Below, in pieces: positions 1 through 64,000 of a DNA stretch of 64,000 nucleotides. The translations under genes and the position numbers were made by a program. Position 1 is the first letter of the stretch; every line of letters begins with the position of its first letter. This stretch comes from Rhynchobatus australiae (taxonomy: Eukaryota). The stretch covers positions 20,769,569 through 20,833,568 of the forward strand of contig JAUZTB010000066.1 in NCBI GenBank assembly GCA_034780895.1, given 5' to 3'. The notes beneath the pieces are model-generated. The model was not told the DNA's origin and did no database searches. It saw only the letters and a program-made list of their open reading frames with translations.

Positions 1-1240
1 CGTGAGTGCAGGCTGAGCATGGGTGGTGGGTTGGCCCATCCCAGTAGCTTTATCATCACAGTCTCCCACATGGTCAACAGATATTGGATCACCATTGATC
101 AAACACTTAAATGGACCAGTAACAAAATATACCAGTCACTAGAAGTTCAGAGGCTAGACGTGCTGTGACTAGTTTTGCGAACCAGGAGATGGGTTACCTT
201 TTCTAACATCTACAAGGCATGAAGTGAGGAGCCTGCTGGAGTTTATTTCACTTTCCAGGTTAAGACCAGTTCCAAAATATCAATTTCCTCATTATCATCT
301 GGAACAAAGCAGCACACGTGACTGATATTTAATCCTCTGTTAAAATCCTTCCATCAGTGACCTGGCTATAGCATGTACTGTTCACAAGATGCACCCCTGT
401 GATGCGCCAAGGAATCTTCTACACCACCTCCTAAGCCCCCAGTCACTACTACTTAAAGGGACAGAGCTAGAACAACATGGCATGGCACTGTCACCAACTG
501 AAAGAGCTCCTTTCTAAGGTGCACATTATCCTGACTTGGGAATACGTGTTGTTCTTTTATTATCATGGCAGATGAGATGATGGCTTACTGCCTTCTTCTC
601 AAGAGCATTCACAGATGGAGAGTTGATGCTGGCCTTGCCTTCAAAGCCATATACATGATTAAAAAAAAATCACCCAATGCTTGTTCTTTTCTGAATTGTT
701 CACTTTGAGCAGAAAAGGGGGCTGTGATCAGTTTTTGCCCCAGTTCTCTTTTTGCCGGAAGTTTCAAGAAAATAAATCTTATTCTGAAACTATATTACCA
801 TGTGCATCTATTCCGTAGACATGATGTGTCAGTGGGCTGTTTTCAAGGAAGACATCAAAGCATTTGGTCAGCAACTATGTTCATGGCTTCCACTAGAGGT
901 CATTGGATAATGACATCCAGTGGGTTCACCGAGTGTCTGTCAGTGGCCATCCAGTTGCCCCAGCTCCTCTTTCTTCATATTTTCTGTTTGTCCAGGCTGA
1001 ATATACAAATAAATCTATATATTACACTTAAGAAGCTTAAATAACTCTAAATAAAGACTATTTAATCCCTCATGCCCATTCCTCTTGCAATNNNNNNNNN
1101 NNNNNNNNATTCTGGTCAAATCATGTTCTTTGTGAAAGGTCTCAATTAAAGAAAGTCTGTTCCACAAATCTGTGACTATTCCTACATTGTTAGAATACTT
1201 TCTGTTCCATGCCAATAACTATATGTCTGTTGTTTTCCAG

Positions 1241-1318
1241 AGAGATTGACATCCTTTTTCCTGGTTATACTCATATGCAGAGGGCCCAGCCGATTCGATG
1301 GAGTCACTGGATACTGAG
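1241..1318 (+). CDS. ASL: Argininosuccinate lyase internal exon (human exon 7 equivalent): [26 protein letters not shown]
   Basis: ttccag acceptor and GT donor; 78 nt; PGYTHxQRAQP motif with the catalytic His region of ASL. Confidence 0.96.
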
Positions 1319-3171
1319 GTGATCCCTATTTTCACTAGTGTGAACCATCTGAAAAATAGAGGACTCCTGGTCTCTAACTTTTATCAAGTCCAAGGTTAAA
1401 TTTACTTGCATGGATAAAAATAAATATTTTACCACAGTTCTTTGGGTGATGGACTTGCACTTCTAAATATAATGTTCAAAGGCTAACTGTGATATCATGG
1501 GATTATCAGAAGGTTTGCAAAGAAATAAGGTAAACTTGTACTGAAAGGTTTTAATTTGCTGAAGGTAGTGATTTTTGAATCATAGTATGCGGATTACTTT
1601 GATTTTAAAACATTCATCCTTTTTCTTTTTACAAATTTTTCTGTGGCCTTGCCCTTCCTCTTTCTCAAACCTTTTACAATGCTGGAAACCTACAAGACTC
1701 TTGCTCACTTCCAGTTCCAGCCTCATGCACGTCAATCCATTTTCCTAACTCCAGTGTTCAGGTGTATCAGACACCCAGGCCCTAACCTCCGGAGTTTGCT
1801 CACTAAGTATCTCTGCAATTTTTTAAAATCCTCCTTTCTTTGTTTAAGATGCTCCTTTGAAACTTCTATTACTTTTCATATCACCTTTCGTAATATTTTT
1901 CACTTCTACTGATGTTCCTGTGAAGCACATTGGGATAGATTCATTAAAAGCACTACTCAAATGCAAGTTTTGCACAGAGGTGTTCTCAATGTCAAAATAT
2001 AGAGAATGATATTTAACGACAATGAAAGCCAGTTTTTAATTTCCAATTTGAAAACTGTTTTGCGAGGAGAGATGTTATTTTCAGAGTTAAAGTGAAAGAT
2101 TGGACCGGTAGAGATACAGATAAGCTTAAAGGAAAATTGGGCTGTGAAATTTTATTTTGACTTGCTCAACATGCAAGTGTATAGTCAGTCTAAATGNNNN
2201 NNNNNNNNNNNNNNNNNNNNNNNNNNNNNNNNNNNNNNNNNNNNNNNNNNNNNNNNNNNNNNNNNNNNNNNNNNNNNNNNNNNNNNNNNNNNNNNNNNNN
2301 NNNNNNNNNNNNNNNNNNNNNNNNNNNNNNNNNNNNNNNNNNNNNNNNNNNNNNNNNNNNNNNNNNNNNNNNNNNNNNNNNNNNNNNNNNNNNNNNNNNN
2401 NNNNNNNNNNNNNNNNNNNNNNNNNNNNNNNNNNNNNNNNNNNNNNNNNNNNNNNNNNNNNNNNNNNNNNNNNNNNNNNNNNNNNNNNNNNNCTTAGATA
2501 GAGGAAAGTTGGGGGGGGGGAAGAACAAAAGAGTTCTTTGGCAGGAGATATTAAATGTTAGAAGTGATGGTGCAAATCAAACAGTGTTGTAATCGGACAA
2601 ATATGGAAACAGAAGCTGGGTGCAGAGCAGCAATAAATGGAAATTTCAAAATCATCATCGGAAGTATTATGAATGCTGAGTTTAGAAGACTCTGATGTAC
2701 CCCAGTGATAAGTTCTGTACAGAAAGTATTACACCTGCACAGAAGTTATTAAGTTATTACAAAAAAAGCTGAAGAAATTAATGGTATCTTTTACCAGAAG
2801 AGTTGTAAGGCTGGGGATGGAAGGGGGAGTGGAAGAGAGAGGTTCATCAGATGGATGTAAATTCTTCCTGTGTGCTGGCTGACAGTAATCTCTGAACCAA
2901 CCCTACTAAAAATAGATTAAAAGATCACCACCTGTCACTGGACTGCTGCAGAATGACAGTGATCAAACTTAAAAAGAGATGCATTGGCCTTAAAGTGCTG
3001 TGAAGTATCCTGAAGTTGTTAAAAGTGTTTCTTTAATTGAATGCCAAAATATTGACCATTGCACTAAAACACAAATCATTGTGAAATTATTATGATTTGA
3101 GCATTGTTTAAAACTCCTGAGGTTAATCTGTTGCTGCATTTTGTTCATTGAACATGTCTTCTGTATTCTAG

Positions 3172-3249
3172 CTATGCCACTGCCTTGTCTCGTGATGCTG
3201 AGAGACTGGATGAAGTTAGGAGAAGAACCAATGTTCTACCATTGGGAAG
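3172..3249 (+). CDS. ASL: ASL internal exon (exon 8 equivalent): YATALSRDAERLDEVRRRTNVLPLGS
   Basis: ctag acceptor, GT donor, 78 nt, phase-compatible with both neighbours; matches ASL HAVALTRDSERL...NVLPLGS. Confidence 0.95.
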
Positions 3250-3418
3250 GTGCTATGTCGTTCTCTTATCTCCAGTGACTTTTAGAGTAGTAAATCATCT
3301 TAATTCACCTATAGTAGGTTAATTTACTGATCTCCCCAGATCAAATTTGTGCATCAGTATTTTAGGATCAATTAAGAATGAACAATTGATTCACTGGAAT
3401 TATTATTTTAATTCCTAG

Positions 3419-3471
3419 TGGTGCCATTGCTGGAAATCCTTTTCAGATCGACAGAGAATTTCTTCGTAAAG
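3419..3471 (+). CDS. ASL: ASL internal exon (exon 9 equivalent): GAIAGNPFQIDREFLRK
   Basis: cctag acceptor, gtaaac donor, 53 nt; GAIAGNP motif. Confidence 0.95.
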
Positions 3472-3514
3472 GTAAACTTTTAAAATTAAAGAAAAATATT
3501 GAAAATTGTTTAAT

Positions 3515-3731
3515 GGAGACGTGAGATTCTGCAGATGGTAGAATCTGGAGAAATGCACACAAAATGCTGGAGGAACTCAGCAGGTCAAGCAACATCTGTA
3601 GAGGGAAATAAACAGTTGACGTTTTGGGTCGAGACCCTTCATCAGGACTCTTGATCGCGACCTGAAATGTCGACTGTTTATTTCCCTCCATAGATGCTGC
3701 CGGACCTGCTGAGTTCCTCCAGCATTTTGTG
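3515..3731. mobile_element. Penelope-like-element terminus arranged as an inverted pair, with a 20-bp target-site duplication
   Basis: 74-nt inverted arms 3558-3631 and 3658-3731; flanking direct repeat aat(a/g)ttgaaaa(t/c)tgtttaat at 3495-3514 and 3732-3751; hammerhead-like core on the minus strand. Confidence 0.75.
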
Positions 3732-4129
3732 AATGTTGAAAACTGTTTAATACTTGGTTAAGGCTGTATAGATTACGGATTGATTGGGTAACCTGATTTA
3801 TTTATTTTTCTTTTTTTTCTTGCAACAGTTGAAATTGTTAGAATTCCTAATTTGTGGTCTGAATCTTGCTGAGAGTGGCAGTACAACTTTAATAATAGTT
3901 ATGAGCTGGAGAAGAATTAAAAATCATCAGCCATAACTTGGCCATGATGGGAGAAAATGAAAGAAGTCTTACTGATTCTTTTTTGAAAGAAACCTAGTCT
4001 GTTTCAGAACAAATCCTTTCATGTATCTTCCCTGTGTTTTAAAATTTCTTAAAATGGGGATTTAAAAAAAAATCTGTCAAGAACCAAGTTGTCTTGTGCT
4101 GACTGTTGAACTGCTTGTTTGACTTTCAG

Positions 4130-4192
4130 AGCTGCAGTTTGATGCAATTAGTTTGAACAGTATGGATGCAACCAGTGAGCGAGACTTTGTTG
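4130..4192 (+). CDS. ASL: ASL internal exon (exon 10 equivalent): ELQFDAISLNSMDATSERDFV, ending at a GC donor
   Basis: tttcag acceptor; 63 nt; NSMDATSERDFV motif; followed by G|GCAAGT. Confidence 0.93.
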
Positions 4193-7100
4193 GCAAGTAC
4201 TATTTCTTTCACTAAATAAACAATCTATAGATGATTTGCATGGAGAATAAGCACAGGTTTTACAAATGTAGCATTGGATCATTCTGAACCCTCTTAGTTT
4301 TCACAATTTGTTGACCTCTTTGGTTTCAAAACTCTGGTCTTTTTTTGTTCAAATCCCACTGTGGCCTCTATCCTCCCTGTGTCTCTAACACCCTCTGGAT
4401 GTGGAAGTCTCTAAGTTTTGCCAACTTCCAATTCTGGCTCCACCAAAGATTGTTCTACCTTCAGGCACATAACTCTAAACTCCTGGCATTTACTCCCTAA
4501 ATTTTCTTCTCTTTACTTTTTACTTTTTTAAGGCAATCCTTAAAACCCAATTCTTCAATCCTGCCTCTTTTCTTTCAGTCCTTTTACTTGTTCCTGTGAA
4601 GCTACGGGGACATTAGACCATGTTGAAGTTTCTACATTACTGTTGTAGTATTGAGATATTCCCTTCTTCAGTATGTACCTCTGTGGGACGTACCTTTAGA
4701 ATACAAACTTAAATCAGCTGTTACTGCCAGAAATATTGCACTTGAGTTGCTGTTTGACATTACTAACAAGAATAGGATTGGATCAGAGGGGTTTTGCCTA
4801 AGATTGTGGTTGATGGGGAACAACTTTGCCTAAACATAGTGCCAGACCAAGTAATGGTCTGTCTAAGATGGGGATTGGGTACAATAGGGACCAATTGTGA
4901 CCACTTCCATGGGTTAGCAGGATTGCAATTACAAAGAAAGCATTAAGAGAAGTATTCAGTTTGAACAGAAATTAATGATCTATTTCAATGATTCAACTGC
5001 GAATAGACTATTTGAGATATTAGACAATGTTTTCTTGGGATTGTTTTGATAAATGCTGCTAATTCAAGGAGCAAGAATGATATGTGAAAATCGCTTCTGT
5101 TGCGGACTGGCATGAGAATGTGGTAACTGTCTGAGGAAAGGATATTAATGTAAAATCAAACAACATTATGAGGAGTTACGTTTATGAAAGATAAACAAAG
5201 GAAGAAGCAAGTTGAGGACTGTCATACAGAGGGAAAGTGAAGTTTCTTGGAAACTTGCTGTATGAAGAAGAAGAAAAGTGAGAGTCATACCACTGGAAGA
5301 GTCTCAGGGGTAAGTTGGTGGATCATATAGAAAGGATACACACCAAAAATAATACTTCAACCTAAACAATAGGGCAAGGATGGGTTCAAGTTAGTAAAAT
5401 GCAAGTTTGAGCTGATGATGATCTTTAAACCAAATTATCAATCAATGAAATGAACTTCCAGTTTGGATAGTGGAGGCAAGAATCCTAGAATTACTTTAGA
5501 AGAACAATAATCAGTAGCAGGTCAGGTTGCATCCTTGTTCCCTTCACCAAAACTGCCCAACCTTCTGATTTTCCACCCTTTTCAGTTTTCCAGAAATTGG
5601 AGTGTTTGACACTTGCAGAAAAACTACACATAATATTCAACAAAACTCCCCACAAATCATGCAGCTGCTGTTCATGTCAGTGTTATGGCTCACTCAGTAC
5701 TCCTCCCTTCCTTCCAAATATTTCTCTGNNNNNNNNNNNNNNNNNNNNNNNNNNNNNNNNNNNNNNNNNNNNNNNNNNNNNNNNNNNNNNNNNNNNNNNN
5801 NNNNNNNNNNNNNNNNNNNNNNNNNNNNNNNNNNNNNNNNNNNNNNNNNNNNNNNNNNNNNNNNNNNNNNNNNNNNNNNNNNNNNNNNNNNNNNNNNNNN
5901 NNNNNNNNNNNNNNNNNNNNNNNNNNNNNNNNNNNNNNNNNNNNNNNNNNNNNNNNNNNNNNNNNNNNNNNNNNNNNNNNNNNNNNNNNNNNNNNNNNNN
6001 NNNNNNNNNNNNNNNNNNNNNNNNNNNNNNNNNNNNNNNNNNNNNNNNNNNNNNNNNNNNNNNNNNNNNNNNNNNNNNNNNNNNNNNNNNNNNNNNNNNN
6101 NNNNNNNNNNNNNNNNNNNNNNNNNNNNNNNNNNNNNNNNNNNNNNNNNNNNNNNNNNNNNNNNNNNNNNNNNNNNNNNNNNNNNNNNNNNNNNNNNNNN
6201 NNNNNNNNNNNNNNNNNNNNNNNNNNNNNNNNNNNNNNNNNNNNNNNNNNNNNNNNNNNNNNNNNNNNNNNNNNNNNNNNNNNNNNNNNNNNNNNNNNNN
6301 NNNNNNNNNNNNNNNNNNNNNNNNNNNNNNNNNNNNNNNNNNNNNNNNNNNNNNNNNNNNNNNNNNNNNNNNNNNNNNNNNNNNNNNNNNNNNNNNNNNN
6401 NNNNNNNNTGGAAATTGGGGCTAGATAGGAATAGTTTTAGTTTAGCTCATGGAGCAGACTCGATGGACCGAATGGCCTACTTCTGCTCCTTTGTCTTGTG
6501 ATCTTGTTTGGGTGAGGTGTCTGTTTTATCTTGAATTAATTGTAGATTTTCTGAGTTTGGAGGGAGGTGCAGTTGGCAGCTGAAATCTGTAAACATCGTG
6601 GTTTAATGCAGCTGGAACTGCCTCCAGAAATAGCAAGCTGAGTGACTGAACAAAACTATTTTGATGAATCACTCGAGACTGGAGTTTTCAATGCCTTTTT
6701 GTTTCTAACATTTATGAATAAATATCGTATTTCATTAACGTGATCCCTGTGATAGCTCTGAGGTTTTCTGACTGCATGCAGATGTTTATGTTCCTATGAG
6801 GTAATTTTTTTTCTGCAGGTGATAAAATGTCACTTTACCTCTAAGATGATTACAGAAAAGCAGTGGTAGTTAACCTTCTGAAAACAAAATATCAGTAGCC
6901 CACATCAGAATAGATGGTAGAGTGCCATTTTGTGTTAGGATTGACAGAAGTTTGGAAATTTCTACTGCAAATGGTCATTGAAATGAGGGCAATTGTTAAT
7001 AACTAATCTGTGATTGATAAGAGGGAAAGGCAGGTATGGGGAGCGAGGTTACAATTCAGTCACAATCTTGCTGAATGACACAATAGGCTCAGAGCCAAAA

Positions 7101-7239
7101 GGCCTATTTCTGTTCCCATGATTGTTGGTAAGGAAACCTTGATGAGTTCTCCTTCTTGCTCAGTCCCTTAGGATTGACAGTGACTTGTTTTCACTTCCTT
7201 TCTATGGATTATGACATGGCTGATGAGGCCAATGTAAAA

Positions 7240-8030
7240 CCGGCAGGTGGGATGCTTGGTGTGGGGGTGGGGGTGATAGGAAGGGGTTAGCTTAGGAGAT
7301 GGGAGTTTCTTCCACTCTCTACATTGGCCTTCCTTGTGCTCCCAACAAATGGACGTCCCACATGCTCTTTCTCCATTTTGATTGATCACATGCCAGGGAT
7401 TCCCACAAATTGGTGGTGGTGTTTCTTTTTAAGCAGACATTGAACTCATCCTTGAATTCTTTCCTCCGTCTTCCTGGTAAACTCTTTGCATGATGGAGCT
7501 CGGAGTGGAGTACCTGTTTCAGGAGCCTAGTTTCAGGCATGCAAACAATGTAACCCACCCATCAGAGTTGGCAAAATGTAATTGGAGCCTTGATACTGGC
7601 TTGTCGGTCTGGGACAGTGGGTTTGGAAGTTTCTACAGAGACAGCATGGGTGGTATCTGTCCAGTGTTTGAGGTCCATGTCTGTGAAGCATACAGGAGAA
7701 CAAACCTCATGGTCGCATGGTAGATCATGAGTTTTTTGTTGGGTTTGAACTCTTGGCCTTCAAACACTTTTTTTTCCTCAGTCAGCCAAACACTGTGTGC
7801 TGGTGCTCTGGAGACAGTGGTGAATTTCACCACTGATGCCTGGATTCACTGAGAGGTGTCTTCTGAGATCTAGAAAATGGGTGACATTTTCCTCAGTCTC
7901 GTCATGGATCTTTATCATCGGGGGGATGTTAGGAAAGGTCCCACTCTTGCAGATATTTTGTGTAATGCAAGTTTTGTCAATCACTTCATTGAATGAGTGC
8001 ACGATGGCTTGGAATTTATTCATCCTTTAG
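7240..8030 (-). mobile_element. Degenerate RTE-clade LINE 3' fragment
   Basis: Minus ORF GYIVCMPETRLLKQVLHSELHHAKSLPGRRRKEFKD resembles the RTE C-terminal WxGHVxRMxDxRLPKQ...GxRxRGxQxKR motif. Confidence 0.7.
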
Positions 8031-8079
8031 ATTAACTGCTCTCCAGGTGGAAGGGCATGTTGATTCAGCAACGTGATAT

Positions 8080-8960
8080 GGATTGATTGAGTGATTGGGT
8101 GAAAAGCTGGCAAGTGGAGTTTAATATGGGGAAGTGTGGGGTGATGTGGAATCAAAAATCAGATTATTATCTAAATGGAGAGAGACTGCAAATGAGCGAA
8201 GTTCAGAGGGATCTAGGTGTTCTAGTGTGTGAATCACAAAAAGTTAGCAGGACTAACAAGTAGATAAGAAGGCAAACAATATTTTGGCCTTTATTTTGGA
8301 GGGGTTGGAGTTTAAGAGTAGGGAGCTTTTGTAACAGTTGTACAGGGTATTGCTGAGGCCACAACTGGGATACTGCACATGGTTTAGGTGTCCTTACTTA
8401 GGAAAGCTCAGGGTAGCATTGGAGGCAGTCCAAAGGAAATTCACTACGCTAATTCCTGGGATGACAGGCTTGTTCTATCAAAAGAGGCTAGACAGTTCCA
8501 GTCTGTATTCCTTAGAGCTCAGAAGAATGAGAGGAGATCTTATTCAGACATATAACACCCTAAAGGGGCTTGACAAGGTAGATTTTTTTTAGTTTAAATT
8601 TCCAATATCTGCAGGGTTTTTTTTTGATTTTCATGGTAAACGTTGAGATGTTTCCGCTGGTGGGAGAGTCACAAACAAAGGGATATAGCTACAAATAAGG
8701 GGTCAGTCATTTAAAACTGAGGCGTGTAGAAATTTCTTCTCTCAAAGGGTATGAATCTCTGGAATTCTTTGCCCTCTGAGGATGTTGGAAGCCAGATAAC
8801 TAGATAGATAAATATTTTAAGGATCAAGGAATTGATGGTTATGAGGAATTGGCACAGAAGAGGAGTTAAGGGTGCTGTAGATCTGCTATGATCACATTGA
8901 ATGGCAAGGCAGGGCTAAAGGACCTGCTGACCTACTGCAGCTCCTATTTTCTTGTGTACT
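8080..8960 (+). mobile_element. Degenerate CR1/L3 LINE 3' fragment
   Basis: YRVLLRPQLGYC...LEAVQRKFTTLIPGM...LYSLELRRMRGDLIQTY is the CR1 ORF2 C-terminus; CR1-type 3' tail follows. Confidence 0.85.
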
Positions 8961-9283
8961 CCTGTGGGAAGCTTGTTAGAGGTGGTTGCAATATTGCTGA
9001 GTTACCATTAGGACTACTGACAAGCTCTTCAGTTCTTTATTTGATATTTGCATTTGAAAGTCATTTATATTCTTCCTTTCTTGGGCTGCCAATAGTAAAC
9101 ATTGAAAGTGAAGCACACCAAAATAGATCATTTTCAGCAAGCCTCTTGAAGTCAAAGCATTTATATGTTGGCAGGTTGAGTACCAAAAATTATCATGCCA
9201 TGGAGTTTCTTTGGAATACAGTTAAGTTGGTGAACTGATTCCTCAAGCAGGGACCAGCTGCTGATTCTGCCATGCATTCAGCT

Positions 9284-9605
9284 GAGAGATGTGTGCATGC
9301 ATGGATGGATGGAGTGTGTGGATGAGTGTGAGAGGAGTGGAGTGTGTATGTAGGGGTTTGTGCATGTGTGGGAGATGGAGTACGTGTGTTTGGGGTGGAA
9401 TGTGCATGTGTGTGAGTGGTTTAGTGCATGCTTGTGTGGGAGTGAACTAGATGTGCATGTGTTGGAGTGTGAAAGGTAGATTGTGGGGTTGTGTACACAT
9501 GGACTTGCAAGGGTGGAGTATATGCATGTGTGGGGCAGTGTAAGTGTTTGTGTATGCATGTTTACATGTGTTGTGCAACTTTCGGGTATCTGTGTGTACA
9601 TGTAG
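9284..9605. repeat. Degenerate (TG)-rich low-complexity repeat
   Basis: Recurrent gtgcatgtgtg/gagtgtg units. Confidence 0.8.
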
Positions 9606-9703
9606 GGATGGGCAGTGTGGTGATATGGTGAAGGAAGGGGATGTCAGCAGTGTACCTACTGTTTAGGTGATTGACGGTACTATGAGCTTCCTTGTTCTTT
9701 CAG

Positions 9704-9788
9704 CACAGGGAGTAGCCTGATGCCCCAGAAGAAGAATGCTGACAGTTTGGAACTGATTCGAAGCAAAGCTGGCCGTGTGTTTGGGCGG
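9704..9788 (+). CDS. ASL: ASL internal exon (exon 12 equivalent): [28 protein letters not shown]
   Basis: ctttcag acceptor, gtaagg donor, 85 nt; fumarase/ASL superfamily signature GSSxMPxKxN. Confidence 0.97.
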
Positions 9789-10614
9789 GTAAGGATATTG
9801 TTGCAGTGTTACACCAGAGCCCCATTGGCTCAGCTCTCCCCTCATTCTGCGCACACCCAACCTTAAAAACAAAAAATGAGAAAAATCTGACAAGTTACCA
9901 AGAAATTGGGAGATTAAGGCACTTTGCCAGAATTGTGCAGGATCTGATCTGGGAGTGTTTAATGATGTTACACACACAGAGAAAGTGCAGAACATTCCTG
10001 ACTCAGTGTTGTTGCCTCACTCTCTTCTATAAGTGCTTGTGGACTCATTCACTCGCGTGAAAGCTGGAATTATTCACAGAGAAAAATGAGGCTGCCTCAG
10101 TAGTTTGCAATTTTCCAATCCTTTCTGTTTGGATGACATAGAAATAACTTTTTGCCCCCAATCCTTTCCCCTCTTTTTGCTGGAATGAAGGTTCTCAGAG
10201 GCCCTGTCTTCCAGTACTTTTCCAAGTGTCTTGTTTTTTTTTATTGCAAGAACCTTAAGAATAATTTTCAGTTTGCTATTCAACCATTGAAGGCATCACT
10301 GCTGACTTGGTCCTTGTATGAACTTTGTCTTGGTGCGAGCTTTCTGGTAAGTGTCAGTTTAATGGCACCACAAGTGTTTATTGTTCTTCTTCCTCTCTAG
10401 CTTCACAACTGTTGGGGGAATTTTATAACTGATGCACTCCCAATTTTTTTTCAGTGCTGCNNNNNNNNNNNNNNNNNNNNNNNNNNNNNNNNNNNNNNNN
10501 NNNNNNNNNNNNNNNNNNNNNNNNNNNNNNNNNNNNNNNNNNNNNNNNNNNNNNNNNNNNTGCTGCTAATTTGCATATCTGTAAGCCATTCTTGCCCATC
10601 GTTGTATTTCTGAT

Positions 10615-10950
10615 GGTGTGTCAGTTGTGGCTCAGTTGGTATTGCTCTCATCTCGAGTCAGAAGGTTGAGAGTTCAAGTGCCTCTCCAGGGTCTGACCGT
10701 CCGAAGTACTGGGGGAGTGCTGAACTATCAGAGCTGCTATTTATCAGATGAGATGTTAAATTAGTGCCCTGTCTGCCCCCTCAAGGACTGCACACTATTG
10801 ATGTCCTGTATTGATGACCAATATTTAGTCCTTAATCAACATTATGGAATTTTAAAAGAAAATTAACTGATCATTTTCACATCACCTTCTTGCTGTACAG
10901 AAATTAGTTTACACCTTCCTACACGTTGATAGTTACTGCACTTTAAGGGG
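10615..10950 (+). mobile_element. Deu-domain SINE (SacSINE1/AmnSINE-like)
   Basis: tRNA-like head (tggctcagttggt...gagttcaagt) followed by the Deu-like core gtactgggggagtgctg...cagatgagatgttaaa...ccctgtctgcccc; another decayed copy at about 36490-36680 (-). Confidence 0.65.
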
Positions 10951-10999
10951 ACCTTAGTAACTAAGGAAGAGTAGAGAAAATGCTAGAATCTATTATTAA

Positions 11000-11830
11000 C
11001 TTTGCACTTAGAAAATAATAATAGGATTGGGCAGTGTCAGTGTGATTGATAGAAAATACATTAACTGATAAATCTATTAGAGTTTGAGGTTGTAACAAGC
11101 AGAATAGATAAGGGGGAACTGGTGAATGTGATGTACTCAGATTTTAGAAGGATTTTGATAAGGTGCCACACAAGAGATTATTATACATAATTAGAGCACA
11201 TGGGATTGTGGAATGGATTGAGGATTGGTTAATGGAGAGTAGGACAGTATAACTGGTGGGATGCTGCAGAGCTCAGTGCTGGGGCCCCAGTTGTTCACAA
11301 TCTATATCAATGATTTGGATGAGGGATCGAGTGTAATTTCTACAAGTTTGCCAGTGATACAAAGCTGGGTGGCAATATGACTTGTAAGAAGGATGCAGAG
11401 GCTTCAGGGTTATATAGACAGGCTATGTGAATTGATGAGGGGAATATAAAGTTGTAAAATGTGAGGTAATCCACTTCTGTAGGAAAAATAGAAGAATGGT
11501 GTACTTTTTAAATGGTGTGAAATTGAAGGTGTTCCATGAGATTTTGGTGTCCTTGTACATGAATCAGTGAGTTAACATGCAGATATAGCAAGCTTAGGAA
11601 GGCAAATGATATAGTGACCTTTTTCCCAAGAGGAGAGTGAAGACATCTTACAGAAACGGCCCTGTAGACCAGTGGCCTTGGGAAGATTCACTGGACTGTT
11701 GTGTACAGGTCTGGTCTCCCTATTAAGGAAGAGTATTCTTGTGGGAAGGGTGAGCAATGAAGGTTCACTGGATTGATGTATGGCATAGGTCCAATGAGAA
11801 GACATTGAACAGACTGTGCCTGTGCATTCT
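11000..11830 (+). mobile_element. Degenerate CR1 LINE RT fragment
   Basis: Remnants of FDKVPH, GSVLGP and KFADDTKL coding sequence (ttgataaggtgccaca, tcagtgctggggcc, aagtttgccagtgatacaaagctg). Confidence 0.75.
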
Positions 11831-13604
11831 AGGGCATTATCCTTCAATGTAAGGCCCACAGGTCAGTGGCAGCTTCCATTGATCATGAGGAACTCCCTGA
11901 CTAATTGTTTATATTCTAGTTTTGTGTGGGTGAATTGTGATCAGCAACAGNNNNNNNNNNNNNNNNNNNNNNNNNNNNNNNNNNNNNNNNNNNNNNNNNN
12001 NNNNNNNNNNNNNNNNNNNNNNNNNNNNNNNNNNNNNNNNNNNNNNNNNNNNNNNNNNNNNNNNNNNNNNNNNNNNNNNNNNNNNNNNNNNNNNNNNNNN
12101 NNNNNNNNNNNNNNNNNNNNNNNNNNNNNNNNNNNNNNNNNNNNNNNNNNNNNNNNNNNNNNNNNNNNNNNNNNNNNNNNNNNNNNNNNNNNNNNNNNNN
12201 NNNNNNNNNNNNNNNNNNNNNNNNNNNNNNNNNNNNNNNNNNNNNNNNNNNNNNNNNNNNNNNNNNNNNNNNNNNNNNNNNNNNNNNNNNNNNNNNNNNN
12301 NNNNNNNNNNNNNNNNNNNNNNNNNNNNNNNNNNNNNNNNNNNNNNNNNNNNNNNNNNNNNNNNNNNNNNNNNNNNNNNNNNNNNNNNNNNNNNNNNNNN
12401 NNNNNNNNNNNNNNNNNNNNNNNNNNNNNNNNNNNNNNNNNNNNNNNNNNNNNNNNNNNNNNNNNNNNNNNNNNNNNNNNNNNNNNNNNNNNNNNNNNNN
12501 NNNNNNNNNNNNNNNNNNNNNNNNNNNNNNNNNNNNNNNNNNNNNNNNNNNNNNNNNNNNNNNNNNNNNNNNNNNNNNNNNNNNNNNNNNNNNNNNNNNN
12601 NNNNNNNNNNNNNNNNNNNNNNNNNNNNNNNNNNNNNNNNNNNNNNNNNNNNNNNNNNNNNNNNNNNNNNNNNNNNNNNNNNNNNNNNNNNNNNNNNNNN
12701 NNNNNNNNNNNNNNNNNNNNNNNNNNNNNNNNNNNNNNNNNNNNNNNNNNNNNNNNNNNNNNNNNNNNNNNNNNNNNNNNAGTGTGTAAAGGCTGTTGAG
12801 TGTAGATCAGAGAGTTGAGGGAAGGAGGGGAGGAAACTCTGAAAGAAGGAATTCAGGGATAAACAGAACTGCAAGTAGGAGGGTCAAGGGGAGGGTGGGT
12901 GAGTGGCTGAGAAGCAAGGAGGGAGGGAGCGGGCAAGGGCACCCATGTTTGAGCCCACGTGTGTGTATGAGAGAGGGGAGTGTAGGCACTGTTGCACACT
13001 TTCTGTTTCTTTTGTAACAGTAATGTTGTTTTATTATGCAAGTGGACTTTAATTTTTAGTTACACAAGTTATTCTGCAAAATTCCATCATTAAGAAGTAA
13101 TGAAGCATTTGTTAAATTAGTAGTTAATGTAGCTGTCATATTGAAAGTTTTTCTTTTGGCAAAGATTAGAGAATGGGAGATGATCTCATTGCAGTGTTAC
13201 AGGGTAGATGCAGGAATGATGTTTCGCCGGGTCAGGGTGACAAGAACGAGAGATCATGGGCTTGTAATATGGGCTCAGCCATTCAGGGTAGTGAATCTTT
13301 TACCTCTAGGGTAGTGAATCTTTGGAATTCTGCACCCAAGAAGAGGCTCAGTCGCTATGTGTATATTCAAGACAGTAATTGATGGATTTTTGGGTATTAA
13401 GAGAATAGATGGAAATAGGGTTGGTACAGGAAAGTGGCACTGAGGGAAAAGTTCAGCCAGGATCTTGGAATAGGTATGAGAGGCTGAATGGCCTACTCCT
13501 CCTGTTATTTCTTTGTGTTCTAAAGTGCCAAGAGATACCTGACATTGTAAAAATTGCTTTTTAATATGTCTTTAATTAAAATATTTTGTTCTTCTCTTTT
13601 ACAG

Positions 13605-13664
13605 TGCTCTGGATTTTTAATGATCCTGAAGGGACTGCCGAGCACGTACAATAAGGATTTGCAG
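13605..13664 (+). CDS. ASL: ASL internal exon (exon 13 equivalent): CSGFLMILKGLPSTYNKDLQ
   Basis: ttttacag acceptor, gtaggt donor, 60 nt; KGLPSTYNKDLQ motif. Confidence 0.96.
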
Positions 13665-14925
13665 GTAGGTGGTGCATGTTTCAGGATTTGTGTCTCACTA
13701 TCCTTCAGCAGTGAAGTTTCAGAAGTTCATGCCTTTTCGTTCTTTCTCCTGACATTTTTTTCGGTTTTGCTTTTTTAAAAAAAAGGGAAGGGCTTAGGAA
13801 TTTGGTAGTTCAGGGTCTGGGCCGAGCAGAGGGGTGGGTTGGCTAGGTCAGGGTTTGGGTCTGCGTGTAGAGGGTGGGTTTGGGGTTTCTGAAGGAATGG
13901 GTTAAATAATGGAATTTATCCGAGTGGGATCCCCGCTTGGATTAGTTATCAAAACCTGATTGTTGCAGTCATGACCAGCAATGGATTCCCCTGGCAACAC
14001 TCCAGAAGAATGATTTGCAACTGGAAGCTCTGGTTTGAACTTCCAGTGTAGTGCAAGGTGACTGAAGTGATCACAATTGCATTCCTTTACCTGGTGCTGA
14101 AGAGACAGGGCTTGTGTGACTGCATTGCTCAGCCAGTGACTTAGAAAATTCTTAATAATGTTTCATAATATCTGAAATACTTTAATAATTTCAGGACATG
14201 AGTCTCACACTATTGCTGTTGGCAGTAATGTGTCCACAAGTAGCTCAAACCTGGTGTTTCATGATCAATTTTTAAGTTGTCTAATTCCTGTTTATGGAAC
14301 CTTGCTATGGATAGTGTACAATGTGGCTGCTGCTTTTACTGATGCAACAAGTCAGAAGTCATTTATCAGAAGGGAAAAACCTTGAATATGCAGCGATGTG
14401 GCCAGTTGCCCTATAAACTTCACTTATCACAAGGTTCATNNNNNNNNNNNNNNNNNNNNNNNNNNNNNNNNNNNNNNNNNNNNNNNNNNNNNNNNNNNNN
14501 NNNNNNNNNNNNNNNNNNNNNNNNNNNNNNNNNNNNNNNGAATAGTTCTTCCCCTGTAAACCTACCAAATAAAAAGTCCAATAATAAAGTCCAAGTAGTG
14601 TTTGGAATCAAAGGTATGCTTGTGCAATTGTTTACAAGGCCTTGTGGACAGCATATTTACTCAAAAATAAAATAATTTACAAAGCAGCAACTGCCTTCTG
14701 CAGAAACGTGGAGCTTTTGGTGCTGAACCTGGAGACTGGAGACCTGGTGCATGCTGTACTCACAGTCCTTGGCATTCTGAGTTCCCAAGTACATGCCTCA
14801 TACATGATACCATGTGGGCAAAGTGCAGAAGCAGAAAAGAACTTCAATATTTCTGATGTGCTGTTTGGTATTGCCCTAACACTTAAAAAATCCCACTGTG
14901 AGTCTGGCCAAAATATCATGCATGG

Positions 14926-15092
14926 CTTGTACACGTTGCTCTACTCATGCATGACTTGCAAACCTGTTCTACTCAAGTACTCCTTGTACACACTGTCAGC
15001 TCATGCACTACTTATACAGCTGTTCTACTCAAGTACTACATGCACACATTGTTCTACTCCTGTACTACTTGTGCACCCTGTTCTATTCATAC
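14926..15092. repeat. Degenerate minisatellite, unit about 27-30 nt (ctgttctactcaagtactacttgtacac)
   Basis: About 6 imperfect tandem units visible. Confidence 0.7.
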
Positions 15093-15272
15093 TGCAAAGC
15101 GGTTTGCAGATTGCAAATGCCCAGTATATTTGGTGTCTCTGGGTATGTATTCATTCCCTTTTTTAGCCAATGGGAGAAGGAAGTTTATTCAAAAATACAT
15201 AGATTTATGAATTTAGATCTTGGCACATGATAAAGAGGTATTCCTTACTTATGGAAGAAGGATGCACTTTAC

Positions 15273-15415
15273 CTGACAGGCATCGATACCTCCACCTGCA
15301 AAACCAGCACAGATCTCTTTACTGCCTACATGATGGCCATACCAGCTGTTCTGTTGACAGGTTTCTAAAGGAATCAATTCAACTGCAGCCTCCTGAAGAA
15401 CACGTGCTGGCCTAC
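15273..15415 (-). CDS. Acrosin/TMPRSS12-like serine protease exon 4: (G)RPARVLQEAAVELIPLETCQQNSWYGHHVGSKEICAGFAGGGIDACQ
   Basis: Minus-strand tttag acceptor and gtaaag donor; 143 nt, phase 1 to 0; LQEA.V.LI, ICAG and DACQ (Asp189 S1 pocket) are typical of S1A trypsin-like proteases. Absent from the ORF track. Confidence 0.9.
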
Positions 15416-17819
15416 CTAAACAAAAATAAAGAGAAATTCAAATGAATTGTATAACTAGCCCACCTACGACCTAATTATTATCAGTACGATCTAAACCAAA
15501 ATGAAAAATCTTCCTATGATATGTGAAGAGTTAACAATATTTCCACTAGAACATGTGTGGCTTTCCTCTGGGTGTTTTAGTTTCCACCTACGTGCCAATA
15601 GAACATAAGTTGGTAAGTTAAGTGACCACTGTAAATGACCCCTGGTGTAGGTGGGATGGGGATATGTAAACAATAGGTTACAGGGAAAAGTGCTGAGACT
15701 CAATAGGCTGAATCCTTCTATGTCTTATGTAAAAATGGAACTGATATTTCTAATATCTAAAATAAGGTTTCAAACAAAACTGAAAATCCTTGCTGTTGTT
15801 TTTTTTATTATCCTTTCCAACCTTTGGCAAACTTTGCATAAGTGTCTTCAGCCTTGCCTGAAAGCCTGGCTCCACCCAGAGGTGTAACTGTGGTGGCTGA
15901 AGGTAGACCTGAAAATGTGAGTGCATTTGATGTGTGTAATTTCTCTGGGCAGAAACAGGAGAGTGCATTTCTCATGCTACCTTTAGTTTATTACCTTTCC
16001 AAAGTAGAATACATGAGGCAGAGAAGGACATACATTTCAAACAGCCTTTCAAGTATGCTCCACCATTCAATGGCCACAATTAGGGCCAATCTTGTATTTC
16101 CAATCCCCCTGTCCTTTGATACCTATAGTTTCCAAAATCTATCAGGGGCTGCCAGCTGATTCTACATTGTTGTAGATGTAGTTGTTCTTTCAAAGAACAT
16201 CTATTCCAGTGACAATAGCCTTTGAATTACTCTGCTGTTGTCTTTCTCATGGCAGGGGTGACAGTAAAAGGGAACTCTTGTGGAGAAACATCTTGGTAAG
16301 TTTTAGTGGTGCATGGATCATACATTCTGTCACCATTGTATACTGCTGAGAGAATGACAGATACTGAGCACTGAGACAGATATCGATACTGAGACATACA
16401 TGTTTTGTCCTTGAAGGTACCTAGTTTCATGAATGCCATTCAAGTGCACTTCATCAGACTCTTGGTTCAAGCCGTGAAAAGAGATGTGTTACTGACTACC
16501 CATCCTCCTTCCTGTTCCTTTATCTCTGGTAGGCTGTAGCTGGAGCTGGTCCAACTCAGTTTTGTTAATGAGAACTCCAAGACCTCAGTGTTGAGATGTT
16601 CATTGTTAGCAGTGCTATTGAAAATCAGGAGGAAAATCTTGTAAGGGTTGGTCTTTCCAAGAAAGTTATGTCACAAACACTGTTCAAGTCCTATTGTACA
16701 CTGTTTCATTACCCGAGGAGTTGTGAATCGAACTCAACAATGTAGAATCAGTTGGCAGCCCCAATCCTGTCTCTATGACGGAGGGTACGTCATTGAATAA
16801 GCCAAAAAATTTTTAACAACTTACTTTGGGCTTCAAAAAACCCTCTTCCTTTGAGTTACCTGTATATCAATCACTGGAAATATTTCCCTATGTGATCTTA
16901 GTTTTGCCAGTTGTCTATTGCTAAAGTCCAATAGATCAATGCTGCATAAATTAGTGGATCTGATTCAGTAGTTGCTCATATATGCATGTCCACCATAAGC
17001 TCACCTGATCCCAGACCTACTGTACTTATACCCACTTGATGTGCTCAATACACACTCACATCCTACTGCTAAACCAGTCAGTACAGACCAGCAAAACTGT
17101 CAGGGCTGGACAAATAAACCCCAGGGGCCATTGTCCTGAGCGGAAACCCTGTGCCCAGATTACTGATGAGAAAGCATTCCTCCTACACTCTGGAATCTGA
17201 AGGAAATTTACCCTTCAGTGCAGGCCCCTAATGCCTCTCCTCTTTCTCCCATTCACTTCCTTCTGTCAGGTTGGTCCAAGAAAATCCTACTGCCATACAC
17301 CTACCAGCAGCATCCTCTGAACCAATTTGTTATCATCATCAATCCAGATCTCACTTCCCCTAATCACGTGGTCTTTGATAACTTTGTGTTGACGCACCAC
17401 AAATACACTTTTTCAGCACTGTTTTGCATTGCAGTTCGCATTATTAGAACACTTATGGACCCTTTCCCCACTCCAATATTCTTCCCATTGCTAAACCTTT
17501 CTCAATCCTGAAATTGTAACCACCCCTCCCTTCCATCTCCTGTACTGCAACTTTCTTCTATCATCTCAGGTCTCTTGTACCCCCATCCATTCTGCTTTCC
17601 CAAGATACTCATTCATAATTCTTCCTGATTCCCGTACTACCTTCCTAACATTGCTGAGCTGGAACACAGTGTAACAAACATGGTCCAATGAGGGGATGAC
17701 GGTTCCAGGTGATGAACATAGAATAGTACAGCACAGAAACAGGCCCGTTGGCCCACAATGTTGTGCTGAACTAATTAAGCTAATGACACCTAATCCCTTC
17801 TGACCAGTAAGGCCAATCA

Positions 17820-18780
17820 ACTGGGTTATTTTGTCCTGTTTGGTGTTGAGTTCTTTGGGTTCATCCAGGCAAGTGGAGAGTATTTCATTGCAGTCCTGAC
17901 TTACAACTTGTAGACAGGGGACTCAGCAACAGAAATGCCATTGAATGTCAAGGGTCGATGATTAGGTTTCTTATGTTGGAATTGGTCATTGCCTAGAATT
18001 GGTCATTTGTGGTGTGAATGTTAGTTGCCACTTAGCAGCCATACTTGAATGTGGTCTAGGCGTTGCTGCACTAAGGTGTGAATTGTTTCGTTTGCTGAGG
18101 AGTTGAGAATGGAATTGAACCATGTGATCATCAGCAAGTAACCTCACTTCAGATCTTACGATAGATGGAAGGGCACTGAGGAAGTAGCTGAAGATGGTTG
18201 TGCCTAGGATACTACCCAGAGGAACTCCTGCTGTGACGTCCTGGTACTGGGATGATTGACCTCCACTAACCACAACCATCTTCCTTTGTGCAAGATATGC
18301 TGGAGGGATTTCCCCTCGATGTCCCTGATTTCAGTCTTATTAGTGCTCCTTGTTGCCACAATGCTGCCTTGACGTTAATGCCAGAGACTTCCATTTCACC
18401 TCTGCAGTTCAGTTTGCTGAGGGTGTGCTGAAATGTGAATCCAAGGGGTCTCCCAAAACACAGACTGGGCATTGGTGAGCAGGTTATTGATGAGAAGGTG
18501 CTGCTTGTTAATCCTCTCTATGACACTGAGGAAAGTCTGCATGTTGTTGGGTAGATGTCAGTATTTGAACTGTGCAGAACAACTTGGCTAGAATTGCCAT
18601 AAGCTCTGGAGCACAGATCTTCATCTAGGCCGTTGATTGGATCATAGCCTTTACTATATCCAGTGCTGTCAATCACTTCTTTATATCATGTAAACTGAAT
18701 TAAATTGATTGAAGACTGGCTTCTGCACTGCTGGGGAAGAAGATGAGATGCATCATCCACTTCTTTTTTAGGATCAAAGA
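17820..18780 (-). mobile_element. Degenerate CR1/L2-type LINE; a related copy lies at about 44140-45600
   Basis: Minus ORF VTAGVPLGSILGTTIFSYFLSALPSIVRSEVRLLADD is a decayed RT GVPQGSVLGP/FADD; shares ggatgattgacctcca...accatcttcctttgtgc with 45358-45400. Confidence 0.75.
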
Positions 18781-20689
18781 AATTTTCAGCAGAGAGAAGG
18801 TCATTTAATCCATGCCAGACTAGAGTCAGCTGTTTAGGTGAATTCAGCATCTTGACCAATAGCCTTGCTGGTTGTAGTACCTTATATTTTGTGCTCATCC
18901 AGACCCTTCAGAATGTGTGGAAAGTTTCAGTCTCTACAATTTTCCAGGCAATTAAGTTCCCAATGAACCCCAAAAGAGCTGATTGGAACCAATAAACACC
19001 CAATCCAATATTACTGGGTCCTGCAAAGTGGCTACGTTAGTGTTTGCCTTGATGTTAACATCAAATAAAAGGTAAAAGCAATATACGAATGGATGATATT
19101 TATCAAGTGCCTGCTGTCGGGAGTGTGGAGGGATCTGTGCTGGTCACTTGGAGCTATCATTATCTGCTGTTATTCTCCAGTTTGGAGATTGTGGGTGTGA
19201 TGGAGTGTCTTTCCTTGCATCCACCATCCCATCTAATTCAAAAAGTATGACTTCTCTTTGTCTGCTACTTCTTTGAAACTAGATATCCTATCAGCAAATA
19301 ATTAAGGCCTGCTTCCAACCATCCTATTCCTTTCCAATTTCTTCTTCAGATGGTTATAGCCAGAACAAAGATCAATCGCCTGTGGAACAAGGAGAAAGTT
19401 ATTCAAATTAGTGACTTTGGAATAGGCATAACCTAAATAAAAAATGATTGGAATGGTTTTCTAGGAGATACAATTTCCACACAGATATTGATAAGGATTT
19501 TATTTCCATTAAATTTAAGTAGTCTGGGCTGATGCAAAATACTTCTAATATAAAAAGTAATTATTTCCAAAAAAAATGGTGCATTAGCCTTACCAGATGG
19601 CTGAAGCTTTGAGAAACATCTTCATCTTTCCTAAAGTAGCTTGGCCTCCTTATTGTTAATGGTAACTAAGTAGATCTGCTGCAGACTTTTGCTTATATGA
19701 TTCCATTCTTTTCATCAGCACTTACTCAAGTTTATTTGCTCTTTCCTACAATAAACAGTTCTTTTGTATTATGTTGTAAACTCTTTACTGTCTACAATGT
19801 AATCATGATGTGTTTCCCATTCTTCAGTTTGTAACTTTGTGCCAAAAAATTGCATTTTAATTTCATAAATTATTTAACCTAAAATGAAAAGTTCTGTCTC
19901 AATACATAACAAACAACATTCCAATGAACCTTAGACTCTGTTTTTCTCCTTCACCACCAGGAGTTAGTTAATACTTAGTGGCCGATGCAAGGTCCCCAGT
20001 GCCTGTTCACCAACAGCTTTGGTATTCTGCCTTGCCTTCGATAAGGTAATGGAGAATGCGTCTCTGACTACATATAATGTGCCAAAGATCACCAGAGTCT
20101 TCTGATTACTTTCCAGCCCACGCAATTGTACCTGAAGAACAGTTTCTCAAGATTTATAAGAAATGAATGATATTGTTTGGTAGGCTTTTCAGAATTCCCA
20201 CTCTGATAGTTAGTAAAAACAGGGTCCTCCACATAATTGTCAATGGCGTCAGGACTTTGTGGTTCAGGAAATACTTGCTGTCTCTTCAGAGTTGTCCCAT
20301 CTGGTGGCACAGTAGGCCTCATGCTGGCATTGTGCTTTGAAACCCTGTGAGCATGGTCAGTCAGCTTCCACTGATCCTCAGGTGAAAAAAAGAGTTCCTG
20401 GCAACGTTGACTGGAATGGAACCAACTTAATACCAAGCTGGTGGAGTAAGTGTATATCAAAGACATCTGAGAAACCTTTAAAATAATAATTAATACCAAA
20501 TGCCAATGGAAATATAAATATGTCTCCTCTTTCATACATAGGTGATACAAGATATAGATGTGCTTTGGTGGCACAGTCAAGAAATCAAACAGTTTTTAAA
20601 AAATACTTAGGTAATCAGTCATCGTGTCCATTGATTTTAATTTTCTGCTTTAACTAATTAAATATTATATTTTTTATTGATCTCATAAT

Positions 20690-21040
20690 TCCTTACAACA
20701 TTTGGCCCATCGAGTCTATGCCAGCTCTCAGAGCAATCCCATTTTCCTGCTTATTTCCATAGAACCTATTCTCTCACATACGCTCATTGACCCTCCTCTG
20801 CTCCTTCCTCCAGCCTCCTATGCAATATCATGTATCAGATCTGCAAAGAACAACCCTTCTGGAACTTATAATATTCACAAAATATTTACCTACTAACACA
20901 AGAATCAACACATCTTTGGCATGTGGGAGAAAACTGGAGCACCTGGGCAGAATGCATATGGTCACAGAGAGAACATGCAAACTCCACACGGACAGCACTG
21001 GAAGTTAGCATCGAACCCGTGTACCTGTACCTGCCCTGAA
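20690..21040 (-). mobile_element. V-SINE (HE1-like) copy containing a 68-bp insertion
   Basis: Reverse complement of the V-domain ggagtttgcatgttctc...gctccagttttctcccacatgccaaagatg. Confidence 0.7.
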
Positions 21041-23099
21041 TTAGCACTGCCCTGGAGAATGGGGATTCATGGTATAACCAATGATAGTGACTGGACAAAC
21101 AGTTTTGGCAGCAGAGCCCATAATACTGAAGAATTTATTTTTCCATGCATACAAGTCCTAATGAAAAATGTCTAATGCAAGTAAATGCAATATCACGTAT
21201 CAGATCTGCAAAGAACAACTCTTCTGGAACTTATAATATTCACAAAATATTTGCACAAATAACATTTCACAGTCTGATAACCTATTCTGGCAGAGTAACT
21301 TCTCATTATTAAAACCTATCAGCAAGATGAACTTTCTCTGCCTAGATGGCATTTGTAGAATCAAACAGGCTTATACTACTCATGGGTAATCGAATGGGTA
21401 AATGATAGAATTCCTTAAATTATTGTTTTTTGCAGGATGGAAATTATAATAGATTGCAAAAAACAGGTTGGGCCTTGAAAATCACTGCATAGAAATACCT
21501 TAGTGTTGGGAATTATCCTGAGCAGCTCTTTCAAGGCAGATTTTGCTCACAGCATGCAATGTATATCATCTTTCACCTAACATCAGGCTAGGCTGAAGAC
21601 ACTGATGGGAAGGCAGTGAAGTTTTGACAATTAGTGACTGCTTCACTTTGAATTTGTAAACTTCATAATTTCATTTACAGGGAAATATAATCACATATGG
21701 TCCTGATAACTTGGTAATATCAAGTTCACCTAAATCACCTTTCACCTTCCTTTTCTCTAACCCATTTTTTAATATTTCTCACATGGGCTCAGTTAATTTA
21801 ATGAAAATCAGGGAGAGGTGGGGGTCAGGGGGTAACATTGCTGAAATTGGGAGATGTCCTACAATGGCTGGGCTCATCTTCACTAACCTACCTCCCATGC
21901 AGCAAAGTTAAAAATGAACCTCAGTATCACTTAGAATAACTGTAGCAAAAATTTAGTTCTGCTGTGTTCTTTCTTCATGGTACATAGTACGAAAAAAAAT
22001 TCCCAGAAAATGGAATTCACCCTCTTTGGTGCTATAAACGTGCTGTGCATAAGTGCTAATGTTCAAATGGATCCCCTGCAAAAAAAATCATGGAATTGCG
22101 CAACAGTACATAAACACAGCACCATGGAGTTTTATACATGGAATCGTGCACTGAAGTGGGATCTATGCAGTTCCCATCCAGAGCTATAAGCAGAGATCTC
22201 CACGCAACACTTCAGACCTTAAGGGAGGTCTCCTATGATATCATTCCACAGAGCAGCTACAGAAATGGTTACCGTGGAAATAAGAGAAAAACAGAGGGAA
22301 GGGTGAAGGCATAAATCAATGTCCTGTATGTCTAGGCAACCCCCAATGACAGTCTGCTCTGATCATCCTCCATGCCATGAGTAGCCCTAGGCATAATATT
22401 GGAACATGCAATGTGGGTGTGGTTTGAACAGAAACACTGTAAACAGTGAAGGGAACGCCACTGATGTGGTTTCCGTTATCCTGAGCTTTGGAAACTGATG
22501 CTGACTGATGTTGTGTGCAAGACTTTGATGTCACAGAGCAGATCTTATGCTAAACATCTCATGCCAATCCCTGTGCAACATGCTTTGAGTATTTTGGTCA
22601 ATGCTCAGCAATTGTTCACCCAATTTATATTGGTAAGGAAGGGCACGTGTGTTGTGTGACTTGTGATGTCATTAGATGTGTGAATGACTCCAGGAAAACA
22701 ACAAGGTGAATTATGCATTCTTCCAGACGGGCCTCATTTCACTAGTGTGATCACCTTTATACACAATTTGCACATGAATACAATGAGTCCAATTTCCAGG
22801 CACATGTTGTTCTCAGAAAATTACCAGCCTTGTCTTGATAAACATGGACCCCAGAACATAGCTCAATAGTTCTTCTTAATGCATTATAGAATGGAAGTTC
22901 ACTCTCCAATAGAGAATAATAGAACATTGTAAACACTGGCCAGAAGTTTACGTCCATTAAAATTAGTGACCATGTCTGTATTTATATATTTATAAAGGTA
23001 TATATGCATTATCCACAGCTCTTTTTGAGTTTACAAGGCATTCAACTCGAGGAAAGTTATATTAAGAACATCAGTAAGATCATGCGTTCTGTCAGCACC

Positions 23100-25100
23100 A
23101 CTTTCCTTCACTAACCACAAAGAATTGAGTCCCTTAATCTAAAAGTCTTTGATCTTGATCTTGAATATAATTATCAACCCAGCCTCCTTAGCCCCCTTAG
23201 GTAGATAATTCCAAAAGTTCGCCCCCTCTTTATGAAGAAGTTTCTTTTCATCTCTGTCCTGTAAGACGAATCCCTTATTTTGAGACTGTGCCCCTGATTC
23301 TGAATACTCCAGCCAAGGGAAATATCAACACTGCACCTACCCTGTCAAGCCTCTTAGAGGTTTGTATGTTTCAATCAGATCAGCTCGGATTCTTGAGAAT
23401 ACGGATCTAATCTACTTAATCGGTCTTCATAAGACAAGCCGACCATTCCTGGAACCTTTGCTACTTTTGCTCTATCACAAGTATATCCTTTCAGAGGTAG
23501 AGAAACCACATCTGTACAAAATATTCCAGATGTGGTCTCATCAGGGCACTATATCATTTGAACAAGATGTCTTTCATCTTGTATTCAAATCCTCTCTTAA
23601 TAATGGCCAATATACCATTTGCTTTGCTAATTACCCATTGAACCTGCATAGTAACTTTCAATGATCTGTGCAGAAGGACAATCAGGTCCATCTGTCATTT
23701 GAAAAAAATTCTTATTTTTTTCTACCAAAGTGGATGATCCCACATTTTTCCACATTGTATTCCATGTTCTTGTCCATTCATTTAGCCTGTATCCTAAAGC
23801 CTCTCTGCATCTTTCTCATAGCCTACATTTCTATCTAATTTTGTATCTTCAGCAAACTTAGCTATATTACATGTGATCTCCTCATTCCTATCATTGATAT
23901 GCATTATGAATATCTGGAGTAAAAACAGAGAATGCTCAAACACTCAGCGTATCGGGCAGCAGCTGTGGAAAGAGAGAAACGGTTAATGTTTCAGGTCTAA
24001 GACTCTTCAATCAGAAGTGAGAAAGAAAGAAAAACAAGTTAGTGTTCAGTAGGAGAGAATGTGAGGAGAGGATAGGAAGAAAAAAGGAATATCTGAGGGC
24101 CCAGCACCAATCCCCATGCAGCCCATTGACCACTTTGTTCCTACTCTCTAATTTCTCTCCATTAACCATAACTTAATCCACTGTGCTGTATCAACCCCAA
24201 TATTATGTGCTCACTTTGTTTCATAACCTCTCATGAGGCACCTTAACAAAAGACCTTCTGAAGGTTGAAAACACATCAACTGTTTTGCCCTCATCTATTC
24301 TGATTGTCACAATCTCAAAAAACAAACAGATTTATCAAACATAATTTCCCTTCCATAAATCCATGTTGACTCTGCCCAATCCTTCTGTAATAATAGATCC
24401 CAGCACTTTCCCTGCTGTTGATGTCAAGCTAACTGACCTACAGTTCCCTATTTCTCTCTCCCTCCTTTCTTAAACAGTGGGGTTACATCTGCTGCCTTCC
24501 AATCTTTGGGAACCATTCCAGAATTTGGAAGTTGGCAACCAATGCCTCCGTTATCTCCATAGCCACCTACTTCAAATCTCTAAGATGCAATTCATCAGCT
24601 TCAAGGGATTTATTGGCTCTCAGTCCTGTTAATTTCTCCAAAACTATCTATCAACTAATGTTAATTTCATTGAGTCCACATTTACTCTAGACCTATGGCT
24701 CTCCATTATTGCACTAGTTTTCTGTGCCTTATTCCATGAAAGCAGACATCAAGTATTAGTTTTACTTCTCTGGGATTTCCTTAATCCCCTGTATGATTTC
24801 TCTTGCCTCAGTCTATAAGGAATCCACATTAATTTTTTTTAATTCTTTGCTTTTTGCAAATCCATAGAGGCTCTTATAATGAAATACACCATATCATCTG
24901 TTATCTGTTCAATTAGTCACAAATTCAAAGAATTCCAACAGATTTATCAAATATGATTTCTCTTTCATAAATCCATGTTGACTTTTCCCAATCTTCTTAT
25001 TGTTGTTTATATGATTCCTGCTGGCAAGATCCAGTATTCTACTTCCCCTTTCCTTTTCAATGCCTTTATCCTTGTTTGCTGAGTTCTGAAATTTTCCCAA
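23100..25100 (-). mobile_element. Degenerate CR1 LINE with a nested Penelope-type fragment (23917-24086, flanked by gaatatctg repeats)
   Basis: Minus ORF IGKSQHGFMKEKSYLINLLEFFE is the CR1 RT SQHGFxKGxSCLTNLLEFFE motif; 9-bp direct repeat at 23908-23916 and 24087-24095. Confidence 0.75.
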
Positions 25101-26760
25101 TCCTCAGGATTATTGCCTTTTATATTCTTTAATGGTGACCAAATTTGGAAAAATGTTCATATCCATTTTATGTACTTTTAAAGTAATAAATTTTCCCAAG
25201 CCGTGTGCATAGGAGAGTCCAGAAAAGGGAGAGGGATCCAAAGTGATGATCGAAGGCTTGAGGAGCCTTCTAGGAGGAAGGAAAGAATGAACAAAGTGAG
25301 GGGAAGGGGCTGATTCAACAAAAGCTGCTTGCGTTTTACTCATTTAGTTCTAGGGTCTTATGTGGAAGATCTGTGGTTCGTTACCAGTATGTGGATTGCC
25401 TCGAGCTGCCAAGTTTGCAGCAATAGGCAATGATTAAAGACATTAAAAAAATGCTACCATTTGTGCCTTTCATTCTCTCCCGAGTTCCATGGTGTAATAC
25501 CATGGGCACATTCAGTCAACTATATTTCATCTATGAACTTAGAGTGTGGGTAGTCCAGTTAGTCCATTCAGGTCAAGCCCAGTCTGTCCTCACCAAACAC
25601 TTTCAGTAAATGAAAATTCAGTTGCTGGAAATATGAAATAAAAACAGAAAGTGCTAGTGAGGGGTTCCGTACCTGAAACATTAACTGTTTCTCTTCCCAT
25701 AGATGCCATCTGATCTATTGAGTGTTTACAGTATTTTCTGCTTTTATATACATTTCCATTATGGGTCACCAACCATCAATTTTCCTGTTCCTAACCAATG
25801 TGTGTAACTACTGCTACTGGCACTGTAATGGAGATTTGCTAATTCAGCTCAAGACTCTATAAGTGTGTATGGCTGAGTTCACACCATCCCTGCATTTACC
25901 AAAAGGACCACCTGAGGGAGCTCCAGTTACAGTTCTTTCTCTCTATCCAATAAAATTCAAATTGAACTTCACACATTCATCAAACTAGGGAGATTGCTAA
26001 CACTGTGTCTCACTTGTTTGTACCTCTTAATAACTGAATTATGCATCATTAAGAGACTTTCTCTCATGACTTTATCAGAGCATATTAAACAAACAATAAT
26101 TAATAAATGAACACCCCCTAAGAATATTTCCTTTATATTGAGGTACTCAAAAATATACTTCCTCCATCTTTTAACATGAAAGGCCTGTTAATCTAATGAC
26201 AATGGCATAATCAAATTCTACAGATCAATTTTTTTGTACAAATTCTGTGCTGATAAAACTTTGTGGATATATCATAACCATAGATTATTGTTAATATAAT
26301 CAATACATGTTCAGCTTATCTAAAATTACATGTTTAATTTTTTTTCAAAATGCTTGTGCTTTTAGACATTTTAACATTCTCATGCATGGGACAGGCATCA
26401 TGATCATGTTGTCAACAGCAGAAAGAACAATAGATCACATCTGTGCACAGGGTACAGTGAACACTGTAAGTACATTGATGATCATATCTGTAGCTACAAA
26501 AATATTCCCTGTTTGATTTTACCAACTATGTGACAACAATTGAAAAATACTATTGAAACTATGAATCTGCAAATGGTTTAGTCTCCACTGGAAAGTTAGT
26601 TCCACACTGGCCAGCATGGCTATTTGTAGAGGCATGTTTTCAGAACAAGCTAATCTGAAATTAAAGCCTGCCCAAAAGTTCATTTAATTTGGCAAAAGGC
26701 CCTGTAAAAACAATGATTTGTAAGACATTTCTTTATAAATATTACTCATAAAAATACTAC

Positions 26761-27023
26761 CATTTTGTTCCATAAGTCCCCATCCTGTAACGTGACATTG
26801 GGTCCACTTGTCAATACGAAATTTGCCTGGTTTTGGTAAACAGGCCGGCCTGATGTAGTCCCCAAACTTGATAGGTTGGTCCACTTTAAGCACCGCCACA
26901 TCATTTTTGCCATTAAAGTACTTCTCATGCGGTATTAATTTTTCTATTTTCCGTGTAATTGTCCATCTATCAGGCTTCGGCAGTTCTCTCAGCCCTATCA
27001 CCGCTCTCCAAACATCCTTGTTG
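26761..27023 (-). CDS. Acrosin/TMPRSS12-like protease exon 3: NKDVWRAVIGLREL...EKLIPHEKY...NDVAVLK...YIRPACLP...CHVTGWGLMEQN
   Basis: cccag acceptor, gtagta donor; 263 nt, phase 2 to 1; catalytic Asp (NDVAV) and the GWG motif. Confidence 0.93.
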
Positions 27024-27443
27024 CTGGGACGGTACAGAAGAAAACAACTGTTAACGATGGAACTAAGAATCACTTCTATAACTGAAGATTCCACTCTAAC
27101 TGCACAAAATGACAGCAAAGTCAAAGACACAATGAGGCTCCACAGTAACTACAATTAATAATAGAGTATTCACGCTTAGTGCTTGTGCAAAAAGATCTAT
27201 ATTTAAGTTACATTTTTACATTTTGCTTTAATAATAACTGCAACTAATGGCTGATGGTGGGAGTGTCAGTGGGGAAGTACTTTGGAGATAGCGACCATAG
27301 CTCTGTAAGTTTTAAGGCAGTTACGAAGCAGGACAAGGATGGACCCAAAGTTAAGTTTGAATCAAAATACACAAAAGAAATAAACAAAAGCTGTTGAATT
27401 GTCTCCTACTGAATAATAAAATAATGATGTTTGATTAACATAC

Positions 27444-27642
27444 CTTAATCCTTTGGAATGAGGAAAGCAGTGTGCTGCTGATAACAGCCAGTATTGACTG
27501 ATGACTGTTGCTCCACACACATGCCTGTGATTAATTGCCACTTGAAGGCTAACTTGCCAAGGCCATGCACCTGTCACTGCATCACGACCTCCTACTATCC
27601 GTGACTGGCTTGTCTTTACAGCGACAGATCTCGTCCCGCATC
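27444..27642 (-). CDS. Acrosin/TMPRSS12-like protease exon 2: [15 protein letters not shown]|[19 protein letters not shown]...[26 protein letters not shown]
   Basis: ctttcag acceptor, gtatgt donor; 199 nt, phase 1 to 2; R|IVGG activation site, WPWQVSL, catalytic His (AAHC). Confidence 0.95.
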
Positions 27643-30600
27643 CTGAAAGGAAAGAGATTTAAATTTGCAGAGCTTAATATCTCACAGTTTTATCAGCAGA
27701 TCTAATGTCAGTGTAGGTCCAAAAAGTCAAACCATTGGACAGGATAGCTAAAAATTAGCTAATTAATAAGGTACACCAAATTATGTAAAATAGATTGAGG
27801 AGTTGGTGGAACGATTACCTTTCAGTTCTTACCCATCATGCTGATCTTGTGGGAATATACTTGACTATAGAAGCAACTGAAAATTCTCTCCAAAGATTTT
27901 AGATGAATTAGAGATGATCTCACTGAAACATATAAAATGCTCATGGGGCTTTACAGGGTAGATTCAAGGACATAGATTCCCCTAGTTGTAGTATCTAGAG
28001 CATGGTTTCAAGATAAAGGATAAACCATTCAGGACTAAGATAAGAAGAAAGTTCTTTAGCAAGAAGGTAGTAAACCTTTGGAATTCTCTACCCAAGGGGA
28101 CTATGGAGGATAAGCTACAGAGCATATTCAAGGCAGAGATGAGTAGATTTTTAGATATCAAGGGAACCAAAAGGGGTTAGTGTAGGAAAGCAGCACTGAG
28201 GTAAAAGATTAGCCCAGAAGTTGAATGATGAAGCAGATGTGAGAAGCCAAATGGTCCCCTCCTTCATGTACTTATTTTCATATGTACCAGCTCACCTTGC
28301 AGAAACACTCAACCATTGCTGCCTCTACACTTCCTCAGAGCTTTATTTGTGCGGCCACTGATGACACTTCCCTCATCTTTGNNNNNNNNNNATAGTCCCT
28401 CCCTCAAGGCCTCACTATTAGACAAATGTTCTCCAGCTCTTTATTCAATAATTTTAATACCCACATCAATACCATCTTTCCAAGAGATTACAGACCATAG
28501 GAAGAAGCAGATAACTGGAGGAGATCCTCCACCTATACTGCTATTTAGAACATAGAACAGTACAGCACAAGAACAGGCTATTTGGCCCACCATGTTGTAT
28601 CAAACTAATTAAGCTAGTAATTAAATGCCTAACTAAACTGAAGGAAAAACNNNNNNNNNNNNNNNNNNNNNNNNNNNNNNNNNNNNNNNNNNNNNNNNNN
28701 NNNNNNNNNNNNNNNNNNNNNNNNNNNNNNNNNNNNNNNNNNNNNNNNNNTTTGATACTGCTGATAAACAGAACACAGGCACCATTTGGGAAGATTCTAC
28801 GTGCTGAGCCTTTAGAAGGCCAAAGACTGTGAACCAGTTGTTTTGCTGAAACAATCAATGACTTGTCATGGCAAGGCACTGACCACCTGAGAAGGGAAGT
28901 TAAACAAGGAAGGTCTGGGACATCACTGACACACTTTGAGATGACATTCCATGATCAAAAAAACATTTCAAGGACAAAAGTCCTCACAGGACAGTAAAAG
29001 CTTGGCTGTGTACCAATCACTTTTGTTAAGTATTTCCTTTGAAAATCTGTAACAAACTTAATAAATTTCAATCTGAATCAAGCTCTTTAACCTGTATCTT
29101 CCAGACCTTAATCAACAGAAACCCTTTGGTGTAACTTATGTAACAGTCTAACCTTGCATAACACGTTCAGCTACATTCCCTTTCACTGCTACAAATATTT
29201 TCTTTTCCTCATACCACTTCTAAGTGGTGCAATCACTGAAGTTTCAGCGGAGGTGGAAGCTATCAGCTCAGATCTTTGCTCTGACTACTGAGAAGTTCTT
29301 GAATATCATCCTTGGAGCCTTGGGCCATGTGAGACTGGGCCTTGCCATAGACTGCTTCATCTGAAGAGGGGCAGGCACTCTCGATGAGGCATTAAGCAGC
29401 ATGTGATAGGTGGACAAAAGAGGGGAGGTGAGGTGGGCACAAAGTGGTGATTGAGAGGTACTGACTGAGAGCAGGCGTTGAAGGGAAAGCAGTTCGAATG
29501 AATTCCCAGTTCTGTGCTCCCTTTCATTATCATCCGTTACCTGTTCTTCCCTGATGACCACCAAATGGACATTAATGGTGTGGTGAATAGCTAAGGTTGT
29601 AGCTAAGATATTATCCCTCCTAATCATAGGTGAAGGCCTGCGTGTTTTGATGTTATTACGGTGTTTGATGCCCCATGCCAGTGACTACTCTTTCCATAGA
29701 TGCAGTTATTACTGCAGTGCATATCATAGCATGACACTAATATTTAAGACAGGTTCCTTCAATCTCTCAGCAAGCATGCACAGAGCAGTTAGGAGTATCA
29801 CACATTCTCTGCTGGTGCTCCAGAAGCATTCTGCTCCTCCAAAGTCCTGAGGAAAAATATCTATGTACATCTTTGCAGAGCTTAAAGTTCTTTAGTCCTC
29901 TGCGGACTCTTCATAGTTGTTCCTGTCGCTACCACCTGCTCTTACTCACTTGTGATCTGTGGGTCACCAACTACCCTCATTGCAGATATCAACACCCACA
30001 CCTGTGATCTCTGCTTTCCATCCTTGCAGCACACCAGGAGGAAGCAGAAAACTGGAGGTGGTCCTTTACCAATCCCAATACTTAACTGTGAACAAGAGGA
30101 CGTGCTGAGTCACTGAATGCTGAATCAGGTGTGAGTTTAGAAGCTGGTCTTGCACCTTGACTGTCATCTTGCAGTCCTGCTCATGGGTAATTCAAAGACT
30201 CATAGGAAAATGAAAGAGAAGTAGAACTGTCAATATAAGAATAAAAGAGTATTTTTCACACATTGCGACTTGAAGTCTGTGGACGTATGAGTCTCTTATT
30301 CAATGTGTTTAAACATGGGAGATATCCAACAGCCAATCCCCAGCACTTCCTCCTTTTCACAGGTAAATAGAAGTTTATAAAATTATGACAGGCATAGATA
30401 CTCAGCTGGTATCTTTTCCCAGGGTCAAAACACCTAATACTAGAGGGCATGCATTTAAGGTGAGAGGAGGAAAGTTCAAAGGAGATGTACAGAGAATCAG
30501 GGAGACTTATNNNNNNNNNNNNNNNNNNNNNNNNNNNNNNNNNNNNNNNNNNNNNNNNNNNNNNNNNNNNNNNNNNNNNNNNNNNNNNNNNNNNNNNNNN

Positions 30601-32073
30601 NNNNNNNNNNAAAGGGGTATCGTGTATTCCTAGCATCATTGTTACACAGATCATAGTGCTACACCACATCCACTACATTACTTTTTGAATTATTAACACA
30701 ATCACATAATATTCCTGTTAGCTAAGCTTTTCATCATGCCTTACATTTACAATACATAGTTCCTATACTTGACAACTAAAACAAAAAGATTTAATATCAT
30801 ATTTACAATATTTACATGGTTCTCAATTCAGTATTTACAAAATGTACATCAAATTAAAACAATGCCACCCTTCTCCTGGATGCACTCCTGATCTGTCTGC
30901 CCAAGTCTTCGGGACCCTCCTACGCCACTGTGTCCCAGCCCTTCTTTCACCGCCTGGACCCAGGGAATCCCAAGAACACACAGTTAAACTGACAAACCTT
31001 GGTTAATATCACCTGTCACTTCAGTGCATTTAACTCTTCTGTCCCCGATTCACTTCCAAATGCACATTCTCTAGTTAAAACCCTGGCCTGTATTTCAGAC
31101 TAATAAACCATAGATAATCTATTTGTAAAGGGTGGTAAAATGGAAATCCCAATTTGGTAATTTGTCTGCACACCGAATTTGCATGTAAAACCTCACCTTA
31201 TATTTTTTCTAAACCCTGAATACCATGGAAGATCAAATTCAATGGCAATGGCAAGATCAAAGCATAGGATACAATACACATTTTGTATTGTGTTCAGTTT
31301 GCCTAATTTCAAAGACCTTAATGCAATCAGGACTAGAGATATGTGCCTTTATTTAGCATGGCCTATTTTCAAACAAACAAACCAAATGTTGGAGATTTCT
31401 GTTCCAATGTGCTAATTTGCAAGACAAGAGGCAGCTCAAATAGACCATCAAGACTAGCAGTCTACTTTGTTTGCAAAGAAATCCTCTGAGTATATTGTTA
31501 CTTGGGATTTGGATTATTCAATAGAAGTATTAGCACTGTAGTCACCATGTCAAAATCTTAACACTTTAATGTGGGTCTTCTACACAGACATTTATGTGAG
31601 AGTTCAAAAACATTGTCAGTAAGCAATAATAAACAAAACAATTGATATCCTCTGCTAGAGCTCTCAGTGCTATGGAATATTGGACTTCTCTGTTACATAG
31701 CGCCCAGTCACGACATCCATCTTTTTAAAAACGTCATATAAATTGCCGCAATTCCTGCTTGTTGCACAGGTAATCTCCTCAGTGATCCAATGTATTACAC
31801 TGACTTTTGTAATACTGTGAGAGAAAAAGGAAATAATCATCCCTCCGACCTTATTTCACCTCTCATAATTGAGCACAAAGACTCATATTTCCCAAGTTAT
31901 ATTTAATACTTTGAACGACCGCCTATTAATCACGGTATTGAGTATGAGAACTGATATATTAATGTGCAAAACCATCAAAATATCTTCATGTTCACTTTTA
32001 TTCCCTTTATGTTTGCTGAGAGAACATACTTATTACTTAATAAGATAAAATAATGCAGAGTTGACAAACTTAC

Positions 32074-32173
32074 CTATTCGTGCATCCCCATTTACTAAAA
32101 TAATGAAACCCAATAAAAAGATTGCACAGAACAAGAAACCATCGCTGAAAGCTGGACGGAAATCCGTGCTCAT
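32074..32173 (-). CDS. Probable protease exon 1 (signal peptide): MSTDFRPAFSDGFLFCAIFLLGFIILVNGDARI
   Basis: ATG, hydrophobic core and VNG-D cleavage-like site; perfect G|GTAAGT donor; phase 1 matches exon 2. Confidence 0.75.
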
Positions 32174-33689
32174 TATCCAGTTTGGACTGACTGCAAGGAC
32201 TTCAGCAAAACTACAGCGAACGTCACTCAGCCATATTATGACGAGAAATCATAATGACTGCTCACTTCACAATGTCTGTCACCAGAAGTCAATGCTGTGG
32301 GTGTATGGCTGTTTAAATGGGAATAAACATGCACTGGGAACAAACCGGAACCATTCAATTCCAGAGAACAAAACCGGACTTTGGACACCGTTCCTATATG
32401 GTCCATATCTCCGTTATTATCATTTAAGCGGTCAAATTACAAATAAGGATTACCAAACCGAGGACGCACAAAGTCATTGGGCACTGTTTCTAGATCACGA
32501 GGCCGCGTTATTGTTTAAATTACTCAAAGCATTTTTTTGGCTGCGATTTACACGACTGGTTTCCTCAATGATAATAGCGTTTCTCACTAGTCCTGTTTTG
32601 TGGCACCAGTCTCAAGAGAGCAGGTCTTTGAAACAGAGGATGCTTCAAGAAGTCGAATGGAACAGCATGTCACCTCTCAACACATGGTGTAAACAGGTCA
32701 TTCCGCAGCTTGTACCAAAATGGATCTCATGCTTTTCATTCGGATTTTAATTAATGTTCTGACGAAGAGTTTTCGACCTGAAAAGTTGACTGTTCCCCTT
32801 TCCGCATCTGCTACCTAGCTTCCTGACGATCTGCAGCAATTTTTGTTTTTTTATTTCTCAACTGTTCTCTTGCAACTTAATCTTCTGAATTGATTCACCA
32901 AACCAAAACGTTAAGCGGGGCATCGGAAGAACACATTGCCAGAGACTTTCACTGGGCTCCAGGGATATCGGTTCTGGTCGGAAATGTTCCTGCAGCCTAC
33001 CGCTTGGGCACTAATGCCTCCAACCACCATACTTGTCTCTTCATTTTAGCTTCAGATGAAAACAGAAAATACTGGAAATGCTGAGCAAGTCAGGCGGCGC
33101 TAACTAAATGGAAAGTGGAGCTAGCTAACATTTCAGGCCACTGACCTTCTTCCCGATCTGCTGAATGCAACATGTTGTGACATTTGCTTCCGAATTTCTC
33201 CATCTATTCAAACCCTTGCTTTAAAACCCCAATGATTTATTTTCTGGTTATAGCTGTGCAGTATAGACGAGTTTTCAGTTCTAGAGAATGCAGGGTAATC
33301 CTCAACCAACTGCCTTTCATCTTCCAAATGGGCAGAGTGCAGCCTTACAGTCTCAACATCTGCATCAACAATTTTTGATTATGCAGGGTGAGAAGTTCTG
33401 GGAGGAATCAAAACAGAAGTTGTTCAGGGTAAGCACAAGTTCCACCAGACGGTGGTGAGTGTTAGCAGAGGGGAACGGGGTGGATCTGTGGACTAGAAAG
33501 AAAGAGAGCCCGAAGACCTTCCAATGGGGAATGGAAGTGTACAGGAACTGGACGTCCAGTTTGGCTGGCTTTTTTATTTATAGATTTGCAGCAGTCACTC
33601 CATGTTTCTCCAATAAGTTTAGGTAGTTCTACATTTATACCTCCTTTAAACTGGCCTTTGTTTCTTATTACTGCCTTCTTTTAGTTTGC

Positions 33690-34440
33690 AGTATTGCCTC
33701 TATTACCTGGAAATATGGGCCACTTCCCATCCCCCAGGAAGGCAGATATTGATGATGTAGTCCACCATCTCCTTCGATGTGCCAGCACGGCTTTGGATCG
33801 ACAAAGGAAAGGGGTACTTGAAGATCAAGACCTCCAACCTGGCACTAAATTCTGGACTGTCTATAGCACAAATCTCAAGGCACTGGGGAAAAAAAAATCA
33901 CTGCTAATGGTACCTTGATAACAGCCTCCAAATTCACTGGAAGGAGAAATGAACCAATGTCAGCATCCTCTCGTAAGCCAATGTCCTCAGTGTCGATGCC
34001 CTAGTTATGCTGGGTTACATTTACGGTGCTTCGGTTATGACCTTCACATGCCCAACACCAGACTCCCAAAACAGACACTCTATTCCGAGTTCCGTCATGG
34101 AAAGAGACTAGCAGGCAAACAGAGGAAAAGATTCAAGAATGTGCTCAAAACCTCTGAAAAAAATGCAACTCCCCCACTCACTCCTGGGAATCTCTGGGCC
34201 ATGGCCAGTCAAAGTGGAGTAGCAGCATTCGGGATGTTCAAGCCCATCTGAAAGTGCACAGAGGCCCTGTGTATGGGGCACAAGGACCAGATCACCTCAG
34301 AAACCACTCACTCGTCTTCCCCTTTGGCACCTGCTGCCCCATCTGTGAAAGGAGCTGCGGTTTCCACATCAGCCCCCTCAGAACCCACAAAACTGGAGAG
34401 AAAGTCATTCCTGATCCCAAGCCACTGTCCAAGAAGAAGA
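33690..34440 (+). mobile_element. Degenerate RTE-clade LINE fragment between the divergent protease and GUSB starts
   Basis: ORF HMPNTRLPKQTLYSEFRHGKRLAGKQRKRFKNVLK; same family as 7240-8030. Confidence 0.75.
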
Positions 34441-34817
34441 GTACCACCCCAACCCCTAAACATGGCTGCATTCTCCCTATCAGAGACCTCCTCTTTTGTT
34501 CTCACCTCCACTCTCCCTTTCTTTGCATCTTAATTCTTGCTTGATCTCTAAATATTGCACCCCTCCTCTCCTCTCTCCCCTCCTCTACCCCCTCCACTCC
34601 TCCTCCTCCTCTGATGCAAGCTCATCAATCCAACATGCAAACGTCTCTGCACAGACGCTGCCGGACCTGGCGAACACTTGCAGATTGCACGGCACACCGG
34701 CAATCGAGAAGTCGCGCCGTGTGACCCCGCTGAACGGTGAACCCCGGTGCATTTCGCAGGGAGCAGTGCGAGGCCGGGATCGGACGCCCTGCTGGGCACT
34801 GACAGGAGGCTGTGCGG

Positions 34818-34846
34818 GTCATGTGATCTGACGCGTCACGTGACGC
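34818..34846. promoter_or_regulatory. CLEAR element GTCACGTGAC (34835-34844) plus TCATGTGA M-box-like E-box (34819-34826)
   Basis: Exact TFEB/MiT-TFE CLEAR consensus ending 18 nt before the ATG of a lysosomal hydrolase. Confidence 0.75.
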
Positions 34847-34862
34847 CGCACACGCTGGCAAG

Positions 34863-35042
34863 ATGGTAGGGAGCTGGTGGCCGCTGCTCTCGTTGCTCGG
34901 CTCCGCGGTCGCCCTGAGCCCGAGAGAGACCCGCTCCCGGGAGCTGAAGGAGCTGGGCGGATTGTGGAGCTTCCGGGCGGATCAGTCGTCGAGCAGGAAC
35001 CAGGGATTCGAGGAGAAATGGTACCAGCGTCCCCTTAGAGAG
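34863..35042 (+). CDS. GUSB: Beta-glucuronidase exon 1 (signal peptide, then [15 protein letters not shown]...WYQRPLRE)
   Basis: ATG in a CpG island, ag|gtgaga donor; matches the GH2 GUSB N-terminus. Confidence 0.95.
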
Positions 35043-35488
35043 GTGAGACGGTGGTGGGGCAGTGTGACGGGGGAGGGGGTGCTTAATGCATCCCTCCCCC
35101 TGCTCCGTTTGGCTTCCCTCACCCCCTCCCCTCTCTCCGGGGCCTGTAGTTTCTTTCCCCCTCTCCTCTGGTTTCCCCGGGCGAGGCTGAGATGGGGAAC
35201 CCCTCAGCATCCGCCTGAGAGTGGTCATCTTCCCTGGAAACGGTAATGCTGCAACCAGCCAGCGAAGGAAGTGCAGTGTCCATGCGCCTGCAAACCTGCT
35301 GCTGCTTCCATGCAACTGTGCAATGCAGTAAAGTGGTGACTTTCATTTTATGTAGCAGTTTCCGTCGTTTAGAGATGCTACAAAACTGCCAGTAAAGTGC
35401 TTTAGAAAGTGGAGTTGTTGGGATAGAGAAAAAAAGAGTCAAACTTGTCCACAGCACAGTTCCATAGTCAGCAAAATGATAATCAGAT

Positions 35489-36197
35489 TCCATCATCTGC
35501 AGCCCTTTGCCTTCACCTATCACTCCCCCACCACCCAGCTTCTGTTGCTGTTTCTGTTCTCCCCTCACCCATCTGCTTATCACTTTTCCTCACCTGGATC
35601 TGCCTATTACTTTCCAGCTCTTTCTTCACCTCTTCCCCTCATCTCTTTATTACTATCTTCCTTCTATCTTTCAGTCCAGATGAAGGGTCTCGACCTGAAT
35701 AATCGACTGTCTATTTCCCTCCACAGATGGTGCCTGACCCACTGAGTTCCTCCAGTGGTTTGTTTTTTGCTCCAGATTGCAGCACCTGCAGTTTCTTGTG
35801 TCCTATAATCAGATAACCTGCTGTTGTGACACGAGATTCTGCAGATGCTGGAATCTGGAGCAACACACACAAAATGGTGGAGGAACTCAGCTGGTCAGGC
35901 AGCATCTATGGAGAGAAATAAACAGCTGACCTTTCAGATCAAGACGCTTGATCAGGACTGGAAAGGAAGAGTGCAGAAGCCAGAATAAGAGGTTGGGGGA
36001 GGAGCACATGCAGGTGATGGGTGAGTCCGGGTGGGGGGAGATGTAAGAAGCTGAGAGGTGGTAGGTAGAAGAGGCAAAGGACTGAAGAAGGAAGAATCCG
36101 TAGGTGAGGGCAGTGGACCATGGAATAAAGGGAAGGAGGTGGGGAGTAGATGAGCAGGTCATGAGTGTGGGGGAAGGGGAAAGAGGAGGAGCAGGGG
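35489..36197. mobile_element. Two tail-to-tail Penelope-type 3' fragments in GUSB intron 1
   Basis: Plus copy 35489-35804 flanked by ataatcagat direct repeats (35479-35488, 35805-35814); minus copy starts at about 35828; both carry hammerhead-like cores. Confidence 0.7.
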
Positions 36198-36967
36198 NNN
36201 NNNNNNNNNNNNNNNNNNNNNNNNNNNNNNNNNNNNNNNNNNNNNNNNNNNNNNNNNNNNNNNNNNNNNNNNNNNNNNNNNNNNNNNNNNNNNNNNNNNN
36301 NNNNNNNNNNNNNNNNNNNNNNNNNNNNNNNNNNNNNNNNNNNNNNNNNNNNNNNNNNNNNNNNNNNNNNNNNNNNNNNNNNNNNNNNNNNNNNNNNNNN
36401 NNNNNNNNNNNNNNNNNNNNNNNNNNNNNNNNNNCACACACACACACACTCTATCTTAAAGGAACACTCACTAATAGTCCTAGTCCATAACAGTGTGTTG
36501 CTGCTGTTGTGACATTGGCCGGGGGATAAATATTGAGGGTAAACACTGGGAGGATGCTCATGATAGTCTTTAAATCCTCTCTGAGAAAGAAGGAAGAGCT
36601 TCAGTTGGCACTTCGGATGTTTTATCAATCCTTCAGAACTTCACTGGAATGTTAGGCTAGATATTGTACCAATATTTATAAATATTTGAAACTTACGTCA
36701 TGCCTCTGCATTGCCTGTCGAGACTAATGTGGGTGTGAACAATGCAAAATATTACCAGTTTTCCCCATTGCCCTCTGGTAGTTGTGCATTAGCAGGTCAG
36801 AAACTACTATCCTTCACCCTGAAAAGCACATTTTGTCTCTACGTGTAAAACTATTTAGGTGACATTTATAACTTTGTCTCATCAGAAGAGCTTTTTGAAT
36901 TGCACCAGATATTTGTACCTGAACTGTATGTTTCCATTGTGTCCTATCATAAACTACTTTTTCTTAG

Positions 36968-37156
36968 ACAGGGCCAGTGATCGACATGCCTGTTCCTGCA
37001 AGTTACAATGACATCACGCAAGATCCCAAGTTGAGGAATTTCATTGGCTGGGTGTGGTATGAAAAAGAGGTTTGGGTTCCCGAATGTTGGATTTCATCTG
37101 ATGCTGGGAAGAGAGTGGTACTCTATGTTGGTAGTGCCAGTTACTTCTCTGTTGTT
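36968..37156 (+). CDS. GUSB: GUSB exon 2 (TGPVIDMPVPASYNDITQD...GSASYFSVV)
   Basis: AG/GT boundaries, 189 nt, MPVPxSxND and GWVWYE motifs. Confidence 0.95.
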
Positions 37157-37589
37157 GTAAGTGTTGTTAATTATTTGATAAAAGGGTTACATTTGGAAAA
37201 ATCTTTATCACTTAGTTAAACTAAGAATTAGAATTTGATTTAATGACTTAAGCAACCAATATTGTAAGATAGTAGACTTTGAGTTGATGATAAATGACAG
37301 ATACTTTGAAGTTTATTGAAACTTGCAACATTGGTTGTATACACACTTTATATGGTTTCTTGGTTCCTTAGAACTACTTAAGTATCTTTTTTTAGAGCAG
37401 TCTAATTCTATCGTTAAATCTTCAGTACAATTTTCTGTTGGAAAAATTAGCCTTGCAACATCTGGGTTCAGTGTTCTGGATTTGGAACGTAATGCAAATG
37501 GCCAGATATGTAGATCATGCCATATTAAGGAGGTGAGGATGACCTGAAGTGGATAATCACTTTCTCGAGATGGGATGCATCATAGATTG

Positions 37590-39030
37590 CTGAGGGATCC
37601 AGTCCATAATCTTCCAAATATCTGCAGATTTAAAGTGATCCCTGAGGGCTGGAGAATTGCAAATGTTATAGCTTTATTTGAAAAATAGTATTGAGATAAA
37701 CTTAGTAACTACAAACCAGTCAATTTAGATTTGTATGTGGTGAAAGATCTAGAAACAATAATCAGGGACAGAATTTGCAGTCATTTGGACAAGTTTGGAG
37801 TGATTAGAGAAACCCAATATTGATTTTCTGAAGACAAATTTAACAAACTAACTTCATGGTTTTTTGGTAAAGTATCAGAGGGTTGATGAGGGAAATGGGG
37901 TTGATATGTTACATTGGACTTCTGAAAAGGCACATGATAAAGTGCCACTTAATTTTGTCATCAAGATAAAGCGGTCTGTCTCAACATGGATGGAAAATTG
38001 GCTAAATAACAGAACACAGAGCAGTAGTTAAAGGTTGTTTCTTGGACTATAAGACAGTGGAGTTCTCTAGGGGTCACTATTAGGACTACTAGTGCCAATG
38101 TGCATTCATGATTTGGACGAGGGTGTACATGCTGTGCTTGGGTCATGAATGCCTAACTCATGGACACCCCCAATGTACAAAGAATCTCCCATAATATGAT
38201 TAAATTCAAAAGTCTGAAGTCAATACATATGTTTGTTCCTATGGAGGGCAGAACTAGTGTCCTGTCTCTCCACTTTTAGGAATTGTTTGTTCTTATCAGC
38301 CTTGTGTGTTTTTGATGCAACTCATTACAATACTGTGGAGGTACAGTTTCCATACTGAGTGATTTTTGTGCATTTTCTGACTTACGGAAAATGTCATCTT
38401 ATGGACACCTATAAAAAAAACTGAATCCATTTGGCAAGTTGCAAACAATACAAAACTTAGAGCATTGAAGTGTAATAGACTTGAAGGTGCATAGACAGTC
38501 TTGTGGAACAGGCAGATAGCTGCAGATGAAATTTAATGTTGAAGATGTGAAGTTTTACATTTTGGTGCTAAGAATGATAATAGGAAATATAAGCTAGAGA
38601 GTGCAGGAATGAGGGACTTTAGTTATGTAGATAGTGAGGCTGGGATTATTCTCCTTAGAATGACAGAGGTTGTGAAGAGATCAGATGGAGGTATTTAAAA
38701 TTATGAAAGATATACACAAGATGGGTAGAAACTGTTCCCATTTGTGGAAGGGTCGAAAAGGGGGCATAGAATGAATGTGATTGGCAAAAGAACCAAAGTG
38801 ATCAGAGGGAAAATATTTTTGCACAGTGAGTGGTAGTGTTTGGAATGCACTATCAGTGGTAGTAATGAGGAGAATTCAATTGTAGCATTCAAAGGAGATT
38901 TGGATAATCATCTGAAAAAAGAATGATCAGGGCTATGGGGAGAGAGCAGTAGAGTGGGATGAGGTGGATTGTTCCTGGATAGCATGGACTCATTGGGCTA
39001 ATTAGACTCCTTCCTTCTGTCTTGTAACAA
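37590..39030 (+). mobile_element. Degenerate CR1 LINE interrupted by a probable Tigger/pogo-like DNA element (about 38130-38430)
   Basis: WRIANV, NYxPV and DKVP remnants plus a CR1-type tail; the interrupting segment is unrelated to CR1. Confidence 0.6.
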
Positions 39031-41016
39031 TTTTTTTATTCTACCTGGAGGAACCCAAGTTTTTTTTTATTAGGCTGCAAGGAGAGAAAGAACAAAATTT
39101 GCATCTTGAATATAAATCTTACACAATGAGCACACAACAAAAAAATATAAATTCAAGCCAGCAGTTCCAGTTCAAAATCTTGAGTTGAAAATAGAATAAT
39201 TTAAATAATAACTAGGTAGGACCTTTTGCATGATCTATGATGTACCAAATTGCCTTCCTTATCTATGATGTTTTTAAAAGAAATTGTCACAAATATGCTG
39301 TTGGTTATTAAGGCAAAATATGAAATTATGTAATTTATTCTGTAGTTTGTTGATAGTAGCGGGTGGTGGTGCAGGAACAGGAAAGAGATCAAGATTTGAA
39401 GAAATAAGTGTAAATAAAATGAAAATTAACTGTAAAATAAAGTATACTTATTTCTCTTGAGTATGGTGACAGGAGAATCGGTCTTTACTTGCTGGGGTAT
39501 ATCAGGCTTAAAGCTGGTTTTGTCATTTTGGTAGGTCTGCCCGCTTTGACCCTGTTACTCTTCTCTGAACACATCACTGTGTCTACTTTAGTTACAGAAC
39601 ATGTCTGCATTTCACTTGTGGCTGTTTATCATTTGGGCCTTGATTAGGAGCCAGTCCTGTCTTTTTTGCTGCTGCTCACAAGTTCAGTTCTGTTAGGAAT
39701 TGCTTGATAGTGATCTGTGGCAGCAACGCTGGTTGATTTGATAAACCCAGTGATAATGCTTATAAAGCTGTTAAACTCAGACCATGTATCAAATCTGGTG
39801 TCTAGCTGTTTTACAGAGTTGAAATAATGCTTTAGACACAGTGAACTATTAGTTACGATTCATTTACGTGTTTATGTGGATCTTAATAGTTCTAATTAAT
39901 CTTTTTAGGAGCTTTTTTATTTTAAGATACAAGTTAGAACTCATTTATAAAATTGTTCTAGTGGCTGATCTGTTGGTCATTGTGATAACACCTGAAGCAG
40001 CAGAAGTGAATTATTCAATAAATGAAGAGAATGACAGGGAATTGGATTAAAAAATCAGAAAACAGGAGTGGGAGTAGGCCACTCGGCCCCTTAAGCCTGC
40101 CCCACTGTTCAATATAATCATGGTGAAATGCCCCAGGCCTCATCTCTATGGCTGATCTGTCCTGGGCTACATTCCAGTTCCCCATGGCCCTCAATTCCTT
40201 GATCTTAAATAAGAGACTTGTGTGACAGTGCAGTGAAATGTTCTGATTAACTGATTTTTTTTCCACACCATGGAGTCGCTTGGCTGTATGAAATGCAACT
40301 TACTTTTTTGCTTGCGTGTTTTATGCATAGTGCAAAAAGTAATAGTTGGTTCTTTGACTGAATGTGCTGCATATATAACCCCATTATGTAAAAGATAAAG
40401 AACAGAAAACTATTACTCAGCCTGCTATCAGTGGTAGGGAAAATGCTGAAATTTATCATGAAAGAAATTGATAATAGTATCGAGCAGAGTCAATGTGGAT
40501 TTATGAAAAGGAAATAATTTTTGACAAATTATAGATTTTATAGATTATGATATTCAGAATAGATGAAGGCAAGTGAGTTAATATGGTGCATTTGGACACG
40601 TAGAAGATTTTTGGCATGGTGCTACAAAAGAGGTTATGAAACGAGTGCATAGTATTGGGTAATATACTGAATGAAATGAGGATTGAAAACAGTAGGAATA
40701 AATGGGTCTTTTACAGGTTAGGAGGCTTTGACCAACAGGGTGTCACAGGGATTGGTGCTGGAGCCCTCACTGTTTGCATTTCCATCAGTATTTGGAGGAG
40801 GGGATCAAGTATATACAAGTCCAAGTTTGCTAATAGTACAAAACTACAAAGTGGTATGAACTATGAAGAGGATATAAGAGGCATCGGGATTTGTAGACAG
40901 GCAAAGTGAAAATTCTTGGTATCGTTTATATTTTGGTCATCCATGCAATATTCAGGTAGTTGCAGAATGAAACATTTTACAACATCATGATTAATATGAC
41001 TTTGTTTTTTTTGCAG

Positions 41017-41198
41017 TGGGTGAATGGTGTTCAGGTTACCTTCCATGAAGGTGGCCACCTTCCTTTTGAAGCTGATGTCACTAAAGTTATGCAGAGTAGT
41101 CCATCTCCTCAGCATAGAATCACTATAGCAGTAAACAACACACTTACCCCTTATACTTTACCTCCAGGAAGGATTCAATACATGTCAGATACAAAAAG
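41017..41198 (+). CDS. GUSB: GUSB exon 3 ([20 protein letters not shown]...TLPPG)
   Basis: AG/GT boundaries, 182 nt, HEGGxLPFE motif. Confidence 0.96.
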
Positions 41199-43979
41199 GT
41201 GAGATGAAAGAAAATGTATAATTCACTATTTGATATTAATAAAGAGGACTTTTCTTCCCCCTTCTAGAATAATAAAAGCTGGATGTGCTTTTTATACATA
41301 CAGGAGTTATTCATTTCTGGCTTACTAGTAAACTAAAATTTAGCAATTCAGCTAAAGAATTATGGGAGGATCCAACAACATAAATGTTTCCGGTGATAAT
41401 AGTGAACTGATTAACTACTTGAATTCTTTCATTACTGAATGTTAATGAAAGACCTGGGTCACTAGAACTATTTACTGCTAAAAATTAAAGGTGGGCAGAA
41501 ATACAGTTTTTCTTAAGGGCTTTTAGTGTTCAGAATGGTTCGACCCAGGATATCTTAAAAGTGTTATGCTCAAATGGTAATTCTCTGTGTGAGAGTTTGT
41601 TGGAAGGCTGCCTGATTACCTGAGTCACCACTGTTAAGCCTGATTATGTCTGTGCTTGATGTTCAAGCGACAGTGCTTCCAACAGGGTAGTGGCATATCA
41701 AGAAATAGAACCCTGTGGCAGTGTCTTCCACTGTTTCTGGGCTGAGAACATGCTTGCAAATGCACTGCCTCTGCCTTCACTTTACTTCTATCAGCTAACT
41801 TAATGGTATTTATTATATGTAGTGGATATCTGATATATAAAGCAAACGCTTATGTTAAATTCATTGGGTCAACTATGGGTTATGGTCATCACAAAGGATT
41901 GTAATTTGTTTCTGATTAATACAAGAAGTTGTTCCTTTTCAATATTGTAAACTAGCATTTAGAAGAAAAATTATCCACATTAAAAATGTTGTATTTTAAA
42001 ACAATGCAATCAGTTAAACAAAATGAACTTGCAGGCAGAATTGAAGCCCATGGATTAAAGTATCAGTGGCTGTGTGTTTCAAAATTTGAAGGAAAGTAGG
42101 CAGGATCTGTACACTTGTTACAGATTAAGACCATTTTTTTTGTTTATGAATGACCTGGACTGGGGATTGGAGAGCACAATTTAAATGAAAGCAAACTTAG
42201 AAATGTAATAGACAGTGAGAAGGATAGTGACTTCAGGATGATATAGAAGGACTGAGGAAATGCAACAGACTTGTGTTAGACGTAAATTAATTTGTGCGAA
42301 GAAAGAGGAGGAGCACTATTAGGATAGAGGTCAGAGCCTTAGATGGGGCAGGGGTGATTTATTAAAACGGGTACATGTTTGAAAGACTTGGGAAATTGAA
42401 GAGAGTGGCATTGTTCTCCATTGAGCAGAAGTTAATAGAAGATTTGATACTTATATTTAAAAGAAAAGAATTTTAATGTTTGTAAGAAGAAACTGTTGCG
42501 GATGTTGAGGGCACGTATCAAAGGCAATTGGCAGAAGAGCCAGATGCAAGATGAGGGAAAGGACAATTTTTATAATTTTACCACTGGGAATGCACTTACC
42601 AGGAGGATGGTAGAAGCTGATTCAGTGGCAGCTTTTAAAAAGGAATAAGTACATGTAGAGGAAAGTTCACAAGCAATGAGAAAAGAAACTGGTCCTGTCC
42701 TTGTTTGATTTTCCAACAGAGTTCACTGCATGCTAATAAGGAGCAAGAACTATGATTTGTTTATTCTTGCCAAATCCAGGTCCTGGAAATCAAGCCAAAC
42801 TGGTTGATACTTGCCTACTAGGAAAATTCTAGATCCAAAGTTAACAAGATTAGACTTGGATCATGTCTCTTCTGGATCATATGTTCCAACTCCGAGAGCT
42901 TCTCCTGTGGCCGAAGCCCTGTAGCATCTATGTTTTGCAGAGTATATGGTGTTAAGATTGATATTTGAGATGTTATCATCTATATTGGAGTGAATCTTGG
43001 GTAGCATTTTCACCTCTGAGTCAGAAGCAACTAGAGTATGGTCTTCAAACACTGCTAACTAGTATAAGCCTAATGAATCCAACAAGGAATTAGGGGGAAA
43101 ACATTCAGAGGTAGTAATGTAAAACTTGTTACCACATGAAATATTTGAGTTACATTGAATAGTACATGAGAGGGATCAATTGATGGGCTTAGATGGGAAA
43201 ATTGCAAGTATTTTTGATCTGTTGTGTCATTTTTACGGTGTAAGTATTGTGTCATATTAATGGATGGTGTTTTTAAGAACTAATATGGGGATATTGGGCC
43301 ATATAGGATTTCAGTGTATCTTGCTGTGATTCTATGAAATTGACAGTTTTGAGATTTTGATATTTCACAGTATTGCATTGGGTGAATTATAGAGGCCATA
43401 AGAAAACAAAAATGGGAAAATGTGCAAAATGTTATGGCAAAATTAACAAACTAAAAGCACCATTTGTGATTTTGTACACTTAACGGGGCTTGATGTCAGT
43501 CCTCTATTGAGGCAGTTCTCCAACTTTGGTACAGATTATTTTGGATTTAATTTTTTTTTCCTTTTAAGAGGCATTATAGAAAATGTTGCACTGACAGATT
43601 CTTTCAGTTTTAACACCATGTGTTCAATAACTGTAAAGCTGTCCTATTCACAGGGATTTTTAAATAGCATCATCTTCCACAATTAAGTAATACTCCATGT
43701 TGAAAATTTAAGAAAAGGCAGATGCCGGAAATATGAGAGAAAACTGAAAAAGCTAGAAACACCCTGTGGGTCAGGCACCATCTATGGAAAGAGAAATGCT
43801 CAATGTTTTGGGTCCAGGACCTTTATTAGAACACGTTTCCAGGACTTGAAACATCAACTATTTCTCTTTCTACAGACCTGCTGAGTATTTCCAGCATTTG
43901 TTTTTATGATGCCCTGGATTTCTTTTGGAGAGAAAGTAACAAAATAATATCACAGTTGTACTGTTCTACCTTTCTCTAG

Positions 43980-44122
43980 GTACCCACTTGGCTATTTTGT
44001 GCAGATCATCCATTTTGATTTCTTCAATTATGCTGGGATTCATCGGCCTGTGCTACTGTACACCACACCTAGTGTCTACATAGATGACATAACAGTTATA
44101 ACGGACATCCAGGATAATAAAG
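43980..44122 (+). CDS. GUSB: GUSB exon 4 (YPLGYFVQ...[19 protein letters not shown])
   Basis: AG/GT boundaries, 143 nt, DFFNYAG motif. Confidence 0.96.
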
Positions 44123-46368
44123 GTAGATTATTAAACTGTTTAAAATTCATTTTATGGGATTTGGGCTTCACTGGCAAGGTCTGCATCTATTGCTCATCCC
44201 TAATTGCACTGAAGAGGTGGTGGTGAGCTACCACTTTGAATTTCTGCAGTCCTTTGCTGAAGGTCCTCCCACAGTGCTGTTGGGAGTTTAGGGAATTTGA
44301 TCCAGCAATAATAAGGGACAAGCAACATGTATTTCCAAAGAGAAATATGAATGACTTGGAGGAAAACCACAGGTTGTGGTATTCCCAAGCACCTTGAACC
44401 CCTTGTCCTTCTTGGTGGTAGAGGTTGCATGTCCTGGAGGTGCTGTCGGAGTAGTCAAGAGGTGCAACTCCAGTGCATTTTGTAAATGGTATACTCTGCA
44501 GCTGTGATATTCTGAGAGTGAAGGGAATGAATGTTTCGGGATGATTGATGGGGCACCAAACAAGCAGGTTGCCTCGTCCTAGATGGTTTCAAGCTTCAAG
44601 AGTTGTTGGAGCTGAACTCATTCAGGTAAGTGGAGAGTGTTACATCATATGACTTGTGCCTTATAAATGCCAGAAATTATTTGCGGTATCAGGTACTAAT
44701 TCACTCGCCCTAACATAGCCATAAAACTGTAAGATAGCTTCTAACCTTCTCTTGTAGCTACAGTAATTATGTGATTTATCCAGTTGAGTTTCTTGCTAAC
44801 TTAATGGTAGGGGCTTGCCCATGAACGTTGAGGGTAAATAGTTAGACACTCTCCTTTTGAAAGTGATCATTGCCTGAGATTTTTGTGGCATGAATGTTAC
44901 TTATCACTTATCAGCCCATTCCTGAGTGTTGTCTAGGTCTCTTTGTATGTAGGCACGGACTGCTTCATTTGCTGAGGAGATGTGAGTAGAATTGAACATT
45001 GTGCAATCATTGGTGCAGATTCCCAGCACTGACTTAATGATGAAAGGAAGATGGTTGAAGAAGCAGCACAGTGGAGCTGCTTCAGGGTTCTATCCTGACC
45101 TCAGATGCTGGACCTTGTGGAGTTTGCACGTTCCCCCTGTGACTGCATGGGTTTCCACCAGGTGCTCTAGTTTCCTCCCATGTCCCAAAGATATGATAGT
45201 AGGTTAATTGGCTACTGTGAATTACCCCTAAATGAGGGAGGAAAAGGACTGATGCGATTGCTCTGAGGGCCAGTATAAACTCAATGTATCATAAGAAGAT
45301 GTATATGAAGCAGCTGGAGATGTGCAAAAGAATTCCTGCACTCATGTCGTGGGGCTGGGATGATTGACCTCCAAGAACCGCAACCATCTTCCTTTGTGCA
45401 AATAATAACTTCAGCCATTAGAGTGTTTTCCTCTTGATGCCCGTTGACTTTGGTTTTGCCAAAGCTCCTTGATACCAAACACTGTCAAGTGCTGCCTTGA
45501 TGTCACGGGCAGTCCCTGTCACTTCACTTCTGACATTCAGCTCTTTGGTCCATGTTTGGACTAATAACTCTGACAAAATCCAAACTGGGCATTAATTATT
45601 GAGTCATACAGCACAGAAGCAGACCTTTTGGACCATTGTGTCCATCCTGACTATCAAGTACCTATCCTTATTGATTCCATTTATTGGCACTTGGTCCATG
45701 GCCTGCTGTTCATTGACGATTCAAGTACTCATCCAGATGCTGCTTAAATATTGAGAGTCCCTGCCTCAGGTACTTAATATCATTTTGTTCCAGTTGAAAA
45801 TATACTCATTGGGTAGAAATCAACTAGATTGGATTTGTCCTGCTTTTTGTAAATGGGGCATTCTGGGCAAGATTTGACTTTGAGTTTGTCTGGTATTGCC
45901 CAGGAGGTGCAACCTTGCCAAGTACATTTACTAGATGTTCTTATTAACTTCAAATACCTGATATTAAAAAGTGAAAGGATACCTTAAAAACCTGTTGGCA
46001 TAGTTGCTATGATATAACTATACTTTTGGCAAGAGTATGCTGTGATGTAACTNNNNNNNNNNNNNNNNNNNNNNNNNNNNNNNNNNNNNNNNNNNNNNNN
46101 NNNNNNNNNNNNNNNNNNNNNNNNNNNNNNNNNNNNNNNNNNNNNNNNNNNNNNNNNNNNNNNNNNNNNNNNNNNNNNNNNNNNNNNNNNNNNNNNNNNN
46201 NNNNNNNNNNNNNNNNNNNNNNNNNNNNNNNNNNNNNNNNNNNNNNNNNNNNNNNNNNNNNNNNNNNNNNNNNNNNNNNNNNNNNNNNNNNNNNNNNNNN
46301 NNNNNNNNNNNNNNNNAAGAAAAGCTTTCACTTTCTGATTTTCTGTAACTGATCCTGTTTTCCTCTAG

Positions 46369-46562
46369 GATTTATAAATTACCAAGTGTCCATTAGTGGA
46401 AGCAATCATTTTTCATTGTCACTAAAATTGCATGATCACCGAGGGCAGGTAGTTGCTTCTGTCATTGATGGATCTCCATTTGGACAACTTAAGCTGCATG
46501 ATCCTAAACTATGGTGGCCGTACCTTATGCATGAGAATCCTGCATATCTTTACAACCTTGAG
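46369..46562 (+). CDS. GUSB: GUSB exon 5 (FINYQVS...LWWPYLMHENPAYLYNLE)
   Basis: AG/GT boundaries, 194 nt, LWWPYLMH motif. Confidence 0.95.
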
Positions 46563-47099
46563 GTAAGATTTACAATATTTTCTGAGTCATGTAAAAATAA
46601 TATTGGCCTAATAGTATATTACTTTGCTCTTTTAGAAAAAATAGTCATGATTCTGTAACTAACTAGCTATAGTTAAGCAATTGGATATGCTTCAAACCTA
46701 CCTTCTCTAGGTTTGTAGAGTAATCTAACCAGTTCTAAAAGCACTTTCAAAGTCTTTAAGTTTTTGGATGCTTTTCATTCATGTCCTACGTCAGTTTTAT
46801 AGGGAAGTAGTTAATCCTTTTCTGATGTAAAATATTGTACAATTGCTCACTGTTCAAGCTGATNNNNNNNNNGTTCAGGTTTATAAAATTTCAGACTTAT
46901 AGATCTTTGGTTCTCACTTTGCCTTTGCAGAAGCTTCTTATCTCCTCTACACTGGATGTTTGGCCCTGCCTGAGCCTGAGGCAGGCACACACCTGCTCCC
47001 CAAGCCTCGCATCTTTAACTCCAACCACCTGCAAACAGAGGCAGGTCATTAGGACCTATGATACCAGCTTTATATTTAAAATGGACATTTTATACCTAG

Positions 47100-47252
47100 G
47101 TGCATATGAAGAGCAAAAATGGTAGCATCTTGTATGAAGATTTTTATACATTACCAGTTGGAATTCGCAAAGTCCAAGTTACCAAGACCCAGTTCCTTAT
47201 CAATGGAAAGCCATTCTATTTCCATGGAGTAAATAAGCATGAAGATTCTGAT
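47100..47252 (+). CDS. GUSB: GUSB exon 6 ([12 protein letters not shown]...[16 protein letters not shown])
   Basis: AG/GT boundaries, 153 nt, GVNKHED motif. Confidence 0.97.
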
Positions 47253-47974
47253 GTGAGTATATGTAAATCTTCTGTAATCTGTCTATTTAAATTGTTTGCA
47301 TCTCTTCTGTTTTGGCCTTAGCATCTTGAGTCATTGGATACTATTTTGCGCTTTTGGTTTGATTGTGAACTATTTTCTTTCCATTTCAACAAATGTTACT
47401 GGCAGCAAAATTTTTTTTAAATTGATTTACATCATTTGTAAAGTTCATCAGAGTAAATTTACACCTGGAGGTGATTTGGATTATTACTCATTTCTACTGA
47501 TAGCTAACTTCCTTTTCTGTTTAAACATTATACATATTTATTCTATTTCTACATTAGATAGTAATTGTTGGTTCTAGGTGTTTGTACGTGATCTTGGGAA
47601 TTATGATACCTGAATCATAATTCTACATCCTTTTAGCTGCCAGAGACTATTTATAAGTTAAAGAAATAAATCCAAAAAAGGTGGAAAAGTTGAGAATTGC
47701 CATTAAAGGGAAAGTGTCTCTAATTGTGCACATCAATCAATGGGTGTGAGGAGTGACTTAAGTCAAGCTTACAAAACATTGTTTTAATATGAAACATTCA
47801 TTAATTACAATCATTCATTAATTTTATTTAAGGCTTTGTAGNNNNNNNNNNNNNNNNNNNNNNNNNNNNNNNNNNNNNNNNNNNNNNNNNNNNNNNNNNN
47901 NNNNNNNNNNNNNNNNNNNNNNNNNNNNNNNNNNNNNNNNNTTCCCCCCCACCCCCCCCATCCCCAACCACTAG

Positions 47975-48153
47975 ATGCGAGGGAAAGGCCTTGACTGGTC
48001 AGTGATTATCAAGGACTTTAACCTTCTTCGATGGCTGGGAGCAAATTCATTTCGTACAAGCCATTATCCATATGCAGAAGAAATTATGGATTTGTGTGAC
48101 AAATATGGGATTGTGGTCATTGATGAGTGTCCTGGCGTGGGCATCAAAGATCC
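47975..48153 (+). CDS. GUSB: GUSB exon 7 (RGKGLDW...[15 protein letters not shown]...VIDECPGVG)
   Basis: AG/GT boundaries, 179 nt, GH2 NxFRTSHYP signature. Confidence 0.97.
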
Positions 48154-49479
48154 GTAAGAACACTTCTTAAATTTTACAAAACAGGTGTGGTAGAATTCTC
48201 ATGAGATGCTCTACTACAGTAAGAATATTATGGTTCACTATTAATTTTATGTAATTTATAAAGGAATTTTTCTATCTGTCATAAATGTTTCTGTATTGAA
48301 GAAATTTGTGCATTTTATTGATTACATGAAGTTGTTGCATCACATTTTCTTTATTTTTTTCTTGGGGCTGTTAACAATCCTGTTATGTTTGTGACTCATT
48401 TGCATTTGAATTGCTAGAATATGTATTTGGTTTGAATGGGTAGCTTGGTAGACTGGTAACAGCCAAGTTAATAACCATGTTTTCTCTAAAGGCCAGACTG
48501 GACCATTTTATTCTTTACCATCAAAGAAACCATACCAGTTTTTGTCAAAGCAAGAAAGAAAACAAAGTTGCTATACTTAGAACATAGAACAGTACAGCAC
48601 AGGACAGGCCCTTCAGCCTACTTGAGCAATGTCTTGAGTTTAAACTTAAGTTTTACTTCCTTCTTTATCTTTAGTAGTGAAAACATGGGGATAGTGTCTG
48701 AAATATGTCGCATTCCTTGTATGATGAATCTTTAAAATAGACCTCCAATGGTATTGAATGTGGCAGGCCACATGAGATGATGTTATACTTTGACATGCAG
48801 TTGCAGAATGCTGCTGATGACTTGTCCATTTCAAACTACAGTGCTATAATTTCTGTTAAGTGAGCTTGGTGACGGTCACTTTGTTCTTCAAGCATCATGT
48901 CTGTGACAGAAGGTATCTTTTATTTTCAAGTCTGGCATAATACTTATTTCCAAGTATTATGGTGCCTCATGCAGTATATTGTAGAATGCGCTATATAGAT
49001 CAGAATCATAATTCCATTGCTATTTTCTTGTAACAGTAATAGAAGTATGGGAGGTTAGGAATTTCCCCATCCAGTGTGTGCATAGGAATTGCTGGTCAAA
49101 AGAAAAATTATATTCCTAGTGTATGATGCTCATCTTATTTCATTTTGTGATTACAGTGCTGTTAACCACATTGGTAGTGTTCTGAGGAGCAGTTCCTTGT
49201 ATGATGGTGTATTCTTAGGAGTGTCAATTCTTAGGAAGCAAATACACACAACTTCAAGATAACTTTCCTCAACTTTAGCATATTTGAGCCAATAACAAAC
49301 ACTTTTCATTCCAGAATGGAGAATTCTTCCCTGACAGTTAAAAGCATAATTCAACTTCAATTGCCATTAATCATTGAACCAGTTAACAGCTATTATGCAG
49401 TACAAAACTTAGCCTTTCCCATAGTTGATACTTAATTTGTACGAAGTTTAATGCTAACATTTTATTTGTTTTCTTTTAG

Positions 49480-49626
49480 GGTGAGCTTTGGAAATAAGTC
49501 CCTCACTCATCATTTAGCTGTAATGAAAGAGCTGGTGCACAGAGATAAAAACAGGCCATCGGTGGTAATGTGGTCTGTAGCTAATGAACCAGCATCTGGA
49601 TTACTACCAGCAGATTATTACTTCAA
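49480..49626 (+). CDS. GUSB: GUSB exon 8 ([19 protein letters not shown]; acid/base Glu)
   Basis: AG/GT boundaries, 147 nt, WSVANEP motif. Confidence 0.97.
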
Positions 49627-49740
49627 GTAAGAACTGAGAGATGCAGTGATTCTTTCCTCTTAATTACTAAATAATTATTTTTAGTGAAATCTAGCTAAAT
49701 GTTTAAATATTTTTTGTGTTCTGTTTTTCGTTGAAAATAG

Positions 49741-49825
49741 GACTTTAATTTCATCAACAAAAGCTATGGATCCAACCAGGCCTGTTACTTTTGTAACAGA
49801 CACTGACTATGAGACTGACAAAGCT
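49741..49825 (+). CDS. GUSB: GUSB exon 9 (TLISSTKAMDPTRPVTFVTDTDYETDKA)
   Basis: AG/GT boundaries, 85 nt, DPxRPVTFV motif. Confidence 0.95.
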
Positions 49826-50722
49826 GTGAGTACTTAAAGTGAAGTCCATGCAACAAGCAATGAATGGTTTCTATGTTCTGAACTTGTTAAAGTCCGAAGC
49901 ACGAGGGTAAAACTTGTTTACCTTCTGTCACATTGGACCTTGTGAACCCACAGGTTTAGTAACATATGGTTACTAACATACACTATATGTTAATACTGTG
50001 CACTAAACAATACAAGCCAAGAAGTAAGAGCAGCACATACGATTACTCCGCAATCCTTAACCATTTGAACATCCCATGTCAACTTTTAAGTTCTTGATAA
50101 ACAAAACTTTTACAGAATTGCTGTGGCTAANNNNNNNNNNNNNNNNNNNNNNNNNNNNNNNNNNNNNNNNNNNNNNNNNNNNNNNNNNACATACTAGGAG
50201 ATGGTTGCTTTAGAGGCTTAAAGTGACAGATGATCAAAAAAGAATGTCTAATATACACAATAAGCCTAAAATAGATGATTTTCATTTTATGTTACTCAAT
50301 TAACAAGCATTCTGCATGATTTCAGTATGGAATAGACAAGGAATAGATCCACCTAGGCCTAATCTTCTTGTAAGAGAAATCAACCACAAGCAATGGTTGA
50401 AAATAAATATAGAAATTGGTTCATTCCAAGGTTTATGCCCATTTGAGGGGGTAATAATTTTCTATTAATGTAAGTTAGAGAGGAACTAAGTTCACTTCCA
50501 TTCTTTTTAAATCTGGTAGAGCTGATGCCCAGTGTGCTGGGGGAGAGGGTGGTAGTGCTGGGTCAAGTCACATTTATGACAAGGGGAAAGGATCTTCATC
50601 TGTTATTTAATGCTTGTTTAAACTAATTTTATTTTTCTGAAGCCTGACAAATGATTTTGTTGAAGCTGTTTATTGGAAAGAGACATATTTGGAAAAATGA
50701 AAGTTTGGTTATGTTTTCCCAG

Positions 50723-50899
50723 GTGCAATACACAGACGTTATTTGTGTGAACAGCTATTTTTCTTGGTACCATGATGCAGGCCATCTGGAGATCATTCAA
50801 TTACAACTTGCCAATCAGTTTGAGAATTGGTATAAAAAATACCAAAAACCAATTATTCAGAGTGAATATGGAGCAGATGCAGTTGCAGGGCTGCATAAC
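50723..50899 (+). CDS. GUSB: GUSB exon 10 ([14 protein letters not shown]...[11 protein letters not shown]; nucleophile Glu)
   Basis: AG/GT boundaries, 177 nt, SEYGA motif. Confidence 0.97.
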
Positions 50900-51039
50900 G
50901 TGAGTACAGAAAACATGAATGTCATTTGTATGTTCATTTACACTTTTTGCACAATCAGTTAGGAATGAAAAGCTAAGGACTTCATATTATCATCTGGTGA
51001 TGACTTGTATCTCACCACAGCAGCTGTTGAATAAATAAT

Positions 51040-51345
51040 GGGAACAGTGGTGGTTTAGAGGTTAAACTACTAGACCAATAATCCAGAAATCCATGTTCAA
51101 ATCACCCATTCTAACTGTGAAATTTAAATTCAGTTAATTATCTGGGATTTGAGAAAATAAAACTAGTCATTAGTAATGAAGGCCAAAATACTACTGGATT
51201 GTCATAAATGTCTTACAGGGTAAGAAAATTTGGCATCCTTACTAGGTATAGCCTATTTGTGACTCCAGACATAGTAAGAGAAAGTGGGAATGGGCAATGT
51301 TCTGGCCTTGCCAGTAATGCCCAGATTCTGAAATAAAAGTTAATG
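51040..51345 (+). mobile_element. tRNA-derived SINE with a LINE-shared tail
   Basis: Head with gttcaaatc B-box; tail ctggccttgccagtaatgcccagattc resembles the LINE tail at about 625-660. Confidence 0.55.
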
Positions 51346-52459
51346 AATAAATAAAACAATCTAGACTAAAAAGCTTGGGGTGAAAGGATTGGAGTATGTA
51401 GAAACCTCATTTCAGTCATGTCTTTTTGGGGAAGATAATTTGCTGTACTTGCTGCTTAAAGTGGTCTTGCTATACACCTGTACTTTACAAGAGATTTCAT
51501 AAGAATAAAACTGTATCAACCACAAGGTATCAATCTGTATCAATCATATGATTTATCAAAGACATCTTCACTGCTGTTGCTCCTGCAAAATCTTTGTTAC
51601 TAAAATGTGGGGACTCATGTCAAACCTGAGAGAGCTATCAGGGCCTTGTCAAGTAACAGCCTGCTGTCCTCATGCTCAGAATTGTACCTTTCGGCCAGTA
51701 TCTGACACTTCTCCATCAGTGGGCATGTCCTGATGCAGAGTTTCAACCCAAAATGTTGACAAATTCTTTCCTCCAATGGATGCTGTGCAATTTCCTGAGT
51801 TCTTCCAGCAGATTGTTTGTAACCTGTGTCAATCACTAGTAATAATTTAATAGCAACATTACAGATTGTTAGGCAAGTCATGAATGATATAACTGTCTGC
51901 CGGGGTGTTCAAGATTAAGAAAGTGCATTAAGAACTGTGCAGCCTAAAGAGTTTGCAATCTCTTGAATGGATGACTTGTCCTGACATTAGGCCCCCCCAC
52001 CACCCCAGCATAGAAGCAATCCAAACAATTTGATTCAGTTTCACAAGATAGGAAAGAAATAACTGATTATAATGGATACAATCAAGGTTAGTAACCATAA
52101 CAACAACCCTGTTATAATGCTGGCGAGCTGATCTCCAGAATTAGACATGCATCTGACCCAACTGTTCCAGTTTGTATTCGACAATATGCACCTACCTGAA
52201 ATGTAGAAAATTCTCCAGGAATGTTATGTCAACAAAGATTTTGCAGAGCAAGGCAATGAAAAATGGATGAGGAAATGACAAAGTCCCTTTAAGGTAAGAG
52301 TGTTTGGTACATTTCTACTTGAGCATGTGCTAAGACACACTGAATGAGGGAAATTAACACTGATCCAAAGTGACTCAAGGAGGCATGACAAATTATTCTT
52401 TAAGTAATAACAAGATTTACATATGGTTGATTTTTTGTGGATTATGTACATCTCTTTAG

Positions 52460-52595
52460 GATCCTCCTGTAATGTTCACGGAAGAGTACCAGCGAGCTGT
52501 AATGCAGAAATATTTTAAGATATTTGATGAAAAAAGGAAGGACTACTTAATTGGAGAACTAATTTGGAATTTTGCAGATTTCATGACTGCCCAGT
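52460..52595 (+). CDS. GUSB: GUSB exon 11 ([11 protein letters not shown]...[14 protein letters not shown])
   Basis: AG/GT boundaries, 136 nt, WNFADF motif. Confidence 0.97.
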
Positions 52596-53489
52596 GTAAG
52601 TAATATTTTGATATCTGAGCAGATAAACTAAAATCTCCCAGGTTATATGCTTAAAATATTCTTGACTTTCAGATGTGACCTCAGGATTGTTGCTTGGAGA
52701 ATTTTCTTAAGACCTATGCTGCAAGGAAATAATTCAGCCCATCAAGTCCATGTCTGTCCTGAGAGCAAGCCTATTTCCTCATTAATTTTTCCTGTCACCT
52801 CTCATCTCTACATTCCCATCAACTCTCCTCCAATTTAGAGGACAATTTAGAATAGTATTTGGGGTGCCCATGCAGCCACAGGGAGAATATGTAACCTCCA
52901 CACAGCAGCAGAGGTCATAATTGAACCTGGGTGCTGGTACTGTGGGACACTGTGCCACCCCAGAGATGGGACAAACTGTATGGGCAAGAGGGAGTCTGAA
53001 ATGACTAGCTGGTTTCAAGTTTTCTGAATGCATGATTGTTCATTGGTTTTGTGCTACATTTTTTATTTTGCTCATAGTGTATTGTATCTGAGCAAGGTAA
53101 TGGCTCATGGGACTTGTTTGCCTTTTAAGGATGAGATGGATGTTCATGGGGTGTGGTTTGATTACCTGTTTGTTGGGAAATCTCATTTATGTGGGAATTT
53201 ATGTTGCTTTAAGTTTTTTAAATTGACCTCTTGCTGTACTACAATGTACTAATATAAAATTTTGCCCAGTGTTCATAAGTTTAATTAGGAAATATTGTAC
53301 ATTTATCCAAAATAGAAGAGAATAGTAAGCACTTACCCTGAGCAAAAAAGGAACTAACATCAGCCTCAGCATATTTCAACTCTATGACAACCACAAATGT
53401 TGCAATCTGCTTGGTGCAGTCTATAAACCTCCATTTCCTTGAATGGTGTCACTTTTCAAAAAGATTGATAATCCCTCCAGTATATAGAA

Positions 53490-53717
53490 TGTGACATAAG
53501 GCACACTCAGTGTTGTATCTAATTGTTTTATTAGAATTAATCTTATCGAGAATTAATCCTAGCAACAGTTAAGTACAGTGATTCTAAAGGATTAACTGTA
53601 CAAGCTGCTAAAAGGTGGATGGTGGTAAGAAAATTTGAAGGATAGTGAATAACTGCTTCATTTGCTTGCAGCCATAACACGTGTGGATGGGAACAAGAAA
53701 GGGATTTTCACTCGTCA
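53490..53717 (+). repeat. Upstream duplicate of the GUSB intron-11 3' end and the first 46 nt of exon 12 (partner copy 54295-54525)
   Basis: Direct comparison shows near identity, including the tttgcttgcag acceptor; this copy reads [20 protein letters not shown] (stop 53731-53733). Confidence 0.92.
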
Positions 53718-54479
53718 CATCCTTCATGATTGAATGGATAGCTTCAGTAAGATACAGAAACTTTTGGAGGAACAGGAATTTTAACAGTCTGAATGGATGC
53801 TGCACATTGTTGTTTATTTGTACTATTAGCCTTATCATTTGTTCCCATCACAATCCAAGTTTCGCCTTAGTGACATGAATTGGTAAACATTGATACTCCT
53901 GCAAATAAGCTGCTTATTACAAAACAGGCTTTGTCAAAAATGAATTAGATTTTACAGTCTATGGTTAAGATATGCAGACAGACAAGAATGTCATGGCTTA
54001 CCTATAGTAGCAGTAAAATTTCAATAATCATAATTTATATTGAATGCTCTTAACTGGACCTCTTTATTTTGAATTGCCTACCTGCATAGGACATGCTGCT
54101 CAAGTTGCCATGCTCTAAATATCTCATTGACAATATGACCTAGCTTCAAGGGGCCTAATGTAAACCTTGGCTGTATATATTCTAATTTGAGTTGGCTAAT
54201 TGAGTCCTAATACTCTATTGCAATGTCAGATCACAATCTTAAAATGCGAAATAGAAAAATACTGCTGGTGTAGTAACTGGAAGGAAGGGTTCTTTGTGAC
54301 ATAAGGCACACTGAGTGTGCCTTATCTAATTGTTTTATTAGAATTAATCTTATCAAGAATTAATCCTAGCAACAGTTAAGTACAGTGATTCTAAAGGATT
54401 AACTGTACAAGCTGCTAAAAAGGTGGACGGTGGTAAGAAAATTTGAAGGATAGTGAATAACTGCTTCATTTGCTTGCAG

Positions 54480-54631
54480 CCAGAACACGTGTGGATGGGA
54501 ACAAGAAAGGGATTTTCACTCGTCAGCGGCAACCCAAACTGTCAGCTTTTGTTCTTCGGGATCGCTACTGGAAACTAGCAAATGAGACCAGATACATTTC
54601 CCCAAGGTATTATGCCATTGGTCATCAGTGA
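54480..54631 (+). CDS. GUSB: GUSB exon 12, terminal: [50 protein letters not shown]
   Basis: gcag acceptor; [14 protein letters not shown] motif; TGA at 54629-54631. Confidence 0.94.
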
Positions 54632-57600
54632 ATGCAGAACTTATACAGTGCTGTGGGAAATTAAATCTCAATTTAGGAAGTATGTTCAATTTCCTCAACG
54701 TGCCTTGAAGACAAGTACCTAAAAGTTCTTGGAAGGACACAATATGTGTACTTGTACTGGCTTACTGAAGACATGAGACTGCTGATGCTGGAAGATCTGG
54801 AGTAATGCACAAAGTGCTGGAGGGACTCAGCAAGGAAGTGGACAGTTGATGTTTCAGGTCGAGACCCTTCANNNNNNNNNNNNNNNNNNNNNNNNNNNNN
54901 NNNNNNNNNNNNNNNNNNNNNNNNNNNNNNNNNNNNNNNNNNNNNNNNNNNNNNNNNNNNNNNNNNNNNNNNNNNNNNNNNNNNNNNNNNNNNNNNNNNN
55001 NNNNTAGCAAGTATCAACCCTATTGTTTGGCAGGTTCTGTCGCCAGTTTCAGAACAAAGAACATGACATCTGTCGAGGGAATGAAAAAACCCTTCTATAG
55101 CCGAGCCTCAATTTCAACAACCCTATTCCCCTATAAAATAGGTAAGAGAAAACTTGGTTGTAAGCAGATTTTTACCCAGGCCCTCTTAATTTTGTATTTT
55201 TTGAAATGTGTGGTGCTCTCATTTACAAACATTTTCCCTGTCTTGTGGAAAAAAAACTGGGGATTTTAGTGTAATGGGAATTAACTTGTACAAATGTCTC
55301 ATTTATTTTGTATAAACTATTTTATAGCCTTTTCTTACCAGTACCTGAAACACACATTTGCAGCAAGAGGTAGGAACAGGATGACTTTTTAAATAATATT
55401 ACAATTGATTCTCTGCCCCTCATTTAGATGTGTAATGGGGTTGTTCACTTAAAGCTTTTATTTGACAAAAGATATTCAAGGATATCTTTAAATGTATTTT
55501 TTTCTAATAACATTGTTAACTAAGAGCATAATTTTTCCTAAAGCTTTAGTAATTTGTTTTTCAGGATTAAGTGTTCAGTTATTGATACAAGATACCTGGC
55601 TCAAATAAGTTCATTATCTTTAAATAACACATTTAAAGATTTAAAAATACAAATGTATTTGTCAAAGTGGTTACAACCAATAAAAATTTCAATGACTATG
55701 AAACAATGATTTCATAGATGCTGACAAGTTTAGGTACTTATTTCCACATAAACACAGACAGTGCTTCTGGAAATATGTAGTAAATTACTCTATCCATTCA
55801 TTGTATGTTATGCTTAAATTCATAGTTGGAAGAGGAAGAGCTGACTATAATATTTTAGAAATAATGTGTTTCAACAGAACTTAATCTCTTTTGGCAGGAT
55901 TACTGTAGGCAAGTATTTAAACTGCATTTCTTTACACATCTTGACAAGTAAAACTGACATAGCAATTCACATTCCAACACACCGAAATTAGCTGTAACTA
56001 AGAAACGCCATGAAAAAAACCAATGAATGTTGTAGGATAAGTTATCATCTGAGTTTTCTCAGTTTATGGTTTGTTTTGAAGTCCACCTACATGGTAGAAG
56101 CAATCTTACAAAGTTAACACTCGAATTACAAGACTGTCTCATGTAAATTCTACATTTATTTCATACCAAAAATTTTGTGCAATGAATACACATTCATACA
56201 TATTTACAATTTTTGCTATTTAGCAAAATCATATTCCTGAACCTATGTATAAAAAAATGTTCTCGCCTGTGAAGGGGATCAATGCCCAGAGAGTCCACCT
56301 TTAAAGTTTTAACATGTGTGCTCATGAGCTTGAAGCAGCATTAATAAATAACTCTGATGGAACATATTATACAGATCAAGAACATAGTACTTCTGCCATG
56401 CTAGATACAGTTTACAAAAATAAAGAGCATCTGTCACCCTGTCACTTTCATAATGATAACTTACTGTAATGAAAACCATTTTATTTCACTGGCTTTAATA
56501 GGGGGCCCGTTAGCCTATATTGATACCAGTGATATGTAGTGATAGACCAATACCAATAATGATGAATCTATAGTTTATATTCAATTACAGTACATCATGA
56601 GCAGTAAACATGGGTTTCATGCTAGACAGTGCAATATCATCAAACAATGGTGGTGGAAGAGGGTTAATACAATTAGACTTCTGAGACCTTAAAATTTGTC
56701 CATCCTTCTAGTGCTGGTAAAAAGATACAATACCAAGAAATANNNNNNNNNNNNNNNNNNNNNNNNNNNNNNNNNNNNNNNNNNNNNNNNNNNNNNNNNN
56801 NNNNNNNNNNNNNNNNNNNNNNNNNNNNNNNNNNNNNNNNNNCCTCATACAATCAATTACCAAGACCAGTTTATCCATCTTTACATACAGAAAACAAAAT
56901 GGACTATAGAAGAACTTAAGAAATAGGAGCAGGAGTAGCCCATTTGGCTTTCCGGGTCTGTTTGGCTATTCATCAAGATCAAGGCCAATTTTTCATCTCA
57001 AAGCTATTTTCTTGCATTATCGCCAAACCCCTCAGTTTCCATCACACAGTGAAACCTTAATAATCCTCAGGACTATGGTAATGCTGGACTGGCAGCTATT
57101 TGGGACTAGTACTCCTATTAATCGACTTACACACTTTTCCTTCAACTGTAATATAGATGTCACATAATAGTACAATAGCATTCAGTGGTCATTTGGAGCT
57201 CAAGATAGACTTTGAGTCACTTACTATACCAGCAGCTTCAAGGAGCACAGATACAATAAATGTACTTCCCCCCATATCCAGGATTCAATTTTTTGAGGCA
57301 AGCTTTAACTGTACCCAACTTCCTCTGGATTATCCGCATTCTATAAAGAATGTAGTAATGGCTTTAAACATCACCAACTAAACATTTACAGTGCAAGAAT
57401 TAAAAATAATCAGTTAAGGGCACACAAAAAAAGTTGCAAAAATACTGGTTCCATAAATTACTGATTGCATGTGCAACATCTTGCACATTAACAAGCTTTA
57501 GGTTAAAAGAAAATTACTATGCATTAGCTTTACATGCAGTCCTTGATCGACATGGAACCCATCTTTTTCTGCCAGTAAGCCTGCTGATTTAAAACTGTTG

Positions 57601-59554
57601 TCCCATCCATAAGACAATACACAGCAGGCACTGAAAGTTGACTATGGTTGGATGACTCAGCCATGTAAGATGGATCCTGTGCATATGTGCACAGTATCTG
57701 AGGTATACTAAAATTGATAGATTTTTTATTGAAAGTTGTTTCAAGGCAATAAAATTTACATTAGGAATTATAGGTTTAACTACCTCTGCAATAAACCAAT
57801 ATTTACCAGTTAAGTTGCAATGACATTAAGCATTTTCACAATCCATGAAATTTCAAGTAACTTCATTCTAATGAGATCATAAGCTACTTTAAGAAATTCA
57901 CAACTATTAGGATATCAGTTAGTGCAATAGACCAGAAGGTTTCTTGATGTAAATAATTACAGTGTTTGAAAAAGTTATTAAATTTGCTACAGTCTCTACA
58001 ACTTGTAATTTTGGGGACACCAATATATTTAATTGAAATCTAGTGCAGTGATGAATACAAAATAAATCAGCCCGCTGTTACACACTGAATGCACATTTGC
58101 AACAATATTTGAGGTGCAACACAGCTTCAAAACCAGGCAAAAGCCTCTTCAAGTTTAATTGTCAATGTGCATAAAATGAAATACAAATTGGATATTTCAA
58201 ATTCTGGATGGCAGCTAGATGTATAGAATGAGAGAGAATTCTTTATTTAAGCCTCTGTCATGCATATTTAAATATGGTTTAACTGAATTTAAATACTTTC
58301 TTAATGCCAGTTATCAAACATGTTAATATAAACACCTTATTTCTGTCCAGGAAGTCCAACCAATTTGAAAATTATGTTTAATATAGCAATGCTTCTGAAA
58401 TCAACTAATCTTAAATCACAGGAACACTTGGCACAATGGTGTTACATTAAAGACAAAAGGGGCCTCAACCTAATGAAAACCTCAAAAACTTACCCAGATT
58501 TCTTTTAAAAAGGTTGTGTATAGCACAATTAAGTTCAAACCAAAAAGGGTCCATTAAATAAGGTCACTGAAGACCCAACTTTTAAACGGTTCTGGATGAC
58601 CACACATTTATATAGACATAGTCCTGATGCTGCTTTATTCAGGAATTTTAAAAATACTGAAATTAAAATAAAATTAAATATCTAAAGTGCAATTTGAAGT
58701 TTTCTTGTAAAAAAAGGTAAGCTATTATACTGCACTTTTACTAAACCACATCACAAATATTAACAAATTCTTAGTCCCATTTTGTCATCTGAAAAGGTTA
58801 GAGCTTTCATAACTTAACTACTGGTTACTCAGAAGCATACTTTTAAAACACTAACAAGCTGTTGTCAAGAACTATCCAGCACTGTGAATGGTGCTGGTTT
58901 AAATACCTTTGTGGTACATTGTGTCTACCATTGTTGGCCTTTTAAAAATCAAGTATGTACACAGATAAGGTTTATGCCTACAGGACCCAAGCATTTTTAC
59001 ATGTAAAGCCACCATTCAATACGTGACAAATTTCTGCTATACTGAAAGAAATTGGACTTGCAGCACCCACCCTGTCACTCAACAAAGATGTACATTTTTC
59101 TGATCCACGTATAAAAGCACCAAGACCCAGGACACCTGTTAGCCACTTTCTGTGCAGTATAAAACACTGGAATAGAATTAAAATAAACGGCAAAATCCTC
59201 TGTAACAGAAGGCACTTTCAATCACAATTTAACACAATTTGCATTATTGGGAGGAGGAAAAGGAAGAGAAATGCTTAAAAATACGAATGACACTTAGTGT
59301 ATTTTTTTAAATTCAGATCTCCTAAGGAATGTGCACTACAGTTAAAGCTTGCTCTCAGTTGGCCTGTCTGTTAAATCTTTGCATGAGGGAGAATAAACCA
59401 AAGTCCAGGGCCCCACACAAGTATTCAATTTAAAAAAATTGGTTTTCAATGATTTTGATTTCCTTTATATCATACACCTCTCGCAAAAAAAAATTACTGC
59501 CAAATAGACAATGAAAGCAGGCTCTCCAGGTGTTAGGCTTGTTGATCATATGAA

Positions 59555-59781
59555 TTATTCCTGTTTGGATTGGAGTTGCTGTTTCCAAGCCTCATTCAAG
59601 TAAACGAGTCGTTTATAGTTGATAATAAAGAGAATGAAGTTCAGGATATATGTAGTGATGCAAATTATGCAAAAGTCCTTCAGCACAAAATACAGGATGT
59701 AACTTAGATACAGTGCACCCACCACAGATACTATAGATGTCGTCATTAGTATTAAAGCAGCCATTGCACTCACGGTCATAC
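59555..59781 (-). CDS. VKORC1L1: VKORC1-like 1 terminal exon: [48 protein letters not shown]...[13 protein letters not shown]
   Basis: cctgcag acceptor; 227 nt; redox CxxC (CIIC); [13 protein letters not shown]-terminus characteristic of VKORC1L1; earlier exons lie beyond the window. Confidence 0.96.
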
Positions 59782-60332
59782 CTGCAGGAAAGAAACACAT
59801 GTTACTTCATGAACAAAAGTAGTTCCTTATACAAAACAGCTACCTAGGTTTCCACAAGTAAATGTCACTGCATTTGAAATCGTGAAATATAGACTGGGAC
59901 ACAGACAGGCAGTTCTGTTTAACCAACTGGATATTTATAGCAGATAAAGATGCATAACAATATTTAGTAAAAGCAGCTAATAGTACTATTTCTGTACCAT
60001 GTATGTTGCTTAAACCAGGATATACAAATTTTCTCCTGATACCTTGGCCAAGAACTTCTGAAAATTTGTTCAAGACAATGGACATGTACACCAACTGTAC
60101 AATACAGTTCTTCATTTTATACTATCCAGAAAATTATTCCATCTTTATTTTGCAAAGGCTCTTAGCAACGTGCAAATATGCGGTTAACATGAATTATTCA
60201 GTTTTACTCGAGACATACTTTTGAATGGATTTTTGCAGCATCAGTTACTGAGAACTGCTCATAACCTGAACAGCTTGCAAGTCGGAAATATGGCAACAAA
60301 CAGAGTTTCCACACTACAGAAGATGCCTGCAG

Positions 60333-60624
60333 AGGTGGCTTGAGCCAGAGAAATAGATAGCATTTTAAATCTCATTTTGCCATTCTTAATAAAGTCAATA
60401 TTAACAAATTTAGTCCAAGCCTAATGCAGGATAATAATAATAATATTTTAACACATCTTACTGCAGAAGAGGTTTTAAATGTTTTCGAAGCTTTTAAAAA
60501 GGACACTGCTGCTGGCCCGGACGGTGTGTCTATAGATAGGATTTGCAAAATGGATATCAGTGTGTTAACTAGAATGTATTCTTGGGTTTAATGTGGCAAA
60601 ATTCCAGCTACCATCAAGGACAGT
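60333..60624 (+). mobile_element. Fragment of an R2-like (RLE-type non-LTR) reverse transcriptase N-terminal region
   Basis: Frame starting at 60361 reads ...DNNNNILTHLTAEEVLNVFEAFKKDTAAGPDGVSIDRICKMDISVLTRMYSWV*CGKIPATIKDS. Confidence 0.6.
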
Positions 60625-62319
60625 TGCCTGCAGCCCTGCAGCTGCCAGAAAATCTATCCTAGTCTCCCAAACCCTTGTTTGTACGTATGGGCCGTACACA
60701 AGTTGAGGGTTCGTAAGCTGGGGAGGAGCTGTTTATCATTAGAAAGATCATAGATTCAATTTCCAGTCTTTCAAAAATTCACAACATAAAAGTGAGATGA
60801 ACCCAACTTTTGATTTGTATTTTCTGATTTGAGCTTTGTAATAATAGGGTCAAGTTCCCTAAAAATCCCAAACTTGCAGTTTCACTACAATTTTCTTGAA
60901 CTAACTTTCTCTGCCCTCTAGTTTACAAAAGTTGCAGAAAAGTGGCAGATTGGATCCAGAATTAACTCGTTGTCATAAAGCAAAGGATAATAAGTGATCC
61001 CTATTTTAGTAGCTGGAAAACTGTGTGCAGTGGCATTCTGCAGGGTTCAGTGCTCGTCTTCCCCTCTTTGGTGTATCTGAATGACTGAACATAACATATG
61101 GTNNNNNNNNNNNNNNNNNNNNNNNNNNNNNNNNNNNNNNNNNNNNNNNNNNNNNNNNNNNNNNNNNNNNNNNNNNNNNNNNNNNNNNNNNNNNNNNNNN
61201 NNNNNNNNNNNNNNNNNNNNNNNNNNNNNNNNNNNNNNNNNNNNNNNNNNNNNNNNNNNNNGTGTTTATTTCTTTCTCTTCAGTGCTACCTAGCTTCATC
61301 CCTACCTTTGCTTGTCCAATATCAAAACCCTCTTATATCACAGTCAGACTGTGTCATCACAGTAACAAAAAAGATTCTGGAGGAACTCAGCAGGGCAGGC
61401 AGCAACTGTGGAGGGAAACAAGACAGTCAACGTTTTGGGTCGAGACCCTGCATCTGGACTGCTTCATCTTGTTTGTCGCCTCAGATTCCAGCATCTGAGG
61501 TTTCTTGTGTCTCTTAAGTAATCACAGTGCTGGCCTACCTCTCCCTATCCAACAACTTGAGACAAATTAGTTAGAACTGTGACAAGTGACCTAAATGTTA
61601 ATTCTATCATCTTGCCACTAATGCTGCCTGACCTGGTGAACATTTCCAGCATTTCTGTTTTCAAAAGTTCATTGTTCGGCTATAAAATACTTCGGAATGT
61701 TTTGAGATAGTGAAAAAGTGCTATGTAAATACAGTCACCTTGGGAGCCAATTTTCTGGGATTCTTTCTTGAGACTGCCTTCTCACCACTATTACAAAAAG
61801 ACATATAGTACTAGTTTTGTCACCTATTTTAAAACACCAGAGACATTGCAATCAACCTCAGTATCCAATGGCAGAAAGAGGACAAGGTTCCCACTCCTGA
61901 TTACTGTCTAGAAGTCCAGTGTTAACTTTGCGGAGGGGGTAAACGAGTCTGTGCAGCTGTTCAATGTCATTCACCAACTAGATCACTGGACTCAGAACCA
62001 AGCACGAGCTTGAGTTAAATGGAAGCAAAAAAAATTTAAATGCACATGTCCACAAGAGACTCATTTCTAAATTTCCATTCTTCAATTAGCTTTCCCCTTT
62101 CATCTCAGCCATAATTTTCTTAACATACTTCAGACATTAATACCTAGCAATTTTTACTGAAAGGTTAGTTTTCAGTACATATTTTTCTGGTGACTCATTA
62201 TAATATTTGACTGTGTGCACCCAGTTAATATTAAGATATGAAAGCTTACCATGCTACAGTTGTACGGAAGTTGCAGTGACATCCATCTAAATGCAGTAAC
62301 ATTTAGTGCCAGATTTAAG

Positions 62320-63800
62320 AACATCAAGAACACAGAAACAGAAGTATACTATTTGGCCCCTTGCATCTGCTGTGCTCTTCAATAAGACCATGGCAATCTC
62401 TTATAAGAGGCATGTTCCTGTACTCTTCCCACATCCCTGGATTTTCATAATTTCTAAAAATCTGTCTTAAATATACTGAGCTTCAACAATCTTTGCTGGA
62501 GAATGTCAAAGATACACTACCCTGAGGGTGAAGAGATTTTCTTTCCATCCTAGTACTAAATGGCCAGCCATTTATTTTGAAACTGTGAATCCTGCTTCCA
62601 GTCAGCCTTTCCAGGGGAAACATCATTAATACTCCTACCCTGTCAAGAACGTTAAGAATTTTGTACGTTTTATTGAGATTACCTTTTACTCTGCTAAACT
62701 CAAGACCATAGACCCAGTCTACTTAGTCTCTCCTCTTATGACAAACCCACCATTCCAGGAATCAATCTGATGAACCTCTATTGCATTCCTATCATAAGTC
62801 ACCCGTTTTTAGGTAGGGAAACTTGATCTGTTTATAAATTCCAGGTGCAGTCTCATCAGGGCTCTATAATTTTATTAAGTCATCTTTATTCTTGTACTCA
62901 AATCCTCCTGCAATAAAAGGCCAACATACCATTGAGGGCAGGCACGGTAGTGTAGCTGTTAGCGTAACGCTTTACAGCGCCAGCGACCCAGGTTCAATTC
63001 CAGCCACTGCCTGTAAGGAGTTTGTACGTTCTCCTTGTGTCTGCATGGGTTTCCTCCGGGTGCTCCGGTTTCGTCCCACATTCCAAAGAACTTGTGGGCA
63101 TGCTATGTTGGCGCCGGAAGCTTGGCGACACTTGCGGGCTGCCCCCAGAACACTATGCAAAAAGATGCATTTCACTGTGTTTCGATGTACATGTGACTAA
63201 TAAAGATATCTTATCTCTTATTATATAATTGCTTGCTCTACGTGCATATTAACTTTGGGATTAATACACAGACCCTCAGAAGCTTAAGGCTTTTCAGTCC
63301 TTTGCCACTGAAAAAAATAATCTGTTTCTATATTTTTTAACCAATGGAGTGCCCTTATATTTCCCCTAAAGTTTCCTCATCATCCACTGTTATTCAGCTT
63401 TGTCTCATCAAAAAACTTGCAGATATATTACACTTGATTCCTTAACCGATCATTGACATGAATCATGCATAGCTAGGTCCGCGGCAGCCCACTAGTTTGT
63501 CTCCAAACTGTAAATGACCAATTTATTCATACTCTGTTTTCTCTCCTTAGTCAAGTTGGTGTATCACTGTCGATCCTATATGACCTAAATTTTGTTTCAC
63601 AACCAAATGGCACCTAATTGAAGGCTGCCTGTAAGTCTAAATATTCCACATCCATTGATTACCCCTTTTCTATGCTGCCGATTACAACCACATACATTGA
63701 AATACAATTTCCCTTTTGTAAATCCATGTTATGCCTGCCCAATCTGTTACAATTTCTTTAACACTTCAAGCATTTACCCCTTTACTGGTGTCAGGCTATG
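62320..63800 (-). mobile_element. Degenerate CR1 LINE in the VKORC1L1 intron
   Basis: Reverse-complement CR1 3' end and RT remnants, similar to 23100-25100. Confidence 0.7.
62935..63222 (+). mobile_element. Relatively young V-SINE (HE1-like) nested in CR1
   Basis: tRNA-like A and B boxes (ggtagtgtagctgttag, ggttcaattcc), intact V-domain, retained CpGs, aataaagatatcttatc tail; older copies at about 15540-15700, 45065-45230 and 52715-52960. Confidence 0.8.
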
Positions 63801-64000
63801 GATCACCATTTTAATCTTTTGACAAACTTCATCTTTTTCCTCTGATATACTACTGTTTCTAACTTCTCGTTTGTCATGGTTGAACCACATTTCCTGTTGT
63901 TTTTTTAATGCCTTAAAGGGATATGTCTTTATTGTAAATAATGTATTTATTATGTGTTAGCCATTGCCTGCCTACTGTCATTCCTTTTAATGTAGTTTCC

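What the first reader, a model, noticed from the sequence alone, without database searches (positions are those of the whole stretch)
15273..32173. Secreted acrosin/TMPRSS12-like protease gene lying between ASL and GUSB
Seen: four minus-strand exons with canonical splice sites and matching phases (1, 2, 1, 0). They encode a signal peptide, a one-Cys propeptide, R|IVGG, catalytic His and Asp, and an Asp189 trypsin-type pocket. Exons 1 and 4 are invisible in the ORF track. Established: the intron positions (after HCF.., after GWG.., after DxCQ) and motifs (WRAVIG, EKxIxHEKY, C..xxWY) match the 5-exon acrosin/TMPRSS12 sperm-protease type. From memory, no such gene sits in the mammalian VKORC1L1-GUSB-ASL block. 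Inference: a lineage-specific or ancestrally retained reproductive protease, divergent from GUSB across 2.7 kb. A CRE-like TGACGT lies on the minus strand at 32220-32225, just upstream of the ATG.
Basis: partly seen in the sequence, partly recalled or inferred. Interest (0 to 1): 0.7.

Follow-up and report, generated by a model that had tools for sequence, protein, structure and literature searches.

The report
Sharks' third acrosin-like protease gene
This is a very likely intact five-exon gene, shared by sharks, rays and chimaeras, for a trypsin-type protein-cutting enzyme that is predicted to be membrane-anchored and is likely a third, unnamed relative of the sperm enzymes acrosin and TMPRSS12 rather than either of them; a role in sperm is inferred, not shown.

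Summary
The four exons are real and open. The missing fifth exon, with the catalytic serine and a hydrophobic tail, lies on unplaced contig C2270, which very likely belongs in an N run 733 bases past exon 4. One contig from a related species splices exon 2 to exon 3. Orthologs are annotated, mostly as 'acrosin-like', in sharks, rays and chimaera. It is not acrosin: the ACR ortholog lies elsewhere, beside an arylsulfatase and a SHANK-type gene. Trees put it outside ACR+TMPRSS12 (93/89), but grouping with TMPRSS12 is not rejected (p 0.156). A 2026 paper (PMC13762310) scored the catshark copy as TMPRSS12 without synteny, while elephant shark has three separate accessions. Best reading: a third paralog, likely membrane-anchored rather than secreted, kept in cartilaginous fish. 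Testis expression is untested. The intron pattern is not diagnostic. A new member of a known kind; modest interest.

The parts
32074..32173 (-). Exon 1 coding part: ATG and hydrophobic signal peptide (33 codons, phase 1)
   Evidence: (48-79% identity to ortholog N-termini)
27444..27642 (-). Exon 2: propeptide Cys35, activation site R48|I49-VGG, catalytic His91 (phase 2)
   Evidence: spliced to exon 3 in run X13
26761..27023 (-). Exon 3: catalytic Asp141, Cys161, GWG; 99-loop two residues shorter than in ACR and TMPRSS12 (phase 1)
15273..15415 (-). Exon 4: C..WY motif, S1 pocket Asp232 (Asp189 equivalent) (phase 0)
14440..14539 (.). 100-N run: likely place of exon 5 (G000:C2270:1942-2301, minus strand; 119 codons with GDSGGP, Ser238, Ser/Thr-rich linker and hydrophobic tail) and of the last ASL exons (C6062). 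Placement is inferred.
   Evidence: (8-base end overlap at 1 of 17 N runs)
32220..32225 (-). TGACGT CRE half-site 47 bases upstream of the ATG, in a CpG-enriched kilobase (32001-33000); function untested
9657..9785 (+). Neighbour: ASL exon (Lyase_1); ASL runs tail-to-tail towards the protease
34863..35042 (+). Neighbour: likely GUSB exon 1, divergent from the protease (name recalled; downstream exons are Glyco_hydro_2_C)
59558..59806 (-). Neighbour: VKOR-family exon (likely VKORC1L1)

Best explanation
This gene very likely encodes an intact 354-residue trypsin-type zymogen, predicted to be tethered to the cell surface by a C-terminal GPI or tail anchor, and it is likely a third ancient paralog of ACR and TMPRSS12 kept in cartilaginous fish, with an inferred role on sperm or male germ cells. 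Shown by sequence: signal peptide, R|IVGG site, His91/Asp141/Ser238, Asp-Gly-Gly trypsin pocket, the cysteines for a propeptide link and four domain disulfides, a 71-residue tail. From S1A biochemistry (own knowledge): after cleavage at Arg48 the new Ile49 terminus orders the active site, the propeptide stays attached through Cys35-Cys161, and the enzyme cuts after Arg or Lys. Inferred: anchor type, tissue, and substrates (sperm-surface or egg-coat proteins, by analogy with TMPRSS12, PRSS55 and acrosin). My odds: intact gene 0.95; third paralog rather than TMPRSS12 0.75; membrane-anchored 0.75; reproductive role 0.6.
For: Intact: exon 5 was the best of 51 matches in the genome (80% identity, E 4.8e-27; the others at most 55%). 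It has an AG acceptor in phase 0 and a stop where orthologs end. The joined frame has 354 codons and no stop. A contig of run X2 runs 1820 letters beyond the N run's flank. Spliced: one X13 contig skips exactly intron 2 (420 bases, GT-AG), and DNA-like runs X3 and X1 show no such joint. Conserved: 9 of 33 candidates, all sharks or rays, 70-78% identical over exon 3; elephant shark 61% over the domain. Not ACR: a separate gene at C63:16.06 Mb lies beside an arylsulfatase and a gene ending in a SAM domain. It is 73-95% identical to the three accessions that PMC13762310 calls chondrichthyan ACR. Third lineage: the clade is 100/100 and lies outside ACR+TMPRSS12 (93/89; 84/90). None of the 4 DIP2-type hits is on this scaffold. 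Elephant shark has an ortholog (XP_007894772.1, 368 aa) distinct from the paper's ACR and from its TMPRSS12, whose best hit lies on the dip2b scaffold. Grouping with PRSS21/27/33 is rejected (p 0.0055). Tail hydropathy is 1.2-2.8 in 9 of 9 clade members examined, like TMPRSS12 (2.2-2.5).
Against: AU tests do not reject grouping with TMPRSS12 (p 0.156) or ACR (p 0.086). The ACR+TMPRSS12 branch is not starred, and the three groups together have only 78/52. PMC13762310 lists the catshark ortholog as TMPRSS12. I never saw the elephant-shark or epaulette-shark TMPRSS12 sequences. This genome's TMPRSS12 candidate is one exon (C35298): it joined TMPRSS12 in the quick tree (83) and by profile score (75 against 66) but was unplaced in the careful tree. 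X13 is one contig of depth 3.4 from another organism, RNA only by guess, tissue unknown, and it reads on into intron 3. Against that organism 8 of 10 listed coding differences change the residue (pN/pS about 1.0-1.4), which also fits relaxed selection. No GPI or signal predictor was run.
Confidence: 0.5

Rival explanations
1. It is the chondrichthyan TMPRSS12 ortholog, moved to the ASL-GUSB block, acting as a membrane protease in sperm maturation.
For: PMC13762310 Tables S3B and S12 assign catshark XP_038670763.1 to TMPRSS12. Same layout with hydrophobic tail. AU p 0.156. No complete TMPRSS12 was found in this genome.
Against: The paper's catshark interval was undefined (anchors on different chromosomes; the dip2b hit is 74% against 83% in elephant shark). 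The accession number was found in Tables S2, S3B and S12 only, so seemingly not in the large tree's Table S7. Elephant shark has a different TMPRSS12 accession, and the epaulette-shark one is 314 aa against 354-369 aa for complete models of this clade. The trees keep it outside TMPRSS12. The DIP2 hit on GC-rich C94 lies 22 kb from the scaffold end in sequence that is 40-63% N, so a true TMPRSS12 could be unassembled.
Confidence: 0.2
2. It is a third paralog but works as a non-reproductive epithelial surface protease, like prostasin or matriptase.
For: Domain identity to an ST14-like protein (44%) equals that to ACR and TMPRSS12 (41-44%). No tissue data.
Against: It shares the C..WY motif and the longer loop before the F-Y/W-x-V/L-G strand with ACR and TMPRSS12. 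Acrosin is the best solved-structure match. Both relatives are testis-biased (PMC13762310 section 3.5). Fast surface-loop change fits a reproductive protein.
Confidence: 0.22
3. It is a decaying copy in this species group: still open, but released from selection.
For: pN/pS near 1 over 318 coding bases against organism C; omega of 0.3 or less is unlikely on these counts (P about 0.01).
Against: Small sample (10 listed differences from a cut table). None hits a catalytic residue or cysteine. No stop in 354 codons, canonical splice sites, 72-78% identity to sharks and rays.
Confidence: 0.08

Closest known systems
RefSeq 'acrosin-like' models of cartilaginous fish (XP_072099528.1, XP_038670763.1, XP_067866407.1, XP_007894772.1)
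   Same: Orthologs: same architecture, 61-78% domain identity, one clade at 100/100.
   Different: Automatic names only (also 'TMPRSS9-like', 'elastase 2A'). Six accession or locus ids were in no main text searched; the catshark one stands in a supplement as TMPRSS12.
TMPRSS12 (bony vertebrates)
   Same: Signal, one-Cys propeptide, R|IVGG, trypsin pocket, hydrophobic C-terminus; 42-44% identity.
   Different: Not in the DIP2B-SCN8A interval; tail 71-88 against 30-36 residues; 99-loop two residues shorter; separate clade.
Acrosin (ACR)
   Same: Best solved-structure match (1FIW, E 5e-61); same exon pattern; shared C..WY motif.
   Different: The ACR ortholog is another gene (C63), 39% identical. 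Bird and frog ACR lack a hydrophobic tail.
GPI-anchored PRSS21 (testisin) / PRSS27 / PRSS33 group
   Same: Signal, protease domain, predicted C-terminal anchor; testisin is GPI-anchored on sperm (PMC9114714 passage).
   Different: One clade with them is rejected (p 0.0055). No true PRSS8, PRSS36 or PRSS53 row was in the tree.

Membership tests
S1A trypsin-like protease | His/Asp/Ser triad in AAHC, ND-V-A and GDSGG motifs | tested here: met
   His91, Asp141 in the window; Ser238 on C2270
S1A trypsin-like protease | Arg-Ile-Val-Gly-Gly activation site and Asp189/Gly216/Gly226 pocket | tested here: met
   R48|I49; Asp232, Gly261, Gly271
S1A trypsin-like protease | Proteolytic activity | not testable with these tools
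   needs an assay
ACR ortholog | Position at the SHANK3-RABL2B locus (PMC13762310 section 2.2) | tested here: not met
   Neighbours are ASL, GUSB and a VKOR gene; another protease lies by an arylsulfatase and a SAM-ending gene. RABL2 itself was not identified.
ACR ortholog | Groups within the ACR clade | tested here: not met
   ACR clade 97/93 without it; forced grouping not rejected, p 0.086
TMPRSS12 ortholog | Position in the DIP2B-SCN8A interval | tested here: not met
   0 of 4 DIP2-type hits on scaffold C66; SCN8A not searched
TMPRSS12 ortholog | Groups within the TMPRSS12 clade | tested here: inconclusive
   outside in 3 of 3 trees; AU p 0.156; no chondrichthyan TMPRSS12 row available
TMPRSS12 ortholog | Hydrophobic C-terminal anchor | tested here: met
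   hydropathy 2.19 over 15 residues; hydropathy only
TMPRSS12 ortholog | No other TMPRSS12 in the same genomes | tested here: inconclusive
   separate accession in elephant shark; unstable single-exon candidate C35298 here
ACR/TMPRSS12 sperm proteases (works like) | Testis-biased expression | not testable with these tools
   no tissue-labelled run was offered
ACR/TMPRSS12 sperm proteases (works like) | Five-exon pattern with phases 1, 2, 1, 0 | tested here: met
   same as C63 ACR exons 2-5, but shared with many S1A genes, so not diagnostic
PRSS21/27/33 group | One clade with these proteases | tested here: not met
   AU p 0.0055

The most novel reading that the evidence does not exclude
The jawed-vertebrate ancestor had three acrosin-type sperm proteases, not two. 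The third, at ASL-GUSB, survives in cartilaginous fish (and in the unnamed source of P0401), evolves fast at its active-site loops, and supplies the canonical trypsin-type sperm activity in sharks and rays, whose true ACR has swapped the Arg activation site for an acidic one and lost Gly193.
Probability: 0.2. Interest if true: 0.6.

Novelty: new member of a known kind. Interest (0 to 1): 0.37.

Why it matters
It would change the account of sperm-protease evolution from one ACR-TMPRSS12 duplication to three lineages with differential loss, and correct the catshark TMPRSS12 call in a 2026 study. It names a testable candidate for sperm-surface proteolysis in internally fertilising sharks and rays. 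It also shows that this locus is broken by the assembly, not by evolution. The enzyme class itself is ordinary.

Tried and rejected
Pseudogene for lack of exon 5: rejected. ACR orthology: rejected by synteny. Paralogy with the prostasin-type cluster beside VKORC1 (that neighbourhood is recalled; one search gave no useful paper): rejected for PRSS21/27/33. Intron positions as a family marker: rejected. Run search: no RNA holder listed on record. Ends of C6062 match no N-run flank or C2270 end, and its end had no second match, so more sequence is missing there. The search for chondrichthyan TMPRSS12 with a two-exon profile returned ACR orthologs but no close relative of C35298 among the 120 of 131 hits listed. 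Searches with gar and axolotl TMPRSS12 found no clear ortholog here (127 of 199 and 125 of 177 candidates scored). ESM Atlas gave only generic trypsin clusters. Earlier scan findings: nothing relevant. Literature searches found one relevant paper and none describing this gene as its own lineage; subscription journals are not covered. No structure or complex was predicted: the fold is not in doubt.
Full report
Observation. The four minus-strand exons are as reported: AG/GT sites, phases 1, 2, 1, 0, and 235 open codons. Exons 2-4 match Pfam Trypsin. The neighbours are ASL-family exons on the plus strand to the left, GUSB-family exons on the plus strand to the right and a VKOR exon beyond. The likely GUSB start is 2690 bases from the protease start (the name of that exon is recalled). 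The CRE-like hexamer is present, but it is a half-site, one of 9 in the window, in a CpG-enriched kilobase. I give it little weight.

The missing exon. No GDSGG exon is readable in the window. A search of the genome with part of a ray ortholog gave 51 matches of 68 candidates; the best by far is on the unplaced 3234-base contig C2270 (80%, E 4.8e-27). It has an AG acceptor in phase 0 and 119 codons: catalytic serine, a Ser/Thr-rich linker and a hydrophobic end. The contig's end repeats the 8 bases flanking the 100-N run at 14440-14539; the other 16 N runs overlap by at most 4 in either orientation. A contig of run X2 continues 1820 letters past that flank, but I did not lay it on C2270. The last ASL exons are also on an unplaced contig, C6062. 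I cannot tell a gap from a withheld stretch, but the simplest reading is an assembly gap that holds both gene ends, tail to tail, with intron 4 about 1.66 kb.

Conservation and splicing. Exon 3 found 9 proteins among 33 candidates, all from sharks and rays, 70-78% identical, 6 of 9 named 'acrosin-like'. Cluster members add more species and elephant shark. With a full-length ray ortholog, the 120 listed of 4449 hits (7962 candidates scored) held nothing outside this clade above 46% identity. That is moderate evidence of absence from annotated bony vertebrates, since two-domain proteins crowd the list. One 572-base contig of run X13 (another organism, RNA by guess, depth 3.4, tissue unknown) skips exactly intron 2; runs X3 and X1 do not. 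It reads on into intron 3, as a partly spliced transcript would.

Not acrosin. A second gene at C63:16.06 Mb lies beside an arylsulfatase and a gene ending in a SAM domain (216 selected ORFs were scanned). That fits the ARSA-SHANK3-ACR neighbourhood (SHANK3 anchor from PMC13762310 section 2.2; ARSA recalled). Its orthologs include the three accessions that the paper calls chondrichthyan ACR. The window gene is 39% identical to it.

TMPRSS12 or a third paralog. PMC13762310 lists the catshark ortholog of this gene as TMPRSS12, although its catshark anchors fell on different chromosomes. For elephant shark it uses another accession (243 aa), with the best hit on the dip2b scaffold, and for epaulette shark one of 314 aa. 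The elephant-shark ortholog of the window gene is a third accession of 368 aa that the supplement does not contain. In a careful tree of 43 domains (22 of 65 rows dropped as redundant, long or partial), the clade is 100/100 and lies outside ACR+TMPRSS12, 93/89. A second tree agrees at 84/90. Forced grouping with TMPRSS12 (p 0.156) or ACR (p 0.086) is not rejected; with PRSS21/27/33 it is (p 0.0055). Labels of the bony-vertebrate rows rest on database names and the tree; only the gar row is an accession from the paper. A GC-rich single exon on C35298 may be this genome's TMPRSS12: it grouped so in the quick tree and by profile but not in the careful tree. I put the third-paralog reading at 0.75.

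A more distant relative. P0401, an unnamed 298-residue protein from the representative search, was the only domain outside the named clade to score above 200 bits and best with this clade's profile, of 863 domains. It shares the two-residue 99-loop deletion and is sister to the clade at 94/75. This genome has no close copy of it: listed matches are at most 60% identical, and the window gene's exon 3 is its best single internal exon. The lineage may therefore reach beyond cartilaginous fish; its source is unknown.

Mechanism. Shown: signal peptide, Cys35, R48|I49-VGG, His91/Asp141/Ser238, Asp232 with Gly261 and Gly271, paired cysteines and a 71-residue tail. From general S1A knowledge: activation at Arg48, a disulfide-tethered propeptide, cleavage after basic residues. 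Inferred: a GPI or tail anchor from hydropathy alone, as in TMPRSS12 and unlike bird and frog ACR. Inferred by kinship: a sperm role, since ACR and TMPRSS12 are testis-biased (section 3.5) and TMPRSS12 and PRSS55 act on sperm-surface ADAM3 in mice (PMC9114714 passages). Two hints fit. This clade diverges much faster than elasmobranch ACR (72-78% against 93-95% identity between this species and other sharks and rays). And 8 of 10 listed coding differences from organism C change the residue, none a catalytic residue or cysteine. The second could equally be relaxed selection.

The intron pattern is common: the phase-0 intron before GDSGG is in 10 of 10 other fetched genes with that exon. 'Secreted' is doubtful. 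The gene model is already in RefSeq.

Papers seen. PMC13762310: abstract, passages, sections 2.2, 3.5, 4-4.3, 4.5, the supplement list, supplement parts 2, 12 and 13 of 34, and keyword hits. Its figures (trees 3E and 4B, synteny 4A) could not be seen and may bear on the TMPRSS12 call. PMC9114714 and PMC7886492: passages only; the latter's table of human 7q11.21 genes lists ASL, GUSB, VKORC1L1 and CRCP and no protease. Searches found no description of this gene as a separate lineage.

Verdict. A real, conserved, very likely functional protease gene; a new member of a known kind; likely a third ACR/TMPRSS12-type lineage. Interest 0.37.

Noticed in passing
L022:1740-6820 (G000:C63:16.058-16.064 Mb): Elasmobranch ACR is highly conserved (93-95%) yet atypical: an acidic run and Glu before ILGN instead of Arg before IVGG, and Ala or Thr at Gly193. 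It could not be activated by a trypsin-type cut at that site.
   Followed up: partly
L025:3665-4921 (G000:C65:14.28 Mb): Intronless 419-codon S1 protease ORF without the IVGG site and with a non-trypsin pocket; about equally near ACR, TMPRSS12 and this clade, weakly sister to this clade (82; 80/61). Possibly an old retrocopy.
   Followed up: partly
L042:428-697 (G000:C35298): Single protease exon on a 70% GC, 1054-base contig; candidate fragment of this genome's TMPRSS12, placement unstable.
   Followed up: partly
window 1242-52606: ASL and GUSB lie on the same strand here with the protease between them; in human they are head to head (recalled, not checked). An inversion at this spot may relate to loss of the protease.
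   Followed up: no
window 34818-34846: Two close GTCATGTGA / GTCACGTGAC elements just upstream of the likely GUSB start, resembling the lysosomal CLEAR motif (recalled).
   Followed up: no
L020 (G000:C6062): Unplaced contig with two late ASL exons and the start of the last one; the end of ASL is missing from the scaffold.
   Followed up: partly
P0401: Unnamed divergent relative of this clade with an altered activation site and ANSGG in place of GDSGG, so likely impaired as an enzyme.
   Followed up: partly
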